Source: an uncultured Spirochaetaceae bacterium (lineage in GTDB: Bacteria > Spirochaetota > Spirochaetia > Sphaerochaetales > Sphaerochaetaceae). From it: 64,000 nucleotides of DNA. Under the pieces are notes generated by a model. That model made no database searches. It saw nothing but the letters and a program-made list of their open reading frames with translations, and was not told the origin of the DNA. Positions 1 to 64,000 of this stretch are shown in pieces. The DNA is taken from assembly GCA_944389975.1 (NCBI GenBank), contig CALXOH010000006.1:113177-177176 (forward strand), in the 5' to 3' direction. The stretch's first letter is position 1; each line of letters opens with the position of its first letter. The position numbers and the translations under genes were made by a program.

Positions 1-675
1 CCGCTTTCTCCGAAAGTGTTCAAGCAGTACCAGCAGCTCGGACTGGATTTTCTCCAGGGCTACGGCCTGACGGAGACAAGCCCGATACTTACCCTCAACC
101 CACGCGAGCACTTCAAGATCGACTCGGTTGGAAAGGTTTTGCCGTTGATCGACATGATCATTGCAGATAAAGACAGCGAAGGAAACGGCGAAATCAGGGT
201 CAAGGGCCCGAATATCTGTCTTGGGTACTACAACGACGAAGAGCACACGAAAGAGCTTTTTGACGAGAACGGATACCTCAGGACCGGTGACCTCGGATAT
301 CTTGACAGCGAGAACTACTGCTACCTCCGCGGAAGGGCGAAGAACATCATCGTCACAGAGGGTGGTAAGAACGTATTCCCGGAAGAGATCGAAGACATGT
401 TCCAGACATATCCCCAGATCGAGCAGATAATGATCCGAGGCTTCCAGGAGAAAAAGGACGTGCCGTGCGAAGCAATCGAGGCCGTGATATTCCCCTCCCC
501 CGACTTCTACAAGGGAAAGAGCCAGGAGGATGCGGAGAAAGAGATTACGGCGTTGGTGCATGAAGTCAACAAATCCCTCGTAGGATACAAGAAGATCGAG
601 AAGATCACATTTGTCAAGGAAGCGATGGAGATGACGACAACGAAGAAGATCAAGAGGGCTACCGTAGCCAGATAA
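1..675 (+). CDS. AMP-dependent acyl-CoA synthetase/ligase, C-terminal part (5' end lies outside the window)
   Basis: The frame is open from nt 1 (track ORF 16..675 is its GTG-anchored tail). It carries the GYGLTETSP, TGDLG and GRAKNIIVTEGGKNV motifs of ANL adenylating enzymes. It is an obvious paralogue of the next gene. Confidence 0.85.
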   Translation, partial: PLSPKVFKQYQQLGLDFLQGYGLTETSPILTLNPREHFKIDSVGKVLPLIDMIIADKDSEGNGEIRVKGPNICLGYYNDEEHTKELFDENGYLRTGDLGYLDSENYCYLRGRAKNIIVTEGGKNVFPEEIEDMFQTYPQIEQIMIRGFQEKKDVPCEAIEAVIFPSPDFYKGKSQEDAEKEITALVHEVNKSLVGYKKIEKITFVKEAMEMTTTKKIKRATVAR

Positions 676-693
676 ATTTGCCGGAGGAGGCTA

Positions 694-733
694 CCCCGCT
701 TGGGAAAAGGGAATACTCAAGCGGGGTTTTTCT
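694..733 (+). terminator. Rho-independent terminator after the first acyl-CoA ligase gene
   Basis: A 9-bp stem (CCCCGCTTG at 694-702 with CAAGCGGGG at 718-726) is followed by TTTTTCTTT. Confidence 0.7.
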
Positions 734-782
734 TTATTTTATTTGACCAAGAGCTTATATTTCCCGATAATCGAGATTTGTT

Positions 783-2510
783 ATGGCAAGAGAGACCTGG
801 AGAGAGATAGATGAATTCCGCCCGTGCCTTGTGAAGGGAGAGTGGCCGACGATACCGGAACTTTTTCTGATGGCCAAGGAGAGGAACGGGGAAGGGATCG
901 CGATATCCCAACTTGGAAGCGACGGGAAGAAAAGAGGATACAGCTACGATGAAGTGCTGGATCAGATCGAGAAGATTTCGACGTACCTGCACAAACGGGG
1001 AATAAGCAAGGGCGACAAGGTTGCAGTCAACGGCAAGAACAGCCCCGAATGGGTGCTTTCGTACCTTGCGATAGTTTTCCTCGGAGCTGTTGCCGTTCCC
1101 ATCGACAACCTGATGAAAGTCGAAAGGATGAGTGCACTGGCGAAGTTTGCAGACGTAAAGTTCGTATTTGCTGACGATGACGTGTTGGAAAAACTCGAAA
1201 CGCGTACTGAGGATTGGTATAAAACACTATCCGGCGCAATCTCCCTAACCGAGTGCAATGGGAAATACCCGTACATCTGGAATATAGCTGAGGGGAAGGA
1301 CCTGGAAGTACCTGTAGATATAAATGAGAACGACACAGCTGCAATACTATTTACAAGCGGCACTACAGGCAACGAGAAGGGAGTTGTACTCACCCATCGG
1401 AACTTCACGTCGAATGCCTACCAGATAACATCGAAGATGGATTACCTGGAGAACAAGAGGGAAGTATTCTATGCAGTTCTTCCGATACATCATTGCTATT
1501 GCTTCACTGCAGTCTTCCTATGCTCTTTGGCATTTGCATCCGAAACACTCTTCGGACGCGGCATGATAATGTCGAGGATGGTCGAGGACCTCAAAGTCGG
1601 GAAAGCGACGGTATTCATGGGAATCCCGCTGCTATACAACAAGATAATCGCAGGGATTTTGAAGAAGATGAAAGCGCAAGGCAGGGTGAAATACACACTC
1701 GTGCGCATCGCGATGATATACAACGGAGTGATGAAGGAGCTTTTCAACAAAGCTCCCCTACGCCCGTTCTTCGACAAGAAAGTGCTGTCGAACCTCGGAC
1801 TTGACGAACTAAGGGTAATGATATGCGGGGCAGGCCCCCTGTCGTCAAAAGTCTTCAGGAACTACCAGCAGCTTGGAGTGAACTTCCTCCAAGGCTACGG
1901 ACTTACTGAGACAAGCCCGGTGTTATGCTTCAATCCAGCAGATCACTTCAAAGTGAAATCAGTCGGACAGGTATTGCCATTCATCGATATGATAATAGCC
2001 GACAAAGGATCAGACGGGGTCGGAGAGATCCGCGTCAAAGGGCCGAACGTCACTTCAGGCTACTACCACGACGAGAAGAACACGAAGCTTCTTTTCGATG
2101 AGAACGGGTATCTCAAGACGGGGGATCTTGGAAAACTCGACAGGGAAAACTATTGCTACCTGATGGGGAGAGCGAAGAACATCATCGTCACAGAGGGTGG
2201 AAAGAACGTATACCCTGAGGAGATCGAGGAGCATTTCCAGCTCTACGATGAGATAGACCAGATCCTCATCCGTGGTTACATCGAGAAAAAGGACGTGCCT
2301 AGCGAAGCGATCGAAGTACTCATCTACCCCTCTGAAAGCTATATGAAAGAGCACGGCTTGGATAAGGCGGGGATGGAGGAGAAGATCCACGCTGACGTAA
2401 GGGAAGTGAACAAGAACCTCGAGACTTACAAGAAGATTTCAAAGATAACGATCCTTGACAAGCCGATGGCGATGACGACGACAAAGAAGATCAAGAGGGA
2501 GAGCATCTGA
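783..2510 (+). CDS. Long-chain-type AMP-dependent acyl-CoA synthetase/ligase (FadD-like)
   Basis: 575 aa with the AMP-binding motif FTSGTTGNEKGVVLTHRN plus GYGLTETSP, TGDLG and GRAKNIIVTEGGKNVYPEEIE. Confidence 0.9.
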   Translation: MARETWREIDEFRPCLVKGEWPTIPELFLMAKERNGEGIAISQLGSDGKKRGYSYDEVLDQIEKISTYLHKRGISKGDKVAVNGKNSPEWVLSYLAIVFLGAVAVPIDNLMKVERMSALAKFADVKFVFADDDVLEKLETRTEDWYKTLSGAISLTECNGKYPYIWNIAEGKDLEVPVDINENDTAAILFTSGTTGNEKGVVLTHRNFTSNAYQITSKMDYLENKREVFYAVLPIHHCYCFTAVFLCSLAFASETLFGRGMIMSRMVEDLKVGKATVFMGIPLLYNKIIAGILKKMKAQGRVKYTLVRIAMIYNGVMKELFNKAPLRPFFDKKVLSNLGLDELRVMICGAGPLSSKVFRNYQQLGVNFLQGYGLTETSPVLCFNPADHFKVKSVGQVLPFIDMIIADKGSDGVGEIRVKGPNVTSGYYHDEKNTKLLFDENGYLKTGDLGKLDRENYCYLMGRAKNIIVTEGGKNVYPEEIEEHFQLYDEIDQILIRGYIEKKDVPSEAIEVLIYPSESYMKEHGLDKAGMEEKIHADVREVNKNLETYKKISKITILDKPMAMTTTKKIKRESI

Positions 2511-2553
2511 CTCTTCACTTTTCATACCCTCTCGATAGTCATACAATCGATGT

Positions 2554-3834
2554 ATGACTATCTTGATTGAAAATGCACTCATAATCCCGATGACGGGGAA
2601 AGGAAGAGAGAAGAAAGGTTCGATACTGATCGAGGATGGAAAGATAAAGGAAATCGGAAAGATCGGATGTGTGAAGTGCGATAGGAGAATAGACGCGGAA
2701 CGCATGATCGCACTTCCGGGACTCGTGAATGCACACACGCACCTTTCGATGGGGCTGATGAGGAATTACAAGGACTCAAGCCCCAACCTCCAGGAGTGGC
2801 TTTCCGAGATTTTCCCGATTGAAGACAAACTCAACGGAAACGACATATACCAGGCATCGAGGCTTGGAATTGTGGAACTGATCAAATCGGGTTGCACGTG
2901 CTTTGAAGACATGTACTTCCAAAGCGAGAACACAGCGCGCGCAGTAAAGGAAGCGGGGATTCGGGGAGTATTGGGTCTCACTCTCTTCGGAGACGGAAAG
3001 GAGACGGAAAGAAGGTTTTCAGAATTGCTTCCGAAAGTGTTGGAGGAAGCAGGATCGTGTGGGAAGATCAGAGTGGATATAGCACCCCATGCAATCTATA
3101 CGTGCACAGCCGATACATACCGGCTTGCACGAGAAAAAGCGGACCAGATGCATACGCTTTTGAACACACACATCTCTGAAACGAAAAAGGAAGTCGAGGA
3201 TTCACTGAAGGAATTCGGAAAGACTCCCCTTTCTTACCTCGATTCCCTCGGAGTACTCTCAGGCCCTACCCTCCTGGCCCATGGAGTTCATCTGACTGAT
3301 GAAGAGCTGGAGGTTGCAAGAGAAAAGAAAGCATCCGTCGTACACAACCCTTCAAGCAATGCAAAGCTGGCTTCAGGCACCCTCGATGTACCGAGACTGA
3401 TCGAAAAGGGTGTGAACGTTTCACTCGGCACTGACGGCGCATCCTCCAACAACAACCTGGATATGATGGAGGAGATGCACGTCACCGCCCTCATCCAGAC
3501 AAGCCACAACCTCACCCCGATGAAGCTCACGCCATACGAGATACTTGAGATGGCTACGGCAAAGGGTGCGAAAGCGCTGATGCTTGATGAGAAGATCGGA
3601 ACGCTTGAAGAAGGAAAGGATGCTGATTTGATACTCATCCGCACGGACAGGGCGAATATGACGCCGCTCAACGACCCTTACAGCGCACTGGTTTATAGTG
3701 CATCGAGTGAAGACGTCGACACAGTCATCTCTGGCGGGCAAGTGCTGATGGAAAATAGAGAACTTACGACGCTCGATGAAGAAGAGATAACGAGAAAAGT
3801 CAACGAAGCCTGGAGTGACATACTCAAGCGTTGA
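2554..3834 (+). CDS. mtaD: Amidohydrolase of the 5-methylthioadenosine/S-adenosylhomocysteine deaminase type
   Basis: 426 aa with LPGLVNAHTHLSM (HxH metal site), HISETKKEVE, HGVHLTDEE and GTDGASSNNNLDMMEEM, typical of the MtaD/TRZ-ATZ amidohydrolase family. Confidence 0.75.
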   Translation: MTILIENALIIPMTGKGREKKGSILIEDGKIKEIGKIGCVKCDRRIDAERMIALPGLVNAHTHLSMGLMRNYKDSSPNLQEWLSEIFPIEDKLNGNDIYQASRLGIVELIKSGCTCFEDMYFQSENTARAVKEAGIRGVLGLTLFGDGKETERRFSELLPKVLEEAGSCGKIRVDIAPHAIYTCTADTYRLAREKADQMHTLLNTHISETKKEVEDSLKEFGKTPLSYLDSLGVLSGPTLLAHGVHLTDEELEVAREKKASVVHNPSSNAKLASGTLDVPRLIEKGVNVSLGTDGASSNNNLDMMEEMHVTALIQTSHNLTPMKLTPYEILEMATAKGAKALMLDEKIGTLEEGKDADLILIRTDRANMTPLNDPYSALVYSASSEDVDTVISGGQVLMENRELTTLDEEEITRKVNEAWSDILKR

Positions 3835-3954
3835 GCATCCGCAAGTGGAATGTCATGATTATATCCTTCCAGTACTTCAAAAGTCTGGAAGGAGTCGGCC
3901 AAAATCGTCTTTCAGAAACTTAGGAAAGTACTAGACAAAACAAGGAATTGACAG

Positions 3955-5528
3955 ATGATCGAACCAGATAAAAGGGAATTCAAACAATCATGGAGAGATG
4001 AATATCTTGAACACATCTGCGGAATGGCAAATGCTGACGGCGGTTCACTCTTCATCGGCTTGGATGATAACGGCTCTCCTGTCGGAATCGAGGAAAAAGA
4101 TCTTAGGAAACTCCTTGAAGACATCCCTAACAAGATAGTTGATGGCCTTCATCTATATAATGTCAAAGTCAGGCCACTTTCTTCGGAAGAAGGGAAGTTC
4201 TATATCGAAATCGTTGTTCCAAAGTGCAATGAGACTGTCAGCCTCAAAGGGAAGTCATACATCCGTATCGGTACGACGACCAGGGTCATGGGCTTTGCTT
4301 CATACCGCGAAGCATTGATGGAAAGAGGAAGTCTCACTTGGGACTCATTTACTGTCGATGACGTATCGATAGATGATCTGGATGAAGACAGCTTCAGGAT
4401 TTTCAGGAGAAAGTCTTCGAAAAAAAAACATCAACACCTGTTACGGAATATGATAGAAAGAGAATTCTTGAGGAACTCAAACTGATACGCAGTGGCAGAC
4501 TGACAAGAGCTGCCATACTTCTATTTCATCGAAAACCAGATGATATAATCCCCGGAGCATTTGTAAGAATCGGTAAAATGGAATCCAAGGAAGATCTATC
4601 CAGTAAATTCGAATTGCATGGCTCTTTAATGAGACTAAGTCAAGATATATTTGAAGTTATGGATACGAGATATCTCTCAGCCCTCATTTCCTATAACGGG
4701 ACTGACAGGATTGAAACATATCCCTACCCAGAACTTGCACTGAGGGAAGCAATATACAATTCCCTTATGCATTCAGATTGGTCTGTAGGAGAACCTATTC
4801 TGATCAGGGTGTTCAATACTTCCTTGGACATATCCAACAGAGCTGTACTCCCGCCAGAATGGAGCATTGACGATCATAGATCTTTCCAACTGAATCCATT
4901 GATTTCGGAAACTTTTGAAAAAGCTGGGTTCGTAGAAAAATTCGGTACCGGTATTTCCAAGATTGTTTCAGCTTGCAAGGAAAACGGAAACAAGATCCCT
5001 TCGTTTGAAGTCACATCAGGCGGAAAAGAGATGACAGTCGAGTTCTCGGCTTCAAAGCTGTATATTGCAATCGAGGAATACAGGGACAACCTTGAGCGTA
5101 AAGGAAGTTTCATCGATTACCGGAACGTAGTGGAATTGATGAATTCAGGCAAACTTCATGACCCCGATTATGACCCTAATGACCCCGATTATGACCCTAA
5201 TCTTGCCCCTGATTCAATGCCAAAAAATGTAACTTTACCAAAATCAAAAAATATCCCGAAGCATCCCACAGCAACTTTAGTATGGGATAATAAGCTTCCT
5301 CCTGATGATGAAAAAGCTTTGATTTGGAACGATACACAAAGAAAAATATATGAACTTATTAAAGATAACCCCAAATTTTCATATTCACAGATTGCGGCAA
5401 TACTGAAACTCTCCAAGAAGACAGTCTCAAGAAACATTGCAAATCTTAGAAAAAAAGGCTTGATTCGATTTGAAGGCAATCCCCGCAATGGAAAGTGGAA
5501 AGTACTTAAGGAATACCCAAATGAGTGA
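3955..5528 (+). pseudogene. AlbA_2 (Schlafen-like) / HATPase_c_4 / C-terminal wHTH putative regulator, split by a frameshift in an A9 run
   Basis: Track ORFs 3955..4485 and 4578..5528 are two halves of one gene. The N-terminal half has an AlbA_2-like EFKQSW...ICGMANADGGSLFIGLDDNG. The frame of the second ORF is open upstream to the A9 run at 4420-4428 (EKKTSTPVTEYDRKRILEELKLIRSGRLTRAAILLFHRKP...). The C-terminus has an HTH (SYSQIAAILKLSKKTVSRNIANLRKKGLI). Confidence 0.75.
5160..5201 (+). repeat. Perfect 21-bp tandem duplication (GACCCCGATTATGACCCTAAT x2) encoding DPDYDPN-DPDYDPN
   Basis: Read directly from the sequence. It lies in the linker between the HATPase-like domain and the HTH of the regulator gene. 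Confidence 0.95.
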
Positions 5529-5603
5529 GAAACATCAATTGTCAATAATCGATGCATACGACAGGAATAATGAAGTCAAAGTATTTTCTATGAATATACG
5601 AAG

Positions 5604-6017
5604 ATGCTTCTCTCCATCGATCCCTCTTTCTCAATCTACTTGGACTTGCAGCATTATGAAGATGAAGCAGCAAACCCTGCGGTAAAGTACTCACTTCCAT
5701 ATGGAAGGCTATATATAGCGCTCAGTGATGGAAGGGTTGTAGGTTGCATTGCACTACGCCCGCTTGATGAGGGAAAGTGTGAGCTTAAACGCCTTTACGT
5801 CAGGCCTGGATTCAGAGGCAAAGGCATTGCTAGAAAACTATGTGAGAAGATAATTCAGGAAGCCCGTGCAATCGGATATAGAGAGATCTATCTCGATACG
5901 TTGCCCGAACTCAAAGATGCGATAATCCTATATGAGAAGTTCGGATTTGAGAAAACAGAGTGCTACAACGACAGCCCTATCGAGAAGACGATCTTCATGA
6001 AGAAAATACTGAATTGA
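5604..6017 (+). CDS. GNAT family N-acetyltransferase (N-terminal ~28 aa appear to lie in another frame)
   Basis: It carries the acetyl-CoA motif LKRLYVRPGFRGKGIARKL and a LYEKFGF tail. The expected N-terminus (MSEKHQLSIIDAYDRNNEVKV, ATG 5521) is in frame +1 and joins at the T4 run at 5584-5587. Confidence 0.75.
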   Translation: MLLSIDPSFSIYLDLQHYEDEAANPAVKYSLPYGRLYIALSDGRVVGCIALRPLDEGKCELKRLYVRPGFRGKGIARKLCEKIIQEARAIGYREIYLDTLPELKDAIILYEKFGFEKTECYNDSPIEKTIFMKKILN

Positions 6018-6104
6018 ACTGAAAAACGAATCAAAAGCAATCTGGAAAACACTTAGACTGTAGATATTGGACACAAAACAACGGTTTCATCATTTATCCT
6101 TTTC

Positions 6105-6352
6105 CTACTTCTCTTCCATGGCAATCCAAAATGCACCGCCTTCAAACGGAATGGGTTTTGGATTTGCATATCGATGCAGTACTCCGAAGGCTATGTATCT
6201 TTCTTTTTTTTTCGTATGATGATGCTTCCATCGGCTCGACTTGAGATCTCTACCTTTTCGTCGTCAGTTATTCCAGTTGCATCCACTACCCCGGAAGGAA
6301 CCTTTACTCAGAAGGAATTCCCCTCTTTGAGACTGTTGCAACCATTTTTCAT
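6105..6352 (-). pseudogene. Decayed MazE/AbrB (SpoVT_AbrB)-like antitoxin relic
   Basis: My own minus-strand translation gives MKNGCNSLKEGNSF*VKVPSGVVDATGITDDEKVEISSRADGSIIIRKKK. The GNS..V.VP and DG.III pattern matches MazE/AbrB swapped-hairpin antitoxins. There is an in-frame TGA at 6308-6310. A likely second frameshift sits at the A9 run (6204-6212), after which another frame reads ERYIAFGVLHRYANPKPIPFEGGAFWIAMEEK*. No toxin gene follows. Confidence 0.4.
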
Positions 6353-6489
6353 TTAACTCCGCTAAATATACATATTGATTCATATTGGATATTCCTCGAG
6401 TCTCACTCGATGAGATAATAATCACCAATCATGTCAGGAAGAAACCACAACAAGTCATGTATATTGCAAATGCATGCTATAGAATACCC

Positions 6490-7623
6490 ATGATGCGAAA
6501 CATTGATAGATACAGAGGTTGTTTGATCGGCGGTGCCGTAGGCGATGCATTGGGTTATCCAATCGAATTCTTACGCTATAATGAGATAATCAAACGATAC
6601 GGAAAAAACGGACTTTCCGAATACGTTCTCGATAACGGAATTGCCCGGATATCAGACGACACACAGATGACGCTGTTCACAGCCACGGGATTGCTTCTGG
6701 GTGCAGAGAGAGCAAGGATCAGGGGAATATCCGGGTCGCCTTCGAGCTATGTACGATACAGCTACAAAGATTGGTATCGGACGCAGACTGAAAATTTTCC
6801 ATTGAAGGAGCTCCGTTACTCGTGGCTTTCAGAGAAAGAAGAGATGTTTTCAAGAAGAGCTCCTGGAAACACATGCCTGTCAGCACTTGCATCGGGGAAA
6901 GAGGGCACGATTGAAAACCCGATCAACGACAGCAAGGGATGCGGAGGCGTTATGCGAGTCTCCCCTGTAGCTCTATTCTTCGGGGAGAATGATAATATCC
7001 ATGATTTTCATTTGGATGAGATCGATCATATTGCTGCAGAAGTTGCCGCCATCACACATGGACACCCATTGGGATACATTCCGGGGGCCGCACTTGTGCA
7101 TATAATCACTCTTCTTTTGAGAAACGCTACTTTGAGCTACGCAGTAAGCGATATGCTCTATTCGATCAGAAAGCAATTCGCTGATCCAAAGCATAATGCA
7201 TACGCGGATGAGTTTTCGAAGATAATCATGAAAGCAATCGTCCTTGCAAAAGAGAAAAAGCTGGAGGATATCGATGCGATAAGAACACTCGGGGGAGGTT
7301 GGGTTGGCGAAGAAGCGCTGGCAATAGCACTATATTCCGTCTTAAGGTATCCTGATGACTTTGAGAAGGCACTGACAGTTGCAACAAACCACGATGGGGA
7401 CAGTGACTCAACCGGAGCGATTGCAGGGAACATCCTCGGAACATACCTGGGATTGTCAGGAATACCCGGGAAATACCTGGAAAACCTTGAATTGAAAGAT
7501 CTCATCATCGAGATTGCAGACGATCTCTTCAAAGGCGGAGAGAGAAATACGAACTATGAAGAAGATCAGGACTGGCTTATGAAATATTGGCATTGCAGAA
7601 GGCCCGGAACTGAAGAATGGTAA
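6490..7623 (+). CDS. ADP-ribosylglycohydrolase family protein
   Basis: It has the family hallmarks RYRGCLIGGAVGDALGYPIEF and, near the C-terminus, NHDGDSDSTGAIAGNILG. The track ORF starts at 6385, but the domain begins right after the ATG at 6490. Confidence 0.85.
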   Translation: MMRNIDRYRGCLIGGAVGDALGYPIEFLRYNEIIKRYGKNGLSEYVLDNGIARISDDTQMTLFTATGLLLGAERARIRGISGSPSSYVRYSYKDWYRTQTENFPLKELRYSWLSEKEEMFSRRAPGNTCLSALASGKEGTIENPINDSKGCGGVMRVSPVALFFGENDNIHDFHLDEIDHIAAEVAAITHGHPLGYIPGAALVHIITLLLRNATLSYAVSDMLYSIRKQFADPKHNAYADEFSKIIMKAIVLAKEKKLEDIDAIRTLGGGWVGEEALAIALYSVLRYPDDFEKALTVATNHDGDSDSTGAIAGNILGTYLGLSGIPGKYLENLELKDLIIEIADDLFKGGERNTNYEEDQDWLMKYWHCRRPGTEEW

Positions 7624-7727
7624 AGTAAGGGAACTTAATATCACCATTCCCATGAATCAATTCAAATTACATCCAGAGGGCTTATCTCCTCTCGTCCATA
7701 ATACGCTTATCTGATCCTGATTAATCA

Positions 7728-7755
7728 CTAATTCGGCAGACGTCTGCCGAATTAG
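7728..7755. terminator. Perfect 28-bp palindrome between convergent genes (probable bidirectional hairpin terminator)
   Basis: CTAATTCGGCAGAC|GTCTGCCGAATTAG: every position pairs. It lies between the ARH stop (7623) and the nuclease stop (7791). No clear U-run follows. Confidence 0.45.
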
Positions 7756-7790
7756 GAGGAACGCTGGGGAAGGAAGAACAAGATGAAAGT

Positions 7791-8960
7791 TCATTTCCTG
7801 TACAGCTTTAAATTATCCAGGATTTTGTTGTAGAGGATGGAAGCGGCAACCTTTGCAGATTCGGTTGCTTCTTTCAAAGAGTCAGCCCCTTCCCAAAACT
7901 TACTGCCCGAGAAATCAGCAAGCATGAAACCAATCCTCCGCTTGATGCAATCCCAGTTGCAATCGAATTCGTATCCCACGCCGTAGCAAACGGATGGATC
8001 TTTTGCCAGGCAAACTACACCTAGATGAGTATGCGGGTCAAGGTTCTTAAAACACTCTTTTCTATACTCCTCGAAATCCTTTATGAGTATTTGCTGACTT
8101 ATCGAGAACCTGATCTTGTCAGCCAGATTGGAAGTATCGGGATTTCCCGCAAGCTTTGCCTTCAGCTCCTCTCCGATCTCTTTCAGCATATTAAGTTTCC
8201 TGCATACGTTTGATGCAATGGACAACACATCGCATTCATCCTTGCTTAAGGAAAGCAATGTATCTTGAATCTCCTTCACTGAGTTGAATTTCACGTTCTC
8301 GTAGACCATTTGAATGACTGCTCCTTTGTATTGCTCTACAGCTGACCAAACGTAATCTTTGCTTTGATCCTTATTCATCTTCTCCCATTCATCCAACCAT
8401 CCGATGATGTCATCTTTATATGAAAGGGATATCAATCTGCCTTCATCGATCACTTTCTCCACTATAGGGTCTCCTTCCATTCCATTTCCATATAGTGATT
8501 TCCCCGAGGGTTGCGTACCCCGAAGGGTGAGGTAGAAGTAGTAGACGATAAAACCTTTGGATTCCCAATGGTTCATGTACTTTCCAAGCTGGCCGTCGCC
8601 ATCCCCTGCAAGAATTTTGTTCTCAATTACAATTCGATGGTCTCCGTACATTACAACGATGTCAGTCCTACCTTTCTCATTGCCTTTGCCTGTTGCATAG
8701 TCCTCTCTGATCGCCCGTACCGGGAAATCATCAGCACATGGTTTCATGTCATTCATGTATCTTCCAATCCACTTAAGAAATGCCCTGCCTACGGATTTTT
8801 GATTTATCAATGATGCAATGACATCGCTATTCTTGTTCTCGTCGTGCAATACATTCAAAACATCAAGCAGGTTGATTTCAGGAAAAGGGTACTTGATACT
8901 TTCAGCATCAATTGAAGCATGGACACCATGTATCAGTTCAGTTATCTTCGACGTTTCCAT
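7791..8960 (-). CDS. PD-(D/E)XK nuclease superfamily protein (PDDEXK_4-like)
   Basis: 389 aa. GRTDIVVMYGDHRIVIENKILAGDGDGQLGKY matches the D...(D/E)xK core and the following Q-L-x-R/K-Y signature of this family. Confidence 0.7.
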   Translation of the reverse strand: METSKITELIHGVHASIDAESIKYPFPEINLLDVLNVLHDENKNSDVIASLINQKSVGRAFLKWIGRYMNDMKPCADDFPVRAIREDYATGKGNEKGRTDIVVMYGDHRIVIENKILAGDGDGQLGKYMNHWESKGFIVYYFYLTLRGTQPSGKSLYGNGMEGDPIVEKVIDEGRLISLSYKDDIIGWLDEWEKMNKDQSKDYVWSAVEQYKGAVIQMVYENVKFNSVKEIQDTLLSLSKDECDVLSIASNVCRKLNMLKEIGEELKAKLAGNPDTSNLADKIRFSISQQILIKDFEEYRKECFKNLDPHTHLGVVCLAKDPSVCYGVGYEFDCNWDCIKRRIGFMLADFSGSKFWEGADSLKEATESAKVAASILYNKILDNLKLYRK

Positions 8961-9194
8961 AAGAAAATATTATACGCGTTATGCGCTCGGAGAAACGTGA
9001 ACACATCTGAAAGCCAGCCTTCATCTCACATCCTCCAATATGTGACAAAGCAAGCTTCGGGAGCGATGAAATATTCTGAGCGGTTTTCTACATTGAGATA
9101 TTACAAGCTCGTAAGCTACTATATCATAACCTACTAGTTTACGATATTGCAGATTAGGATTAATGCATGTATGCTTTATTAAAGGAAGAAGGAT

Positions 9195-10610
9195 ATGTTC
9201 ATCGCACGGGAAAACGAGATCAATGAACTTGAAGCGAAGTATCAAACGGGAAATTTCGAGTTCGTAATCATTTATGGTCGGCGAAGGATCGGAAAAACCC
9301 GATTGATCGAAGAATTCACGAAAGACAAGGAATGTATATTCTTTTCTGCAATGAAAGACGGCAGCAGGAATGAAAGCCTGACCCAGCTCTCGAAGTGTAT
9401 TTCGGGATCGGAAGGTGATGATTTTCCTATCTTTCCATCGTTTCAGAGTGCTTTTCACAAAATTGCCGGGATGGCATTGGACAGGAGGATTGTTTTTGTA
9501 ATCGATGAGTTTCCCTATCTTGAAGATAATGACGGATACTTCTCATCCCTTCTTCAGAACACTATAGATAGGGAATTCAAAAAGACCAAGCTCTTTCTTA
9601 TAATCAGCGGATCAGCGGTGAGCTTCATGGAGGATAGCGTTCTTGGATACAACAATCCACTATACGGACGATGCACGCTCATCCAGAGACTTCAGAACTT
9701 CGATTATTACGATACTGCACGCTGGTTCCCAAATTATAGTTCATACGAAAAGGCAATCCTCTACGGAGTAACAGGCGGGGTACCCTACTACCTCGAACAG
9801 TTCTCGCCGGAATTGAGTCTGAAGGATAACCTTAAACTCAATTTCTTCAACGGCAGTTCAGTGCTCTTCAACGAAGTGGAGAACATGCTGAAGGAAGAAC
9901 TCAGGGAACCCGGAACCTACAAGGAGATAATATCGGCAATAGCGAACGGCAAGACGAAATACACGGAAATTGCAGATGCATGCAAAACCAAAAGCGGCGC
10001 ACTCAACAAGTATTTGAAAACACTCATAGAGCTGAAGATAATATCCAGGAAAATGCCAATGGGCGGTGACGAGAAGAAAGCAATCTACCATGTCTCCGAT
10101 CTATATTTCCGTTTCTGGTTTTTCTTCGTCCCAAGGAATTACTCTGCAATCCTCTCGAGAAGAATCCAAAATGCTTTCGACGTCGCCGTATGGAGGCTGA
10201 TAAATGATTACATGGGAAAAGTGTTTGAGATGATATCCAGGGAGTTTCTGGAATATCGGGACAAGGATCTTCCGATACTTCCAGCTGACGTAGGTTCCTG
10301 GTGGGGTGGAAATCCGAAAACGAAAAAGGAATGCGAAATCGACGTGGTCATGAAGAGTGCAACGGACAACAGAGTGGTACTCGGATCATGCAAGTTTACA
10401 AACAGCCCGATCGGTATTGACGAGTTGAAGCTGATGGAAGAATATGCGGATGCAATGGGAACGAAAGGAAAAAGATATTACTACTTCTTCTCGCTTTCAG
10501 GGTTTTCAGAAAACCTTGTTGCATCAAGTAGCGATACTATACGCCTGATTGACATCGACACTCTATACGACAGCATCGATCAGGAGCCAAGCGGGCATGA
10601 ACCAAACTGA
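9195..10610 (+). CDS. AAA+ ATPase of the archaeal-ATPase/DUF234 type
   Basis: 471 aa with N-terminal FIARENEINEL...IIYGRRRIGKTRLIEEF (Walker A), VFVIDEFPYL (Walker B), and a C-terminal DUF234-like CEIDVVM...LGSCKF nuclease-fold motif. Confidence 0.8.
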   Translation: MFIARENEINELEAKYQTGNFEFVIIYGRRRIGKTRLIEEFTKDKECIFFSAMKDGSRNESLTQLSKCISGSEGDDFPIFPSFQSAFHKIAGMALDRRIVFVIDEFPYLEDNDGYFSSLLQNTIDREFKKTKLFLIISGSAVSFMEDSVLGYNNPLYGRCTLIQRLQNFDYYDTARWFPNYSSYEKAILYGVTGGVPYYLEQFSPELSLKDNLKLNFFNGSSVLFNEVENMLKEELREPGTYKEIISAIANGKTKYTEIADACKTKSGALNKYLKTLIELKIISRKMPMGGDEKKAIYHVSDLYFRFWFFFVPRNYSAILSRRIQNAFDVAVWRLINDYMGKVFEMISREFLEYRDKDLPILPADVGSWWGGNPKTKKECEIDVVMKSATDNRVVLGSCKFTNSPIGIDELKLMEEYADAMGTKGKRYYYFFSLSGFSENLVASSSDTIRLIDIDTLYDSIDQEPSGHEPN

Positions 10611-10635
10611 TCCGATCCACTTACCATCCATCAAT

Positions 10636-10660
10636 GAGGGGCTGTTGTTGCCAGCCCCTC
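10636..10660. terminator. Hairpin between convergent genes
   Basis: GAGGGGCTG (10636-10644) pairs with CAGCCCCTC (10652-10660) around a 7-nt loop. It lies between the ATPase stop and the eda stop. Confidence 0.5.
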
Positions 10661-10706
10661 GATCAAACATCAAAAAGGATATGGATCAACTCCTTTTTTT
10701 CATTGC

Positions 10707-11669
10707 TCATTTGACAAGGTGGATTGCAAACCCTCCGACCTCCGGATCGAGATAGCAAACCTTCAACTTGCCTTTTGCATCGTACTTCTCGCTTCCCTTG
10801 ATGATCGAGAAACCTTTCTTCGCAAGGTAGAATACAGCCCTCTCAAGATCGTTGCATCTGATCGCGATGTGCCCGTGAGTGCCGTAGAACATCTTGTGAC
10901 AAAGCTCGATCTGGGTATTCACGAAAGTCGATGAGTTGCCTTTCTTTGTCGCGAAACCGAACTTCTCGAACTCTTTTGCAACCTTTCCGGCTTCATCCAC
11001 ACTCTCGTTGTTGAAGCCGACGTGTATGATCTCAAAACCTTGCATCAGCGTAGTCGCCTCCTTGCATAGCCTTGTGATCTCATCCCAGTTCTCTTCGTTG
11101 ATGAGGGCATCCTTGACCATCCAACTTCCACCGACAGCAAGCACATTAGGCGCCTTTGCATAGTCAGAAAGATTCGATGGATTGATTCCTCCAGTGGTCA
11201 TGAATTTCACCTGTCCGAACGGGCCTTGGAAATTCTTGAGCATGCCTACCCCTCCGCTGGCTTCTGCGGGGAAGAACTTCAAGACGTTCAAGCCCAGGGA
11301 AAGCCCAAGCTCTATCTCGCTTGGAGTGCACACCCCGGGAACGCAAGGGATGTTGTTCTCGTTGCACCATTTGACGGTCTCCGGATTCAAGCCGGCGGAA
11401 ACTATGAACTTCGCACCAGCCTTCACTGCCTTCTCGGCAAGTTCCGGGTTGATCACGGTACCAGCTCCGATGAGAATGTCCGGGCACTCTGCACTCATCC
11501 TCTTGATCGATTCCTCTGCAGCCTGGGTTCTGAACGTAACCTCAGCGCAAGGTATGCCACCTGCCATAAGCGCTTTCGCAAGAGGGACTGCTTTTCCAGC
11601 ATCATCGAGTTTTATGACAGGAACGATGCCGATGTTATGGAAAAATGTGAAAATCTCATCCTTTGTCAT
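10707..11669 (-). CDS. eda: KDPG/KHG aldolase fused to a C-terminal VOC (glyoxalase-like) domain
   Basis: The N-terminal ~210 aa are typical Eda (GIVPVIKLDD, EVTFRT, GAGTVI, LKFFPAE, TGGI). The ~110 extra residues (FEIIHVGFN...GHIAIRCNDLERA...GFAIHLVK) look like a VOC fold. Confidence 0.85.
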   Translation of the reverse strand: MTKDEIFTFFHNIGIVPVIKLDDAGKAVPLAKALMAGGIPCAEVTFRTQAAEESIKRMSAECPDILIGAGTVINPELAEKAVKAGAKFIVSAGLNPETVKWCNENNIPCVPGVCTPSEIELGLSLGLNVLKFFPAEASGGVGMLKNFQGPFGQVKFMTTGGINPSNLSDYAKAPNVLAVGGSWMVKDALINEENWDEITRLCKEATTLMQGFEIIHVGFNNESVDEAGKVAKEFEKFGFATKKGNSSTFVNTQIELCHKMFYGTHGHIAIRCNDLERAVFYLAKKGFSIIKGSEKYDAKGKLKVCYLDPEVGGFAIHLVK

Positions 11670-11678
11670 ATTTTCCTC

Positions 11679-12713
11679 CTACCTTTGGACGCGGCCTGAA
11701 CCATCGCCTTTCATCAAAGCTTCGACTTCGTTCAGGCGGGTGAGGTTGAAATCCCCGTCGATCGAGTGCTTGAGACATGATGATGCGACAGCAAAATTGA
11801 TTGCGCGCTCTTCATCGAATGAGTGGGAAAGTGCGTAGATGATTCCGGACGCGAACGAATCTCCTCCACCAACCCTGTCGACGATATCCGTGATATCGTA
11901 GTGACGGGAGAGGTAGAAACCGGTCTTCCCGGAAAGGGCTGCAGACCATCCGTTCCTGTCTGCAGACTTGCTCTCGCGCAGTGTGATCGCAACGACGGAT
12001 ACATTCGGGAATTCCTTCTTCACTTCCTCTGCAAGCTTTTCATACACCTTCGTATCAAGCTCTCCCTTGGTGACATCGCTTTCGCATTCGATTCCCAGGC
12101 ACTTCTGGATATCCTCTTCGTTTGCGATCACGACATCTGCGTATTTGGTAAGCTCCCTCATCACTTCGACGGCAGATTTTCCATACTTCCAGAGTTTCTT
12201 CCTGTAATTGAGGTCGATCGAAACCTTGGCCCCCGCTTTCTTTGCTTCCTTCATCGCCAAAAGAGCAGCGTCAGCTGCATTCTGACTTATAGCCGGAGTG
12301 ATTCCAGTCACATGGAACCAGGTTGCATCCTTCATTATGGTTCCAAAGTCGAAGTCGCTCGGCTTTGCATTTGCAATTGCTGAACCGCTTCTGTCGTATA
12401 CGACCAGGGAAGGGCGTTGGTTGGCTCCTGTCTCAAGGTAATATACGCCGAGGCGTGAGTCCTTGACCTTGTTGATGTATGATGTATCGACACCGTATTT
12501 CATGAGCTCACGAAGGCATCCTTCGCCGATCGCATTATCCGGTACGGCACTCACAAACGACACGTTCTCTCCAAAGATCGAAAGCGATACAGCGACATTC
12601 GCCTCTCCTCCTCCGAAAGTTGCTTCCAATATCGGAGACTGGAATAATCTCTGCCTCTCAGGGCTCTTGAGGCGAAGCATTATCTCCCCGAATGTTACAA
12701 TTTTGCCAGACAT
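11679..12713 (-). CDS. kdgK: 2-dehydro-3-deoxygluconokinase (PfkB family)
   Basis: 344 aa with FGEIMLRL...GGGEANVAV at the N-terminus and the PfkB signature DRVGGGDSFASGIIY. Confidence 0.85.
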   Translation of the reverse strand: MSGKIVTFGEIMLRLKSPERQRLFQSPILEATFGGGEANVAVSLSIFGENVSFVSAVPDNAIGEGCLRELMKYGVDTSYINKVKDSRLGVYYLETGANQRPSLVVYDRSGSAIANAKPSDFDFGTIMKDATWFHVTGITPAISQNAADAALLAMKEAKKAGAKVSIDLNYRKKLWKYGKSAVEVMRELTKYADVVIANEEDIQKCLGIECESDVTKGELDTKVYEKLAEEVKKEFPNVSVVAITLRESKSADRNGWSAALSGKTGFYLSRHYDITDIVDRVGGGDSFASGIIYALSHSFDEERAINFAVASSCLKHSIDGDFNLTRLNEVEALMKGDGSGRVQR

Positions 12714-12817
12714 TTGAACTCTCCTTTTTTAAGACATCGGCATAGTATGGGAGAGACCCACGCGTGAAACATGGGGTCCCTCCGAATTCGAACTTTTTCC
12801 GTTGGGTGGAAAAATAA

Positions 12818-13468
12818 TCAGATTGCGCCTATCTTGGCGTATGTGTCGGCAAGTTTTGCACCCTTGAGAAGGTCTTCCCTGACGTGGTTTTCCTTCTGTA
12901 CGATCTCCATCGCCTTCTCGAACACTTCGTCCTTGACCTCCGACGGGATGATTGCCACGCCGTCGATATCAGCGAAGATGTAGTCGCCTGGCTTGATCAT
13001 GACGCCGTCGATGACGATAGGGATCTGACATTCGGTAACTTCGCATCTTCCCTTACTCGTAGTTGGTACGTTACCCTTATAGAACAGAGGGAAGTTGATT
13101 TCCTTCAATTGTTTGAGGTCTCTTGCATATCCGTCGATTAGTGCACCTTTGCCCTTCTTTGCCTGAACTGCAGTAGCCAAGAGTTCCCCAAAGATGGCGC
13201 AATTGTACTTTCCGCGGGTTGCAAGAACGTAAATCTCTCCCTCTTTCAATTGGTCTATGACCTTGCACTGTGCCGTGAGTGGGCTCTCCGGCATTGTGTA
13301 AACCTCGGTTCCGATGCTGGTGAATGCTTTTCCGATAAGCACCTCATCGGGATTGAGGATCTTGAAATCCGGTCCCAAAGCCTGATTGCGGTACCCGAGC
13401 TGGTCGAGAACATCGCAAATGATTCCCGAATACAAGTTCTTCTTCAAAAACTCCTCGTCATACTTCAT
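12818..13468 (-). CDS. RraA family protein (HMG/oxaloacetate aldolase-decarboxylase-like), copy 1
   Basis: 216 aa with ICDVLDQLG, AIFGELLATA, DGYARD and GDYIFADIDGVAIIP, typical of the RraA/DlpA fold. Confidence 0.8.
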   Translation of the reverse strand: MKYDEEFLKKNLYSGIICDVLDQLGYRNQALGPDFKILNPDEVLIGKAFTSIGTEVYTMPESPLTAQCKVIDQLKEGEIYVLATRGKYNCAIFGELLATAVQAKKGKGALIDGYARDLKQLKEINFPLFYKGNVPTTSKGRCEVTECQIPIVIDGVMIKPGDYIFADIDGVAIIPSEVKDEVFEKAMEIVQKENHVREDLLKGAKLADTYAKIGAI

Positions 13469-13504
13469 ACTATTACCTCCTAAAAGTACTGACTTCCTAT
13501 CTTT

Positions 13505-14581
13505 TTAGTCACAATTGATGTTTATGACTGCCTTTTCCACTATGCCCGACTCATCTTCCTTGTTCAGGCAAACCTCCATAGCCTTGTGTGCATCGGAAAA
13601 ATCGAAACGGTGCGTTATTATCTTTCCGATCGGTATCTGCCCGCTTTCAACCAACCTGATCGATACAGGGTACTTGTTCACATATCTGAAGGATGTGATG
13701 AGGCTCGCCTCCCTCATGAAGAGTTCCCTGTGATTTATGTTGATCAAGTCGTCATGCGGCACTCCGATTAGTACGACGCGCCCGGACTTGGCCATCGCAT
13801 CCATCGCTTTGTTCACGAGCGGTATGTAGTCGGTGGTATCGAAGATGATATCAACTCCATGTCCGCCGGTTTTCTCCATGATGTACGAAATCTCCTCGTC
13901 CTCAAGCTTCGTAAAACCTGAAGGAAGACCCAGCTTTTTTGCATACTCGACCCGCTTTGATACGATATCGACTGCATACACTTCCCTGATCCCGTGGGCA
14001 AAGAGGGAGAGCATCACGCAAAGCGCGATCGGACCTGCACCAAGAATGAGCGCCCTGTCCTTTATATTCGCTCTTGCTTTCGCTACAGCTTCCATGCCGA
14101 CGGCAAGGGGTTCGATCATCGCCCCCTCTTCCATCGATACGTTCTCCGGGAGCTTGTAGACCCACGATGCCGGACGTACCGTGTACTCGATAAGTGCGCC
14201 TTCGCTATACGGCCTGTAGATCGGGATGCCCATGAAAGAGACGTTCGGGCAGAGGTTGTATTTTCCCTCCCTGCACACTTCGCAGTCCCCGCATGGAACT
14301 CCAGGTTCCATCGTCACCCTGTCACCTATCTCAAGGTTCTTTACGTTCTCTCCCTTGGCAACGACATAACCCGCCGCCTCATGCCCGAGGATGTGTGGGT
14401 ACTTTATCTTTGCAAACGTCGATCCACCCTTTGCATAGTACACCAGGTCGGATCCGCATATCCCGACCGATGCGATACGTACCAGAACGTCATCCGGTCC
14501 CCACTGGGGCATGTCGAAAACCCCTTCCTTCATCTCCCTGATGCCTGTAAGCATCATAGCTTTTCGTTTCTCAGGTAGCAT
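13505..14581 (-). CDS. Zn-dependent medium-chain alcohol/polyol dehydrogenase (sorbitol or idonate dehydrogenase-like)
   Basis: It has ICGSDLVYY, GHEAAGYVV, a second Zn cluster CGDCEVCREGKYNLC and a Rossmann LGAGPIAL. The start was trimmed to ATG 14581, which lies 6 nt after AGGAGG. Confidence 0.85.
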   Translation of the reverse strand: MLPEKRKAMMLTGIREMKEGVFDMPQWGPDDVLVRIASVGICGSDLVYYAKGGSTFAKIKYPHILGHEAAGYVVAKGENVKNLEIGDRVTMEPGVPCGDCEVCREGKYNLCPNVSFMGIPIYRPYSEGALIEYTVRPASWVYKLPENVSMEEGAMIEPLAVGMEAVAKARANIKDRALILGAGPIALCVMLSLFAHGIREVYAVDIVSKRVEYAKKLGLPSGFTKLEDEEISYIMEKTGGHGVDIIFDTTDYIPLVNKAMDAMAKSGRVVLIGVPHDDLININHRELFMREASLITSFRYVNKYPVSIRLVESGQIPIGKIITHRFDFSDAHKAMEVCLNKEDESGIVEKAVININCD

Positions 14582-14594
14582 CCCACACCTCCTG

Positions 14595-15371
14595 TCAAAA
14601 GCCCACGAGGGCACCGCCGTCGACTACGATCGACTGCCCCGTAATGAATCCTGATGCATCGGATGCCAGGAAAAGAGCTGCCCATCCGATATCCATCGCA
14701 TCCCCGAACTTTCCAAGCGGGGTGCGCCCGAGTATCTTCTGCTGCCTCGGTATGTCCTTGCCCATTGAAGCGAGGAGCATCGGGGACTCGATCCAGCCCG
14801 GCACTATCGCATTGAAACGAACCCCTGTATGCGACACTTCGCTTGCAAGGTTCATCACAAGTCCCGTAACGCCCGCTTTTGCAGCCGAGTACGCGGCAAG
14901 ATATGTCAATCCCATGTGGCCCGCCATCGAAGAGATGAAGATGACGCTACCCTTCCCTTGCTTCTCCATTACAGGAAGGCATGCCTGTGTAAGTGCAAAC
15001 GCGCCCGTAAGATGGACATCGAGTGTCTTCCTGAATTCCTCGATGCTTGCCTCCTCCGCCTTGCTTTTGAACTGGATCCCTGCATCGTTTATCAAGACAT
15101 CGATCCTTCCGTACTTGTCAAAAACATACTTGACTGCATCCTTGATGCCTTTTTCATCAGTCACGTCAAGTCGGAAGTAATCTGCAAGCTCTCCCAGTTC
15201 CCCGGCGGCTTTCTTCAGAACCTCCTCGCGCCTCCCCATCATCACGACGCGGCATCCGAATGCAACAAGCGCTTTGGACATCCCGTATCCAAGCCCCGTT
15301 GCTCCCCCGGTGATGATTGCGACGCGCCCTGACATGTCAAACGGATTACGAATCTCTTCCATATTCATCAC
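14595..15371 (-). CDS. Short-chain dehydrogenase/reductase (gluconate-5-dehydrogenase/KduD-like)
   Basis: It has ITGGATGLGYG (TGxxxGxG), the catalytic YSAAKAG (YxxxK) and an NAIVPG motif. Confidence 0.85.
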   Translation of the reverse strand: MMNMEEIRNPFDMSGRVAIITGGATGLGYGMSKALVAFGCRVVMMGRREEVLKKAAGELGELADYFRLDVTDEKGIKDAVKYVFDKYGRIDVLINDAGIQFKSKAEEASIEEFRKTLDVHLTGAFALTQACLPVMEKQGKGSVIFISSMAGHMGLTYLAAYSAAKAGVTGLVMNLASEVSHTGVRFNAIVPGWIESPMLLASMGKDIPRQQKILGRTPLGKFGDAMDIGWAALFLASDASGFITGQSIVVDGGALVGF

Positions 15372-16330
15372 CTTATCCCGTTCACAACGTGCCTGTGCGC
15401 TTCCCCTCGGAGTGCTCTAACAGCTTCATCCCCGATCGAATTCAGAAGGATGTCCACGGACTCCTCCGAATACCATGCGCTATGCGGAGTGACGATCACG
15501 TTGTCGAATTTGAAGAGAGGATTGTTCACATCAGCCGACTCGGTTTCCAGCACATCGAGGCATGCCGCGGAAACCTTGCCCGAAGACAAGGCGTCGCAGA
15601 GATCCCCTTCATCGATTATCCCGCCGCGGGCTGTATTTATGAGGATCACGCCATCCTTCATCTTCGAGAACGCATCCTTGTTTATCATCTTCCTCGTCTC
15701 ATTGTTCAAAGGAACGTGGATCGAGATGATGTCGCTCTCTCTGAGTACCTCGTCATACGTAGCTTTCGTCACGCCATCGATGCCAACCGAATCGACATCC
15801 AAAAACGCATCGTACGCAAGAACTTTACACCCGAACGAGGGAAGCCTCTTGGCAACAAGCTGGGATATCCCTCCGAAACCCAAAAGTCCGACAGTCTTCG
15901 AACTGAACCTATGCACGGGCTTTGCCGAATAGTACGTCCACTGCCCTTTCTTCACCTCTTCATCGAGTATGAACACCTTCTTTGATGCGGCAAGTGCGAA
16001 CATCAATACGTGGTCTGCGATATCGGCCCTTCCGTAGTCGGGAACGTTCACTACCGGGATGCGGCAATCGGTTGCAGCTTTTACATCGATATTGTCAACT
16101 CCGACTGCCCCGCGGATTATAGCCTTGCACTTCTTCAGATTCTCGATGACTCTTCGAGTTATCTGGTCGAAGTGGCAAAGAACTACATCTGCATTCTCCG
16201 TCTCCCTCATGATCTCCTCTTCGCTCTGGCAATTGCACAGCTTGAACGAAGCACCCGCATCCTCGATTTTCTTTCTTATGATCTCGACCGACTCGTACTG
16301 TGCGTCAGTCATAACTACGTTCATCATCAT
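15368..16330 (-). CDS. D-isomer-specific 2-hydroxyacid dehydrogenase
   Basis: It has GLLGFGGISQLVA (GxGxxG), NTARGGIIDE and VIVTPHSAW motifs. Confidence 0.85.
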   Translation of the reverse strand: MMMNVVMTDAQYESVEIIRKKIEDAGASFKLCNCQSEEEIMRETENADVVLCHFDQITRRVIENLKKCKAIIRGAVGVDNIDVKAATDCRIPVVNVPDYGRADIADHVLMFALAASKKVFILDEEVKKGQWTYYSAKPVHRFSSKTVGLLGFGGISQLVAKRLPSFGCKVLAYDAFLDVDSVGIDGVTKATYDEVLRESDIISIHVPLNNETRKMINKDAFSKMKDGVILINTARGGIIDEGDLCDALSSGKVSAACLDVLETESADVNNPLFKFDNVIVTPHSAWYSEESVDILLNSIGDEAVRALRGEAHRHVVNGIR

Positions 16331-16340
16331 TCTCCTCCTT

Positions 16341-16991
16341 TCAAAGAATCCCGAACTTCTTGAAAGCTTCGGTTGCGCTCATCCCTTCCTCGATCGCTTT
16401 GCGAACCTTCTTCTCCCCTGAAGCTTTCTCAAGCGCCTTCTCAACAGCCTCGTCCACTATCTCCTTCGGGACTATCAGACAGCCGTCGATATCTCCGAAG
16501 ATCACATCCTGGTCGTGGATCACCACGCCCCCGATCTCTATCGGACAGCGGAAGGATGCAACGTAAGTCCTGATCGATGAATCCTGCGCCCATCTTGCTT
16601 TTGCAAAGACGGGGAAGTCTTGCGAAAGGACCTGCGGAGTGTCACGCGTATATCCGTCGAGGACCGCGCCCACAGCTCCCCGGGCCTTGGCTGTCGCTGT
16701 AAGAAGTTCCCCCCAGAGCGCGCTGTTGTGGGCACCGGTTGCTACGTATACTTCGTTCTCCTTCAACTGGTCCAAAGCTTCAGTAAGATATCCGAAGGGT
16801 TTTTCCTGAGCTTCATAAACGTCGTATTCAAGGACTGTGCAAACACGTCCTACGACCTTCATATCATCCTTGAGCGGCTGTATATATGCAGGAAGGAACT
16901 GATGGGAATACCCCATCTGGTCCAATATATCACCCAATACGGGCGTATATAGCTTCTCCTTCATCAGCTTGAACATCTCTTTGTCTGTCAT
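16341..16991 (-). CDS. RraA family protein, copy 2
   Basis: It has LGDILDQMG, ALWGELLTATA, DGYTRD and DVIFGDIDGCLIVP. The start was trimmed to ATG 16991, preceded by AAAGGAGGAAG. The longer track ORF would overlap the upstream gene. Confidence 0.8.
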   Translation of the reverse strand: MTDKEMFKLMKEKLYTPVLGDILDQMGYSHQFLPAYIQPLKDDMKVVGRVCTVLEYDVYEAQEKPFGYLTEALDQLKENEVYVATGAHNSALWGELLTATAKARGAVGAVLDGYTRDTPQVLSQDFPVFAKARWAQDSSIRTYVASFRCPIEIGGVVIHDQDVIFGDIDGCLIVPKEIVDEAVEKALEKASGEKKVRKAIEEGMSATEAFKKFGIL

Positions 16992-17019
16992 TGAACTTCC
17001 TCCTTTTTCCAAGTCCAAA

Positions 17020-18342
17020 TCAACTCCAGATGCGATCGTGAGACCAATGGGACGGGTAATCCCTTCCCGATATCCATAACGGTCCGTCTTCATCTTTCCT
17101 ATGCTCGAAGAGCACTTCGTCATCAAGCTCATCTATCCCGAGGCCGGGGCGATCGGGGACAGCTATGTGACCATCCTTGATGATCTTTCCCTTGCCACCC
17201 TTTACGATCTCCTCCCACCAAGGAACGTCGAAAGAATGGAATTCGAGTGCTACGAAGTTCTTTCCGGCAGCTGTTGCCACGTGCGCTGAGGCCATGCACC
17301 CTACAGGCGTTTCAGCCATGTGCAAGCAGGCGGCTACGCCATGCCTTTCGGCCTCGTCGAGCGTATGCATCAGTTCGTTCATTCCTCCTACGGTCAGAAC
17401 ATCCGGATGTATCACGGACACAGCCCTCTTTTCCAACAGCGGCATGAAATTATCCCTAAGGTATATGTCCTCGCCCGTACATACGGGAATCGTCGTGGCC
17501 TGGCTGATCAACGCAAGCTGATCGGTGTAAAACCATGGAACCGGATCCTCGATCCACGAAAGCGAGTATTTTTCCAAGCGACGCGCAAGGGAGATGACGT
17601 TTTCAAATCCGACGTGCCCGATGTGGTCGATTGCAAGCGGCACCTCATACCCGATTGCATCCCTGATCGCAGAAACCCTCTCTTCGAGGAAATCGAGCCC
17701 TTTTTCGGTGATCCTCATCATCGTGAACGGATGAGGAATCTCCATCAAAGGAACCTCACTGCCCTCTGAAAAGCCGAATGACAAATCCTCTTCCTTCTGA
17801 CCTTTCATCCCCTCCAGATATCCATTAGGAGCGCTGAGTGCCCCGTCGACATCCAAAAGAAGGTCCACGCCAAGATCCATCTTGAGCATCGAAAAGCCCT
17901 TCCCGATCCTCTTTTTCAAGGCAGCTGCCATCGCTTCTGCATCGTTTTTCCCTGAAACGTCGGTATCTGCATAGAGCCTTACCTTGTCGCGGTACCTCCC
18001 GCCGAGAAGCTGGTAACACGGAACGCCATAGGCCTTACCTGCAAGGTCCATCAACGCAACTTCGATTCCGCTTACCCCTCCACCTTTCCTTCCGTGCCCT
18101 CCGAACTGCCTGATGGAATCCATAATCCGCTTTACAGAGCATGGATTCTTGCCGATCAAATGCCTCGAAAGAGCGAAGGCATAGTCGATGGATGCAAAAT
18201 CCCTCACTTCACCGAACCCGCATACCCCTTGGTTCGTCTCAAGTTTCAATATGGAACAATCCATCGGAACGTCCTTGAGCTGGCATATCTTGATGTCTGT
18301 AATCTTCAGCTCCGATGGAAAAGAAGCCTTATTGAAGCTCAC
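17020..18342 (-). CDS. Enolase-superfamily (mandelate racemase / acid-sugar dehydratase-like) enzyme
   Basis: KITDIKICQL...GFGEV is the N-terminal capping domain. AIDHIGH, WIEDP and CTGED are spaced like the three metal ligands. The likely start is GTG 18342, 6 nt after AAGGAGG; the track start at 18417 lies inside the upstream ATPase gene. Confidence 0.8.
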   Translation of the reverse strand: MSFNKASFPSELKITDIKICQLKDVPMDCSILKLETNQGVCGFGEVRDFASIDYAFALSRHLIGKNPCSVKRIMDSIRQFGGHGRKGGGVSGIEVALMDLAGKAYGVPCYQLLGGRYRDKVRLYADTDVSGKNDAEAMAAALKKRIGKGFSMLKMDLGVDLLLDVDGALSAPNGYLEGMKGQKEEDLSFGFSEGSEVPLMEIPHPFTMMRITEKGLDFLEERVSAIRDAIGYEVPLAIDHIGHVGFENVISLARRLEKYSLSWIEDPVPWFYTDQLALISQATTIPVCTGEDIYLRDNFMPLLEKRAVSVIHPDVLTVGGMNELMHTLDEAERHGVAACLHMAETPVGCMASAHVATAAGKNFVALEFHSFDVPWWEEIVKGGKGKIIKDGHIAVPDRPGLGIDELDDEVLFEHRKDEDGPLWISGRDYPSHWSHDRIWS

Positions 18343-19363
18343 TCTCCGCCTCCTTTTTCTTGTCATCGAGACTCCTGGTCTTCGCATGAAGCGAATTCTC
18401 CCTCGATTCGTTTGCATAGAAGCACCTGACGAAGTGTCCCGGGGATACTTCAGTCAATGGCGGCTCCTCCTGCATGCAGCGCTCATGACGCATCCAGCAG
18501 CGGGAGGCAAATCGACATCCGGGTTTCGGGTTCACCGGGGACGGCACATCCCCTTCGAGTATGATCCTCGATACTTTCTTGTCGATCGAGACGACGGGAA
18601 CTGCCGAGAGAAGTGCTATCGCATACGGATGACGGGCATCTGCAAATATCTCTTCGGAGTCTGCTACTTCTACGAACCTGCCAAGGTACATGACTGCAAT
18701 CCTGTTCGATATGTGCCTCACGACGCTGAGGTCATGTGAAATGAAGAGGTACGAGATGTTGTACTTCTTCTGGATATCCATCAAAAGGTTGATGATCCTC
18801 GCCTGTACGGAGACGTCCAATGCAGACACAGGTTCGTCGCATACGATGAAGTCCGGGCCCAAGGAGAGTGCACGGGCAATGCCTACGACCTGGCGCATTC
18901 CTCCGTCCAGTTCGTGCGGGTAGAGGTTCAAGAGTGATGGGGATAGCTCGACCATGTCGCATACGTGCTTGATCTTATCCTTGATCTCATTTTCAGATCC
19001 GATGTGATGGATCTTGAATGCCTCCGCCAGAATCTCGTAGACGGTCTTCCTCGGATTCAATGACGAATATGGATCCTGGAAGATGATCTGCATCTTCTTC
19101 CTGATCTCGAAGCTCTCGTTCTTGTCGAGCTTGAAGATGTTCTTCCCCCTGTATAGAAGCTCTCCGTCGGTTGCGGGCAACAGGCGCATTACGACGTTTC
19201 CTACGGTGCTCTTACCGCATCCGGATTCGCCGACTAGTCCAAGAGTCTCCCCCTCTTTTATCTGAAAGGATATGTCATCCACGGCATGCAAGGTTTTCTT
19301 CGAATCTATCTTGAAATATTTCTTGAGGTTCTTCGCCTCGATCAATACCTTTTCTTCGCCCAT
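18329..19363 (-). CDS. Opp/Dpp-type ABC transporter ATP-binding protein (OppF-like)
   Basis: It has GESGCGKST, FIVCDEPVSALD and the oligopeptide-type C-terminal domain (PGCRFASRC...GHFVRC). The ATG at 19363 follows the upstream stop by 2 nt. Confidence 0.9.
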   Translation of the reverse strand: MGEEKVLIEAKNLKKYFKIDSKKTLHAVDDISFQIKEGETLGLVGESGCGKSTVGNVVMRLLPATDGELLYRGKNIFKLDKNESFEIRKKMQIIFQDPYSSLNPRKTVYEILAEAFKIHHIGSENEIKDKIKHVCDMVELSPSLLNLYPHELDGGMRQVVGIARALSLGPDFIVCDEPVSALDVSVQARIINLLMDIQKKYNISYLFISHDLSVVRHISNRIAVMYLGRFVEVADSEEIFADARHPYAIALLSAVPVVSIDKKVSRIILEGDVPSPVNPKPGCRFASRCWMRHERCMQEEPPLTEVSPGHFVRCFYANESRENSLHAKTRSLDDKKKEAESELQ

Positions 19364-19365
19364 TT

Positions 19366-20340
19366 TCAAACTCTCCTTTCCATATTGAAACAAGCACAGT
19401 AGTGCCCTTCCTCGACTTCAATCAACGTAGGCTTTTCGCTCTTGCACTTTGCGATGCAATGCTGGCAACGCGGATTGAACTCACACCCTGAGGGAAGGTT
19501 CTGGGGATCTGCGATACGCCCGGGGATTGCAGCAAGCCTCTTCTTCTCCCCGGTAAGCTTCGGAAGCGCACCCAAGAGTCCCTTCGTGTACGGATGTATT
19601 GGATTTGCGAACACTTTGTTCACCGGACCGTACTCGATGAACTTGCCTGCGTACATGACGACTACCTTCTCGCATAGCTCGGATATGATGCCGAGGTTGT
19701 GCGTGATCATCAGAAGGCTCGTCGAATACTTCTGCTGAAGCTCCTTCATCAGTTCAAGTATCTGGGCCTGTACCGTGACATCCAAAGCCGTCGTAGGTTC
19801 GTCTGCGATCAGAAGTTCGGGGTTGCATGCAAGGCTTGCAGCTATTCCGACGCGCTGTCTCATCCCACCTGAGAACTGGTTCGGATAGTCATGAATCCTG
19901 TAGGAAGGGATTCCTACGAGTTCCAGGAGTTCCCCAGCCCCCTTCAAAGCCTCCTTCCTGTTCATGTGCTTATGCGCCCTCAAAACCATCGCAATCTGCT
20001 CGCCGACCGTGAATACCGGGTTTAACGCAGTAAGCGGGTTCTGGAAGATCATGGAGATCTTGGAGCCGCGGATGTTCGTCAGTTCCTTCTTGTTCATCGA
20101 AAATATCGACTTGTCGTGGAAGAGCACATCGCCCTTTACGATCGCGTTTTGCGAAAGGAGGTTCAATATTCCGAGTGCAGTCGTGGTCTTCCCCGCACCC
20201 GACTCTCCGACAAGGCCAAGCGACTCTCCGCTGTTGATCGTCAGGTTTATCCCATTGAGCGCATACACCATGGCCTGTTCAGTCTTGAAGCATACTTCAA
20301 GATCCTTTATTTCAAGCAACTTCTCACCAGCCATTTTCAT
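19366..20340 (-). CDS. Opp/Dpp-type ABC transporter ATP-binding protein (OppD-like)
   Basis: It has GESGAGKTT, FSGGMRQRV, LLIADEPTTALD and a C-terminal SGCEFNPRC motif. Confidence 0.9.
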   Translation of the reverse strand: MKMAGEKLLEIKDLEVCFKTEQAMVYALNGINLTINSGESLGLVGESGAGKTTTALGILNLLSQNAIVKGDVLFHDKSIFSMNKKELTNIRGSKISMIFQNPLTALNPVFTVGEQIAMVLRAHKHMNRKEALKGAGELLELVGIPSYRIHDYPNQFSGGMRQRVGIAASLACNPELLIADEPTTALDVTVQAQILELMKELQQKYSTSLLMITHNLGIISELCEKVVVMYAGKFIEYGPVNKVFANPIHPYTKGLLGALPKLTGEKKRLAAIPGRIADPQNLPSGCEFNPRCQHCIAKCKSEKPTLIEVEEGHYCACFNMERRV

Positions 20341-21197
20341 CTCCTCTTCTTCGGATCCAGGATGTCTCTAAGTCCGTCACCCAGGAAGTTGAATCCAAGA
20401 ACGCAGAACATCAATGCAATTCCAGGTGCAAACACAAGCCAGGGATAAATCGTCATGAACGTCCTTCCATTCGCGATCATGTTTCCCCAGGACGGGATCG
20501 GCGGCTGGATGCCAAGGCTCAGGAAGCTGAGTGCAGCCTCCAAAAGGATCGTAAAGCCGATCTTCTGGCTTGCAAGGATGATGATCGGGGTAGTTACGTT
20601 CGGCAGAATCTGCGTGAACATTATGTGGAAGTGCGATGCACCGAGCGAAACGGACGCCTTTACGAAATCCTGGTTCTTCAAAACCCTTACGTTGTTTCTC
20701 GTAACACGGCAGCACTCGACCCAGCCTGCGAACGCTAGTACGAATATCAGGTTCGTAACGCTTATACCCATGACCGCCATGAATACGATTGCAAGTATCA
20801 GGTTCGGAATTGCAAGGACTATATCGCATAGACGCATGATGATTGAGTCGACTATTCCGCCTGCATACCCTGCTACTATTCCCATTACGGTACCAAATAT
20901 TACCATTATAAGAACAACAGAGATTGCAATGACGAGTGAATACCGGCCACCGATCAAAAGACGGGTAAGTACGTCACGTCCGAGTTCGTCAGTTCCGAGA
21001 ATGTGTCCCTCAAGCCCTTTGCTGAAACCTTCGGGAGCCCTGAACGTCTCCGTAAGAGAGCTCTGTGTCGGTTCATACGGCAGGAAGAAAGGACCGAAGA
21101 TGACGAATAGGAATATAATTGCAACGACTACTGCACCGACCATGAAGAACGGGCTATGCAGCATCCTGCGTATCAAAATCTGTTTTTTCACGATCAA
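20337..21197 (-). CDS. Opp/Dpp-type ABC transporter permease (OppC-like)
   Basis: Polytopic membrane protein with a BPD_transp_1 signature (ASVSLGASHFHIMFTQILPN). It overlaps both neighbours by 4 nt. Confidence 0.9.
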   Translation of the reverse strand: MIVKKQILIRRMLHSPFFMVGAVVVAIIFLFVIFGPFFLPYEPTQSSLTETFRAPEGFSKGLEGHILGTDELGRDVLTRLLIGGRYSLVIAISVVLIMVIFGTVMGIVAGYAGGIVDSIIMRLCDIVLAIPNLILAIVFMAVMGISVTNLIFVLAFAGWVECCRVTRNNVRVLKNQDFVKASVSLGASHFHIMFTQILPNVTTPIIILASQKIGFTILLEAALSFLSLGIQPPIPSWGNMIANGRTFMTIYPWLVFAPGIALMFCVLGFNFLGDGLRDILDPKKRR

Positions 21198-22117
21198 CCT
21201 CCAAGCTTGTTGCGTGGGTCGATGAACGAGTTGATGACATCAACGACGAAATTTATCACTACGAAACAGGCGGCTGTGATCAACAGCAGCGACTGAACAA
21301 GTGCATAGTCCCTGTTTCCAACCGACTGGTTCAAAAGCTGACCGATTCCAGCCCATCCGAAAACAGTCTCAACGATGATTGTTCCTGCGAGGAACGAACC
21401 GAGCTGAAGACCGACAAGGGTTACAACAGGCACAAGTGCGTTTCTGAATGCATATTTCCAATGCACCTTCACACCGGAGATACCTTTTGCATACGTTGCG
21501 GTTATGTAATCCTCGGAAAGCGTGTCGATCATACCGGAGCGGGCGATACGCGCAATCGAGGCCGCCATCGGGTATGCAAGTGTTAGAACGGGCAATACCG
21601 CATGCGCCCATGTACCCGTACCCATCGTGGGAAGCCATCCGAGCCAGACGCCGAATACGAATACGTTCAATACCGAAAGCCATACAGGAGACATCGATTG
21701 CCCGAGCAGTGCGAAGACCATACAGAAGAAGTCCGTAGCGGAACCCTGCCTGGAACCTGCGATTATTCCCAACGGGATGGCTATCAAACATCCGAAGAAT
21801 ACGGAAAGAAGTGCAAGTTCGACAGTGACCGGGATCCTTCCCCAGATGATGTCGGCTACGTCTTGCCTATAAGAGGTTGATACACCCAGGTCTCCGTGTA
21901 GTACGTCACTGATATACATGAAGTACTGGACATACAAAGGCTTATCAAGTCCGAGTTGTATTTCCATCTCCCTGATCGCCTCTTCCGGAGCGCCGTCCGG
22001 GAGCATCATCAGAGCGGGGTTTCCAGGAGTCATTCTTATAAGCAGGAACGCTATGATTGAAACACAAAATAGTACTATCAGTGCTTCAAAAAGTCTTTTA
22101 AATAAATATTTAAGCAC
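21194..22117 (-). CDS. Opp/Dpp-type ABC transporter permease (OppB-like)
   Basis: It has MLKYLFKRLFEALIVLF at the N-terminus and the EDYITATYAKGISG EAA loop. Confidence 0.9.
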   Translation of the reverse strand: MLKYLFKRLFEALIVLFCVSIIAFLLIRMTPGNPALMMLPDGAPEEAIREMEIQLGLDKPLYVQYFMYISDVLHGDLGVSTSYRQDVADIIWGRIPVTVELALLSVFFGCLIAIPLGIIAGSRQGSATDFFCMVFALLGQSMSPVWLSVLNVFVFGVWLGWLPTMGTGTWAHAVLPVLTLAYPMAASIARIARSGMIDTLSEDYITATYAKGISGVKVHWKYAFRNALVPVVTLVGLQLGSFLAGTIIVETVFGWAGIGQLLNQSVGNRDYALVQSLLLITAACFVVINFVVDVINSFIDPRNKLGG

Positions 22118-22206
22118 ACAATACTCCTCTGCAGATATTGGAATCCTGCTTTTTCTGTTAACGTTATTTCTTTGAATTGCCTAGAATTAAGGCTGAAAGT
22201 TTTCTA

Positions 22207-22237
22207 CCTTCGTGCCCCGAAGGAAAATTCGAGGCAC
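22207..22237 (-). other. Intercistronic hairpin(s) after the binding-protein gene
   Basis: Two mutually exclusive stems: CCTTCG/CGAAGG (22207-22223) and GTGCC/GGCAC (22212-22237). They sit between the SBP stop and the permease start, a common position for mRNA-stabilising or attenuating hairpins in ABC operons. Confidence 0.4.
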
Positions 22238-22250
22238 AAAGGTTTTCCAC

Positions 22251-23897
22251 TCATACCTGAGTTGGATCGAAATCGACGTACTTGAGCGTGAACCAGTCGT
22301 CGTAAAGGCCTTCAAGACCTACGATTCCCTTGTCAGCTGCATATGTGATCCTAAGCTGCGCAAATGCGCTGTAAGGAGCGTGCTCTTCATCCATTATGCG
22401 TGCACATTCCCTGACGAGCGCCGCCCTCTTCTCCGGATCCATTTCCCTGTTGCTCTGTGCGATGAGGTCGTTCAATTCCTCGTTCTTGTAGAACGTGTGG
22501 TGTCCGTCGTTCATGACTCTGAGCGTGAGGAACTGGCCCGGGTCTGCCGCTGCAAACATCCATGCAACTGCAAACACATCGAAGTCTCCGGTCTTCCTGA
22601 CGTTGCTGAGTACTGCAACTTCGACAACCTGTGCGTTGGTATTGAATCCTACTGCATTGAGCATTTCAGACATCGCAAGCATGATAGCCTCGCCCTTCAG
22701 GAGGGAAGTGTTGCACATGAGAGTGATTTCTTCGCCGTTGTAGGAGCTTTCAGCAAGAAGCTGCCTTGCCTTCTCCGGGTCGTACGTATAGCCCTGGAGA
22801 TCAGGATTGTAGCCGTCGATCGTATCCGTGATAACACCATTCGGAACCTTTCCGCTTCCGATGATGTTGTCGATGATCGCCTGCCTGTCGATTGCATAGT
22901 CGAACGCCTCCCTGACCTTCTTGTCAGCAAACGGGCTACCTTCCTTGCAGCTGAATCCGACGTACATTTCCTGTCCGGAATCGAACGAGATCATGTTGAT
23001 GATGTCTTCAGTTCCGTTGTAGAGAGGGAGGATGTCCGGGTTGATTCCGCCAGAGGAGATGTTGAGCTGGATGTCGCCTGCAATGTGTGATGCAACTGTC
23101 GAGGCAGGTTCCTTGGTATAGCGGAATATGATCCTATCGTAATATGGATCATAGTTCTCCTTGTCCCAGTAGTTCTCGTTCTTCTCAAACTCAACATACT
23201 GTCCGTCGATCCACTGCACGAACTTCCACGGGCCTGTTCCAACGAGGTGCTGGTCGGTCCAAAGCTTCGTTCCATACTCTTCGAACGCTTCATTTGGAAG
23301 AATCGGTGTCAGATAGAGCGACGCAAGGATTGCAGACTGTGGCTCAGAGAGTATAATTTTGAATGTGTATTTATCGATGACCTCATAACCGATCAAGTTC
23401 GGCCAATACTGCAATGGGTTGTTCAAGGTTGTGAGGTTGTCCAATATTCTCTGGAAAGTGACTGCGCAGTCTGCGGAATCGAACTCCTCGCCGTTGTGGA
23501 AGTAAACGCCTTCCCTCAAGTGGAATGTCCATTCCGTACCGTCTTCATTCGATTCCCATGATGTTGCAAGACAAGGTGAATATCCGTTCACGGAACTGTA
23601 GAACACAAGCGGTTCGATGTACATGTTGTTCTGCAAACTTCCGATCATGTTGGACTGATCCAACGGGTCGATGTTGACGACGTTCTCAGAGAATGCGACT
23701 GTCAAAGTCTTTCCACCGCGTGGTTCGATCGTAGCAGCTTTTGGCGCCGACTCTTTTGTAGAAGTCGTCGTTTCCGTACTTGCTGCCGTGGTGCTTCCCG
23801 ACGTCGTGGTCGATTCACTCTTTGAACAAGAAACAAAGAGGGAAGAGACGAACATCATGACTAGAAACACAACCAAGATGGTATTTCTCCTTTTCAT
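22251..23897 (-). CDS. ABC transporter substrate-binding lipoprotein, family 5 (OppA/DppA-like)
   Basis: 548 aa with a signal peptide, lipobox LFVSC and a Ser/Thr-rich linker. Overall composition and length fit SBP_bac_5. Confidence 0.9.
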   Translation of the reverse strand: MKRRNTILVVFLVMMFVSSLFVSCSKSESTTTSGSTTAASTETTTSTKESAPKAATIEPRGGKTLTVAFSENVVNIDPLDQSNMIGSLQNNMYIEPLVFYSSVNGYSPCLATSWESNEDGTEWTFHLREGVYFHNGEEFDSADCAVTFQRILDNLTTLNNPLQYWPNLIGYEVIDKYTFKIILSEPQSAILASLYLTPILPNEAFEEYGTKLWTDQHLVGTGPWKFVQWIDGQYVEFEKNENYWDKENYDPYYDRIIFRYTKEPASTVASHIAGDIQLNISSGGINPDILPLYNGTEDIINMISFDSGQEMYVGFSCKEGSPFADKKVREAFDYAIDRQAIIDNIIGSGKVPNGVITDTIDGYNPDLQGYTYDPEKARQLLAESSYNGEEITLMCNTSLLKGEAIMLAMSEMLNAVGFNTNAQVVEVAVLSNVRKTGDFDVFAVAWMFAAADPGQFLTLRVMNDGHHTFYKNEELNDLIAQSNREMDPEKRAALVRECARIMDEEHAPYSAFAQLRITYAADKGIVGLEGLYDDWFTLKYVDFDPTQV

Positions 23898-23951
23898 ATT
23901 TCCTCCTTTTTGCAGACCACCCCAGTCCTCCTTCGACTGTGTGCATCTGCA

Positions 23952-24983
23952 TTATTCACCAAAATAACAAGACTCGCCCTTGACGAACTCCGGATCGAAC
24001 ATCTTTGGCGTCAACGTGCTGATGTCATTTCTGTCGATCGCCTCAAGCAACATCTTCGCGCCTGTAGTTCCCAAATCCTCCATCGGGCATGCAATACGCG
24101 CATACTTCTGGTCGTTCCCTGAATCGGGGAAGTAATCGAGAAGTATCACAATAAAATCCTTTCCCTGAACCTTTCCATACTCTTCAGCAATAGATAGAAG
24201 AGTGATCAGCTGGCGGTACGGGATTATGAAACACATCTTGACAAAGCCTCTGTCGAAGATCTTTACAACTGCATTCCTGAAGTCCTCGCTGTCGGGCCTG
24301 ATATCCTTCAGAATCAAGCTCTCATCGATTTCTCGCCCTGCCTTTGCATATGCCATCTTATATCCGTCGTAGTACTGTCTGGAAACAACCCCTGATGCAT
24401 GGTAAAGGGTCAATACAACGTCATCAGCTCCTTGGGAGAACGCCCAATCCACTCCGAGGGCAATTCCCTTTCCCTGGTCAGTTGCGATGAAGTTGTTCAC
24501 AGTCTCATCGTACGGATAGCCGAAACAGACAAACGGAATCTTCCTCTTCTTGAGCGCTCTTATATATACGTCATCCTCCTGAAGGTTGAAGATGAAGAAG
24601 CCATCGAGGAGATCAGCCATGCTCAATACGTACTCCACGATGTTGTCGCTTCCGGATTCAGAGTCCGGGATGAGCACTATCTTGTACCCTGCATCGACGA
24701 TGACGCGGCCTATGTACTTCACCATGTTCATGAAGAAATCCATGCTGGACGAAGAGAATATGTAAGTTCTCTCAAGAATGACTCCGATAGTCATCGACTT
24801 GCTTCGTCTGCTTAAAGACTGGGCACCGAGGGAAGGCACGTACTCAAGCTCTGCAACGATCTTGTCGAGCTTTTTGCGTGTAGCGGGTGACATGCGTTCG
24901 TAGTTGCCGTTCAGGTAGTATGAAACAGTAGCCTTTGACACTTTGGCAGCTGCTGCAACCTGCGATATATTCACCTTGCCCAT
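23952..24983 (-). CDS. LacI family transcriptional regulator
   Basis: N-terminal HTH ISQVAAAAKVSKATVSYYLNG followed by a periplasmic-binding-protein-like sugar-binding core. Confidence 0.9.
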   Translation of the reverse strand: MGKVNISQVAAAAKVSKATVSYYLNGNYERMSPATRKKLDKIVAELEYVPSLGAQSLSRRSKSMTIGVILERTYIFSSSSMDFFMNMVKYIGRVIVDAGYKIVLIPDSESGSDNIVEYVLSMADLLDGFFIFNLQEDDVYIRALKKRKIPFVCFGYPYDETVNNFIATDQGKGIALGVDWAFSQGADDVVLTLYHASGVVSRQYYDGYKMAYAKAGREIDESLILKDIRPDSEDFRNAVVKIFDRGFVKMCFIIPYRQLITLLSIAEEYGKVQGKDFIVILLDYFPDSGNDQKYARIACPMEDLGTTGAKMLLEAIDRNDISTLTPKMFDPEFVKGESCYFGE

Positions 24984-25002
24984 AAGGCCCTCCCTCCTTG
25001 GT

Positions 25003-25032
25003 GAACCAGTTAATTTTGTTAACCAGTTAACT
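25003..25032. promoter_or_regulatory. Candidate LacI operator pair (TGAACCAGTTAAT and near-palindrome GTTAACCAGTTAAC)
   Basis: 25019-25032 pairs at 12 of 14 positions, with only the central pair mismatched. A second AACCAGTTAA copy lies at 25005-25014. Both sit between the predicted -10 and the lacI RBS. Confidence 0.4.
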
Positions 25033-25035
25033 AGA

Positions 25036-25065
25036 TTCTAAGGGTCATTTTTTCAAGCTGTCAAG
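25036..25065 (-). promoter_or_regulatory. Sigma70-like promoter of the lacI-led operon
   Basis: On the minus strand: TTGACA (25065-25060), an 18-nt spacer, then TAGAAT (25041-25036), about 50 nt upstream of the lacI ATG. Confidence 0.5.
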
Positions 25066-25132
25066 AAAATTTATCATCAATCTTTTCAATGTATTGACAT
25101 TATTTTCAAAACGTGATCGTTAACGCAAGAAC

Positions 25133-25152
25133 ATACTGCATATATGCAGTAT
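25133..25152. repeat. Perfect 20-bp palindrome ATACTGCATATATGCAGTAT (possible operator)
   Basis: All 10 pairs were verified by hand. It lies in the 500-bp AT-rich gap upstream of the lacI promoter. Confidence 0.6.
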
Positions 25153-25454
25153 ATTGAGAGGAAAAATTGTATTCTGATTAAGTGAATAATTATCGATAAA
25201 TATTTATTTTATAAGGACTTACGCAAGTACAACAATCAACACTGAAAGCAATATCAACTACGCTTTAAGAACAAGTTGTTCGTTACATTCCACTTTGGAA
25301 ATTTAAAATAAATATAAAATTATCTTTAACGCAAGTCTTTCGTTTACAAGCGAATTCCAGAGAGAAAAATCCTACTCTATTTGGTGTTTGTTCCACGGTG
25401 TTTTGAAACGCTGGAAGCTTGGGAAAATCATAAAGGAACTGGATGAAATGAGAA

Positions 25455-25482
25455 GCCCCTTTGAAGTCGATCCAAAAGGGGC
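25455..25482 (-). terminator. Hairpin terminator after the cupin gene
   Basis: GCCCCTTT (25455-25462) pairs with AAAGGGGC (25475-25482). On the minus strand a T-rich stretch (TTCTCATTTC) follows. Confidence 0.5.
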
Positions 25483-25491
25483 CTGATGCTT

Positions 25492-25842
25492 TCAAAGAAG
25501 AGCGTCTCCTGCAGTGTATGCTCCCAAGGATCCGGCTTTGACCTGGATGCATATATAGCTTAGAGCGCTGTCAGCGGAAGCGAAGAACTGCCTTCTTCCT
25601 GCCGGGGCTATCCTAAGCCAGTCCCCTTTGGTGAGCGCTATCTCATCTCCATCCACCACGGCCTTGCCTTTCCCTGAAAGAACGAAATAAATCTCTTCAT
25701 TCTCTTTATGCGCATGTACGAATGGTACCGATGATCCGGCAGGGAGCGTATTTACGCTGATCTCTGCTCCTGTGAGGGCAAGCTTGTCGTGAAGCTCCGT
25801 GCGGGCGCCTTCCACTTTCCCGATCTTAGTGTAGTTGGTCAT
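25492..25842 (-). CDS. Cupin-domain protein
   Basis: 116 aa. VPFVHAHKENEEIYFVLSGKG...GDWLRIAPAGRRQF fits the two cupin motifs. Confidence 0.8.
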   Translation of the reverse strand: MTNYTKIGKVEGARTELHDKLALTGAEISVNTLPAGSSVPFVHAHKENEEIYFVLSGKGKAVVDGDEIALTKGDWLRIAPAGRRQFFASADSALSYICIQVKAGSLGAYTAGDALL

Positions 25843-25949
25843 CTTGTTTTCTCCTTATGCCTACAATTTACATGGCACTTTCACAAATGAAAAGTACGCA
25901 CAAAAAAGTAACTGCGCACTATTTTCCAGCTGTGTGATAACATAGTTTC

Positions 25950-26273
25950 ATGAAGACAAAATCCGAACTTCCCGAATGCCCTGTCGCAACGACAGTCAGC
26001 CTTATCGGGAGCAAATGGAAACTACTAATTCTACAAAACCTCTCGGATCGTCCATGGCGCTTCAATGAGCTTCAGAAGTCGCTTGACGGGATATCTCAAA
26101 AGGTACTCACTTCAAGCTTGCGGGAGCTTGAAGCGGATGGGATAGTATTCAGGAAAGACTATGGAACCAATCCTCCCAAAGTCGAGTACTCCCTTACGAA
26201 GATAGGAGAAGAATTACGCGGACTACTTTCCCTGATGGCAGACTTCGGAAACTACTACAAAAGCGTAATCTGA
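25950..26273 (+). CDS. HxlR family transcriptional regulator
   Basis: CPVATTVSLIGSKWKLLILQNL...RFNELQKSLDGISQKVLTSSLRELEADGIV is the canonical HxlR wHTH. It is divergent from the cupin gene. Confidence 0.9.
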   Translation: MKTKSELPECPVATTVSLIGSKWKLLILQNLSDRPWRFNELQKSLDGISQKVLTSSLRELEADGIVFRKDYGTNPPKVEYSLTKIGEELRGLLSLMADFGNYYKSVI

Positions 26274-26282
26274 TCGCAGGAC

Positions 26283-26858
26283 TCAGATCAAAATGTCTTC
26301 GAGCTTGTACTTCGGAACGTAGTGCGTCTTGCCCTCTTCATCCCTGTAGTACGATGTATTTCCATCCTCGCCTACTTCAGTGAGTACAATTTTCTCATCC
26401 GGCTTTCCGAAAGCCACAACCAAATCCGGATCGAGGTTATCCGGCAAGTTGAGGAGTTTTATCAACTCACCGCGTTTGAACGTGCCGAGCATGCAGCCTC
26501 CGTAACCTTTCTCCACAGCTCCCAGCAGCATCACTTCCGCAGTCAATCCCACATCACGCTGGAACGCCGCTTTGCTTCCGATGGATGTATCTACGCATAT
26601 GATGATGAATGCAACCGGCTCGGTGCCCGGGTATGGCAAGTTCAACTCGGGAAGCCTTCTGGCCCATCCTGTAAGCTTCTGTATCTCTTCAACTTCCTTT
26701 TCGTCAGTCGCGATATGGAACTTCAAAGCCTGCCTGTTCATGCTTGAATTAGATAATCTTGCAAGATCCACAAGATCAAGCAAATCCTCTCTACTCATCT
26801 TCACGCTCTTGTCGTATCCACGGTAACTTCTATTTTTAAGAACAAGTTCTTTAAGCAT
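26283..26858 (-). CDS. Nitroreductase family protein
   Basis: 191 aa with RSYRGY near the N-terminus, SSMNRQALKF and GLTAEVMLLGAVEKGYGGCML, typical of the nitroreductase fold. Confidence 0.85.
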   Translation of the reverse strand: MLKELVLKNRSYRGYDKSVKMSREDLLDLVDLARLSNSSMNRQALKFHIATDEKEVEEIQKLTGWARRLPELNLPYPGTEPVAFIIICVDTSIGSKAAFQRDVGLTAEVMLLGAVEKGYGGCMLGTFKRGELIKLLNLPDNLDPDLVVAFGKPDEKIVLTEVGEDGNTSYYRDEEGKTHYVPKYKLEDILI

Positions 26859-26936
26859 AAAAACCTCTTGAGGAGAGTATAATGCAAGGGAAAGACGAAA
26901 GGAAGAAAGATTTTTCCATAAAAGAAGAGCAATCCT

Positions 26937-27603
26937 TCAGCAGACTACGATCTCTTCCTTCCAGTCAGCCATGTTCCTCTCTTTTGATGAGAAATTGATA
27001 TCAAGGAGATGAATCACATTGCCTTTCCTGGAATATTTCTCGTGGTACTTCTTCTCTTTGATCTGTTTGAGTGCTTCTTCTGCGCTCCAATCGAGCTTCA
27101 GTTCGATGATATATTCGATGATATAATAGAGTTTCTCATTCACTTCCAAAGAGATGTCGATTCTACCGATGCTTGCTCTTCCATTTCAATGTATTCAAAT
27201 CCAATCGCCTTCAGCACTGCAGAGAATGCAATCTGATACCCTCTTTCCTTCTCCAAAGACATGTCATATGGAAACGAAATGAAGAACTTTTGAAAAATGT
27301 TGATAATGGATGCAGTATCTCCGGATGCAAATAATTTGCGGAGCTCCGAAAAATCCTCGAAGTAGATATCAAGTCCATATGAATTCTCCAGGATGCTTGT
27401 TTCCATTGCATCCTTTACTTCGATATTCGGATAGGATAGTACGTATCTTCCTCCGTCAACGCCTTTTATGGTCATATACCCGGCTTGGACAAGGTATGGG
27501 TATATTGATGAGCTTGTATAGTTTTATCAACGTATAAGTATCCGCCTCTTATGAGTTCACGGAACGCTCTGGAATCGGTTGCGATGTATTTCATGTTATC
27601 CAT
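26937..27603 (-). pseudogene. Remnant of an AAA-ATPase_like/PDDEXK_9 (DUF1703-type) gene with an internal deletion and frameshifts
   Basis: There are three frame-shifted pieces. The N-terminal 40 aa (MDNMKYIATDSRAFRELIRGGYLYVDKT...LSKPG, my translation of 27472-27603) join directly to C-terminal-type sequence (YVLSYPNIEVKDAM..., 27140-27475). The nuclease core GRIDISLEVNEKLYYIIE..ELKLD is split between frames (26937-27160). Confidence 0.7.
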
Positions 27604-27695
27604 GCGAAAGCATTATACAACACAATGGATTACAAAAACAAAGAAAGCCCAAAGAGCACAATCTCCCAGGGCTATCTTAAGCAAATATATTTACG

Positions 27696-28127
27696 TTAGA
27701 ATCTCAGCAAGTCTGATACTTTACGGAAAGTAAGGTCATTGCCAATGCTGCCGATGCCTTCAACTTTATCCTTAAGGAAAGTAAAGGTATTGAAAAGTGA
27801 AGTTGTAAAGCTATTGTTTGATATTACAAAAGCTACAGATTGCGAATTCAAATGATTATCAACATAAGGATCTACAACTGTAATGTTGATATTGAAATTC
27901 GTACTAAGATCTTCATACGGATGCTCTTTTGATACTTCGCCATCAATTCTGAATTTGATGGTACTCTCAGTTACAGCCATCTCTACTTTCGTGTTATTGC
28001 CTGCTGTAGCTTCCCACGTACCGATCAGTAGCGATCTTTGATTCTCACTCGGCCCGAACTCACATGAGATGAAGGCAAAAGCCAGTATCAGAAGCAACAA
28101 AACACCACCTAATTTTTTTTTCTCCAT
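27696..28127 (-). CDS. Small hypothetical lipoprotein
   Basis: MEKKKLGGVLLLLILAFAFISC is a signal peptide plus lipobox. The start was trimmed from the track ORF to this ATG. Confidence 0.6.
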   Translation of the reverse strand: MEKKKLGGVLLLLILAFAFISCEFGPSENQRSLLIGTWEATAGNNTKVEMAVTESTIKFRIDGEVSKEHPYEDLSTNFNINITVVDPYVDNHLNSQSVAFVISNNSFTTSLFNTFTFLKDKVEGIGSIGNDLTFRKVSDLLRF

Positions 28128-28211
28128 TGAATTTCTCTCCTTTTTGGACTTTATCCAAACCTTTTGAATGATAGCAGAGAACGAAGAAAGATTGAATTGG
28201 GAAAGCAAATG

Positions 28212-28240
28212 AAAAAAGGCCCATCCGGAAACGGGCCTTT
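28212..28240 (-). terminator. Rho-independent terminator after the mglC-like gene
   Basis: On the minus strand: AAAGGCCC-GTTTCCGGAT-GGGCCTTTTTTC. Confidence 0.6.
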
Positions 28241-28257
28241 CTCTCAGAACTCTTTTC

Positions 28258-29946
28258 TCATTTCTTCTTCAGGTACTTGATGCTGTCGAGTGAGACTGCA
28301 GCAAGAATGATTATACCTTTGAAGACGAACTGGAGGTTCGTATCGATTCCAAGGAATGTAAGGCAGTACGTGAGGGATGTGAAGATCACGACGCCTATCG
28401 CCGCTCCCCCTATCTTACCTATACCTCCATTGAACGATATACCGCCGACTACGCACGCCGCGATTGCATCCATTTCGTAGCCCTGTCCGGTACCTGCGCT
28501 TGCATTCGCCCTGAATGCTTCCAAAAACGATCCACAGCCATAGAACACGCCTGCCATGACGAACACCAGAAGCGTTACCTTGAAGACTGAAATTCCGCTT
28601 ACAGCCGCAGCTTCGCTGTTTCCACCGACTGCATACATGTTCTTTCCAAACGTCGTCTTGTTCCAAATGATCCAAGCAATCACGATTGCAATGATCGCAG
28701 GGATGATCAATTTCGGGAAAGATACGACCTGACCGCCTACGACACCCAGAGGAATACGTCCGGCAAGAAGGCTTCTTATATCCCTGTCGATCGATCCTAC
28801 AGGCGTTCCGCTCGTGCCGTAGAACAAGAGGCCGTAGATGATCAGCTGCATCGCCATCGTCGAGATAAACGGGTGCATCTTGAAGCGTGCCGTGAAGAAA
28901 CCTGCCACAGAGCTGAAGAGCACGCATAGCGCTATGGATATAAAGAGTGCCATCAGAAGGCGAAGAGGAACCGGTATTGCCTCAAAGTTCCAGGTAGGAA
29001 GTCCGAAGAACGAAACGATGTTCATTCCATCGTGGAGTATCAAACCGGTGGTGACCGAACCGAGGGCAACCATTCTTCCTATCGAGAGGTCGGTTCCCGC
29101 AAGGAGGATCAAGCCTGCAACTCCAAGAGCGTAGAACATCCTCGTCGATGACTGCTCGAGGATGGTGAAGATGTTTGGAAGCGACAACAGATTGCCCTTT
29201 CCAAGTATAGGAGCCGTAATGATACAAACGATGAAGAATATGATGATCGCTATGTAAAGCCCGTTTGCAAGGAAGAACGAAGAGGCCTTGAAGTTCCTCA
29301 CGAAGTTCTTCCAGTTCATCACCATGTCTTCAGAGAAATTGGTTTTTCCGTTTCTTATCTCCCTGTTCTTCTGCACATGGTCGACGTATGCCTGGTACTT
29401 CTGAGCCTTTGACTTGTCGATCTCAAGATCGTACCTGCTCTTTGCATCAAAAAGTGCGCTCTTAAGCTCATAGCGCGCAATCTCCAATTCACTCTTCAAT
29501 ACCTGGGGATCGCCATTCGAGTACTCTTTCTGCAAAGCTTCCTCTCTTTTTGCAGCGTTTTCCTTGATCTCGGCAATCTCCCTCTCGTAGTACGCTTTGG
29601 CACCGGCCATCCGCTTGTCTTCGGCTGCATTTACTTCATTTTCGATCTCTTTGGAGATCTTGTTGGTGTATTGGACAGCCTCCTTGCTCAAGCGGGCTAT
29701 CTCGGCCTTGTTTTCCTGGGCAACCTTTGTGCCTTCTTCCACAAGACGCTGGCACTCAGCTATCTTCTTATCCCTTTCTTCGGGATTCATCAGCTTGTTT
29801 TTCTTAAGCGTGGAGATCTGGAGTTTCGCATCGGAAACCTTCTTGACTCCATTCCTTCGCAGCTCTTCGAGTTTTTCAACATACTCTTTGAGCTTCGTAT
29901 CGTTTTCGAGTGAAATGATCTTTTTCTCTTCTGCCATTTCCACCAC
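28258..29946 (-). CDS. mglC: Sugar ABC transporter permease (MglC/RbsC family) with a ~215-aa N-terminal charged coiled-coil extension
   Basis: The C-terminal ~345 aa are polytopic with family motifs (LAGTDLSIGRM, GGNSEAAAVSGI). The N-terminal 215 aa are K/E-rich heptad-like sequence without TM segments. Confidence 0.85.
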   Translation of the reverse strand: MVEMAEEKKIISLENDTKLKEYVEKLEELRRNGVKKVSDAKLQISTLKKNKLMNPEERDKKIAECQRLVEEGTKVAQENKAEIARLSKEAVQYTNKISKEIENEVNAAEDKRMAGAKAYYEREIAEIKENAAKREEALQKEYSNGDPQVLKSELEIARYELKSALFDAKSRYDLEIDKSKAQKYQAYVDHVQKNREIRNGKTNFSEDMVMNWKNFVRNFKASSFFLANGLYIAIIIFFIVCIITAPILGKGNLLSLPNIFTILEQSSTRMFYALGVAGLILLAGTDLSIGRMVALGSVTTGLILHDGMNIVSFFGLPTWNFEAIPVPLRLLMALFISIALCVLFSSVAGFFTARFKMHPFISTMAMQLIIYGLLFYGTSGTPVGSIDRDIRSLLAGRIPLGVVGGQVVSFPKLIIPAIIAIVIAWIIWNKTTFGKNMYAVGGNSEAAAVSGISVFKVTLLVFVMAGVFYGCGSFLEAFRANASAGTGQGYEMDAIAACVVGGISFNGGIGKIGGAAIGVVIFTSLTYCLTFLGIDTNLQFVFKGIIILAAVSLDSIKYLKKK

Positions 29947-29952
29947 TCCTTC

Positions 29953-31449
29953 TCATAGATACTTCGCGGAGAGCCTCAAAAGCTCTTCCTGGTTCGTTTC
30001 CTTGGTGTTGACTATCCCCGCAAGTCGGTGATCCGACATGACTGCTATCCTGTTTGTTATTCCAAGGATCTCAGGCATTTCCGAAGAAACGACTATTATC
30101 GTCTTACCCTCTTTCGCCATACGTATGATCAACTGATAGATCTCATACTTTGCACCGACATCTATACCCCTGGTCGGCTCGTCCATCAGGAATATGTCAG
30201 GGGAACGCTCCATCCATTTGCCGATGATGACCTTCTGCTGGTTTCCCCCGGAAAGCGCAGTGATAAGTTCGTCAGGGGAGACGCACTTCGTGTTCATTAT
30301 CTTGATCTCCCTGTTCGTCGCATCATAGAGCTTTTTGCTGTCAAGCATTTTAAAGCTCTTGTATGCCTCCAGGTTTGTAATCGTCGTATTGAACTTTATA
30401 GTGTCCTTCCCGAACATTCCGTTCAGCTTCCTTTCCTCAGTAACGAGCGCAAACGAATGGTCCATCGCATCGCGGCTTGAATGGAAACGGAGCTTGTGTC
30501 CGGCAACCAGAATCTCCCCCGAGGCTATCGTACGGATTCCGAACATCGATTCGAGTAGTTCGCTTCGTCCGGCACCGACAAGGCCATAGAGTCCGAAGAT
30601 CTCCCCTTTCCTGACCGTAAAGGATATTTGCTGGAGAACCGGCGGGTATTTCGTAGTGAGGTTCCTCACTTCCAGGAAATCCCCACCAGGTACGTTGTCG
30701 ACATCAGGGAACCTCTTGTCCAATGAACGACCGACCATTGCTGAGATCAATTCGTTCATGTCCGTATCCTTGATGTGCTTCTTGAATATCATCTTTCCAT
30801 CCCTGAGGACCGCTACGTCATCACAGATCTGGAATATCTCGTCCATCTTATGGGAGATGTATACGAAGGAAACGCCACGCTTTCTTAAATCATCGATTAT
30901 CGAAAACAGCTTGCCTACTTCCCTTTCGGTAAGAGAACTCGTGGGTTCGTCGAGAACTATCAACTTTGCGTTGTAGCTTACTGCCTTTGCGATCTCTACC
31001 ATCTGCCTTTGGGAGACAGACATGGTTCTCATGACCGTCTTCGGGTTCACGTTCATCTTAAGGTTGGCAAACAGGTTGTTTGCCTCCTTGAGCATCCTCT
31101 GTTCGTCAACGATTCCGAGCTTCGTCGGATAGCGCCCCAGGAAGAGGTTATCTACAACCGTTCTGTCCAGACATTGCTGCAATTCCTGATGGACCATCGC
31201 GACTCCGTTCTCCAATGCTTCCTTCGGATTCTTGAAGTCCACGGGATGCCCGAAGAGCGATATCTGCCCCTCATCCTTTGCGTATATGCCGAAGAGGCAC
31301 TTCATCATCGTCGATTTTCCAGCGCCGTTCTCGCCCATCAGACCGCAGACCGTGCCTTCCTCGACAGTGAAGTTTATCCCTTCAAGCACTCTGTTCTTCG
31401 CAAATGACTTGGAGAGGTTCTTTATTTCAAGTACTGTCTTGCCACTCAT
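29953..31449 (-). CDS. mglA: Sugar ABC transporter ATP-binding protein, duplicated ATPase
   Basis: 498 aa with two nucleotide-binding domains (GENGAGKST; GLVGAGRSE), LSGGNQQKV and IFLMDEPTRGID. Confidence 0.9.
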   Translation of the reverse strand: MSGKTVLEIKNLSKSFAKNRVLEGINFTVEEGTVCGLMGENGAGKSTMMKCLFGIYAKDEGQISLFGHPVDFKNPKEALENGVAMVHQELQQCLDRTVVDNLFLGRYPTKLGIVDEQRMLKEANNLFANLKMNVNPKTVMRTMSVSQRQMVEIAKAVSYNAKLIVLDEPTSSLTEREVGKLFSIIDDLRKRGVSFVYISHKMDEIFQICDDVAVLRDGKMIFKKHIKDTDMNELISAMVGRSLDKRFPDVDNVPGGDFLEVRNLTTKYPPVLQQISFTVRKGEIFGLYGLVGAGRSELLESMFGIRTIASGEILVAGHKLRFHSSRDAMDHSFALVTEERKLNGMFGKDTIKFNTTITNLEAYKSFKMLDSKKLYDATNREIKIMNTKCVSPDELITALSGGNQQKVIIGKWMERSPDIFLMDEPTRGIDVGAKYEIYQLIIRMAKEGKTIIVVSSEMPEILGITNRIAVMSDHRLAGIVNTKETNQEELLRLSAKYL

Positions 31450-31551
31450 TTCAATCCCTTTGCCCCTGGATAAAATTCGGGGATTATCGAAATTATGGCG
31501 GACACGTTCATGCCCGCCATATTATCAAACATTCACTTCAGGAATGAGTCG

Positions 31552-32802
<1,251 letters not shown>

Positions 32803-32932
32803 CTAGGTAATATTATCAAATGCAATTTGGTAGAACTCAAGGAAAAAGATAATCCGATAGCGATTTAAAGCGGAAATTGCAAATTCCTGCGGGCAATATA
32901 TATTTTTCTACTTTGTTAATTTATTCATTGGT

Positions 32933-32957
32933 AAAGGGCTGCACTCCACAGCCCTTT
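32933..32957 (-). terminator. Hairpin after the amino-acid ABC ATPase gene
   Basis: AAAGGGCTG (32933-32941) pairs with CAGCCCTTT (32949-32957). The U-run is weak. Confidence 0.4.
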
Positions 32958-32962
32958 ATTGA

Positions 32963-33700
32963 CTATTTGTTTATGAATCTTGAGAGAAAATCCTGGGTAC
33001 GCTCTTTTCCAGGGTTGTTGAATATCTTCTCTGGGCTTCCCTCTTCCTCGATTCTTCCGTCGTACATGTATATTACGTTGTTCGACACATCGCGTGCAAA
33101 CGCCATCTCGTGGGTGACGACAAGCATCGTCATTCCAGTGGATGCAAGCTCTTTCATTACGTCAAGAACCTCTCCCACCATCTCCGGGTCGAGTGCACTC
33201 GTAGGTTCGTCGAACAAAAGTACCTCGGGATCCATCGCAAGCGCACGTGCAATGGCAACGCGCTGTTTCTGCCCTCCCGAGAGCTGTCTGGGTTTCGCAT
33301 TCACGTACTGCGCCATTCCGACAGACGAAAGATAATGCATTGCCTTCTCTTTTGCTTCGGCTTTGTTCCGCTTGAGTACGTTCACCTGCCCGATCATGCA
33401 GTTTTCGAGGACGTTCATGTTGTTGAAGAGGTTGAAGCTCTGGAAGACCATGCCGACCTTCGTCCTGAGCTTGTCTTCGTTCACTTCCCCATTGAGTATG
33501 TTCTTCCCATGATAAAGTATCTTTCCGCTCGTCGCCTCTTCAAGCATGTTCAGACACCTCAGGAGGGTGCTCTTTCCGCTTCCGGAAGCTCCTATTATGC
33601 TCGTCACATCCCCTTTCTCGACGTCAAAGCTGATGTCCTTCAAAACTTCGTTCGTGCCGAATGTCTTCACAAGGTGTTCGACTTCAATGATCTTTTCCAT
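32963..33700 (-). CDS. Polar amino-acid ABC transporter ATP-binding protein (GlnQ-like)
   Basis: It has [24 protein letters not shown] and [11 protein letters not shown]. Confidence 0.9.
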
Positions 33701-34503
33701 CAGAATGAACCTCCGGTATTCTTGTTGTATTTCGTCAATCCGCTGGTGAATGCCAGGGTGTCGCTGGTGGCAAGATCAAAGTTTGCAGGCCCGTCCATCC
33801 TCGTCTCGATGTACCTCAATATACGAGAGCAAGTGAACGTAAGCACGAAGTAGATCGCCATCGTGACGGTTGCAGCTTCGAAATAGGTATAGAGAGCGCC
33901 GGAAATGCTCTTGAACGTAAAAAAGAGCTCTACGGTCCCGATGATAGAAAGAACGCATGTATCCTTGATGTTGATTATCAGGTTGTTTCCGATCTGAGGC
34001 ATGATGTTCCTGATCGCCTGCGGCAGGACTATGTGGAACATCGTCGATGAGTACGACATTCCGATCGCCCTCGCACCTTCCGTCTGGCCCGGGTCTACCG
34101 AGAGTATTCCACCACGCACAGTCTCGGCCATGTACGCTCCCGTGTTCACGCTTACGATGATCAATGCAGCGCTCCACATGCCTAGGTTGATGTGGAAGAC
34201 CTGGCTTGCACCGTAATAGATGAATGCAGCCTGGAGCATCATCGGGGTTCCCCTGAATACTTCCACATAGCAAGTGAGGATGAAGCGGACAACATGCATC
34301 AAAGACCGCTTCACCACATTGTCCTTCCTATCCGGCTCCTTTGCCTGTAACATGCCGACCAAAAGCCCGATTACACATCCGAAGAATGTGCATACAAGGG
34401 CTATCACCATGGTAGTAGCGGCCCCCCTGAAGAAAGAGCCGCTATACTGATCGAGGATGTATAGCATCCTCTCGAAGAAGTTCATCTCCGATATAGACAT
34501 CAA
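33700..34503 (-). CDS. Polar amino-acid ABC transporter permease
   Basis: It has a His/Glu/Gln/Arg-type permease signature ([26 protein letters not shown]). Confidence 0.85.
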
Positions 34504-34510
34504 TCACCTC

Positions 34511-35356
34511 TTATACGCTGAGGGGCTGGACCGAGATCGCCTCGTCCATCATCCTGTTGTAGTCTTCTACAGTAAGGGTATCCAGGACACTGTTGATCTT
34601 GTCCAAGAGCTCGGTGTTACCCTTCTGAACTGAAATTCCGATGTTTACATCCTCTTCGCTCACCTGGAAGTCGTCGCCTGAACCTGCGAAGTCCAAAAGC
34701 TTCATGTTCGGATATGCGATCAATGCAGCCTGTGCCGTCGGCATATCTGTACATACGATGTCGACTCTGCCGCTGTTGAGTGCAACAAGCATCGCCGGAG
34801 CGCTCTCCTGGGCCGGAAGGATGTTTCCGTCAGGAATCTGTGGAAGGCATACGTCGTACCAGATCGTTCCGAGCTGGCTTGTGCAAGTTGCGCCCGCAAG
34901 ATCCGAAATCCCCTCTGCCGAAGCGTATTTGTTATCCTGATTCGTAAGACATACTACGGATGCATAGTAGTAAGGCTTTGAGAAATCGACCATCTGAAGG
35001 CGTTCTGATGTGATCGACTGACCAGCGATTACGCAATCGACGGTGCCTGAGATGATTGCAGGTACCAGGGAATCCCAGTCAAGCTTTACGATCTCGAGGT
35101 CGTATCCGATGCTCTCTGCAATGAGCTTGGCCATCATGACGTCGTAGCCGTATGCATACTCGCTGGATCCGGAGATGGGAACAGCGCCGTTTGCGTCTGT
35201 CGTCTGAGTCCAGTTGTATGGTGCATATCCGCACTCCATAGCAACGCGCAACACCGGATTGGAGGAACCGGATGAGCTTTCGTCGCTTGAGCCTCCTGCA
35301 AATGCTGCAGAAACGGAAAGAATCAATACTAGAGCAAATATAGCAAACCTTTTCAT
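34511..35356 (-). CDS. Amino-acid ABC transporter substrate-binding protein (family 3)
   Basis: It has the signal peptide MKRFAIFALVLILSVSAAFAGG and an SBP_bac_3-like core (DCVIAGQSITSERL). The start was trimmed to ATG 35356, after GGGAGA. Confidence 0.85.
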   Translation of the reverse strand: MKRFAIFALVLILSVSAAFAGGSSDESSSGSSNPVLRVAMECGYAPYNWTQTTDANGAVPISGSSEYAYGYDVMMAKLIAESIGYDLEIVKLDWDSLVPAIISGTVDCVIAGQSITSERLQMVDFSKPYYYASVVCLTNQDNKYASAEGISDLAGATCTSQLGTIWYDVCLPQIPDGNILPAQESAPAMLVALNSGRVDIVCTDMPTAQAALIAYPNMKLLDFAGSGDDFQVSEEDVNIGISVQKGNTELLDKINSVLDTLTVEDYNRMMDEAISVQPLSV

Positions 35357-35472
35357 TTTATTCTCCCTGATTTTCATATCGTGGCCATAGATTACATAAA
35401 TGTTAGATTTTAGGCAATATGTTTTAATAATAAATTTTATGTTATTTTAATAACAGACATTTCAATTCAATG

Positions 35473-35503
35473 AAAAAAAGGACCGGAGGGCATCCCCCGA
35501 TCC
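35473..35503 (-). terminator. Rho-independent terminator after tyrS
   Basis: On the minus strand: GGATCGGGGG-ATG-CCCTCCGGTCC followed by TTTTTTT. Confidence 0.6.
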
Positions 35504-35528
35504 ATTGCTCAAAAAATCGTACAGCACT

Positions 35529-36776
35529 CTACTCCAGCACTACCCGGGCAAAGCGCTTCTTTCCTGCCTTCAACAAGAGTTCGCCATCCTTGAAATCATC
35601 AAGGGAGACCATGAATTTCGGATCAGTCACCTTATCCCCATTCATTTCAGCACCACCTTGGGTGACGATGCGCCTCGCCTCCCCGTTTGATGAAGAAAGA
35701 CCTGCTTTGACAAACAGTGTCAGAAGGCCGATCCCTTCTTCAGGTATCTCTTCCTTCCCTATAGTCACCGTGGGCATGCCCTCTTTCGAGCCGGAGCCCG
35801 AGAAGAGTGCTTTTGCAGCGGATGATGCCTTCTCAGCTTCCTCCTCCCCGTGGACGATTTTTGTTACTTCGTAGGCAAGGCGGGTCTTTGCATCGTTGAT
35901 GTTCCTTCCCTTGTCTTCATACTCCTTGATCTCATCGAGGTCCATGAATGTAAAGAGCTTCATGAAGCGCACTGCATCGTCGTCGGATACGTTTCTCCAG
36001 TACTGGTAGAAATCGTATGGCGAGTACAGCTCGGGGGAAAGGAATACTGCACCCTTCTCGCTTTTACCCATCTTTTTTCCATCTGAACGCATGATGAGGT
36101 TGAAAGTAAGGCCGAAGCACTCCTCTCCATCCTTGCGGTTTATCAAATCGATGCCCGCGACTATGTTGCCCCACTGGTCTGCGCCTCCGATCTGGAGCCT
36201 GCACCCTTCGTTCTTGTAGAGCATATAGAAGTCGTAGGATTGCAAAAGCTGGTAGTTGAACTCTATGAAGGAAAGCCCCCTCTCGAGGCGCTGCTTCACC
36301 CCCTCGAACGTAAGCATCCTGTTTACAGAGAAATAGACGCCTACGTCCCTGAGGAACTCGATGTAATTGAGGTCCCTGAGCCAGGATGCGTTGTTGAGCA
36401 TCTTCGCTTTTCCATGCCCATGGGGCGGGTTGTCCGAGAAGTCTACGATCGTTCCAAGCTGTGCGCGGATCTTCTCGACGTTCGATTTGATCGTCTCTTC
36501 CGAGAGTATCTTCCTCATCTCGGTCTTGCCCGACGGATCCCCGATAAGCCCGGTGCCACCCCCGAGCAGCGCTATTGGATTGTTACCCGCTTCCTGCAGA
36601 TGGTGCATCGCGAAGTACGGCACGATGTGCCCCACGTGGAGGCTCGGCCCTGTCGGATCGACCCCGCAGTAGAACGTCACGGGTTTCTCATCCATCAGAT
36701 CCGAGAGTTTCTCAAAGTCGGTGCAATTGTTTACAAATCCCCTGTCTATGAGGACCTGGATTCCCTTGTTCATCAC
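35529..36776 (-). CDS. tyrS: Tyrosyl-tRNA synthetase
   Basis: It has HVGH (HIGH), KMGKS, GADQWGNI and a C-terminal S4 domain. Confidence 0.95.
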   Translation of the reverse strand: MMNKGIQVLIDRGFVNNCTDFEKLSDLMDEKPVTFYCGVDPTGPSLHVGHIVPYFAMHHLQEAGNNPIALLGGGTGLIGDPSGKTEMRKILSEETIKSNVEKIRAQLGTIVDFSDNPPHGHGKAKMLNNASWLRDLNYIEFLRDVGVYFSVNRMLTFEGVKQRLERGLSFIEFNYQLLQSYDFYMLYKNEGCRLQIGGADQWGNIVAGIDLINRKDGEECFGLTFNLIMRSDGKKMGKSEKGAVFLSPELYSPYDFYQYWRNVSDDDAVRFMKLFTFMDLDEIKEYEDKGRNINDAKTRLAYEVTKIVHGEEEAEKASSAAKALFSGSGSKEGMPTVTIGKEEIPEEGIGLLTLFVKAGLSSSNGEARRIVTQGGAEMNGDKVTDPKFMVSLDDFKDGELLLKAGKKRFARVVLE

Positions 36777-38113
36777 TCAACCCTCTTGTAGTTCTCGATC
36801 GCATTCCTCAAGAAAGGCACCAAGTTTGAAATCGAAACCCTCTCCTGTCTCATCGAGTCGCGGAAACGGACGGTAACGCTCTGGTCCTCCAAGCTCTGGT
36901 AGTCGACGGTGACAGAGTACGGCGTTCCGATCTCGTCCATCCTCCTGTACCTTCTGCCGATTGCACCAGACTGGTCGTAGAACGTCTTGAAGTCCTTCCT
37001 GAGGTCCTTCTCAAGCTTCTCCGCATACTCGGCAAGGCCATCTTTCTTGACAAGAGGAAGGACAGCTACCTTGACAGGTGCGATCTCCGGATGGAAGTGA
37101 AGGACTGTCCTCACATCCCCTTCCGGCGTCTCCTCCTCGTCGTACGCATCGGAAAGCACCATCAGAACGTTTCTGGTAAGTCCCGCGGATGTTTCGACGA
37201 CGTACGGGATGTACCTCTCGTTGGTCTCCGGATCGAGGTATGTCATGTCCTTTCCACTGAACTTCTGGTGCTGCGTCAGATCGTAATCGGTTCTCGAGTG
37301 CACGCCCTCAAGCTCCTGCCATCCCATCGGGAACAGGAACTGGATGTCGTATGCATCCTTTGCGTAGAACGCAAGCTCATCAGGCCCGTGCTGATGCCAC
37401 CTCAAGTGCTCGGGATGAATACCCATCTTCTTGTAGTAGTTCATCCTCTCCTCCCTCCAGTACGGGAACCACTTCTCGTCCGTTCCGGGCTTGCAGAAGA
37501 ACTGCATCTCCATCTGCTCGAACTCGCATGAGCGGAAAATGAAGTTCTTGGTGGTGATCTCGTTTCGGAATGACTTTCCGACTTGTGCGATTCCAAATGG
37601 AAGCTTGACGCGGGAAGATTGCAATACGTTCTTGAAGTTCACGTATATGCCCTGTGCTGTCTCAGGCCTAAGATAGACCACCGAAGCGCTGTCTGCATTT
37701 GCACCGATGTGCGTCTGGAACATCAGGTTGAAATTCCTGGGTTCTGTGAAGGAGTCCTTGTTGCCGCATACCGGGCATGGCTTATCCAGGTCGATCTGGT
37801 CTGCGCGGAAACGGCTCTTGCAGACTTTGCAGTCGACCATCGGATCCGTGAAGTTCGAAACGTGGCCTGACGCCTCCCAGACGCGGGGGTGCATCAGAAT
37901 CGATGCGTCGATTCCGACTATGTCATCGTGCATCCTCGTCATCTCCTTCCACCAGAAATCACGGATGTTGTTCTTCAGTTCAACGCCCATCGGACCGTAG
38001 TCGTACGCTCCATTGAGTCCTCCATATATCTCACTTGACTGGAATATGAATCCCCTTCGCTTCGTAAGCGAAACAAGCTTGTCCATTGTAACTACGCTTT
38101 TTTCTTCACTCAT
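36773..38113 (-). CDS. glyQS: Glycyl-tRNA synthetase, homodimeric class II type
   Basis: RRGFIFQSSEIYGGLNGAYDYGPMG is the canonical N-terminus, together with class II motifs. Its stop overlaps the tyrS start by 4 nt. Confidence 0.95.
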   Translation of the reverse strand: MSEEKSVVTMDKLVSLTKRRGFIFQSSEIYGGLNGAYDYGPMGVELKNNIRDFWWKEMTRMHDDIVGIDASILMHPRVWEASGHVSNFTDPMVDCKVCKSRFRADQIDLDKPCPVCGNKDSFTEPRNFNLMFQTHIGANADSASVVYLRPETAQGIYVNFKNVLQSSRVKLPFGIAQVGKSFRNEITTKNFIFRSCEFEQMEMQFFCKPGTDEKWFPYWREERMNYYKKMGIHPEHLRWHQHGPDELAFYAKDAYDIQFLFPMGWQELEGVHSRTDYDLTQHQKFSGKDMTYLDPETNERYIPYVVETSAGLTRNVLMVLSDAYDEEETPEGDVRTVLHFHPEIAPVKVAVLPLVKKDGLAEYAEKLEKDLRKDFKTFYDQSGAIGRRYRRMDEIGTPYSVTVDYQSLEDQSVTVRFRDSMRQERVSISNLVPFLRNAIENYKRVE

Positions 38114-38114
38114 C

Positions 38115-39596
38115 TCATTCCTCCAGGATCTTCTCTGCCCTTCTGATCCTCTTTTCAGTCTCTTCCAGCCCCAGTAGCGATATCGAATCGAACAAAGGAA
38201 GCGATACCGTGGAATTGGTTATCGCAACCCTCAATGGCTGGAATACGCCGTTGACTTTCAGCTCCAAAGCCTTTGACAGCTCCACAAGCTCCTCTTCGAT
38301 CGCGCTCTCTTCCTTTCCTCCCTTCAGTCCGGACAGGAGTATCGAAGAGCCTTCGGAGAGCGCTTTCTTCGTCTTCTCAAGATCGGCACCCTTTGCGATG
38401 TACATCTCCCTCTGAACTACCGGCACGTCCTCAAATACGAATGCAGAGAGGGGAACTATATCCGAAAGCACCTTCATCCTCTCTCGAGCGGGCTTCACGA
38501 GCTTTGCAACCAGATCAAGCTCATCCTTGTCGGGGGATTGCGATATGTATCCTGCTTTCTGCAAGAACGGCAACACGAGAACCGCCAGCTCATCTTCAGC
38601 CTTCTCCCTGATGTAGTAGCCGTTGAACCAGTCGAGTTTCTTGTAGTCGAACACAGCAGGGGCCTTGTGTATGTTCTCAAGCTTGAAGCACTTCTCAAGA
38701 TCCTCTCTCGAGAAGAACTCTGTCGAACCGTCAAGGGACCATCCGACGAGGGTTACATAGTTGATTATCGCTTCCGGGAGATACCCTTTCTCCCTGAAAT
38801 CCCTCAGCGAAGTGGAACCATGTCTCTTTGATAGCTTCTGTCCGTCCTTTCCCATGACCATCGGGAGATGGCAATAGGTCGGGATATCCCATCCGAACGC
38901 TTGATACAAAAGCACGTGAAGCGGGCCGGAAGGTATCCATTCCTGTGCGCGCATTATGTGAGTTATGCCCATCAAGTGGTCGTCGATTACGTTTGCAAGG
39001 TGGTACGTCGGAAAGCCATCGCTTTTAAGAAGGATCGGATCCGGGGATATGTCCCTGTTCCGCCTCGTGATGTCTCCCATCAGAACGTCGTGGAACGTAG
39101 TCTTTCCCTCGGTCGGAACGCGAAGCCTGATAACAGGCTTTATCCCCTTCCTCTCGTACTCGGCACGCTCCTCTTCGGTCAAGTTGGCGCAGTGCCTGTC
39201 ATACCCCTGGTACTCGCTCTTTTTCTCTATCTGCTCCTTACGAACGCTTTCAAGCCTCTCGGGGGAGCAATAGCAGTAGTAGGCTTTCCCTTTTTCCACG
39301 AGCTCTTTTGCATACTTCTGGTAAAGCTCTGTCCTTTCAGACTGTATGTACGGGCCGTAAGGTCCGCCTACAACAGGACCTTCATCCCACTTTATTCCAA
39401 GCCATGACAAGGTATCATAGAGATCCTGCAATGACTCATCCGAATACCTCTCCCTGTCCGTGTCCTCTACGCGGAGGATGAACTTACCTCCAGAGGACTT
39501 TGCAAAGAAGTAGTTGAAAAGCGCTGTCCTGACCCCTCCGATGTGTTGCAATCCAGTCGGGGAAGGAGCGTAACGCACGCGAACTGACATCATCAA
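38115..39596 (-). CDS. gltX: Glutamyl-tRNA synthetase
   Basis: It has RYAPSPTGLQHIGGVRTALFN (HIGH) and KLSKR (KMSKS). Confidence 0.95.
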   Translation of the reverse strand: MMMSVRVRYAPSPTGLQHIGGVRTALFNYFFAKSSGGKFILRVEDTDRERYSDESLQDLYDTLSWLGIKWDEGPVVGGPYGPYIQSERTELYQKYAKELVEKGKAYYCYCSPERLESVRKEQIEKKSEYQGYDRHCANLTEEERAEYERKGIKPVIRLRVPTEGKTTFHDVLMGDITRRNRDISPDPILLKSDGFPTYHLANVIDDHLMGITHIMRAQEWIPSGPLHVLLYQAFGWDIPTYCHLPMVMGKDGQKLSKRHGSTSLRDFREKGYLPEAIINYVTLVGWSLDGSTEFFSREDLEKCFKLENIHKAPAVFDYKKLDWFNGYYIREKAEDELAVLVLPFLQKAGYISQSPDKDELDLVAKLVKPARERMKVLSDIVPLSAFVFEDVPVVQREMYIAKGADLEKTKKALSEGSSILLSGLKGGKEESAIEEELVELSKALELKVNGVFQPLRVAITNSTVSLPLFDSISLLGLEETEKRIRRAEKILEE

Positions 39597-39659
39597 ACTC
39601 CTGATAATCTTTGATATCCCTAAGGGACAAGATGTAGTCTACTTTGTTTTCCCTCGAAA

Positions 39660-40502
39660 CTACAAGGCCGGGCGGCCGTCCAAAACCGATGCAATCGAAG
39701 CGATTAGTTCTTTTTCCACATCCCGGCACCTGTCGTACATCAGCAAATGGGTTCCTTCGTCGAAGATCTTTATCCTCACTCTTCCCTTCACCTTCGAAAA
39801 AGTCTCCACAAGACCATCAGGGGGTGCGGTCTCATCCTTCAGGCCGTGGTAGACGTACGTGGGAATCGTAACGCTTTCAAGCACATCAAGCGCCATTTTC
39901 TTCAATCGGGTGAACGCCAAGGCATCGGATGCGTAGAAATGCGACCAGTACTCCCTTCCGAGCACTTCGTCATCCCTCGGAGCGCCCGGGTATGAGAGGT
40001 GGTAGCTATCGTCGCTTTTCCACGGAATTGATCTCTCGTAATCCTCCGTTCCAAGCTTTTCAAGTTCCTCATCGCCGATGCCGAATGAAGTGGAGAATGC
40101 GGGTGCGATTAGAAACTGCATCGAAACTTTCTCATTTGAAGAGAGCAATACCGAGAGAAACGTTCCCATCGAATGGGAAACGAGAACTATGTCCGAATAC
40201 TCCTCCTCAAGTGTCTTGAGTACGTTTCTTGCCAAGCCCAGCCAGTCGTTCTCTTCGGATGAGCGAAAATCATCACCAGAGGTGCCCATCCCGGGAAGGC
40301 GTGGTATGAACACGTCGTAGCCCCGTTCGAAAAAGAGTGGGATCAGGGAATAAAACTCCCCCGGATAACCTGCGTAGCCATGAAGCATCAGGACTGACTT
40401 TCCGCTGTTTTCCTCATGAAGCTTCACTATGTCTTCTGCAGCAGCGACGGGCTTTGCCTTGTCCCCGTATACCCCAAGCCTCCACCTTCCTACATCTACC
40501 AT
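39660..40502 (-). CDS. Alpha/beta hydrolase (esterase/lipase-like)
   Basis: It has SVLMLHGYAGYPGEF (oxyanion region), a nucleophile elbow SHSMGT, and late D/H residues (KDETAPP, GTHLLM). The ATG at 40502 overlaps the upstream stop (ATGGTAG); the track start is 40541. Confidence 0.75.
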   Translation of the reverse strand: MVDVGRWRLGVYGDKAKPVAAAEDIVKLHEENSGKSVLMLHGYAGYPGEFYSLIPLFFERGYDVFIPRLPGMGTSGDDFRSSEENDWLGLARNVLKTLEEEYSDIVLVSHSMGTFLSVLLSSNEKVSMQFLIAPAFSTSFGIGDEELEKLGTEDYERSIPWKSDDSYHLSYPGAPRDDEVLGREYWSHFYASDALAFTRLKKMALDVLESVTIPTYVYHGLKDETAPPDGLVETFSKVKGRVRIKIFDEGTHLLMYDRCRDVEKELIASIASVLDGRPAL

Positions 40503-41407
40503 GACGCCTCCGATAACAAATTCAAAAGATCTATCCTGCAACTTACATTCGTCTTTGAGAATATGTTTGCCATGTGGTTGTTGACCGTGTTTACGCTTAT
40601 CCCGAGAGAGGATGCGATCTCCTTGTTCGTCAGCCCCTTCTTCACGAGCGCTATTATCTCCCTTTCGCGTTCTGTGATATGGTAGCTCTCATATATCCCC
40701 TCGGTTACCTTCTCTTCCTCCTCATCGCTCTTCTTCTCCCTTTTTTCCTTCATGGTCTCCCTGCTGTTTGCAGCAAAGAGGAACACGAGAAGCGTTATGA
40801 AATACGCACACGAGGAGGCGAGTATGACCAGCGTACGGATCGAAGCGATGAAAAGCGACAGAATGAAAAACGGCATGAGGGAAAAGGAGACGATCATCAT
40901 CACCAGTGTCACAAGCCTTATCGTCCTGTCTTTTATCCGGGGAAAGGAACGCCCCATCAGTATCGAGACGTACAGAATCAACGAAAGCATCATCACCAGT
41001 GCCGTAGTCGGAAACCACGGCAACGGGAGGAATATGTTCAGCATCCCTATGCCAAGGAATACCGTTCCGAGGATCGGAAACACCACCTTCTCAGCCTTGC
41101 TCGTAGGACGGGCGATCAGAAAGTTGAAGAAGATCGGGGAGAAGACGAAAAGGAACGCACCTACCATCACGGCCAGGGCCATGCATACCCCCTCGAGTAC
41201 CGAATATACGACCACCCCGGGGAAAAGGTTCAGAAAGGATGCGATGGAAAAGCAGAATATAAGGCCGAAGACGGTGGATGCGAACACCACCAAAGCCTTC
41301 GACCATTTGTAAGAGGCCCTCTCGCTCCATACGATCGCAAGCGCGAGATCCATGGATGAGAGGGTGAGTGCCAGAAGCGATAGAAGGAAGCTTGCTTCCT
41401 CCATCAC
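40496..41407 (-). CDS. Polytopic (about 8 TM) membrane protein with a C-terminal LuxR/GerE-type HTH
   Basis: About 230 aa of hydrophobic helices are followed by ITEREREIIALVKKGLTNKEIASSLGISVNTVNNHMANIFSKT. The start (GTG 41407 or ATG 41404) overlaps the RloB-like stop. Confidence 0.8.
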   Translation of the reverse strand: MMEEASFLLSLLALTLSSMDLALAIVWSERASYKWSKALVVFASTVFGLIFCFSIASFLNLFPGVVVYSVLEGVCMALAVMVGAFLFVFSPIFFNFLIARPTSKAEKVVFPILGTVFLGIGMLNIFLPLPWFPTTALVMMLSLILYVSILMGRSFPRIKDRTIRLVTLVMMIVSFSLMPFFILSLFIASIRTLVILASSCAYFITLLVFLFAANSRETMKEKREKKSDEEEEKVTEGIYESYHITEREREIIALVKKGLTNKEIASSLGISVNTVNNHMANIFSKTNVSCRIDLLNLLSEASW

Positions 41408-42036
41408 TTGAAGACCTTCTGGTTGTGGGACATGTCAGCCTTGCCGCATATCTCGGTGATGTCATCGTCGAAGGAAGGCATGCTCGTCACTTCAAGCCCG
41501 AGGTTGTATTTCTCATTCTCGTTCATCTTCCTTGCAGCAAGATCTGCAAATGCATGGCGCGGGAATAGCATCAAATGGAGGTTGAGCCCCTTTGTGAGGA
41601 GGTACTCGTCGCTCATCTGGAAACCGGGAAGCGCCTTTCTTACGACATCCCTGACTTTCTCCGGATCGCTCTCGTATCCCATGTTGGAATTCAAATGGAG
41701 GGCGAACCAGATCTCGAAACACGGATTGAACCAGCAGAGGTTGACTTTCTTTCTCAGCGCATAATCCGATTTGAACTCATTCACTTCATCAACGTTCGTA
41801 GATACATCGTCGAAGCCGAAAAGAGCCCATACCGTCTGGTACCTTCCCCCGTGCCTGAGGTGTGCAGCCTTGTCAATGAGATCCTTAAGGCTCTTTGCCC
41901 CTGCGTTAACGACGGTGAGGTTCATGTACCTGCAATCCTTCCTCATCTGGGAGAAGTAGACTGCTTCCGCTTTTGTTGCAGTCACCAGAAGGATCGTTCC
42001 CTTTGCTTCTGTTATGTTCTTCTTGCGATTAGGCAT
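41404..42036 (-). CDS. RloB-like (Toprim-related) protein
   Basis: RKKNITEAKGTILLVTATKAEAVYF, VWALFGFDD and LCWFNPCFEIWFALHL follow the RloB pattern (..EG.KTE..YF / VfD.D / SNPcFElWlLlH). The start was trimmed to ATG 42036, which overlaps the ATPase stop by 8 nt. Confidence 0.7.
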   Translation of the reverse strand: MPNRKKNITEAKGTILLVTATKAEAVYFSQMRKDCRYMNLTVVNAGAKSLKDLIDKAAHLRHGGRYQTVWALFGFDDVSTNVDEVNEFKSDYALRKKVNLCWFNPCFEIWFALHLNSNMGYESDPEKVRDVVRKALPGFQMSDEYLLTKGLNLHLMLFPRHAFADLAARKMNENEKYNLGLEVTSMPSFDDDITEICGKADMSHNQKVFK

Positions 42037-43312
42037 TCTCTTCCTCCTTCTCCGTCTTTTCAGATACAGGCGTTCCATCGTGGACGAAATAGAAGTCGCT
42101 CGTCATCGGCAGTGCCCCGAACGCCCCCTGGAGGTACCTTGTGTAGTTGGATACCCTGCTCCTGCCCTTGAAATCCGAAAGCGAGAAATAAACAGTACTC
42201 GATTCGTTGTCCTTCTGGGCAAACCACACTGCATCCTTCCTCAAGAGTCCATCGCGTAGAAGCGACGGGTTGCAATCCACGACCAAGAGCTGGCTGTGTT
42301 TGTTGCAGCTCTCGAATATCTCCACGAGGTGGCATAGCACATCGGGATGCAACAGCTGCCCGAAGTCATCGATCACGAGAACCTTCTCGGATACGAAGCT
42401 TTCGAAGAATGCGATTCCGATCGCCACGAGGCGCCTGAGGGAGAGCGACTCTGCAAGGAATGTATTGGAGTACCCATCGACTTTCTTGTCGTTGACGTAT
42501 ACGTGGGTGAATACGACTTGGCTCGTGCCGTCATCCTTCTTCCTCACCCCGACGCGTCTGATGTCAGTGATATCGAGCGCCCATAGGTAGTTGACGAGCA
42601 TGTCGCCCCAACCCGGATGCCTTGATAAGCTTTCTGCGACGAACTGCTCTGTCTGCGTGCCGACGCCCATCGGGAGGATCGATAGTGTATCAGTGAACCA
42701 CGAATAAAGTTCGCTCGACGTCTCCCCTCCGTTCTCTGCACTTGCCTGGAGGAACGTACGGGTCTCGGGAAGATTCTTCGCAGCCCTCTTCTTCTCGCCT
42801 CTGTAGAGCTTTCCGAAGCGGTAGTCGTAACCCCCGTTCTCCTCATTGAGCTTTCTTTCGAACATGACTTTCCTCGAGCTGTTGACCGTGTAGTAGAGAC
42901 TCTCTTCGTAGATCTTGTCCCTGCTTGCCTTCAAAGTGTACGTGGCGATAACGGTCGGGTTCTCATCATCCCCCACTATCCCTTTCTTCAGGATTACCCT
43001 GATCGAGATCGTCGCGGGCGTTGCCTTGTCTATCCCATATGCGAAAACGGTACCCGAAAGGGATGAAAGAAGTGGATTCTCCACATCCTTGGATGAGGTC
43101 ACTATTCTTTTGAGAACTTCGAGGGCCCTTGTGAACGAACTCTTTCCAGCTCCATTCGGACCAATGATTGCACTGGTCTTGATCAAGTTCAGTTTTTCGT
43201 TGACAGATACGATCTTGTCCGGATCCAGCCTGTTGTCCTTGACTGCCTCGAAACTGATCGTCTGACTCGACTTCACTGACTTGAAGTTCGCGATCGTCAT
43301 GCTTATGAGCAT
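42029..43312 (-). CDS. ABC-type AAA ATPase (AAA_21/AAA_15-like, AbiLi/RloA-like)
   Basis: It has MLISMTIANFKSVK, Walker A GPNGAGKSS, Walker B/D-loop VLVIDDFGQLLHP, and a C-terminal DAVWFAQKD...YLQGAFGALP. The start was trimmed to ATG 43312, 6 nt after AGGAGG. Confidence 0.8.
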   Translation of the reverse strand: MLISMTIANFKSVKSSQTISFEAVKDNRLDPDKIVSVNEKLNLIKTSAIIGPNGAGKSSFTRALEVLKRIVTSSKDVENPLLSSLSGTVFAYGIDKATPATISIRVILKKGIVGDDENPTVIATYTLKASRDKIYEESLYYTVNSSRKVMFERKLNEENGGYDYRFGKLYRGEKKRAAKNLPETRTFLQASAENGGETSSELYSWFTDTLSILPMGVGTQTEQFVAESLSRHPGWGDMLVNYLWALDITDIRRVGVRKKDDGTSQVVFTHVYVNDKKVDGYSNTFLAESLSLRRLVAIGIAFFESFVSEKVLVIDDFGQLLHPDVLCHLVEIFESCNKHSQLLVVDCNPSLLRDGLLRKDAVWFAQKDNESSTVYFSLSDFKGRSRVSNYTRYLQGAFGALPMTSDFYFVHDGTPVSEKTEKEEENA

Positions 43313-43635
43313 CGCCATCCTCCTATAGGTGTATGAATACAAAAGGGCCAAGATATGGTGCAGAAGCATCGGGCTTCCGTAGAGAGGGACCTGGCTAGTA
43401 CAAGCACACGGGCACCATCAAAGACCCTTGGCAAAAGTATATGACGAAATCAAATCAAATACGAATTTTTTATTTATTTTGCAGTTTTCCCTTTTTTGAT
43501 ACCCCGTGGCAGGCAAAAGTTGATGAAAAAACGACAGAATATTATGCATTATTCCTACATTTTTAATACAAAAGTCTTAACAAGAAGATATCAAACAAGA
43601 AAATTTTTCAAAAATAGCCATATAAATATATGGTA

Positions 43636-44730
43636 TTATTCGTCTTCGAGTATCACATCGAGTGCGCTTCCGTACTCCCCATCCCATTTCTCACCGATTC
43701 CTTCAAGCTGTTTACGCGCTTCCTCGTTGCTGTTTTTTATCTCAAGAAGGGTCGAGTAAAGGCCTGCTGCTTCTTCCGAGTAACATTCCTTGTTTACGTT
43801 CGAAAGGATCAGGAGGGCCCCGTCGAGGTCCCCGATGGCGGCAGTGATGAGGCTTGCGTTGTATCCCGAGGGAAGGTGGCCTGATACATTGAATATGCGC
43901 AGGAATTCGTTACGCGCATCTATGTAACGCCCTTCCTCGACCATGCTGTACGCAATCTCTGCGCCCTCAAGCTTCGGTTTGTTGCGCATCAGCGATATGT
44001 CCCTGTACGTCAGAGTCGGCACCAACTCCCTTTCCAGTCTTCCGCTTATCGACGAAATCATATCCCGGAACGTGTAATACGGGTCACTTGTGTACAAAAA
44101 CGGGCCTATCAGGGTGGATTCGTGTCTATCGAGGGGGAATCGGACAGAGCCTATGAGCCTCTCGCTCGATGCATCGACTATGCTCACTGAAAGTACCAGG
44201 TAGCACGTTCTGTCGTAGTGGTACTCGACGTCCCTGACAATCCTCGGTTCTCCGGATGAATTGAATACGCTTCGGGAGGAGCTGTTTGAGTATATGAACT
44301 CCTGGACTGACATCGAATCGACTTTCGGAATCACGATCGCATCAACCCCGTACCATTCAAATAGATCGTTCCTGTTTTCCATCGAAAGGATCCGATCTGT
44401 ATTGTCAGGGAGCATCACAGACTCGAAGTAATTGCTCTCAGAGAGCGTTTTGACCACGGTATCGGTCAAAGCTGACGCAACCCGCCTTGAAAGGGATGAG
44501 TCGTATGAGGAAGGGATATATCCATGGTTCTGCCTCGAAAGGTTGTCCCTTGTGGGGATGTAGCGATCAGGCGAGCGGAAATACCTGTACGGTATGCTCG
44601 AAGCGATAGCTATGTTCCTGTAACTTCCCATGTCGATCCTGCTCGGCTGCCTGTAGCGTATACGCATGGTGGTCGAGCAAGAGGAGATTAGAAGAACCAG
44701 TATGGATAGAAAAACAAAAACCTTCCTCAT
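43636..44730 (-). CDS. Hypothetical lipoprotein with a TPR-like C-terminus
   Basis: It has the signal peptide and lipobox MRKVFVFLSILVLLISSC. I recognised no family. Confidence 0.6.
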   Translation of the reverse strand: MRKVFVFLSILVLLISSCSTTMRIRYRQPSRIDMGSYRNIAIASSIPYRYFRSPDRYIPTRDNLSRQNHGYIPSSYDSSLSRRVASALTDTVVKTLSESNYFESVMLPDNTDRILSMENRNDLFEWYGVDAIVIPKVDSMSVQEFIYSNSSSRSVFNSSGEPRIVRDVEYHYDRTCYLVLSVSIVDASSERLIGSVRFPLDRHESTLIGPFLYTSDPYYTFRDMISSISGRLERELVPTLTYRDISLMRNKPKLEGAEIAYSMVEEGRYIDARNEFLRIFNVSGHLPSGYNASLITAAIGDLDGALLILSNVNKECYSEEAAGLYSTLLEIKNSNEEARKQLEGIGEKWDGEYGSALDVILEDE

Positions 44731-44740
44731 GAAAGCACCC

Positions 44741-45106
44741 TTACATCGTCTCGACTTTCTTCCAAAGCTTCTCGAGGTTGTAGAACTCCCTCATCTCGCT
44801 ACTCATCAGATGAACGACGACATCCCCCAGATCGATCAGTTCCCAACCGTCCGTGCCGGGGTTCTTGTGCCTGTTCTCAACCTTCATCCCAAGTTCGTTG
44901 AAAAGATCCCAGATCTGATGCACCACACCCTTCAAGTGTCCCGTGGAAGTGACTGTTCCGATTACGAACGCATCCGTCCATGAGCACTCCGGAGTCAGGT
45001 CGATTATCTCGACATCAAGGCACCTGTGATCGGTAAGGTATCCTGCTATCTTCTCCGCTTTCTCTTTTATCTCTTCCCTCATCAAAATCTCCTTCGGGAT
45101 TCTCAC
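44741..45106 (-). CDS. rsfS: Ribosome silencing factor RsfS (iojap family)
   Basis: It has DAFVIGTVTSTGHLKGV...WELIDLGDVVVHLM...REFYNLEKLW. Confidence 0.85.
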   Translation of the reverse strand: MRIPKEILMREEIKEKAEKIAGYLTDHRCLDVEIIDLTPECSWTDAFVIGTVTSTGHLKGVVHQIWDLFNELGMKVENRHKNPGTDGWELIDLGDVVVHLMSSEMREFYNLEKLWKKVETM

Positions 45107-45636
45107 TCTCCCGTTTCTTCCGCCCTCTCAAGCCATAGGTGGATGTAAGAGACGGCATCATCATAAGAATATCCATCGGGGAACATTTCCCCGAGTTCGT
45201 AACTACCATAGTGTCGAAGGCCCTTGAACGCGTCAAGGATCTCCCCGTCCGGAAAATCGGGGGAAAGCTCGTCGAGCATGGAAAAGTAGATCGTATCAGC
45301 CAGATCCGTGCCGTACGCTACATACGCATCCACCATGCTCTCCTTCCCCGTTTCGCTCAAGAGAAGCTTCTCCAGCTTCAAAAACCTCTCGCCGTCGGCG
45401 CTCCCTTTCCCACCGCTTCCGAAGAAACTCTCAAGCACATCCTCCACGGAAAGTCCGGAGTCCTTTGAAAACTCAGAAAGAAGGGTTTCAGGCACTTTGA
45501 TCTCAAGCCCTTTATCATCTGCAAGCACATACGCCCTCACTTCGCTTCCGAGATCAAGGTACCATACCCGATCCCCTTCAGAGCACGCTGGAAAAAGAAT
45601 GGATATGGAAAGAAGCAATGCAAAAAACTTTCTCAA
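45103..45636 (-). CDS. Hypothetical lipoprotein
   Basis: It has the lipobox MRKFFALLLSISILFPAC. It overlaps both neighbours by 4 nt. Confidence 0.55.
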   Translation of the reverse strand: MRKFFALLLSISILFPACSEGDRVWYLDLGSEVRAYVLADDKGLEIKVPETLLSEFSKDSGLSVEDVLESFFGSGGKGSADGERFLKLEKLLLSETGKESMVDAYVAYGTDLADTIYFSMLDELSPDFPDGEILDAFKGLRHYGSYELGEMFPDGYSYDDAVSYIHLWLERAEETGE

Positions 45637-46214
45637 GAGAATTCACCTCCTGATTCGAGGAATGCCTCAAGCTCCACTGTGACTTCTGCGTTCTTTCTTC
45701 CTATCGAGAGAAAGTACTCGTCCTGCATCCTCAATACCTTGAGAACAGTCTCCTCCAAGGTCGACGAAGAAAGGATGTCGATGCGCATCTTGCCATCAAG
45801 GTGCGTTCTCAGTGGCTCAGCGTAGTCAGCTACGAACAAGACAGCCCCGAGCTTTCCCATATCCTTCGAGCCAAGCGTATGGAAGCGAACTGCATCCACG
45901 TAGCTTTCGGGTACATCCTCCCCTACGATTCTCCGCATGTTCCACGCAGCGATCGGAGCGTGGAGCAGCACTGGATTCTCCAATTCCTCGGGAAATACTG
46001 GAAACGTGATCTTCCCGCACCCAGCCAACGCTTCCTCGTCCGAGAGGTACCTGTAGTAGTCGTGGAAAAGCCCCGTGACATACCCCGAATTGGGTTCCAG
46101 CGAGTACTTGAGGACCAGGAGCTCCGCAGTCGATGCAACTGAAAGAGAGTGCATGAATCTCTTTTTGGGAAGTTTCTCTTCGACCAACGAAAGAAGGCTT
46201 TTCACGTCAAGCAT
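45633..46214 (-). CDS. yqeK: HD-domain protein YqeK (bis(5'-nucleosyl)-tetraphosphatase-like)
   Basis: It has RFMHSLSVASTA...GLFHDYYR (HD motif) and sits in the conserved position after nadD. Confidence 0.8.
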   Translation of the reverse strand: MLDVKSLLSLVEEKLPKKRFMHSLSVASTAELLVLKYSLEPNSGYVTGLFHDYYRYLSDEEALAGCGKITFPVFPEELENPVLLHAPIAAWNMRRIVGEDVPESYVDAVRFHTLGSKDMGKLGAVLFVADYAEPLRTHLDGKMRIDILSSSTLEETVLKVLRMQDEYFLSIGRKNAEVTVELEAFLESGGEFS

Positions 46215-46788
46215 CGTACAATCCCCTATCACTTACGTATTTCAAAACTCGTGGAGTAAGGAGTGAAAAATCACCATTTCTGACATCCGTGCTCGATGCA
46301 TCTAATACTTCCGACCTGAAAAGGGTTGCATCAAGGCCTTCAGGGACATTCTTCAAACCGTTTCTTGAAAAAACTATGAAATGGACATGTTCTTTCAGGA
46401 ACTGATAGTCATGCCACCTCTCTATCCCATCCAGAAGGTCATCGCCCATGATGAAAGAAATCCTACCCTCCCCACATTCCTTTGAGAGAAAATATCTGAC
46501 GGTATCGGAAGTGTAGGAAATTCCACCACGCTTTTCCTCCACATCCGAAATCAAAAGTTCCGGGCCGTCCCCGTACTCATCCCTGTAGTCGAGGATTGCA
46601 AGTTCAAGCATTTTGTATCGATCTGGAAATGATGCATTCGCCCCGTTTCTCTTGAAGTTCGAAACGAAAGATGGAATGAATATGACGCGCTTTATCCCGG
46701 TAAGGACGAAAGCTTCGTGCACCAGGTGCATGTGGCCGCGGTGCACTGGATCAAACGATCCCCCGAAAAGCGCGGTATCACGCTTCAT
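46207..46788 (-). CDS. nadD: Nicotinate-nucleotide adenylyltransferase
   Basis: It has FGGSFDPVHRGHMHL (HxGH) and ISSTDVR-like SSTDVRNG. The start was trimmed to ATG 46788. Confidence 0.9.
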   Translation of the reverse strand: MKRDTALFGGSFDPVHRGHMHLVHEAFVLTGIKRVIFIPSFVSNFKRNGANASFPDRYKMLELAILDYRDEYGDGPELLISDVEEKRGGISYTSDTVRYFLSKECGEGRISFIMGDDLLDGIERWHDYQFLKEHVHFIVFSRNGLKNVPEGLDATLFRSEVLDASSTDVRNGDFSLLTPRVLKYVSDRGLYDA

Positions 46789-47833
46789 CCCTGTAGTAGG
46801 CATCGTTGTCGACCTTGGATGTGAAACCGCCATCCCCAGAGCCCTTTTCTTTTCCGGCAAGCCTGAAGAATTCCTTTTTTATCGGTTCCAGAAGCTCATC
46901 GTCGTATATCGACAAAGGAAGTACCGGGATACCCGACGGTTCGTACTTTTCCTTGATCTTTTCATAGCTTACAGGGCTGTTCTCCTCATCCATCTTCGTC
47001 ACGATGATGATGCTTTCCTTTTCCGAAAGCTCCTTGCTGAAAGCTTCGAGTTCCCCTTTGAGTATGTCGAAACTCTCAAGCGCCCTCTCATCGCTTCCGT
47101 CGACAAGGTACGCAAGCCCCTTCGTACGTGAAATGTGCCTGAGGAATTTGATCCCCATCCCCAGTCCCTTGCTCGCGCCTTCGATTATTCCGGGGATATC
47201 TGCAAGGACGACATCCTCGTCATACATCCTCATCACCCCGAGCTGAGGGATCTTGGTGGTGAATGGATAGCCTGCGACCTTGCTTCTGGCGTTCGTCAGA
47301 AGATTCAGAAGGGATGATTTCCCAGCATTCGGAAATCCGACGAATCCGATGTCAGCGATTACCAGCAGTTCTACACCGACGCGCATCGAAACCCCTTCCT
47401 GACCCTTTTGGGCGTACTTGGGAGCCTGACGCACGCTGGATCGGAAGTGCCAGTTTCCAAGCCCCCCCTTTCCACCTTTCAAGAAGACGTACCGTGTCTC
47501 CCCCGTCAGGTCTTTTATCACATCCCCGGTCTCGGGATCCTTCAGCACAGTTCCGGGAGGAACGGGGATTTCGACATCCCGTCCGTTCCTTCCAAAACAC
47601 CTTGCACCCTCTCCGGGGCGTCCGTTCTCGGCTTTGTACGACCTGGTCATCTTCAAATGTCCCAGCGTCCTCAGGTTGTCCCTGACGACGAAAACCACAT
47701 CTCCGCCCTTTCCCCCGTCGCCGCCGTCCGGGCCGCCGTTGGGAACGAACTTCTCGCGGCGGAAGCTGACGGCACCGCTGCCGCCATTGCCGCTTCTTAC
47801 ATCGATATAGGTCTCATCGGAAAAGCCGAACAT
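46778..47833 (-). CDS. obg: GTPase Obg
   Basis: It has the Gly-rich Obg fold (GGPDGGDGGKGGDV) and the G1 motif GFPNAGKSSLL. Confidence 0.95.
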   Translation of the reverse strand: MFGFSDETYIDVRSGNGGSGAVSFRREKFVPNGGPDGGDGGKGGDVVFVVRDNLRTLGHLKMTRSYKAENGRPGEGARCFGRNGRDVEIPVPPGTVLKDPETGDVIKDLTGETRYVFLKGGKGGLGNWHFRSSVRQAPKYAQKGQEGVSMRVGVELLVIADIGFVGFPNAGKSSLLNLLTNARSKVAGYPFTTKIPQLGVMRMYDEDVVLADIPGIIEGASKGLGMGIKFLRHISRTKGLAYLVDGSDERALESFDILKGELEAFSKELSEKESIIIVTKMDEENSPVSYEKIKEKYEPSGIPVLPLSIYDDELLEPIKKEFFRLAGKEKGSGDGGFTSKVDNDAYYRDEA

Positions 47834-47839
47834 GAACTA

Positions 47840-48100
47840 TTACTCTTCTGTCTTCTCTATGATCGTGCAGTACTTGCGGTTGTTCCTGTCGACAAACGCA
47901 ACGTTTCCACTCACGAGGGCGAAGAGGGTGTAATCCTTTCCAAGTCCGCAGTTTGCACCCGGATGGATCTTCGTGCCCCTCTGCCTCACGATTATCTCAC
48001 CAGCCTTTACGAACTGGCCTCCGAAACGCTTTACGCCAAGGCGCTGTGCGTTCGAATCCCTTCCGTTTCTTGAGGAACCACCACCTTTCTTATGTGCCAT
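47840..48100 (-). CDS. rpmA: 50S ribosomal protein L27
   Basis: [24 protein letters not shown]. Confidence 0.97.
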
Positions 48101-48110
48101 ATCTTCCTCC

Positions 48111-48422
48111 TCAACCTTCGATCTTCCCGAATGTCAGTTCGGTATACTTTTCGCGGTGACCCTGTGTGCGCCTGTACCCTTTCCTTCTATGGAACTTGTA
48201 GACCTTCACCTTGTCGCCCTTCACCATCTCTCCGACAGTACCGGTCACCTTTGCTCCCTCGACGTACGGAGTTCCGAACTTTGCGTTCTCTCCGTCGACG
48301 ATGGCAAGTACCTTCTCTGTCTCATAAGAGCTGCCTGCCTCGAGGTTGAGGTGATCGACGAGGATCTTCTCACCTTCGACAGCCTTGTACTGTTTGCCTA
48401 AAATCTCAACTAATGCGTACAT
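48111..48422 (-). CDS. rplU: 50S ribosomal protein L21
   Basis: [20 protein letters not shown]...[15 protein letters not shown]. Confidence 0.97.
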
Positions 48423-48534
48423 CTTATCGATTTCCTTATAAGTTTTCCCAATCTAAATACCCCATCGATCGGAAAAGGAACAGTGGGATGGGATTGAAAT
48501 TGCGAAAAGGAACGAAAAAATATATAAAAACTAC

Positions 48535-48548
48535 CTACCGTTCGGTAG
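48535..48548. promoter_or_regulatory. 14-bp palindrome CTACCG-TT-CGGTAG, candidate TetR operator
   Basis: It has perfect 6-2-6 symmetry and ends 20 nt upstream of the tetR ATG, in the divergent tetR/rplU region. Confidence 0.4.
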
Positions 48549-48568
48549 TTTTATGTTATATTTGAGGA

Positions 48569-49093
48569 ATGAAGACGACGAAAGAGGAGATATTGGCAAA
48601 AGCGATGGAGATGATCGCCCGGGAAGGCCGCGGGGAACTAAGCATGGAGAAACTCGCAGAGAAGGTGGGGATCAGGAAAGCAAGCCTCTACCACCACATC
48701 AGAAGCAGGGAGGATGTGATCGCCGAAAGCTATGCATACCACCACAGGAAGATGATGAAGCACGGATTTTCGATAAACCTCAGGGATGGGAAGGAAAAAG
48801 CACTCATGCTTCTTTACGACAACTGGATGAACATAGCACGGGACGAGAAACTCGAATGCTTCCTGATCGCAATACTCTCCGAGAGGTACTTCTTCCCGGA
48901 GGCAAGGGAGGAACTGAGAGCCCTCGAGTTGATGCTCGAAGGCTCTGTTGGAATAATCGAAGGGGGAAAAAGCGAAGTGACCGATGTCATCAACGCAGTC
49001 TTCTTCTCTTCATTGGAGAAATATCTTCTCACGGGTGAGGACGAGGGAAGGGAGATAGTCTCCTTCCTCTCGACTCACATTATCTCAAGGTAA
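48569..49093 (+). CDS. TetR family transcriptional regulator
   Basis: The N-terminal HTH is ILAKAMEMIAREG...SMEKLAEKVGIRKASLYHHIRSRED. Confidence 0.85.
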   Translation: MKTTKEEILAKAMEMIAREGRGELSMEKLAEKVGIRKASLYHHIRSREDVIAESYAYHHRKMMKHGFSINLRDGKEKALMLLYDNWMNIARDEKLECFLIAILSERYFFPEAREELRALELMLEGSVGIIEGGKSEVTDVINAVFFSSLEKYLLTGEDEGREIVSFLSTHIISR

Positions 49094-50868
49094 GGTATCC
49101 CAAGAAGCGAGAATGCATTCTTCATCACTTGCAATACGACCGAAGAGAGCGCAACGCGCGCATCGGTAAGCTTCTCATCGCCCTTTGAAAGGACCGTGTG
49201 GTCGTGGTAGTAGTGGCTGAAGGTCTTTGCAACTTCGTACAAGAACGATGCGATCAGAGACGGATCGTAGCCATCTGCAGCTTCCTTTACGACCGACGGA
49301 TACGAGTCGACAAGCTTCATGAGGCTCTTCTCGTCATCAAGGGAGAGGAGCATCGAATCAAACACCTCCACGTTCTTCCCGTACTTACGCAATATCGAAG
49401 AGATACGCGCTCCCGTGTACTCCAGGTAGGGTCCTGTGTTCCCGAGGAACGATATCGACTTCTTCGGATCGAAGATCATGTCTTTCTGGGGGGAGACCGA
49501 GAGAAGGTAGTAGTTCAAGGCCCCGAGTGCGATGTCGTGGCTCGTCTTATCCACATCCCCGACGACAGTGGAGCGATCCTTTCCCTCGATTTCGCTTCTT
49601 GCAAGCTCTGAAAGCTCATTTACAAGGTCGTCTGCATCGACGACTGTCCCTTCCCTGCTCTTCATCTTTCCATCGGGTAGGTTCACCATCCCGTATGAAA
49701 GGTGATAAAGCTCATCGGCCCACTTGTATCCAAGCCGTGAGAGTATGTGGAAAAGAACCTTGAAGTGGTAAGCCTGTTCGGATGCAACTACGTAGATGAG
49801 GGAATCGAAAGGCCAGTCCTCGTGCCTTTTGATTGCAGTCCCGAGATCCTGCGTGATGTATATCGTAGTGCCGTCCTTTCTAAGGAGAACCTTCTTGTCC
49901 AATCCGATGTCGGCAAGGTCTATCTGCACGGAGCCATCCTCTGCGCGGAAGAAGATCCCCTTCTCAAGCCCTTTGAGGACCTCGTCCTTTCCATACTTGT
50001 ACGTATCGCTCTCGTAATAGAATTTGTCGAAGGAGACGTTCGTCATCCTGTAAGTCTCCTCAAGACCTTCCATCGTCCAGGCGTTCATCCTCTTCCAAAG
50101 CTTTATTGTCTCCTCGTCCCCGCTTTCCCAGAGCCTGAGAAGTTCCTGGGCCCTCAGATCGGGATGGTTTTTCCCAAGCTCTTCTGCTTCAGCACTCCTA
50201 CCCTCTTTCTTGAGCTCTTCAATCCTTGCGTTCGTCTCTTTCTCCCAGTTTGCAAAGCGCACGTAATACCTGCCGACGAAGTGGTCTCCCTTCTCGCCCG
50301 TTTCTTCCGGAGTCTCCCCGTTTCCGAATTCCTTGTACGCAAGCATGCTCTTGGAGATGTGGATCCCCCTGTTGTTTATCAGGTTCACCTTCATCACTTC
50401 AGCCCCGTTTGCCTTGAGTATGCGGGAAACCGCCTCCCCCAGGCTGTCGTTCCTCATGTGCCCCAAATGGAGAGGTTTGTTTGTGTTCGGGCACGAGAAT
50501 TCGAGCATGACACGCCTGTTTTTCTGGCTATCGTTCTCCCCGTACCTCTCCTTTTCCCTTTCAACGATCGAAAAAAGCTCAGGGAAAGAGTGGCGCATGT
50601 CGATCTTTATATTGAAGTACCCGCCCGCCTGGGAATATTCGCCGTCGGGGTGTTCGTTTGTAGAGAAGTAATCACATAGCTCCTGAGCGATCTTCACAGG
50701 GCTTCTCTTGCCTATCTTTGCATACGGGAATAAAGGGAATGCGATATCCCCTAGTTTTTCCGAAGGGGGAAGGGTACGGGTAGGTTCGTCAACGGATGTA
50801 CCGAGTACGCTCTCCAAAGCCGTCTTCAAAGAGGCTTTCCAATCATCACACATTTTCTCAAAGAACAT
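49075..50868 (-). CDS. argS: Arginyl-tRNA synthetase
   Basis: 597 aa with NTNKPLHLGHMRN (HIGH) and the DALR anticodon-binding C-terminus. Confidence 0.95.
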   Translation of the reverse strand: MFFEKMCDDWKASLKTALESVLGTSVDEPTRTLPPSEKLGDIAFPLFPYAKIGKRSPVKIAQELCDYFSTNEHPDGEYSQAGGYFNIKIDMRHSFPELFSIVEREKERYGENDSQKNRRVMLEFSCPNTNKPLHLGHMRNDSLGEAVSRILKANGAEVMKVNLINNRGIHISKSMLAYKEFGNGETPEETGEKGDHFVGRYYVRFANWEKETNARIEELKKEGRSAEAEELGKNHPDLRAQELLRLWESGDEETIKLWKRMNAWTMEGLEETYRMTNVSFDKFYYESDTYKYGKDEVLKGLEKGIFFRAEDGSVQIDLADIGLDKKVLLRKDGTTIYITQDLGTAIKRHEDWPFDSLIYVVASEQAYHFKVLFHILSRLGYKWADELYHLSYGMVNLPDGKMKSREGTVVDADDLVNELSELARSEIEGKDRSTVVGDVDKTSHDIALGALNYYLLSVSPQKDMIFDPKKSISFLGNTGPYLEYTGARISSILRKYGKNVEVFDSMLLSLDDEKSLMKLVDSYPSVVKEAADGYDPSLIASFLYEVAKTFSHYYHDHTVLSKGDEKLTDARVALSSVVLQVMKNAFSLLGIPYLEIM

Positions 50869-50882
50869 ATGACACCACCATT

Positions 50883-51833
50883 TCAGATTTTCAAAGACAC
50901 TTCCCCGCTGGAGAGGTGCCTGATGCTTCCGTCAGGAAACATTACCACAAGATGAGCATCGTCATCTATCGAAATACACTTGGCCATCCCCAGGTCCTTC
51001 CCGTATGACAACACTCTGACATCCTGGGAAAGTATGAAGCATTTACGCCGGTACTCGTCAAGATAGCTTTTGTTCTGGATTCCGACAATCTCAGAGAGGA
51101 TCATCTTCAGAATCGGAACGTATGGGAACGCCCTGCCGCTCTCGATCATGTAGCTCGTCACTTGATCCCTCAACTCCGGGGGGAACGAGGAAAGCGGCGT
51201 GTTCAGGTTCACCCCGACTCCGATCACCACGCTCTCAAGTCCCCCCATCTCCAAATTCACTATCCCCTCGGAAAGTATTCCCACAGCCTTCTTGCCGCCG
51301 ATATATATGTCGTTGACCCACTTGATCCTGCTCTCGATCCCGCACTCCCTCTCCAACACGCGTGCAACTGCAAGGGATGTTGAGGTGGTTATGTGGTCGG
51401 GGGATGAGAATATCATGTCCTCGGGTAGCGCAAGGGAGAAGTACAGCCCTCCTGCCGGGGATGAGAAAAAGCGCCCCATCCTGCCCTTTCCCCCGCTTTG
51501 CGTCCTTGCAACTACGACAAACGGGGGCTTTACGCCGTCAAGCACGAGTTTCTTTGCAACCGTGTTGCTCGATCCGGACAGTTCGTTATGAAAATATACG
51601 GGGAACAAAGGGGAGATCGCCTCCTCGACCATCTCCCTTGTATACGAAAGGGATGGGGAATACCTGTACCCGACGCCTGTCTTGCTCTCGATGCAGTACC
51701 CTTCGGATGAGAGTGCTTTGACGCTGTTGCTGACGCTCATCCGGGACAAAGAGAGGCGCCTTGCCACCTCTTCCCCGGAGATATAACCATCGCTTTCGCT
51801 TAAAAGTGAAAGAATTACTTTCTTCTTGTCCAT
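50883..51833 (-). CDS. birA: Bifunctional biotin-[acetyl-CoA-carboxylase] ligase / repressor
   Basis: It has an N-terminal wHTH (ISGEEVARRLSLSRMSVSNSVKAL) and the biotin-ligase motif QSGGKGRMGRFF. Confidence 0.85.
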   Translation of the reverse strand: MDKKKVILSLLSESDGYISGEEVARRLSLSRMSVSNSVKALSSEGYCIESKTGVGYRYSPSLSYTREMVEEAISPLFPVYFHNELSGSSNTVAKKLVLDGVKPPFVVVARTQSGGKGRMGRFFSSPAGGLYFSLALPEDMIFSSPDHITTSTSLAVARVLERECGIESRIKWVNDIYIGGKKAVGILSEGIVNLEMGGLESVVIGVGVNLNTPLSSFPPELRDQVTSYMIESGRAFPYVPILKMILSEIVGIQNKSYLDEYRRKCFILSQDVRVLSYGKDLGMAKCISIDDDAHLVVMFPDGSIRHLSSGEVSLKI

Positions 51834-51863
51834 AGATATCAATTATGGCAGGTGGGCAAAGGG

Positions 51864-53090
51864 CTATTCAAGAAGAGCAGAGATGAAGAAGTCATCACCT
51901 CCGAAATTGCCCGATTTGAGCGCAAAAGCCACGCCGTCCGAGTACATCCACGATACGCCGGGAGAAATCTCGCGTCCGATTGAAAATGCGTTCAGCTTCG
52001 ACGCCCTCACCACGGAACCCGAAGTCTCCCCTCCTCCGACTATGAACCTCGTAAAGCCGGACTCAAGGCACTTTACGGTCATCTTTGCAAAAAAACCTTC
52101 AGTTTCCCTTGCCACATCCACACCCGGGAAATTCTTGTCGTTTTCTTCCCTTTCCCGGGGAGTTTTTGATGCGCTTATCAAGAGGGGGAATCTTCCTTCG
52201 ACGCTCTTTGCCTTTTCCAAAAGGGCATTGATGTATTCATCAGGGGATGAAAGGTATTTCTCAAGCGAGAACCTCTCTACCCTATGCGATGCGCTTTCAT
52301 ACACCTCAACTTGCTTCAAAGAGGATGACGAGCACGATCCGACGAACATGATCGCATGCTTTGCGTCCACTTCAACCACCCTCTCTCCATCGCTTTCTGC
52401 TCCTTTTTTTGCAAATAAGCCGGCATATGCTCCCACCAGCGCAGAGCCTCCGGTTGCAAACGGTATGTCTTCAAACTCTTTTGCAATTTCGTTTATATCC
52501 TCGTCGCTTGCCGCATCCAAAACTGCAAAGCCCGTCATCTTGTCGTAGAGTTTCCTCTTTTCCCCGCTACCCGCCTTGATCAGATACACGGGCCTTTCAG
52601 TCTGCCTCTGTAGTATCTCGGGAACGTAGCTGAGCGTCATTGGATTCAGAGGATGGTTCCTCATGTGCGAAGAAGCCAAAGGCACGCCATAGACATAGAG
52701 ACGCCCGTCCTTTACAGTCCGCCCGTTCACCGGAAGGGAGGGAACAACTATAGTACCCCCAAGGTTCAAGCGATCGAGTATCTCATCCCCTATCGGTCCG
52801 ATGTTGCCTTCGTCAGTGCTGTCGAAAGTCGAACAGTACTTGAAATAGACCATGCGGCATTTTGAAAGCGAAATTGCATCCAAAGCATCATCAACGAGCT
52901 TCAACGCGCTTTTTTTCTCCATGCTTCTGATTTGCAGCGCGATAACTATGGAAGAGTCGTCAGGGACACGGGATATATCCTCTTTCCCGGGAATGCCGCT
53001 GAAAAGAATGACATCCATCCCGTTTTTCTTCATGAAGCCTGCGGCATCCAAACCTCCGGTGAAATCATCTGCAATGACTGCTATCTGCAT
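51864..53090 (-). CDS. Four-carbon acid-sugar kinase family protein (DUF1537)
   Basis: MQIAVIADDFTGGLDAAG is the N-terminal signature of the family. The length is 408 aa. Its ATG overlaps the GntR stop by 1 nt (TAATG). Confidence 0.8.
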   Translation of the reverse strand: MQIAVIADDFTGGLDAAGFMKKNGMDVILFSGIPGKEDISRVPDDSSIVIALQIRSMEKKSALKLVDDALDAISLSKCRMVYFKYCSTFDSTDEGNIGPIGDEILDRLNLGGTIVVPSLPVNGRTVKDGRLYVYGVPLASSHMRNHPLNPMTLSYVPEILQRQTERPVYLIKAGSGEKRKLYDKMTGFAVLDAASDEDINEIAKEFEDIPFATGGSALVGAYAGLFAKKGAESDGERVVEVDAKHAIMFVGSCSSSSLKQVEVYESASHRVERFSLEKYLSSPDEYINALLEKAKSVEGRFPLLISASKTPREREENDKNFPGVDVARETEGFFAKMTVKCLESGFTRFIVGGGETSGSVVRASKLNAFSIGREISPGVSWMYSDGVAFALKSGNFGGDDFFISALLE

Positions 53091-53809
53091 TACTCATCCT
53101 CCTTGCTGACTTTGTAAACGTCCAATATGTGTTCTCTCATTATCTTTCCAGCGCTCTTTCCATCGCCCGCTTTCACTGCATCTGCAATGCGCCTGTGATA
53201 CGAGAGTGCCTTCATTATACGCGTCCCGGATCCCCTTTTCCCGCAATCTTCCGAAAGAGATGAGACTACGAGGCTTTTGAACAATGAAAGTATTGCGCAC
53301 ATCGAGTTTTCCAAGAGTGCATTATGTGATGCCTTGGCAATTGCCAGATGAAAGTCGGTATCATGCCGAGCTTCTTCCTCAACATCCCTCGCATCCTCCA
53401 TCTTTTCCAGACACTGGTATATCGACTTGAGGTCTTCCCCGCTTCTACGGAGGGCGGCACACCTTGCAGTCTCTGACTCAAGCATGATCCTGAATTCCAG
53501 CAAGTCCGCATATTCTGCAGACCTGAGCTTTTCGTCAAACGAGGTGCGCCTTTCTATCTCCTCTCTGCCATTTACCTTCGTTCCGCGCTTCGTGCGCGTG
53601 ATGTAGCCATCCGCTTCCAACATCTTGTATGCCTCCCTGAGCGTGCTTCTTCCTACGTTCAGAAGCGAACAGAACTCGACTTCGTTCGGGAAAACATACC
53701 CCGGGGGAAACTCGGATGAAGTTATCGCATCCCTGAGTTTCTCGTAAAGGACGTCTGAATGATTTCTTGCAGACGGGAACTTGAGAGCATCCGGAATCAT
53801 CTGTTTCAT
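53090..53809 (-). CDS. GntR family regulator, FadR/FCD subfamily
   Basis: It has a wHTH (FPNEVEFCSLLNVGRSTLREAYKMLEADGYI) and an all-helical FCD-like C-terminal domain. Confidence 0.9.
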   Translation of the reverse strand: MKQMIPDALKFPSARNHSDVLYEKLRDAITSSEFPPGYVFPNEVEFCSLLNVGRSTLREAYKMLEADGYITRTKRGTKVNGREEIERRTSFDEKLRSAEYADLLEFRIMLESETARCAALRRSGEDLKSIYQCLEKMEDARDVEEEARHDTDFHLAIAKASHNALLENSMCAILSLFKSLVVSSLSEDCGKRGSGTRIMKALSYHRRIADAVKAGDGKSAGKIMREHILDVYKVSKEDE

Positions 53810-53865
53810 AACTCAACCATCATATTCGAAAAACGACAAAGTCTGAACAAGAGAACATAATGCAA

Positions 53866-53893
53866 GACAAGAAAAGAAGGGCAGAACCTGCCC
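53866..53893 (-). terminator. Rho-independent terminator after the 2HCT transporter gene
   Basis: On the minus strand: GGGCAG-GTT-CTGCCC followed by TTCTTTTCTT. Confidence 0.55.
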
Positions 53894-53901
53894 TCCTTCA
53901 C

Positions 53902-55215
53902 TCATAACACCATCGACGCAAGGAACGTCAGCCATACCATGTTTATCGCGCCTCCGATCCTTGAACAGATCGTAAGGAAAGGAAGAAGTTCCATCCTCTT
54001 TGCCGCTGATAGTACCGCCACGTCGCCTGTTCCCCCCATGTCCGCCAGTCCAAGACCTGCCATGATGGCACCCTCGATGAAATAGAAACCGAACGCATAA
54101 CACAAGAAGCCGGAAACTACCGTGGTAATCAACACGCAAAGGATCGAGAAGATCAGGAACGATGGATTTTCAAACAACCCGGTCAATTCGCCGATGTCAA
54201 GGACCCCAAGGGATATCGCACAAAGGGCACACGGCGTCATTATCTTCGACATGAATGAAGTCCATTTCCCCGATGCCTCGCACACGAAAGGAGGAAGCAC
54301 ATCTGTAAGCTTTAAGATGACAGCGATGATGATCATGTACAAGTAGAAGTGCAATCCACCCGGCATGTACTTTGCAATTATCTTTGATGCGATGAAAATA
54401 CCGCATGTGAGTACAAAACCGGTCCTCAGCAAGCTGTACGAAGTGGCATCAGGATCCTTCACCACTTCCTTTTTCTGCTCCTCGGTTATCTTTATCTTCT
54501 CTTCACTTCTCAGAAGACGGCCGTTTGATCCTGCAAACCCCTTGAAGAACATGTTCGGATTCTTTCTTCCGAGGGCGGCAAGAATCGACCCGATGAGTAT
54601 GGTAAGGACGTTTGCCACCATTACAGATGAAGTGAGTACTGTAAGTATGTCCGCTGGATTTTCCCCGGAATAGCCTGCGTATATCTCAGAAAGCGGGACT
54701 GCGGATGCACTTACACCGGAACCGAGGATCGGACCTGCGATGTAAAGCATCGTACGTGTCATGCCATACCCCATCAATGCCCCAACCAGCCCGGAGATAA
54801 GGGTTGCAAACAGTATCGTCAATATCATCGGAATGATGAACCTCGCGCCGGCGTTCACCAATACTTTCTTGTCCATCGCAAGAATCGAGCCTACAAGCAG
54901 TCCGGGAACCAGGAACGAAGTGAAATCATAGCCGCTGAAGAAGTTGTCTGCAATTTCAGATGCGCTCTCAGGGAGTATGCCCGCATATACCAGGACGGCA
55001 GGCACGATGACAGCGAGTATCGTTCCAAGGCCGTAATCAGAGAGAACCGGAACCTGATCACCTATCCACATCATGCCCATTCCCAAGATCAAACAAAGGG
55101 CGAATCCTCCTCCGAGGTTGTCAGGTATGACGCCGAGGATAGTTCCGACAACTACGATAACGAATACAAAAGCGAACACCGGGAAAGGTATACCATTGAC
55201 TTCAAGTCTCTTCAT
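53902..55215 (-). CDS. 2-hydroxycarboxylate transporter family (citrate/malate-type Na+ or H+ symporter)
   Basis: 437-aa polytopic protein. The N-terminus GIPFPVFAFVFVIVVVGTILGVIPDNLGGGFALCLILGMGMMWIGDQVPVL resembles CitS/CimH/MleP. Confidence 0.8.
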   Translation of the reverse strand: MKRLEVNGIPFPVFAFVFVIVVVGTILGVIPDNLGGGFALCLILGMGMMWIGDQVPVLSDYGLGTILAVIVPAVLVYAGILPESASEIADNFFSGYDFTSFLVPGLLVGSILAMDKKVLVNAGARFIIPMILTILFATLISGLVGALMGYGMTRTMLYIAGPILGSGVSASAVPLSEIYAGYSGENPADILTVLTSSVMVANVLTILIGSILAALGRKNPNMFFKGFAGSNGRLLRSEEKIKITEEQKKEVVKDPDATSYSLLRTGFVLTCGIFIASKIIAKYMPGGLHFYLYMIIIAVILKLTDVLPPFVCEASGKWTSFMSKIMTPCALCAISLGVLDIGELTGLFENPSFLIFSILCVLITTVVSGFLCYAFGFYFIEGAIMAGLGLADMGGTGDVAVLSAAKRMELLPFLTICSRIGGAINMVWLTFLASMVL

Positions 55216-55216
55216 C

Positions 55217-56305
55217 CTAAACCTCCTTTTCCCCGATCAAGCGATCGGTAATGCCCAAATCTTCAGCAAATCCATTGCTTTCCTCTACGATCTCCACCGG
55301 GTAGACGATACCTTCAGACAAAGCTTTCTTTCTTGCGTTGTATTCGATCTCCCCCGGTACGAAAATCTCGTCTACACCATCGGCCTTCTTCCCTCCTTTG
55401 ATGAAATCCACTGCATCATCCATTCGCTTTTCAAACGCATCAACATCATCAAAACTATCGATATCGATGACTTGGAAAAGGTATCCGTTGTTCTGTATTT
55501 TCCCGGGCTCTTCATAGAAATCGACGATAGACGGCCCGAATGCCGAGTTGTTCAGAATCGCAGCAAGGCATGCATTCGTGAACGTCAGCCCATAGCCTTT
55601 GTATCCGCCGAATGGAAGGACGGTACCCCAATAGCCTTCTTCTGCATCCGTAGTCGGATTACCGTTCTTGTCCAAAGCCCAGCCTTCCGGAATCGGAGAA
55701 TGCGTTTTCATCGCAACGACGATCTTTCCCCTGGCAACAACGCTCGTCGCCGAGTCCAGTATGACAGTCGGATGTCTTTTGCAGGGAATGGCTATTCCGA
55801 AAGGATTGTTGCCAAGCTGCCTTTCCGTACCGCCCCACGGAGCCATTATGTTTCCGCAGTTTATCGTCCACATCATCCCGATCATCCCCTGGTCTGCAGC
55901 CATTTGAACGTAATACGCGCAAGTTCCGAAATGGTTGGAACCAGTTACGGATACTGTTGATGTCCCATACTCTTTTGCAAGCGAAATCGCCTTCTCCATT
56001 GCAAACTTTCCAGTGACCATACCCATCGAATTTCCGCCATCGATCAGGCATGTCGCCTTCTTTTCCTTGATTATGCGCGAAACTCCCTTCGGATCCGTTC
56101 CACCTTCCCTGAAACGCTTGAGATATATACTGTTGCGCTGGATACCATGGGAATACACTCCCCTTGCATCTGCAGTGACAAGATGATCCGCAACTACCAG
56201 TGCATCCTCTTCCCTCATACCGGCTGCAACGTAAAGATTCTTTTCAAAATCAATTGCATCCTGTACTTTCACTACGACTTTTTCATGAAAAGTGTAATCC
56301 GACAT
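55217..56305 (-). CDS. Ldh_2 family (malate/L-lactate/ureidoglycolate-type) dehydrogenase
   Basis: It has ADARGVYSHGIQR and GSNHFGTCAYY...APWGGTERQLGNNPFGIAIP. The start was trimmed to ATG 56305, after AAAGGAGGGAGAACC. Confidence 0.85.
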   Translation of the reverse strand: MSDYTFHEKVVVKVQDAIDFEKNLYVAAGMREEDALVVADHLVTADARGVYSHGIQRNSIYLKRFREGGTDPKGVSRIIKEKKATCLIDGGNSMGMVTGKFAMEKAISLAKEYGTSTVSVTGSNHFGTCAYYVQMAADQGMIGMMWTINCGNIMAPWGGTERQLGNNPFGIAIPCKRHPTVILDSATSVVARGKIVVAMKTHSPIPEGWALDKNGNPTTDAEEGYWGTVLPFGGYKGYGLTFTNACLAAILNNSAFGPSIVDFYEEPGKIQNNGYLFQVIDIDSFDDVDAFEKRMDDAVDFIKGGKKADGVDEIFVPGEIEYNARKKALSEGIVYPVEIVEESNGFAEDLGITDRLIGEKEV

Positions 56306-56422
56306 GGTTCTCCCTCCTTTGGACATCTGGCTTATATTGTTGTAAGATGTCTGACAAGTATAGATTGAAATGGGATTTCCTCCTTGTCAAGAAAATTCGG
56401 TTCGAATGAATCCGGGCCCATC

Positions 56423-56707
56423 TCAAGACACAGAAAGTGATGCAAAGCCTTTTCTCTCAAAGCAAGGAATGGTATTCCAAGGAGCTACAGTATTATATTG
56501 CCTGCTGATTTTATGCATAACAACGCCTGTTCCAATCTGAAATCCCATGGCGTGAATGCCCTGACCGGGAACGCCGGCAAGATCAGGCCTCCGGAGGAAA
56601 ACCTCTGTGGACGAACGTACGGCAATGCACTCAAGCATCGTTTCCGTGAACGAGGAAAGCACCGGGGAGACTCCCGGGAAGCCCATGAACTTGCCCGGCT
56701 GGTACAG
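56423..56707 (-). pseudogene. Possible internal fragment of a second Ldh_2-family gene (weak call)
   Basis: The open frame reads ...FMGFPGV...ECIAVRSSTEVFLRRPDLAGVPGQGIHAMGF...NTVAPWNTIP. IAVRSS, GQGI.AMGF and VAPW echo VSVTGS, DQGMIGMMW and MAPW of the intact neighbour, with identical 14-aa spacing between the first two blocks. The region is GC-rich, unlike true intergenic DNA in this window. Confidence 0.3.
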
Positions 56708-56727
56708 TCACGTGGGAACACAGGCGA

Positions 56728-58182
56728 TCATCTTTTCCAGAAATCGCGCGTGAATATCGAATAGACGGTAAAGAGTTCGAGCCTTCCGACGAGCATCAGA
56801 AACGAGAAGACCCACTGGGCCCAGTCAGGGAAGACTGCAAAAGTGAAATCAGTACCTATTCCGCCAAGCCCGATTCCTATGTTCCCCAAGGTAAGCAGAA
56901 CCGAAGTGAGCGCGACCACCAGATCGACATCAGTCAAAGAGATTACGAGGGTGCCCACCAGTACGTTGGCGATATAAAATCCAACGAACCCGGCTATCGC
57001 CTCCCCTGTCGCCTCTGAAAAAGTGTTGTCTCCGAATTTGATCACAGTCGATGCATGCGGATGGATGCGGCGCGTCATAGAGTTTTTAAAAAGCCGCATC
57101 ATCACTCCGATCCTCACGACTTTGATCCCCCCTCCTGCGCTTCCGGCACATCCTCCGATGAAGCAAAGGATCAACAAAACACTTTGGGAGAACATCGGCC
57201 ATGATGAGTAGTTTACATTGGTAAAGCCCGTCGTAGTCAGGAAACTGACGACTTGGAACGCTGAATTCCTTACGCTCTCCTCAATTCCGTACACCCCTTT
57301 GAAAAAGAGGTTGAGCGCTATAAAAATGGTTGCAAAGAGGGTTATCTTGCAATAGAGTCTGAACTCTGCATCCTTTACAAGTTTTCTCAGCTGCCTTTGG
57401 AGCACCCTGTAGTAAAGTGCGAAATTCGCGCCCGAGAGGAACATGAAGATTATGCACACCCACTCCACGTACTTCGACTCGTAGAACGCTATCGAAGCAT
57501 CGTGCGGGACGTACCCTGCGGCACCCATGGTGCCGAACATCACGGTAAGCGCATCGAACCAATCGAGTCCGCCAAGCATCAGTAGAACCACCTCTATGAT
57601 TGAAAGGGCGAGGTATATCCCCCAGAGTACGATCGCAGTCTCCTTGATCTTCGGCCTCAGCTTGTCTTTCGTGGGTCCGACCGATTCTGCACCGTAAAGC
57701 GCCGTTCCCCTCACCCCGAGCGCTGGTAGGACTGCGACGAACAAAACCACTATGCCCATTCCTCCGAGCCAGTTGGTCATGTTACGCCAGAACAGGATAC
57801 CCCTGGGCTTCACATCGATTCCCGTCATCGCCGTCGCACCGGTTGTCGTGAAACCTGACATTATCTCGAAATAGCACTGCGAGAAGTTCTCCAATACGCC
57901 CGTGATGTACAGCGGGATTGCACCGAAGAAAGTCAGGATGACCCACGAAAGGGTCACGAAGAGGTAGCTGTCCTTCACGCTTACCCTCAATTCCCGGTTG
58001 TTCCTCGTAAGGTACATCCCCAATGCAGACAAAAAAAGCATAGGCATTATCGTCGCTGAGAATGCAAGAACCGATTCGGATTCGCCGTAATAGAATGCCA
58101 CTCCTGTCGGGACAAGAAGAATGCCCGCCATGAAAAGCGTGATGTAGCTTAAAAGCCTTCCTACAGACTTTGGATTCATCAA
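56728..58182 (-). CDS. trkH: Trk-type K+ uptake protein, membrane subunit
   Basis: 484-aa polytopic protein with repeated selectivity-filter-like motifs (SGFTTTGAT, TTTGFT, GGCAGSAGGGIKV). Confidence 0.9.
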   Translation of the reverse strand: MMNPKSVGRLLSYITLFMAGILLVPTGVAFYYGESESVLAFSATIMPMLFLSALGMYLTRNNRELRVSVKDSYLFVTLSWVILTFFGAIPLYITGVLENFSQCYFEIMSGFTTTGATAMTGIDVKPRGILFWRNMTNWLGGMGIVVLFVAVLPALGVRGTALYGAESVGPTKDKLRPKIKETAIVLWGIYLALSIIEVVLLMLGGLDWFDALTVMFGTMGAAGYVPHDASIAFYESKYVEWVCIIFMFLSGANFALYYRVLQRQLRKLVKDAEFRLYCKITLFATIFIALNLFFKGVYGIEESVRNSAFQVVSFLTTTGFTNVNYSSWPMFSQSVLLILCFIGGCAGSAGGGIKVVRIGVMMRLFKNSMTRRIHPHASTVIKFGDNTFSEATGEAIAGFVGFYIANVLVGTLVISLTDVDLVVALTSVLLTLGNIGIGLGGIGTDFTFAVFPDWAQWVFSFLMLVGRLELFTVYSIFTRDFWKR

Positions 58183-59561
58183 AGTCCTCCAAAAAGGCGT
58201 TTGACGTACTCGTAATCCTTATGGAGCGCTGCAACGAGTACAGTATCCCCTGACCTGAAGACGTAAGATCCGTCTGGGATGAAGTTCTCATTACCACGGC
58301 TCACCCCGCCGATGACCGCAGTTCCCTTGAAGTTTATCTCCTTCAAGCTCTTGTCGAGGTGCACGAACGTAGGTTTGATCACATACTCGTACACTTCGAT
58401 CTTGCCATCAAATATCGAATGGAGCGTACGTACGCTCTCTCCGCGGAGTATCTTCATGATGGCATCGACGGTCGCCTCGGTAGTCGAGACCGTTGCATCT
58501 ATCCCCATCGCCTTGGCAAGCGTTATGTAGTTGTTGTTCGTCTTTATCAAAGCGATCGTGCGCCTTGCACCCTGTGTCTTCGCATAGCTTGAGACGATGA
58601 CATTGAGTTCATCGTTTTCGGTCATGCTGGCAAAGAGATCGGAGTCTGCAATGCTCTCCTCCTCCCAAAAGTTCTCGTCCGTGATGGCACCGTTGAGTAT
58701 GAGGATATCGGGGAATATCTCGGCAAACTCCTTGCAGACGTCGCCGTCCTTCTCTACCAACGTGATGCTCTTATGCATCTCCCGCGGAAGCTTCAGCAAG
58801 AGGTATTTGCATATCCTCGTGCCTCCGACGAACACGATCCGTTTGAGGTTGAAATCAGTAAAGGATATCCCGAAATATGAGAAAACCTCAGCGCGCTCGT
58901 CATCGTCACATATCACTGCGATCTCATCCCCCTCCCGGATGACCGTGTTTCCCGTTGCAGTCGACACCTTGCCCTTGTGCTCCACTCCGGCAAGAAGATA
59001 GCGCCCGGGCATCTCCTGCTTGACCTGGATCAGGTTCTTGTTCACGAAAGCATCCCCTTTGAGCACTGTTTTCGTTGTGACTATGTAGTGCGCACCCGGG
59101 AAATACGCGACATCGCAGAAGAGGCCCGATGTGATTATGTCGTAGAGCCTTTGGCTTGCCTCCTGCTCCGGATTGACGATGTTGCTGATCCCCAGAAGGG
59201 AGACGGGGTTTCCGCTGTCGCTGAGGTACGTAAGGCCGCGTATCGTGGCTATCGTACGAACCGATGGAAACGATGCACTCACCAGTCCGCAACTGACGAG
59301 GTTCACTTCATCGCTGTCGGTAACCGAAACGACGATGCCTGCGTTCTCGCATCCCGCTTCCCTCAATTTCTCCATGTCAGTCGCCGATCCGGTGACAGCC
59401 ATGCAGTCGAGCTTGCTTTGGGCAAGGGATGCCCTTGCCGGGCTTGAGTCGAGGAACGTAACCGACTTGCCCTCTTCAATCAAATGTCTTGCAAGGCGGA
59501 GCCCTCTCCGTCCTGCGCCAAAGATTACAGCGTCCACGTGCCATACTATATCAATTCGCAT
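58179..59561 (-). CDS. trkA: Trk system K+ uptake protein, NAD-binding subunit
   Basis: 460 aa with two RCK/TrkA-N plus TrkA-C repeats (IFGAGRRG...; VFVGGTRI...). It overlaps trkH by 4 nt. Confidence 0.9.
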   Translation of the reverse strand: MRIDIVWHVDAVIFGAGRRGLRLARHLIEEGKSVTFLDSSPARASLAQSKLDCMAVTGSATDMEKLREAGCENAGIVVSVTDSDEVNLVSCGLVSASFPSVRTIATIRGLTYLSDSGNPVSLLGISNIVNPEQEASQRLYDIITSGLFCDVAYFPGAHYIVTTKTVLKGDAFVNKNLIQVKQEMPGRYLLAGVEHKGKVSTATGNTVIREGDEIAVICDDDERAEVFSYFGISFTDFNLKRIVFVGGTRICKYLLLKLPREMHKSITLVEKDGDVCKEFAEIFPDILILNGAITDENFWEEESIADSDLFASMTENDELNVIVSSYAKTQGARRTIALIKTNNNYITLAKAMGIDATVSTTEATVDAIMKILRGESVRTLHSIFDGKIEVYEYVIKPTFVHLDKSLKEINFKGTAVIGGVSRGNENFIPDGSYVFRSGDTVLVAALHKDYEYVKRLFGGL

Positions 59562-59638
59562 GAGAAAAAGCCAAGGGAAGATACGACAGATCGATCAAAA
59601 CGTCGAAAGCGAGGGGAGATGGTACAAATGCCTTTGGA

Positions 59639-60556
59639 GTGCTATCATCCCATCCGATGTACTACGACGGAAAGGAATTTCTAAAGCCATTCATCGAGTC
59701 TTTCGACAGAATGGGAAGGGAGAATGTTGGTAAGCGCGGGCTTGTTCTTCCGAATATGGAAGACATGGTCAGGCTGGAAAATGAGATCATGGCGCTGTTC
59801 TTCCCCGGGCTCTCGGGAGGAGAGGACAGCGACGAGTTGATCAGCACGATACATTACCACTACGACAATGTGGCAAAGCTTCTCCAGGATGCGATATTCC
59901 TGGCTCTTACTTACGAAGACAAAGGAAAAAGCAACAAGGAGAGCATCGAGAAGATGACAAAGGATGCTTTGGACAAGCTCTTCAAAGCGCTCCCCTCGAT
60001 AAGGTTTATGCTGAAACTCGATGCAAAAGCAGCCCTTGACGGAGACCCCGCTGCAAAAAACCTCCACGAAGTCATACTTTCATATCCTTCGATGAAAGCA
60101 CTCTCGATCCATCGCGTATCGCACTTCCTGTACGCATCGGGAATCCCGCTTATTCCGAGAATGCTCAATGAGATAATGCACAGGGAGACGGGGATAGACA
60201 TCCATCCCGGGGCAGAGATCGGGAAATCGTTCTTCATCGACCACGGAACGGGAACGGTAATCGGAGAGACGACGGTAATCGGGGACAACGTAAAACTCTA
60301 CCAAGGGGTTACCCTAGGTGCGCTCTCTTTCCCCAAGAACAGCTGCGGCAACCTGATAAAAGGGGCAAAGAGGCACCCGACGCTCGAGGATGGGGTGACT
60401 GTCTATGCAAACGCTACGATACTCGGGGACGTGAGGATCGGTAAAAATTCGATAATCGGCTCATCCGCATGGATCAGCGAAGACATCCCGAGGGACTCGC
60501 TGGTGTACAACAAGCGCGCGGAAGTGAAGATCAGACCGATAAGACGAGAGGATTGA
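59639..60556 (+). CDS. cysE: Serine O-acetyltransferase, long (EpsC-like) form
   Basis: It has SAT N-terminal helical-domain features (DPAAKNLHEVILSYPS, HRVSHFLY) and left-handed beta-helix hexapeptides (IHPGAEIGKSFFIDHGTGTVIGETTVIGDNVKLYQGVTLG). The start is uncertain (GTG 59639 or ATG 59657). Confidence 0.8.
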   Translation: MLSSHPMYYDGKEFLKPFIESFDRMGRENVGKRGLVLPNMEDMVRLENEIMALFFPGLSGGEDSDELISTIHYHYDNVAKLLQDAIFLALTYEDKGKSNKESIEKMTKDALDKLFKALPSIRFMLKLDAKAALDGDPAAKNLHEVILSYPSMKALSIHRVSHFLYASGIPLIPRMLNEIMHRETGIDIHPGAEIGKSFFIDHGTGTVIGETTVIGDNVKLYQGVTLGALSFPKNSCGNLIKGAKRHPTLEDGVTVYANATILGDVRIGKNSIIGSSAWISEDIPRDSLVYNKRAEVKIRPIRRED

Positions 60557-61808
60557 GTGACGTGAGGGTGCCTGAAACAAGCTCTCCCCTCTTCCTCTCA
60601 TCCTTTGAGTCTATGACGACCTTCAAATAGTTTCCGCTCGTGCCGTACATAACGCCGTCGCCCTTTCTCTCAACTATCGCTTCAACGCTCTTTCCCAGCC
60701 ACCTTGAAACGTACTTTTTGTAGTTCTCATCTGAAATCTTCCGAAGTATTCCAGCCCTTTCGTCCCGGACCCTCTCGGGTACCCTGTTCCTGTCGCCGTA
60801 TAGCTTCGTGCCCTCCCTCGGGGAATACGGGAATACATGCAGTGTAGAAATGTCGTACTTCCTGACGAAATCGACAGTCTCGGCGAAATCTTCATCGCTC
60901 TCCCCCGGCAGTCCTGCAATCACATCGGAAGCGATGAAAGGGTCGCCTTTTATCCTTCTGAGTACGTCGATGACGTACCTCAGATGGTCCATCGAGTAGT
61001 TCCTTCCGACGTACGAAAGAACCTTCTGGCTTGCACTTTGAAGCGGCAGATGGAAATGCGGGAATATCCGCTCATCCCCGATCAGCGAAAGGAGGCGGTC
61101 GTCTATTCCATCCGCTTCAAGTGAAGAAAACCTTATGCGCATGGAAGATGAAAGGGCAGACAAAAGCGCTTCAAGCAGAGTTGACAGCCCGCCGCCCGAG
61201 TGATCATAGTTCGAGAGATTCACACCGGTGAGCACTATCTCGTGAAAACCCATATCCTCAAGTTCCAATGCTCTCTTCACAGCTTCATCCACTGGAAGGA
61301 ATATGCTTTTTCCCCTTGCAATCGTCGTTTTACAATACCCGCACTCGTTGTCGCATCCGTCCTGGACTTTCAGGTACGCACGCGAATGGTAGGAAAACGT
61401 GTTCGAATCGAATGCAAAACGGGACGTGATGACCTTCGGGAAGGATCTTGCCTTTTCCAAAAGCTCCTCTTTACCGCACCCTTTAAGGAAGAGGGGGAGT
61501 GAAAGGATGTCACCTTTCTCATCAAGGGAGAATGAAACTATCTTGGAAGAAAGCCCATCCACCTCCTCTTCAGATACTTCGACATAGCACCCTGTAACTA
61601 TGATCAGGGATGCACTCTTTTCAAGCTTTCTTACAACGCGCCTTGCCTTCTGCTCGGCTTTGCTTGTCACCGTACACGTATTCACGACAACGATATCCGA
61701 TTCGTACAGTTCACCCTTTTCAAATCCATTCCTCAGGAACGAATCAAGGATCGATTCACTCTCGCTCTGGTTCAGGCGGCAACCCAGCGTATAGACAGCG
61801 ACTTTCAA
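60531..61808 (-). CDS. mtaB: Radical-SAM methylthiotransferase, MtaB-like
   Basis: It has the UPF0004 N-terminus (VYTLGCRLNQSESE), a radical-SAM CDNECGYC motif and a C-terminal TRAM-like region. Confidence 0.75.
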   Translation of the reverse strand: MKVAVYTLGCRLNQSESESILDSFLRNGFEKGELYESDIVVVNTCTVTSKAEQKARRVVRKLEKSASLIIVTGCYVEVSEEEVDGLSSKIVSFSLDEKGDILSLPLFLKGCGKEELLEKARSFPKVITSRFAFDSNTFSYHSRAYLKVQDGCDNECGYCKTTIARGKSIFLPVDEAVKRALELEDMGFHEIVLTGVNLSNYDHSGGGLSTLLEALLSALSSSMRIRFSSLEADGIDDRLLSLIGDERIFPHFHLPLQSASQKVLSYVGRNYSMDHLRYVIDVLRRIKGDPFIASDVIAGLPGESDEDFAETVDFVRKYDISTLHVFPYSPREGTKLYGDRNRVPERVRDERAGILRKISDENYKKYVSRWLGKSVEAIVERKGDGVMYGTSGNYLKVVIDSKDERKRGELVSGTLTSLNPLVLSV

Positions 61809-62539
61809 TATTCCTCCTTGCTTCTAAGCCTGTTGAGAACCTTCTCTATCGCGACTTGGAGCGATAGCCTCATCTCCTTTGCATACGGATTGAACCTCTG
61901 GAGGTCGTAAAACAGCTCGAGTGAGTCGTTGCACGTCTCTTCGACGATCCTCATGAGCATCTTGTAGCCGTTTGTAGCAATCTCCGTCGGCTCCATGTGC
62001 ATCTCTTCAAGCGTGCGTCCGACAAAGTGCGTCACACCCTGGGAGTATGCGGCTTCCTTGTCGTGGTCGTGCACCGACATCTCTATCGCCTTCAGCCCGA
62101 GCGATGATATGTACGATTTGATCTCCTCATACCTTTCGTCATCCTTCCCGTCGATCGGGGAAAACACAAACGGCAGTCCCTCGAGGCCTCCCCTTGCGCT
62201 GTCCGGGCCGAACATCGGGTGGGTTGCTATCTTGAAATTGTGGGGAAGGTTCTCCTTCATCCACTTGGCAGGGTATACCTTCACCGAGCAGGTATCGAGC
62301 ACCACGGTATCCTTTCCTATCATCGGGGCAAGTGACCTCAAAACGCTTTCAAATGAGGATATGCTCACGGCAAAAAAGAGGTAATCTGCTGAAAGAACCT
62401 CCTCCAGAGGCCTTATCGACACCCCGTCCGGAGGAGTGTGAACGCTTCTTGACACTGCGATCACCTCAGCTTCCCCCCTGCTCAATACCGATGAGAAAAA
62501 AGATCCGAACCTACCTAGTCCATACACGCCTATTTTCAT
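61805..62539 (-). CDS. tyrA: Prephenate dehydrogenase
   Basis: It has MKIGVYGLGRFGSFF (Rossmann) and THPMFGP. Confidence 0.8.
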   Translation of the reverse strand: MKIGVYGLGRFGSFFSSVLSRGEAEVIAVSRSVHTPPDGVSIRPLEEVLSADYLFFAVSISSFESVLRSLAPMIGKDTVVLDTCSVKVYPAKWMKENLPHNFKIATHPMFGPDSARGGLEGLPFVFSPIDGKDDERYEEIKSYISSLGLKAIEMSVHDHDKEAAYSQGVTHFVGRTLEEMHMEPTEIATNGYKMLMRIVEETCNDSLELFYDLQRFNPYAKEMRLSLQVAIEKVLNRLRSKEEY

Positions 62540-62643
62540 AGAAATCCATTATCCATGTTTTCATCCCTATGACAATAATTGGCCTTTAAAAAACATAGGT
62601 TGGAGACTATACTTTGAGAAAACTGGAAAAGGAGATACGTCAA

Positions 62644-63651
62644 ATGAGTGTTTTCAGTGATAAAATGAAAGCCCTTGCAAAGAGCGCAGGCAAGACCCTG
62701 GTTCTTGCAGAAGGCATGGAAGAGAGGACTGTAAGGGCTGCACGCATGATAACCGACGAAGGGATTGCAAAAAAGGTGATCCTCGTCGGAAAGAAGGATG
62801 CTGTAGTCGAAAATGCGAAGAAATTCGGTGTTGATCTTGATGGAATTGAGATTTCAGACCCGACCGATTCATCACACTTCGAGGAATTCGCGAACGAATA
62901 CTACAACCTCAGGAAGCACAAGGGTATGACGATCGAGCAGGCGAGAGTCGACATCGTCGACCAGCTCAGGTGGGGTGCAATGCTCGTGCACACCGGATAT
63001 GCCGATGCGATGGTTGCTGGTGCAGAGAGCACTACCGCAAACGTTCTGAGGGCTGCATTCAACATCATCAAGTGCCGCCCCGGCATCAAGAGCGCTTCAA
63101 GCTGCTTTGTCATGGCAACAGACAAGACCGAGTACGGAGTAAACGGCTCGTTCATCTTCGCAGACTGCGCCACCATCCCGAACCCGACTGCAGAACAGCT
63201 TGCAGAGATCGCAGAAGCAAGTGCAGAAAGCTGCAGGACGTTCCTCGGCGCAGAGCCTGTAGTGGCACTCCTTTCGTATTCGACAAAGGGATCTGCAAAG
63301 GGAGAACTGGTCGACAAGGTCATAGAAGCTACGAAGCTCGTGAAGGAGAAGTGCCCGGATCTCAAGGTCGACGGAGAGTTGCAACTTGACGCATCGATAG
63401 TAGGAAAGGTAGCGGCACAGAAAGCTCCGGGCTCGGATGTCGCTGGAAAAGCGAACGTACTCGTATTCCCAGACCTTCAGGCTGGAAACATCGGATACAA
63501 GCTCGTACAGCGCCTTGCGGGGGCTGAAGCATACGGCCCGATCCTCCAAGGTTTTGCAAAGCCCGTTTCCGACCTCTCAAGGGGTTGTTCTGCCGAAGAT
63601 ATCGTAGTGACAAGCGCGATCACGCTCGCACAGTCGTCAATGACGAAATAA
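62644..63651 (+). CDS. pta: Phosphate acetyltransferase
   Basis: It has [39 protein letters not shown] and SRGCS. The start was trimmed to ATG 62644, after GGAGA. Confidence 0.9.
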
Positions 63652-63663
63652 ATCGTACTTCAA

Positions 63664-63689
63664 AGGCCTCCTTCGGGAGGCTTTTTTTC
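63664..63689 (+). terminator. Rho-independent terminator after pta
   Basis: AGGCCTCC-TTCG-GGAGGCT followed by TTTTTTC. Confidence 0.75.
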
Positions 63690-63710
63690 AAAAATGGAGA
63701 TTTTTCGCCG

Positions 63711-64000
63711 GTGAGTGTAAGAGAAGAACTAGAGACATTGTTCGACAAGCGGAACAACCTTGACGAAGAGGGCAAGGACATCGTAGGGATCATGCTTGAA
63801 ATCGATGAGATCGAAGACAAGATCCTCGACATAGTTATAAACGATACCGAAGTGGCGCTGAAGGTATTCAAGGACGCGAAAGATGGCGGGAACGAATATA
63901 TAATCAGCGAAATGGTATGGCCCCTGGTGATGTGTGACAAAAGCGAAATCGACGCATTCCTCCTTGAAACGTTCTCCGGAAAGGAGGAGATGGAGGACAT
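63711..64000 (+). CDS. Hypothetical acidic protein, 5' part (runs off the window end)
   Basis: It is not in the ORF track because no stop lies inside the window. GTG 63711 is 10 nt after GGAGA. My translation is MSVREELETLFDKRNNLDEEGKDIVGIMLEIDEIEDKILD..., open to nt 64000. Confidence 0.55.
   Translation, partial: MSVREELETLFDKRNNLDEEGKDIVGIMLEIDEIEDKILDIVINDTEVALKVFKDAKDGGNEYIISEMVWPLVMCDKSEIDAFLLETFSGKEEMED

Follow-up and report, generated by a model that had tools for sequence, protein, structure and literature searches.

Pairings of ABC ATPases with Toprim proteins are established defence modules (PMC11464382; PMC10440598). An uncultured Spirochaetaceae bacterium encodes such a pair in one block with a membrane LuxR-type regulator and an alpha/beta hydrolase, directly upstream of the tRNA synthetase (aaRS) operon gltX-glyQS-tyrS, which raises the question of whether the block is a working abortive-infection system or serves the cell in some other way. 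The window analysed here is a 64,000-nt stretch of contig CALXOH010000006.1, for which a preliminary description had been made from the DNA letters.

Gene order and junctions

Four consecutive minus-strand genes, all joined by overlaps, make up the block. In order of transcription they are:

42029–43312 (−): AbiLi-like ABC ATPase, 427 aa (open reading frame; Pfam AAA_21, PADLOC AbiLi)
41404–42036 (−): RloB-like pseudo-Toprim protein, 210 aa (Pfam RloB, hhalign, column counts, AF2)
40496–41404 from ATG, or to 41407 from GTG (−): membrane LuxR-type regulator, 302 aa (GerE, homologues, AF2)
39660–40502 (−): alpha/beta hydrolase, predicted cytoplasmic, 280 aa (Pfam Abhydrolase_6/Hydrolase_4)

The ATPase/RloB junction (ATGCCTAA, 42036–42029) is an 8-nt overlap and the LuxR/hydrolase junction (ATGGTAG, 40502–40496) a 7-nt overlap. 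Between them, at GTGATG (41407–41402), the RloB TGA shares 4 nt with the GTG or 1 nt with the ATG; LuxR homologues start at the ATG (MEEA...), not the GTG. The ATPase start at 43312 (MLISMTI...) is preceded by AGGAGG and agrees with the N-termini of all homologues. Coordinates and all three junctions are as first described, and the four domain calls made then are borne out by profile matches to AAA_21 (1.2e-12), RloB (1.4e-14), GerE (1.5e-15, residues 245–294) and Abhydrolase_6/Hydrolase_4 (~1e-15). The block also lacks any excess of internal signals, as had been claimed for promoters and hairpins: shuffling predicts 5.3 promoter-like and 5.3 terminator-like sites, and the block holds 3 of the former (simple promoter scan) and 6 of the latter.

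Degenerate motifs in the AbiL-like pair

PADLOC matches the ATPase to AbiLi (1.7e-58), with a weak further match to AriA (2.9e-12), and the RloB-like protein to AbiLii (9.8e-11). These scores are about half of those of a canonical pair (196 vs 326 bits and 41 vs 82 bits). Active sites were assessed from alignments to canonical plasmid AbiL pairs, column counts, 132 outgroup representatives and hhalign. The ATPase keeps Walker A (GPNGAGKS) but departs from the canonical residues at three other sites: Walker B reads DD in place of DE (Glu to Asp), the H-loop reads DCN where THD/N is canonical (His to Cys), and SLSL replaces SxGT in the signature (GT to SL). These columns are invariant in 74 clade sequences; among the 132 outgroup representatives, the same columns hold the Walker B Glu in 129, the H-loop His in 126 and the signature GT in 130. 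The Walker B replacement is conservative, and slow hydrolysis could persist. In a representative search, hits at 272 bits (39% identity) gave way to hits at 138 bits (32% identity), and no more than 18 clusters reached <=1e-30, which points to a distinct clade. Its nearest outgroup is a solo AAA_21 gene adjoining an HTH/Peptidase_M78 gene.

Column counts show that in all 80 loci the RloB-like protein lacks the Toprim Glu along with the first Asp in DxD. An hhalign comparison with canonical RloB (98.9% probability) places A20 at canonical E32, G74 at D91 and a variable column at E132. Acidic residues that are kept include E24, which corresponds to the second conserved Glu of the canonical CEGxKTE, D76 (65/80) and an acidic residue at position 77 (79/80). 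Two new motifs, QMRKDCRY (30–37) and CGxADMSHNQK (197–207), are invariant, and a different active site could be built from the invariant C35, C197, D201 and H204. The AF2 model (pLDDT 92.7), with its four-strand alpha/beta core, suggests that a Toprim-like core is retained; Foldseek with this model recovered no Toprim structures.

Membrane regulator and hydrolase

The AF2 model of the LuxR protein (pLDDT 88) has seven transmembrane (TM) helices, N-terminus out and C-terminus in, followed by a long linker helix on the cytoplasmic side and, at the C-terminus, a GerE helix-turn-helix. Loop charges in the sequence are consistent with this topology, and the eight helices counted earlier should be revised to seven. 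Membrane residues S17-M18-D19, W95 and P100 are conserved in the alignment. The protein has 383 full-length homologues, and a relative is encoded in 308 species-level genomes. Its 7TM part matches no Pfam family, and structural comparison with the PDB gives weak generic 7TM-bundle matches only. Among the loci examined, this LuxR family never occurs without the ATPase/RloB pair.

The hydrolase is classed as a cytoplasmic enzyme of monoacylglycerol-lipase/carboxylesterase type, and its closest solved structures are thermostable monoacylglycerol lipases (3.9e-11). Its triad Ser111-Asp223-His252 is intact and kept in 69/69.

Conservation, descent and selection

The comparison set comprises 80 species-level genomes of gut spirochaetes (Sphaerochaetaceae/Ornithospirochaeta), nearly all of them MAGs, and the counts refer to this set. 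The LuxR gene is adjoined by the RloB gene in 79/79 loci and by the ATPase gene in 72/72. The hydrolase is the least constant member and is adjacent in 69 of 76. Junctions of <=10 nt separate ATPase from RloB in 73/74 loci and RloB from LuxR in 78/80. Wherever the contig reaches gltX-glyQS-tyrS, the block lies upstream of these genes.

Identity to the window is 51–93% for the ATPase and 66–83% for gltX. All four block genes are under purifying selection, and that on the ATPase (dN/dS 0.009–0.037) and RloB (0.006–0.077) is as strong as that on the adjacent tRNA synthetases (0.007–0.07). Pairwise block distances track aaRS distances (r = 0.73–0.83), which argues for vertical inheritance. The block has no compositional (GC) anomaly and no tRNA, and its position upstream of gltX, previously called an odd insertion point, is conserved synteny.

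Flanking regions and a lost cpsB gene

The following features flank the four genes:

43636–44730 (−): predicted lipoprotein neighbour, 364 aa (MRKVFVFLSILVLLISSC...; open reading frame)
43313–43635 (−): promoter/leader region of the block (blastn, tblastn; GC 0.40)
43585–43595 (−): conserved DNA motif TTTGATATCTT (consensus TTTGATATCCT), candidate operator
43528–43543 (−): second conserved block ATATTCTGTCGTTTT (consensus ATATTCCATCRTTTT), ~45 nt downstream of the first motif
43436–43441 (−): putative −10 hexamer TATACT of the block promoter, in collinear conserved block 195–203
39597–39659 (−): hydrolase–gltX gap, 63 nt, where the block meets the gltX-glyQS-tyrS operon

In 71/71 loci where both lipoprotein and ATPase genes are called, a lipoprotein homologue is the block's immediate upstream neighbour. 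The lipoprotein has no NCBIfam match and is a conserved neighbour, at most a candidate operon member. The leader matches no Rfam family. Its first ~205 nt are collinear with the lipoprotein–cpsB intergenic region of the closest relative, with blastn blocks at identical offsets (41–51, 93–108, 135–143, 171–179 and 195–203). Its last ~118 nt stand where this relative has a 636-nt cpsB-like PHP gene and are therefore a deletion scar; tblastn found no CpsB remnant in the leader, and the CpsB-like PHP phosphoesterase has been cleanly deleted in the window. The gene is present in 29/70 loci and lost in 41/70. In one deep relative the order is CpsB-ATPase-RloB and then a DEAD-box helicase, with no LuxR gene and with RloB already degenerate. 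The CpsB-like protein is the older partner of the pair, and the occurrence of the pair without LuxR implies that it has a function of its own.

In 25 loci the TTTGATATCCT motif precedes the block's first gene by 134–282 nt (mostly 166–211 nt). The window holds 5 matches against 1.45 expected, and TTTGATATCTT is one of only two that are clearly intergenic. ATATTCTGTCGTTTT is 94% identical at the same offset in one relative (L007) and recurs across the leader set. The TATACT hexamer, which the simple promoter scan missed, probably derives from what is the cpsB promoter in the relative; relatives without cpsB have TTGCA-17-TATAAT ~50 nt before the ATPase ATG. Downstream, the hydrolase–gltX gap contains a promoter-like −10 TAGACT (39641–39636) and no predicted terminator. 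In relatives this gap is never <34 nt (median 96 nt, inserts up to 5 kb), and a promoter upstream of gltX is clear in most of them, which suggests that the aaRS operon has its own promoter.

Likeness to known systems

The nearest known systems are AbiL of Lactococcus lactis (AbiLi/AbiLii) and plasmid AAA_21 + RloB pairs. Like the window pair, they consist of two adjacent overlapping genes whose products are a ~420-aa AAA_21/AAA_15 ABC ATPase and a ~210-aa RloB-family protein; the alignment runs over the full length at 24–26% identity, and HMM matches are significant for both proteins. In contrast, the window ATPase lacks Glu in Walker B, His in the H-loop and GT in the signature, its RloB partner lacks the Toprim Glu and first DxD Asp, and new invariant motifs are present. 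The window pair is also chromosomal, syntenic and evolving at a housekeeping rate, whereas AbiL pairs are plasmid- or island-borne, and its operon includes 7TM-LuxR and hydrolase genes and, in the ancestral state, one for a PHP protein. No sequence match links the pair to solved structures.

PARIS (AriA ABC ATPase with the Toprim tRNase AriB) and OLD-family nucleases likewise partner an ABC ATPase with a Toprim-fold subunit, and AbiL has been placed in the same ATPase tree as PARIS (PMC11464382). AriB, however, is a DUF4435 protein whose Toprim site is intact and which cleaves tRNA-Lys upon release; the window Toprim site is degenerate, and neither release nor cleavage is expected. The window ATPase also resembles the degenerate nucleotide-binding sites of ABC proteins such as TAP1 and MRP1 NBD1. 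In such sites the Walker B Glu is Asp and the H-loop His is lost, the P-loop is intact, and ATP is bound and poorly hydrolysed. They belong to transporter domains in heterodimers, whereas the window protein is a soluble AAA_21 ATPase with the changes in every copy, and both composite sites would therefore be degenerate. A DD Walker B is found in RecF too, a housekeeping ABC/SMC-type ATPase for which ATP serves chiefly to switch dimerisation; its partner RecR is a non-nucleolytic Toprim protein that acts by binding, not cutting. As a functional analogy, RecF-RecR shows that an ATPase/Toprim pair can be non-nucleolytic, although the families differ (AAA_21/RloB vs RecF/RecR) and no DNA-repair context is seen around the block.

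The LuxR protein resembles ToxR/CadC-type one-component and LuxR/GerE regulators in tethering its DNA-binding domain, a bona fide GerE/LuxR helix-turn-helix, to the membrane in one polypeptide. It has seven TM helices and a C-terminal GerE domain, unlike ToxR/CadC proteins, which have a single TM helix and carry an OmpR-type domain at the N-terminus, and it lacks the autoinducer-binding and receiver domains of LuxR/GerE regulators.

Alternative explanations

A working AbiL-type abortive-infection or toxin-antitoxin system fixed in the family, with the ATPase as phage sensor, RloB as toxic nuclease and LuxR and hydrolase as accessory sensor or effector, would account for the PADLOC and Pfam matches, for an overlapping two-gene architecture like that of plasmid AbiL pairs and for the surviving RloB acidic residues. 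It is nevertheless improbable: the RloB residues missing in 80/80 loci, the ATPase residues replaced here and kept in 126–132 of 132 outgroup representatives, and the halved PADLOC scores stand against it, as do a syntenic position that is fixed in 80 species and a dN/dS matching that of aaRS genes; canonical pairs are instead patchy, located on plasmids or islands and found beside transposases, TA genes and cas9.

A somewhat better, still unlikely, candidate is a LuxR-independent, housekeeping RecF/RecR-like ATP-dependent clamp on DNA or RNA (e.g., tRNA) working with the PHP phosphoesterase, in which case linkage to LuxR, hydrolase and aaRS genes would be inherited synteny. The LuxR-less deep relative, the 29/70 loci with CpsB and the RecF/RecR precedent fit this proposal. 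The block adjoins three aaRS genes, and tRNA is targeted by related ABC/Toprim systems (PMC11464382; 10.64898/2026.07.10.737580). Against it, the LuxR family is never seen without the pair, and the tight RloB-LuxR junction is kept across saturated dS, so mere synteny is insufficient; moreover, cpsB is dispensable, and the aaRS operon has its own predicted promoter and is separated from the block by kilobase inserts in several species. Chance operon fusion, raised as a caveat in the preliminary description, or an annotation artefact of overlapping reading frames has nothing else in its favour and is refuted by purifying selection on all four genes and by the same order and junctions in 69–80 independent species-level genomes, with linkage in every long-enough locus.

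Interpretation

We consider it fairly probable that this block, passed down vertically as a conserved operon, has an exapted AbiL-type pair at its core and is no active abortive-infection module; the significant AbiLi and AbiLii HMM matches count against this reading, as do the conservative Walker B change, the retained acidic and new invariant residues of RloB, the Foldseek result and the LuxR-less pair of the deep relative. Defence by cell suicide is probably no longer a role of the AbiL-like pair. Of the extended defence or sensing module proposed earlier, the domains, overlaps and LuxR/hydrolase linkage stand, but the defence reading conflicts with degenerate sites, vertical inheritance, aaRS-like selection, the inconstant hydrolase and the older CpsB-like partner. 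The linkage is as unusual as had been suggested: a literature search found no paper tying RloB to LuxR in a shared operon.

In the exapted operon, the ATPase would hydrolyse ATP slowly or not at all and serve as an ATP-dependent switch bound to the pseudo-Toprim subunit, roughly in the manner of AriA holding AriB in PARIS, and the complex would act through binding, not nuclease release. It would most likely target the 7TM LuxR factor that is co-translated with it, at the cytoplasmic linker and helix-turn-helix; we infer this physical link from gene order and translational coupling. A cue of membrane or lipid origin may be what the LuxR factor senses, and the monoacylglycerol-lipase-like hydrolase may make or remove it. 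Output would be transcriptional rather than cell suicide, possibly including autoregulation via the upstream TTTGATATCC and ATATTCCATC sites. PADLOC-type tools would mislabel such a block as AbiL.

Architecture of the four-gene block

The block at 39660-43312 is a conserved, vertically inherited operon that contains an AbiL-type gene pair without the catalytic residues that define its family, and this pair is constrained like an essential gene. ORF reading gives four genes:

42029-43312, minus strand: ATPase
41404-42036, minus strand: RloB-like protein
40496-41404 (ATG start) or 41407 (GTG start), minus strand: membrane LuxR regulator
39660-40502, minus strand: alpha/beta hydrolase

The overlapping architecture reported in the preliminary description is real and unusual, with all three junctions as described. 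The ATPase/RloB junction is ATGCCTAA on the minus strand, with 8 nt common to both genes; at the RloB/LuxR junction, GTGATG, the RloB TGA overlaps the LuxR start; and the LuxR/hydrolase junction, ATGGTAG, has 7 nt common to both genes. An exact-sequence look-up of the GTG-start LuxR product gave no match, and the ATG-start form was used thereafter. The domain names given to the four proteins were also right, with Pfam matches to AAA_21 (1.2e-12), RloB PF13707 (1.4e-14), GerE PF00196 (1.5e-15, LuxR residues 245-294) and Abhydrolase_6/Hydrolase_4 (about 1e-15). PADLOC profiles match the ATPase (AbiLi, 1.7e-58) and the RloB-like protein (AbiLii, 9.8e-11); the gene content is that of AbiL, with adjoining AAA_21/AAA_15 ATPase and RloB genes that both match AbiL profiles. 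Simple scans for promoter and terminator signals inside the block did not exceed shuffle expectation. Block composition is unremarkable, the AT-rich part being the upstream gap only, and an Rfam scan of the whole window found no family.

Conservation of linkage and vertical descent

Full-length homologues of the LuxR protein, each about 300 aa long, number 383. The first three contexts inspected (LuxR identity 60%, 45% and 44%) all have the order ATPase-RloB-LuxR-hydrolase followed by the aaRS operon gltX-glyQS-tyrS (3/3). LuxR relatives occur in 308 genomes in a scan of one genome per species, from which the best 80 loci were retained; nearly all 80 are titled as Spirochaetales, Spirochaetaceae, Sphaerochaetaceae, Sphaerochaeta or Candidatus Ornithospirochaeta MAGs, and the handful with other genome names are probably mis-binned. 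Gene order is the same in every locus when window proteins are compared by tblastn with these best 80 of 308. The membrane LuxR and hydrolase genes are conserved downstream of RloB: among those of the best 80 loci that are of sufficient length for adjacency counts, RloB adjoins LuxR in 79/79, 72/72 have the ATPase and 69/76 have the hydrolase adjacent. Spacing is 10 nt or less between ATPase and RloB in 73 of 74 loci (with overlap in 41) and between RloB and LuxR in 78 of 80, and the median LuxR-hydrolase spacing is -4 nt, whereas the hydrolase-gltX gap of relatives is always at least 34 nt, with inserts of up to 5 kb. Most species have a promoter-like sequence before gltX (e.g., TTGCAG-17-GATAAT, TTGCTATAAT; loci L007-L086 from other genomes), and in the window one lies in the short hydrolase-gltX gap:

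39636-39641: promoter-like element before gltX

Tight internal junctions, as opposed to a loose and promoter-bearing gltX gap, indicate that the four genes form one compact unit, and that the aaRS operon, with its own promoter beyond that gap, is a conserved neighbour. No terminator was found between the block and the gltX operon, so that read-through is possible. The earlier suggestion of a chance operon fusion is refuted because both the linkage and the junctions recur across 80 species loci.

Over 80 species, identity to the window proteins is 51-93% for the ATPase (tblastn), 66-83% for gltX, 34-60% for LuxR and 29-46% for the hydrolase, which places the ATPase near gltX and far above LuxR or the hydrolase. 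Nei-Gojobori estimates for pairs of relatives are listed below.

dN/dS of block and neighbouring genes (pairs of relatives)
ATPase: 0.009-0.037
RloB: 0.006-0.077
LuxR: 0.035-0.17
Hydrolase: 0.055-0.14
Three aaRS genes: 0.007-0.07

Pairwise protein distances correlate with mean aaRS distance (r = 0.73 for ATPase, 0.76 for RloB and 0.83 for LuxR), as expected under vertical descent. The block had been regarded as an insertion at an odd point upstream of gltX, and an island origin was considered and rejected: synteny is fixed in 80 species, with none of the patchy, mobile distribution of defence genes, no tRNA gene occurs within the 64-kb window and there is no GC anomaly.

The ATPase and RloB-like proteins

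A representative search of 1.84 billion clusters places about ten clusters in the ATPase clade, with full-length members at 39-73% identity and 272-504 bits. Beyond the clade there is an abrupt fall to 138 bits and about 30% identity, where thousands of generic AAA_21/AbiLi-like proteins occur; the closest of the outgroup ATPases (32% identity) is encoded on its own beside an HTH/Peptidase_M78 gene. Alignment with canonical plasmid ATPases and outgroup representatives reveals that Walker A is intact in the clade (GPNGAGKS), and that outside Walker A the motifs of a catalytically competent ABC ATPase, as in AbiL, are replaced.

ATPase motifs, canonical and spirochaete clade
Walker B: canonical hhhhDE; spirochaete clade hhhhDD
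H-loop: canonical THD/N; spirochaete clade DCN
Signature: canonical SxGT; spirochaete clade SLSL

The DD, DCN and SLSL columns are invariant in 74 clade ATPases; the matching columns in 132 outgroup representatives hold Glu (129/132), His (126/132), Gly (132/132) and Thr (130/132). In ABC ATPases, catalysis depends on the Walker B Glu together with the H-loop His, and nucleotide is bound by the P-loop. With these two catalytic residues replaced and the P-loop intact, the clade ATPase is predicted to bind ATP with little or no hydrolysis. A PDB sequence search with the ATPase gave no meaningful match. E. coli plasmid pMTY1881_NA3 (locus L092, 1301-3041) encodes a broadly related ATPase, labelled 'abortive infection protein', that also lacks the H-loop His (AVQDVNL), so H-loop loss occurs outside the spirochaete clade too; the gene after this ATPase encodes a 145-aa protein that is not an RloB protein.

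The RloB-like protein was compared with three canonical RloB sequences by MAFFT and with 21 canonical sequences by hhalign (98.9% probability, E = 2e-17), and both agree. The canonical Toprim Glu (CEG, E32) aligns with Ala, Thr or Cys, and neither candidate column is acidic in any of the 80 loci (0/80). The invariant first Asp of DxD (D91) aligns with an invariant Gly (80/80), and the invariant Glu of CFELW (E132) aligns with a variable column (E41, D17, P11, others). The Toprim metal residues (Glu after strand 1, DxD after strand 3 and the CFELW Glu) are not preserved as a set; the acidic residues retained are E24 (the second Glu of CEGxKTE), D76 in 65/80 and an acidic residue 77 in 79/80. 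Two new invariant motifs, F-x-Q-M-R-K-D-C-R-Y (residues 28-37, with QMRKDCRY at 30-37) and C-G-x-A-D-M-S-H-N-Q-K (residues 197-207), are absent from canonical RloB, and their Cys/His/Asp residues could form a metal or ligand site. The AF2 model (pLDDT 92.7) has a four-strand alpha/beta core and a helical C-terminal domain; strands 15-19, 40-44, 68-74 and 99-103 alternate with helices, and the degenerate motifs follow strands 1 and 3. Foldseek of this model against PDB gave weak generic Rossmann-like matches with no Toprim protein among them, and a PDB sequence search gave no meaningful match.

The membrane LuxR regulator and hydrolase

The AF2 model of the LuxR protein (pLDDT 88) has seven TM helices, rather than the eight first proposed, a long cytoplasmic helix from TM7 and the GerE helix-turn-helix. 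Read from the sequence, loops 1, 3 and 5 and the segment following TM7 carry positive charges, in keeping with an N-out/C-in topology. The C-terminal HTH is modelled with four helices, and its residues are invariant in 30 homologues. Residues 1-240, modelled as the seven TM helices and linker helix, match no Pfam or NCBIfam family and no known autoinducer-binding or receiver input domain. Conserved intramembrane residues S17-M18-D19, W95 and P100 suggest a ligand or ion site. No specific structural relative of the 7TM part emerged from Foldseek against PDB, which returned only generic GPCR-/rhodopsin-like bundles at E 3.5e-3 or weaker. In an alignment of LuxR homologues, the C-terminus is almost invariably ...EASW-stop; the window LuxR codons TCA-TGG-TAG (40496-40504) hold the hydrolase ATG, and this C-terminal conservation may be partly due to the overlapping hydrolase start.

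The hydrolase has the alpha/beta-hydrolase fold with its GxSxG nucleophile, and 69/69 sequences keep Ser (HSMG), Asp223 and His252. Among solved structures, thermostable monoacylglycerol lipases and small carboxylesterases are nearest to it, and no N-terminal signal peptide was seen by eye. Both the hydrolase and LuxR proteins look functional.

Operon history and the upstream region

Many relatives (29/70 loci) have a PF19567 gene, cpsB, directly upstream of the ATPase, and the solved structure closest to its CpsB-like PHP phosphoesterase product is S. pneumoniae CpsB (1.1e-5). In the closest relative, L007 (ATPase 93% identical), a gene for a 211-aa CpsB-like protein lies within 7222-8090, between the lipoprotein gene and the ATPase. 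The first ~205 nt of the 323-nt window gap (43313-43635) are collinear with the L007 lipoprotein-cpsB intergenic region and the gap holds no cpsB remnant, which indicates a clean deletion that kept the upstream promoter region. In deep relative L094, whose ATPase is 39% identical, CpsB-ATPase-RloB precedes a DEAD-box helicase gene and LuxR is absent; RloB there is already degenerate and already has QMRRDCRY. The hydrolase is the missing member in a relative at 49% identity, which has CpsB-ATPase-RloB-LuxR-gltX. Given the occurrence of CpsB in 29/70 loci and in the deepest relative, the ancestral module probably had it as third member. A likely history is that a PHP-ATPase-pseudoToprim trio gained the 7TM-LuxR gene, usually with the hydrolase, and then lost cpsB repeatedly. 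A metagenome scan for deep relatives with a generic P-loop pattern returned a single main-clade locus among the matches listed.

The upstream gap contains the following elements:

43585-43595, minus strand: motif TTTGATATCC(T), found in 25 loci at 134-282 nt upstream of the first gene (mostly 166-211 nt)
43528-43543, minus strand: motif ATATTCCATCRTTTT, about 45 nt after TTTGATATCC
43441-43436, minus strand: predicted proximal promoter -10 TATACT, downstream of both motifs

The offsets of the two motifs are shared across L007-L079, and both motifs are retained in about 24 species despite saturated synonymous divergence; relatives without cpsB have a proximal promoter TTGCA-17-TATAAT. Both motifs are candidate operators, perhaps for the LuxR protein itself. 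In three loci (the window, L007 and L010), TTTGATATC pairs with an inverted GGRTATCAAA located about 90 nt further downstream. A structured leader RNA was considered; MFE folds are inconsistent across 21 loci and the DNA-motif reading is preferred. An inverted motif copy, GGGATATCAAAG (window 39609-39620), lies 26 nt before the gltX start; within the 64-kb window only one other motif copy is clearly intergenic. None of the other 55 gltX upstream regions examined has this copy, and its presence here is probably due to chance and not to an operator common to gltX.

The upstream neighbour is a predicted 364-aa lipoprotein (43636-44730) in 71/71 loci in which it and the ATPase were called. It has no family assignment, evolves fast (25-59% identity) and is constant even where genes further upstream differ. 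Where the gap is 520-750 nt (L012, L014, L022, L009, L033, L039, L046), an extra ORF of ~120 aa follows the lipoprotein gene directly, and the extra gene in Sphaerochaeta loci (L065, L085) is CobO-like (VYTGNGKGKT...); a small gene is thus an optional element at this position.

Interpretation and significance

The ABC ATPase/Toprim framework spans PARIS, OLD and AbiL, with tRNA cleavage and an ATPase-as-sensor logic (PMC11464382, PMC10440598, 10.64898/2026.07.10.737580). Our literature search found no paper on this ATPase clade or on RloB-LuxR association, and nothing relevant on Sphaerochaeta with AbiL. Canonical plasmid AbiL-like pairs are 24-26% identical to the window pair and adjoin transposases, toxin-antitoxin genes, methyltransferase or cas9, unlike the window pair. 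The latter is an exapted, catalytically degenerate AbiL-like pair within a core operon that includes a novel 7TM-LuxR regulator, and both AbiL-like enzymes have probably been turned into binding proteins under housekeeping-level constraint. Its invariable translational coupling to the 7TM LuxR gene suggests that the pair is linked to that regulator. The ATPase could serve as an ATP-dependent switch and the RloB protein as a pseudo-nuclease adaptor, and together they would feed into, or be controlled by, the 7TM LuxR factor; the lipase-like hydrolase may act on the cue sensed by the regulator. It is possible, if somewhat unlikely, that a phage-defence module has been converted in this way to housekeeping signalling, with an ATP-binding switch and a pseudo-enzyme adaptor controlling a 7TM membrane-anchored LuxR factor.

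A still-active defence or toxin-antitoxin system is disfavoured by the housekeeping-like synteny, dN/dS and descent of the block and by degenerate catalytic sites in both ATPase and RloB. The extended defence module first envisaged is likewise not supported, given lost catalytic residues, fixed synteny and housekeeping-level constraint. The pair could alternatively belong to a LuxR-independent nucleic-acid-handling complex with the PHP enzyme; L094, which has the pair without LuxR, favours this possibility, but the universal RloB-LuxR coupling among the loci disfavours it.

With PADLOC/DefenseFinder-type tools, each genome of this spirochaete family would be scored as carrying an 'AbiL system', although the catalytic residues and evolutionary behaviour argue against that call; this systematic false positive is a caution for defence-system censuses. 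The block defines an uncharacterised 7TM-LuxR regulator family of at least 383 proteins, which is always coupled to the pair in the loci found. If the signalling reading is true, the block would give the first example of an OLD/AbiL-type pair whose role has shifted from abortive infection to gene regulation, and LuxR-type regulators would have a new input pathway. The block represents a case of defence-gene domestication, a clean and datable instance in which an ABC-ATPase/Toprim defence pair has been exapted into a conserved operon of the cell, and cultured relatives (Bullifex porci, Sphaerochaeta) allow study of ATPase/Toprim roles other than cell killing.
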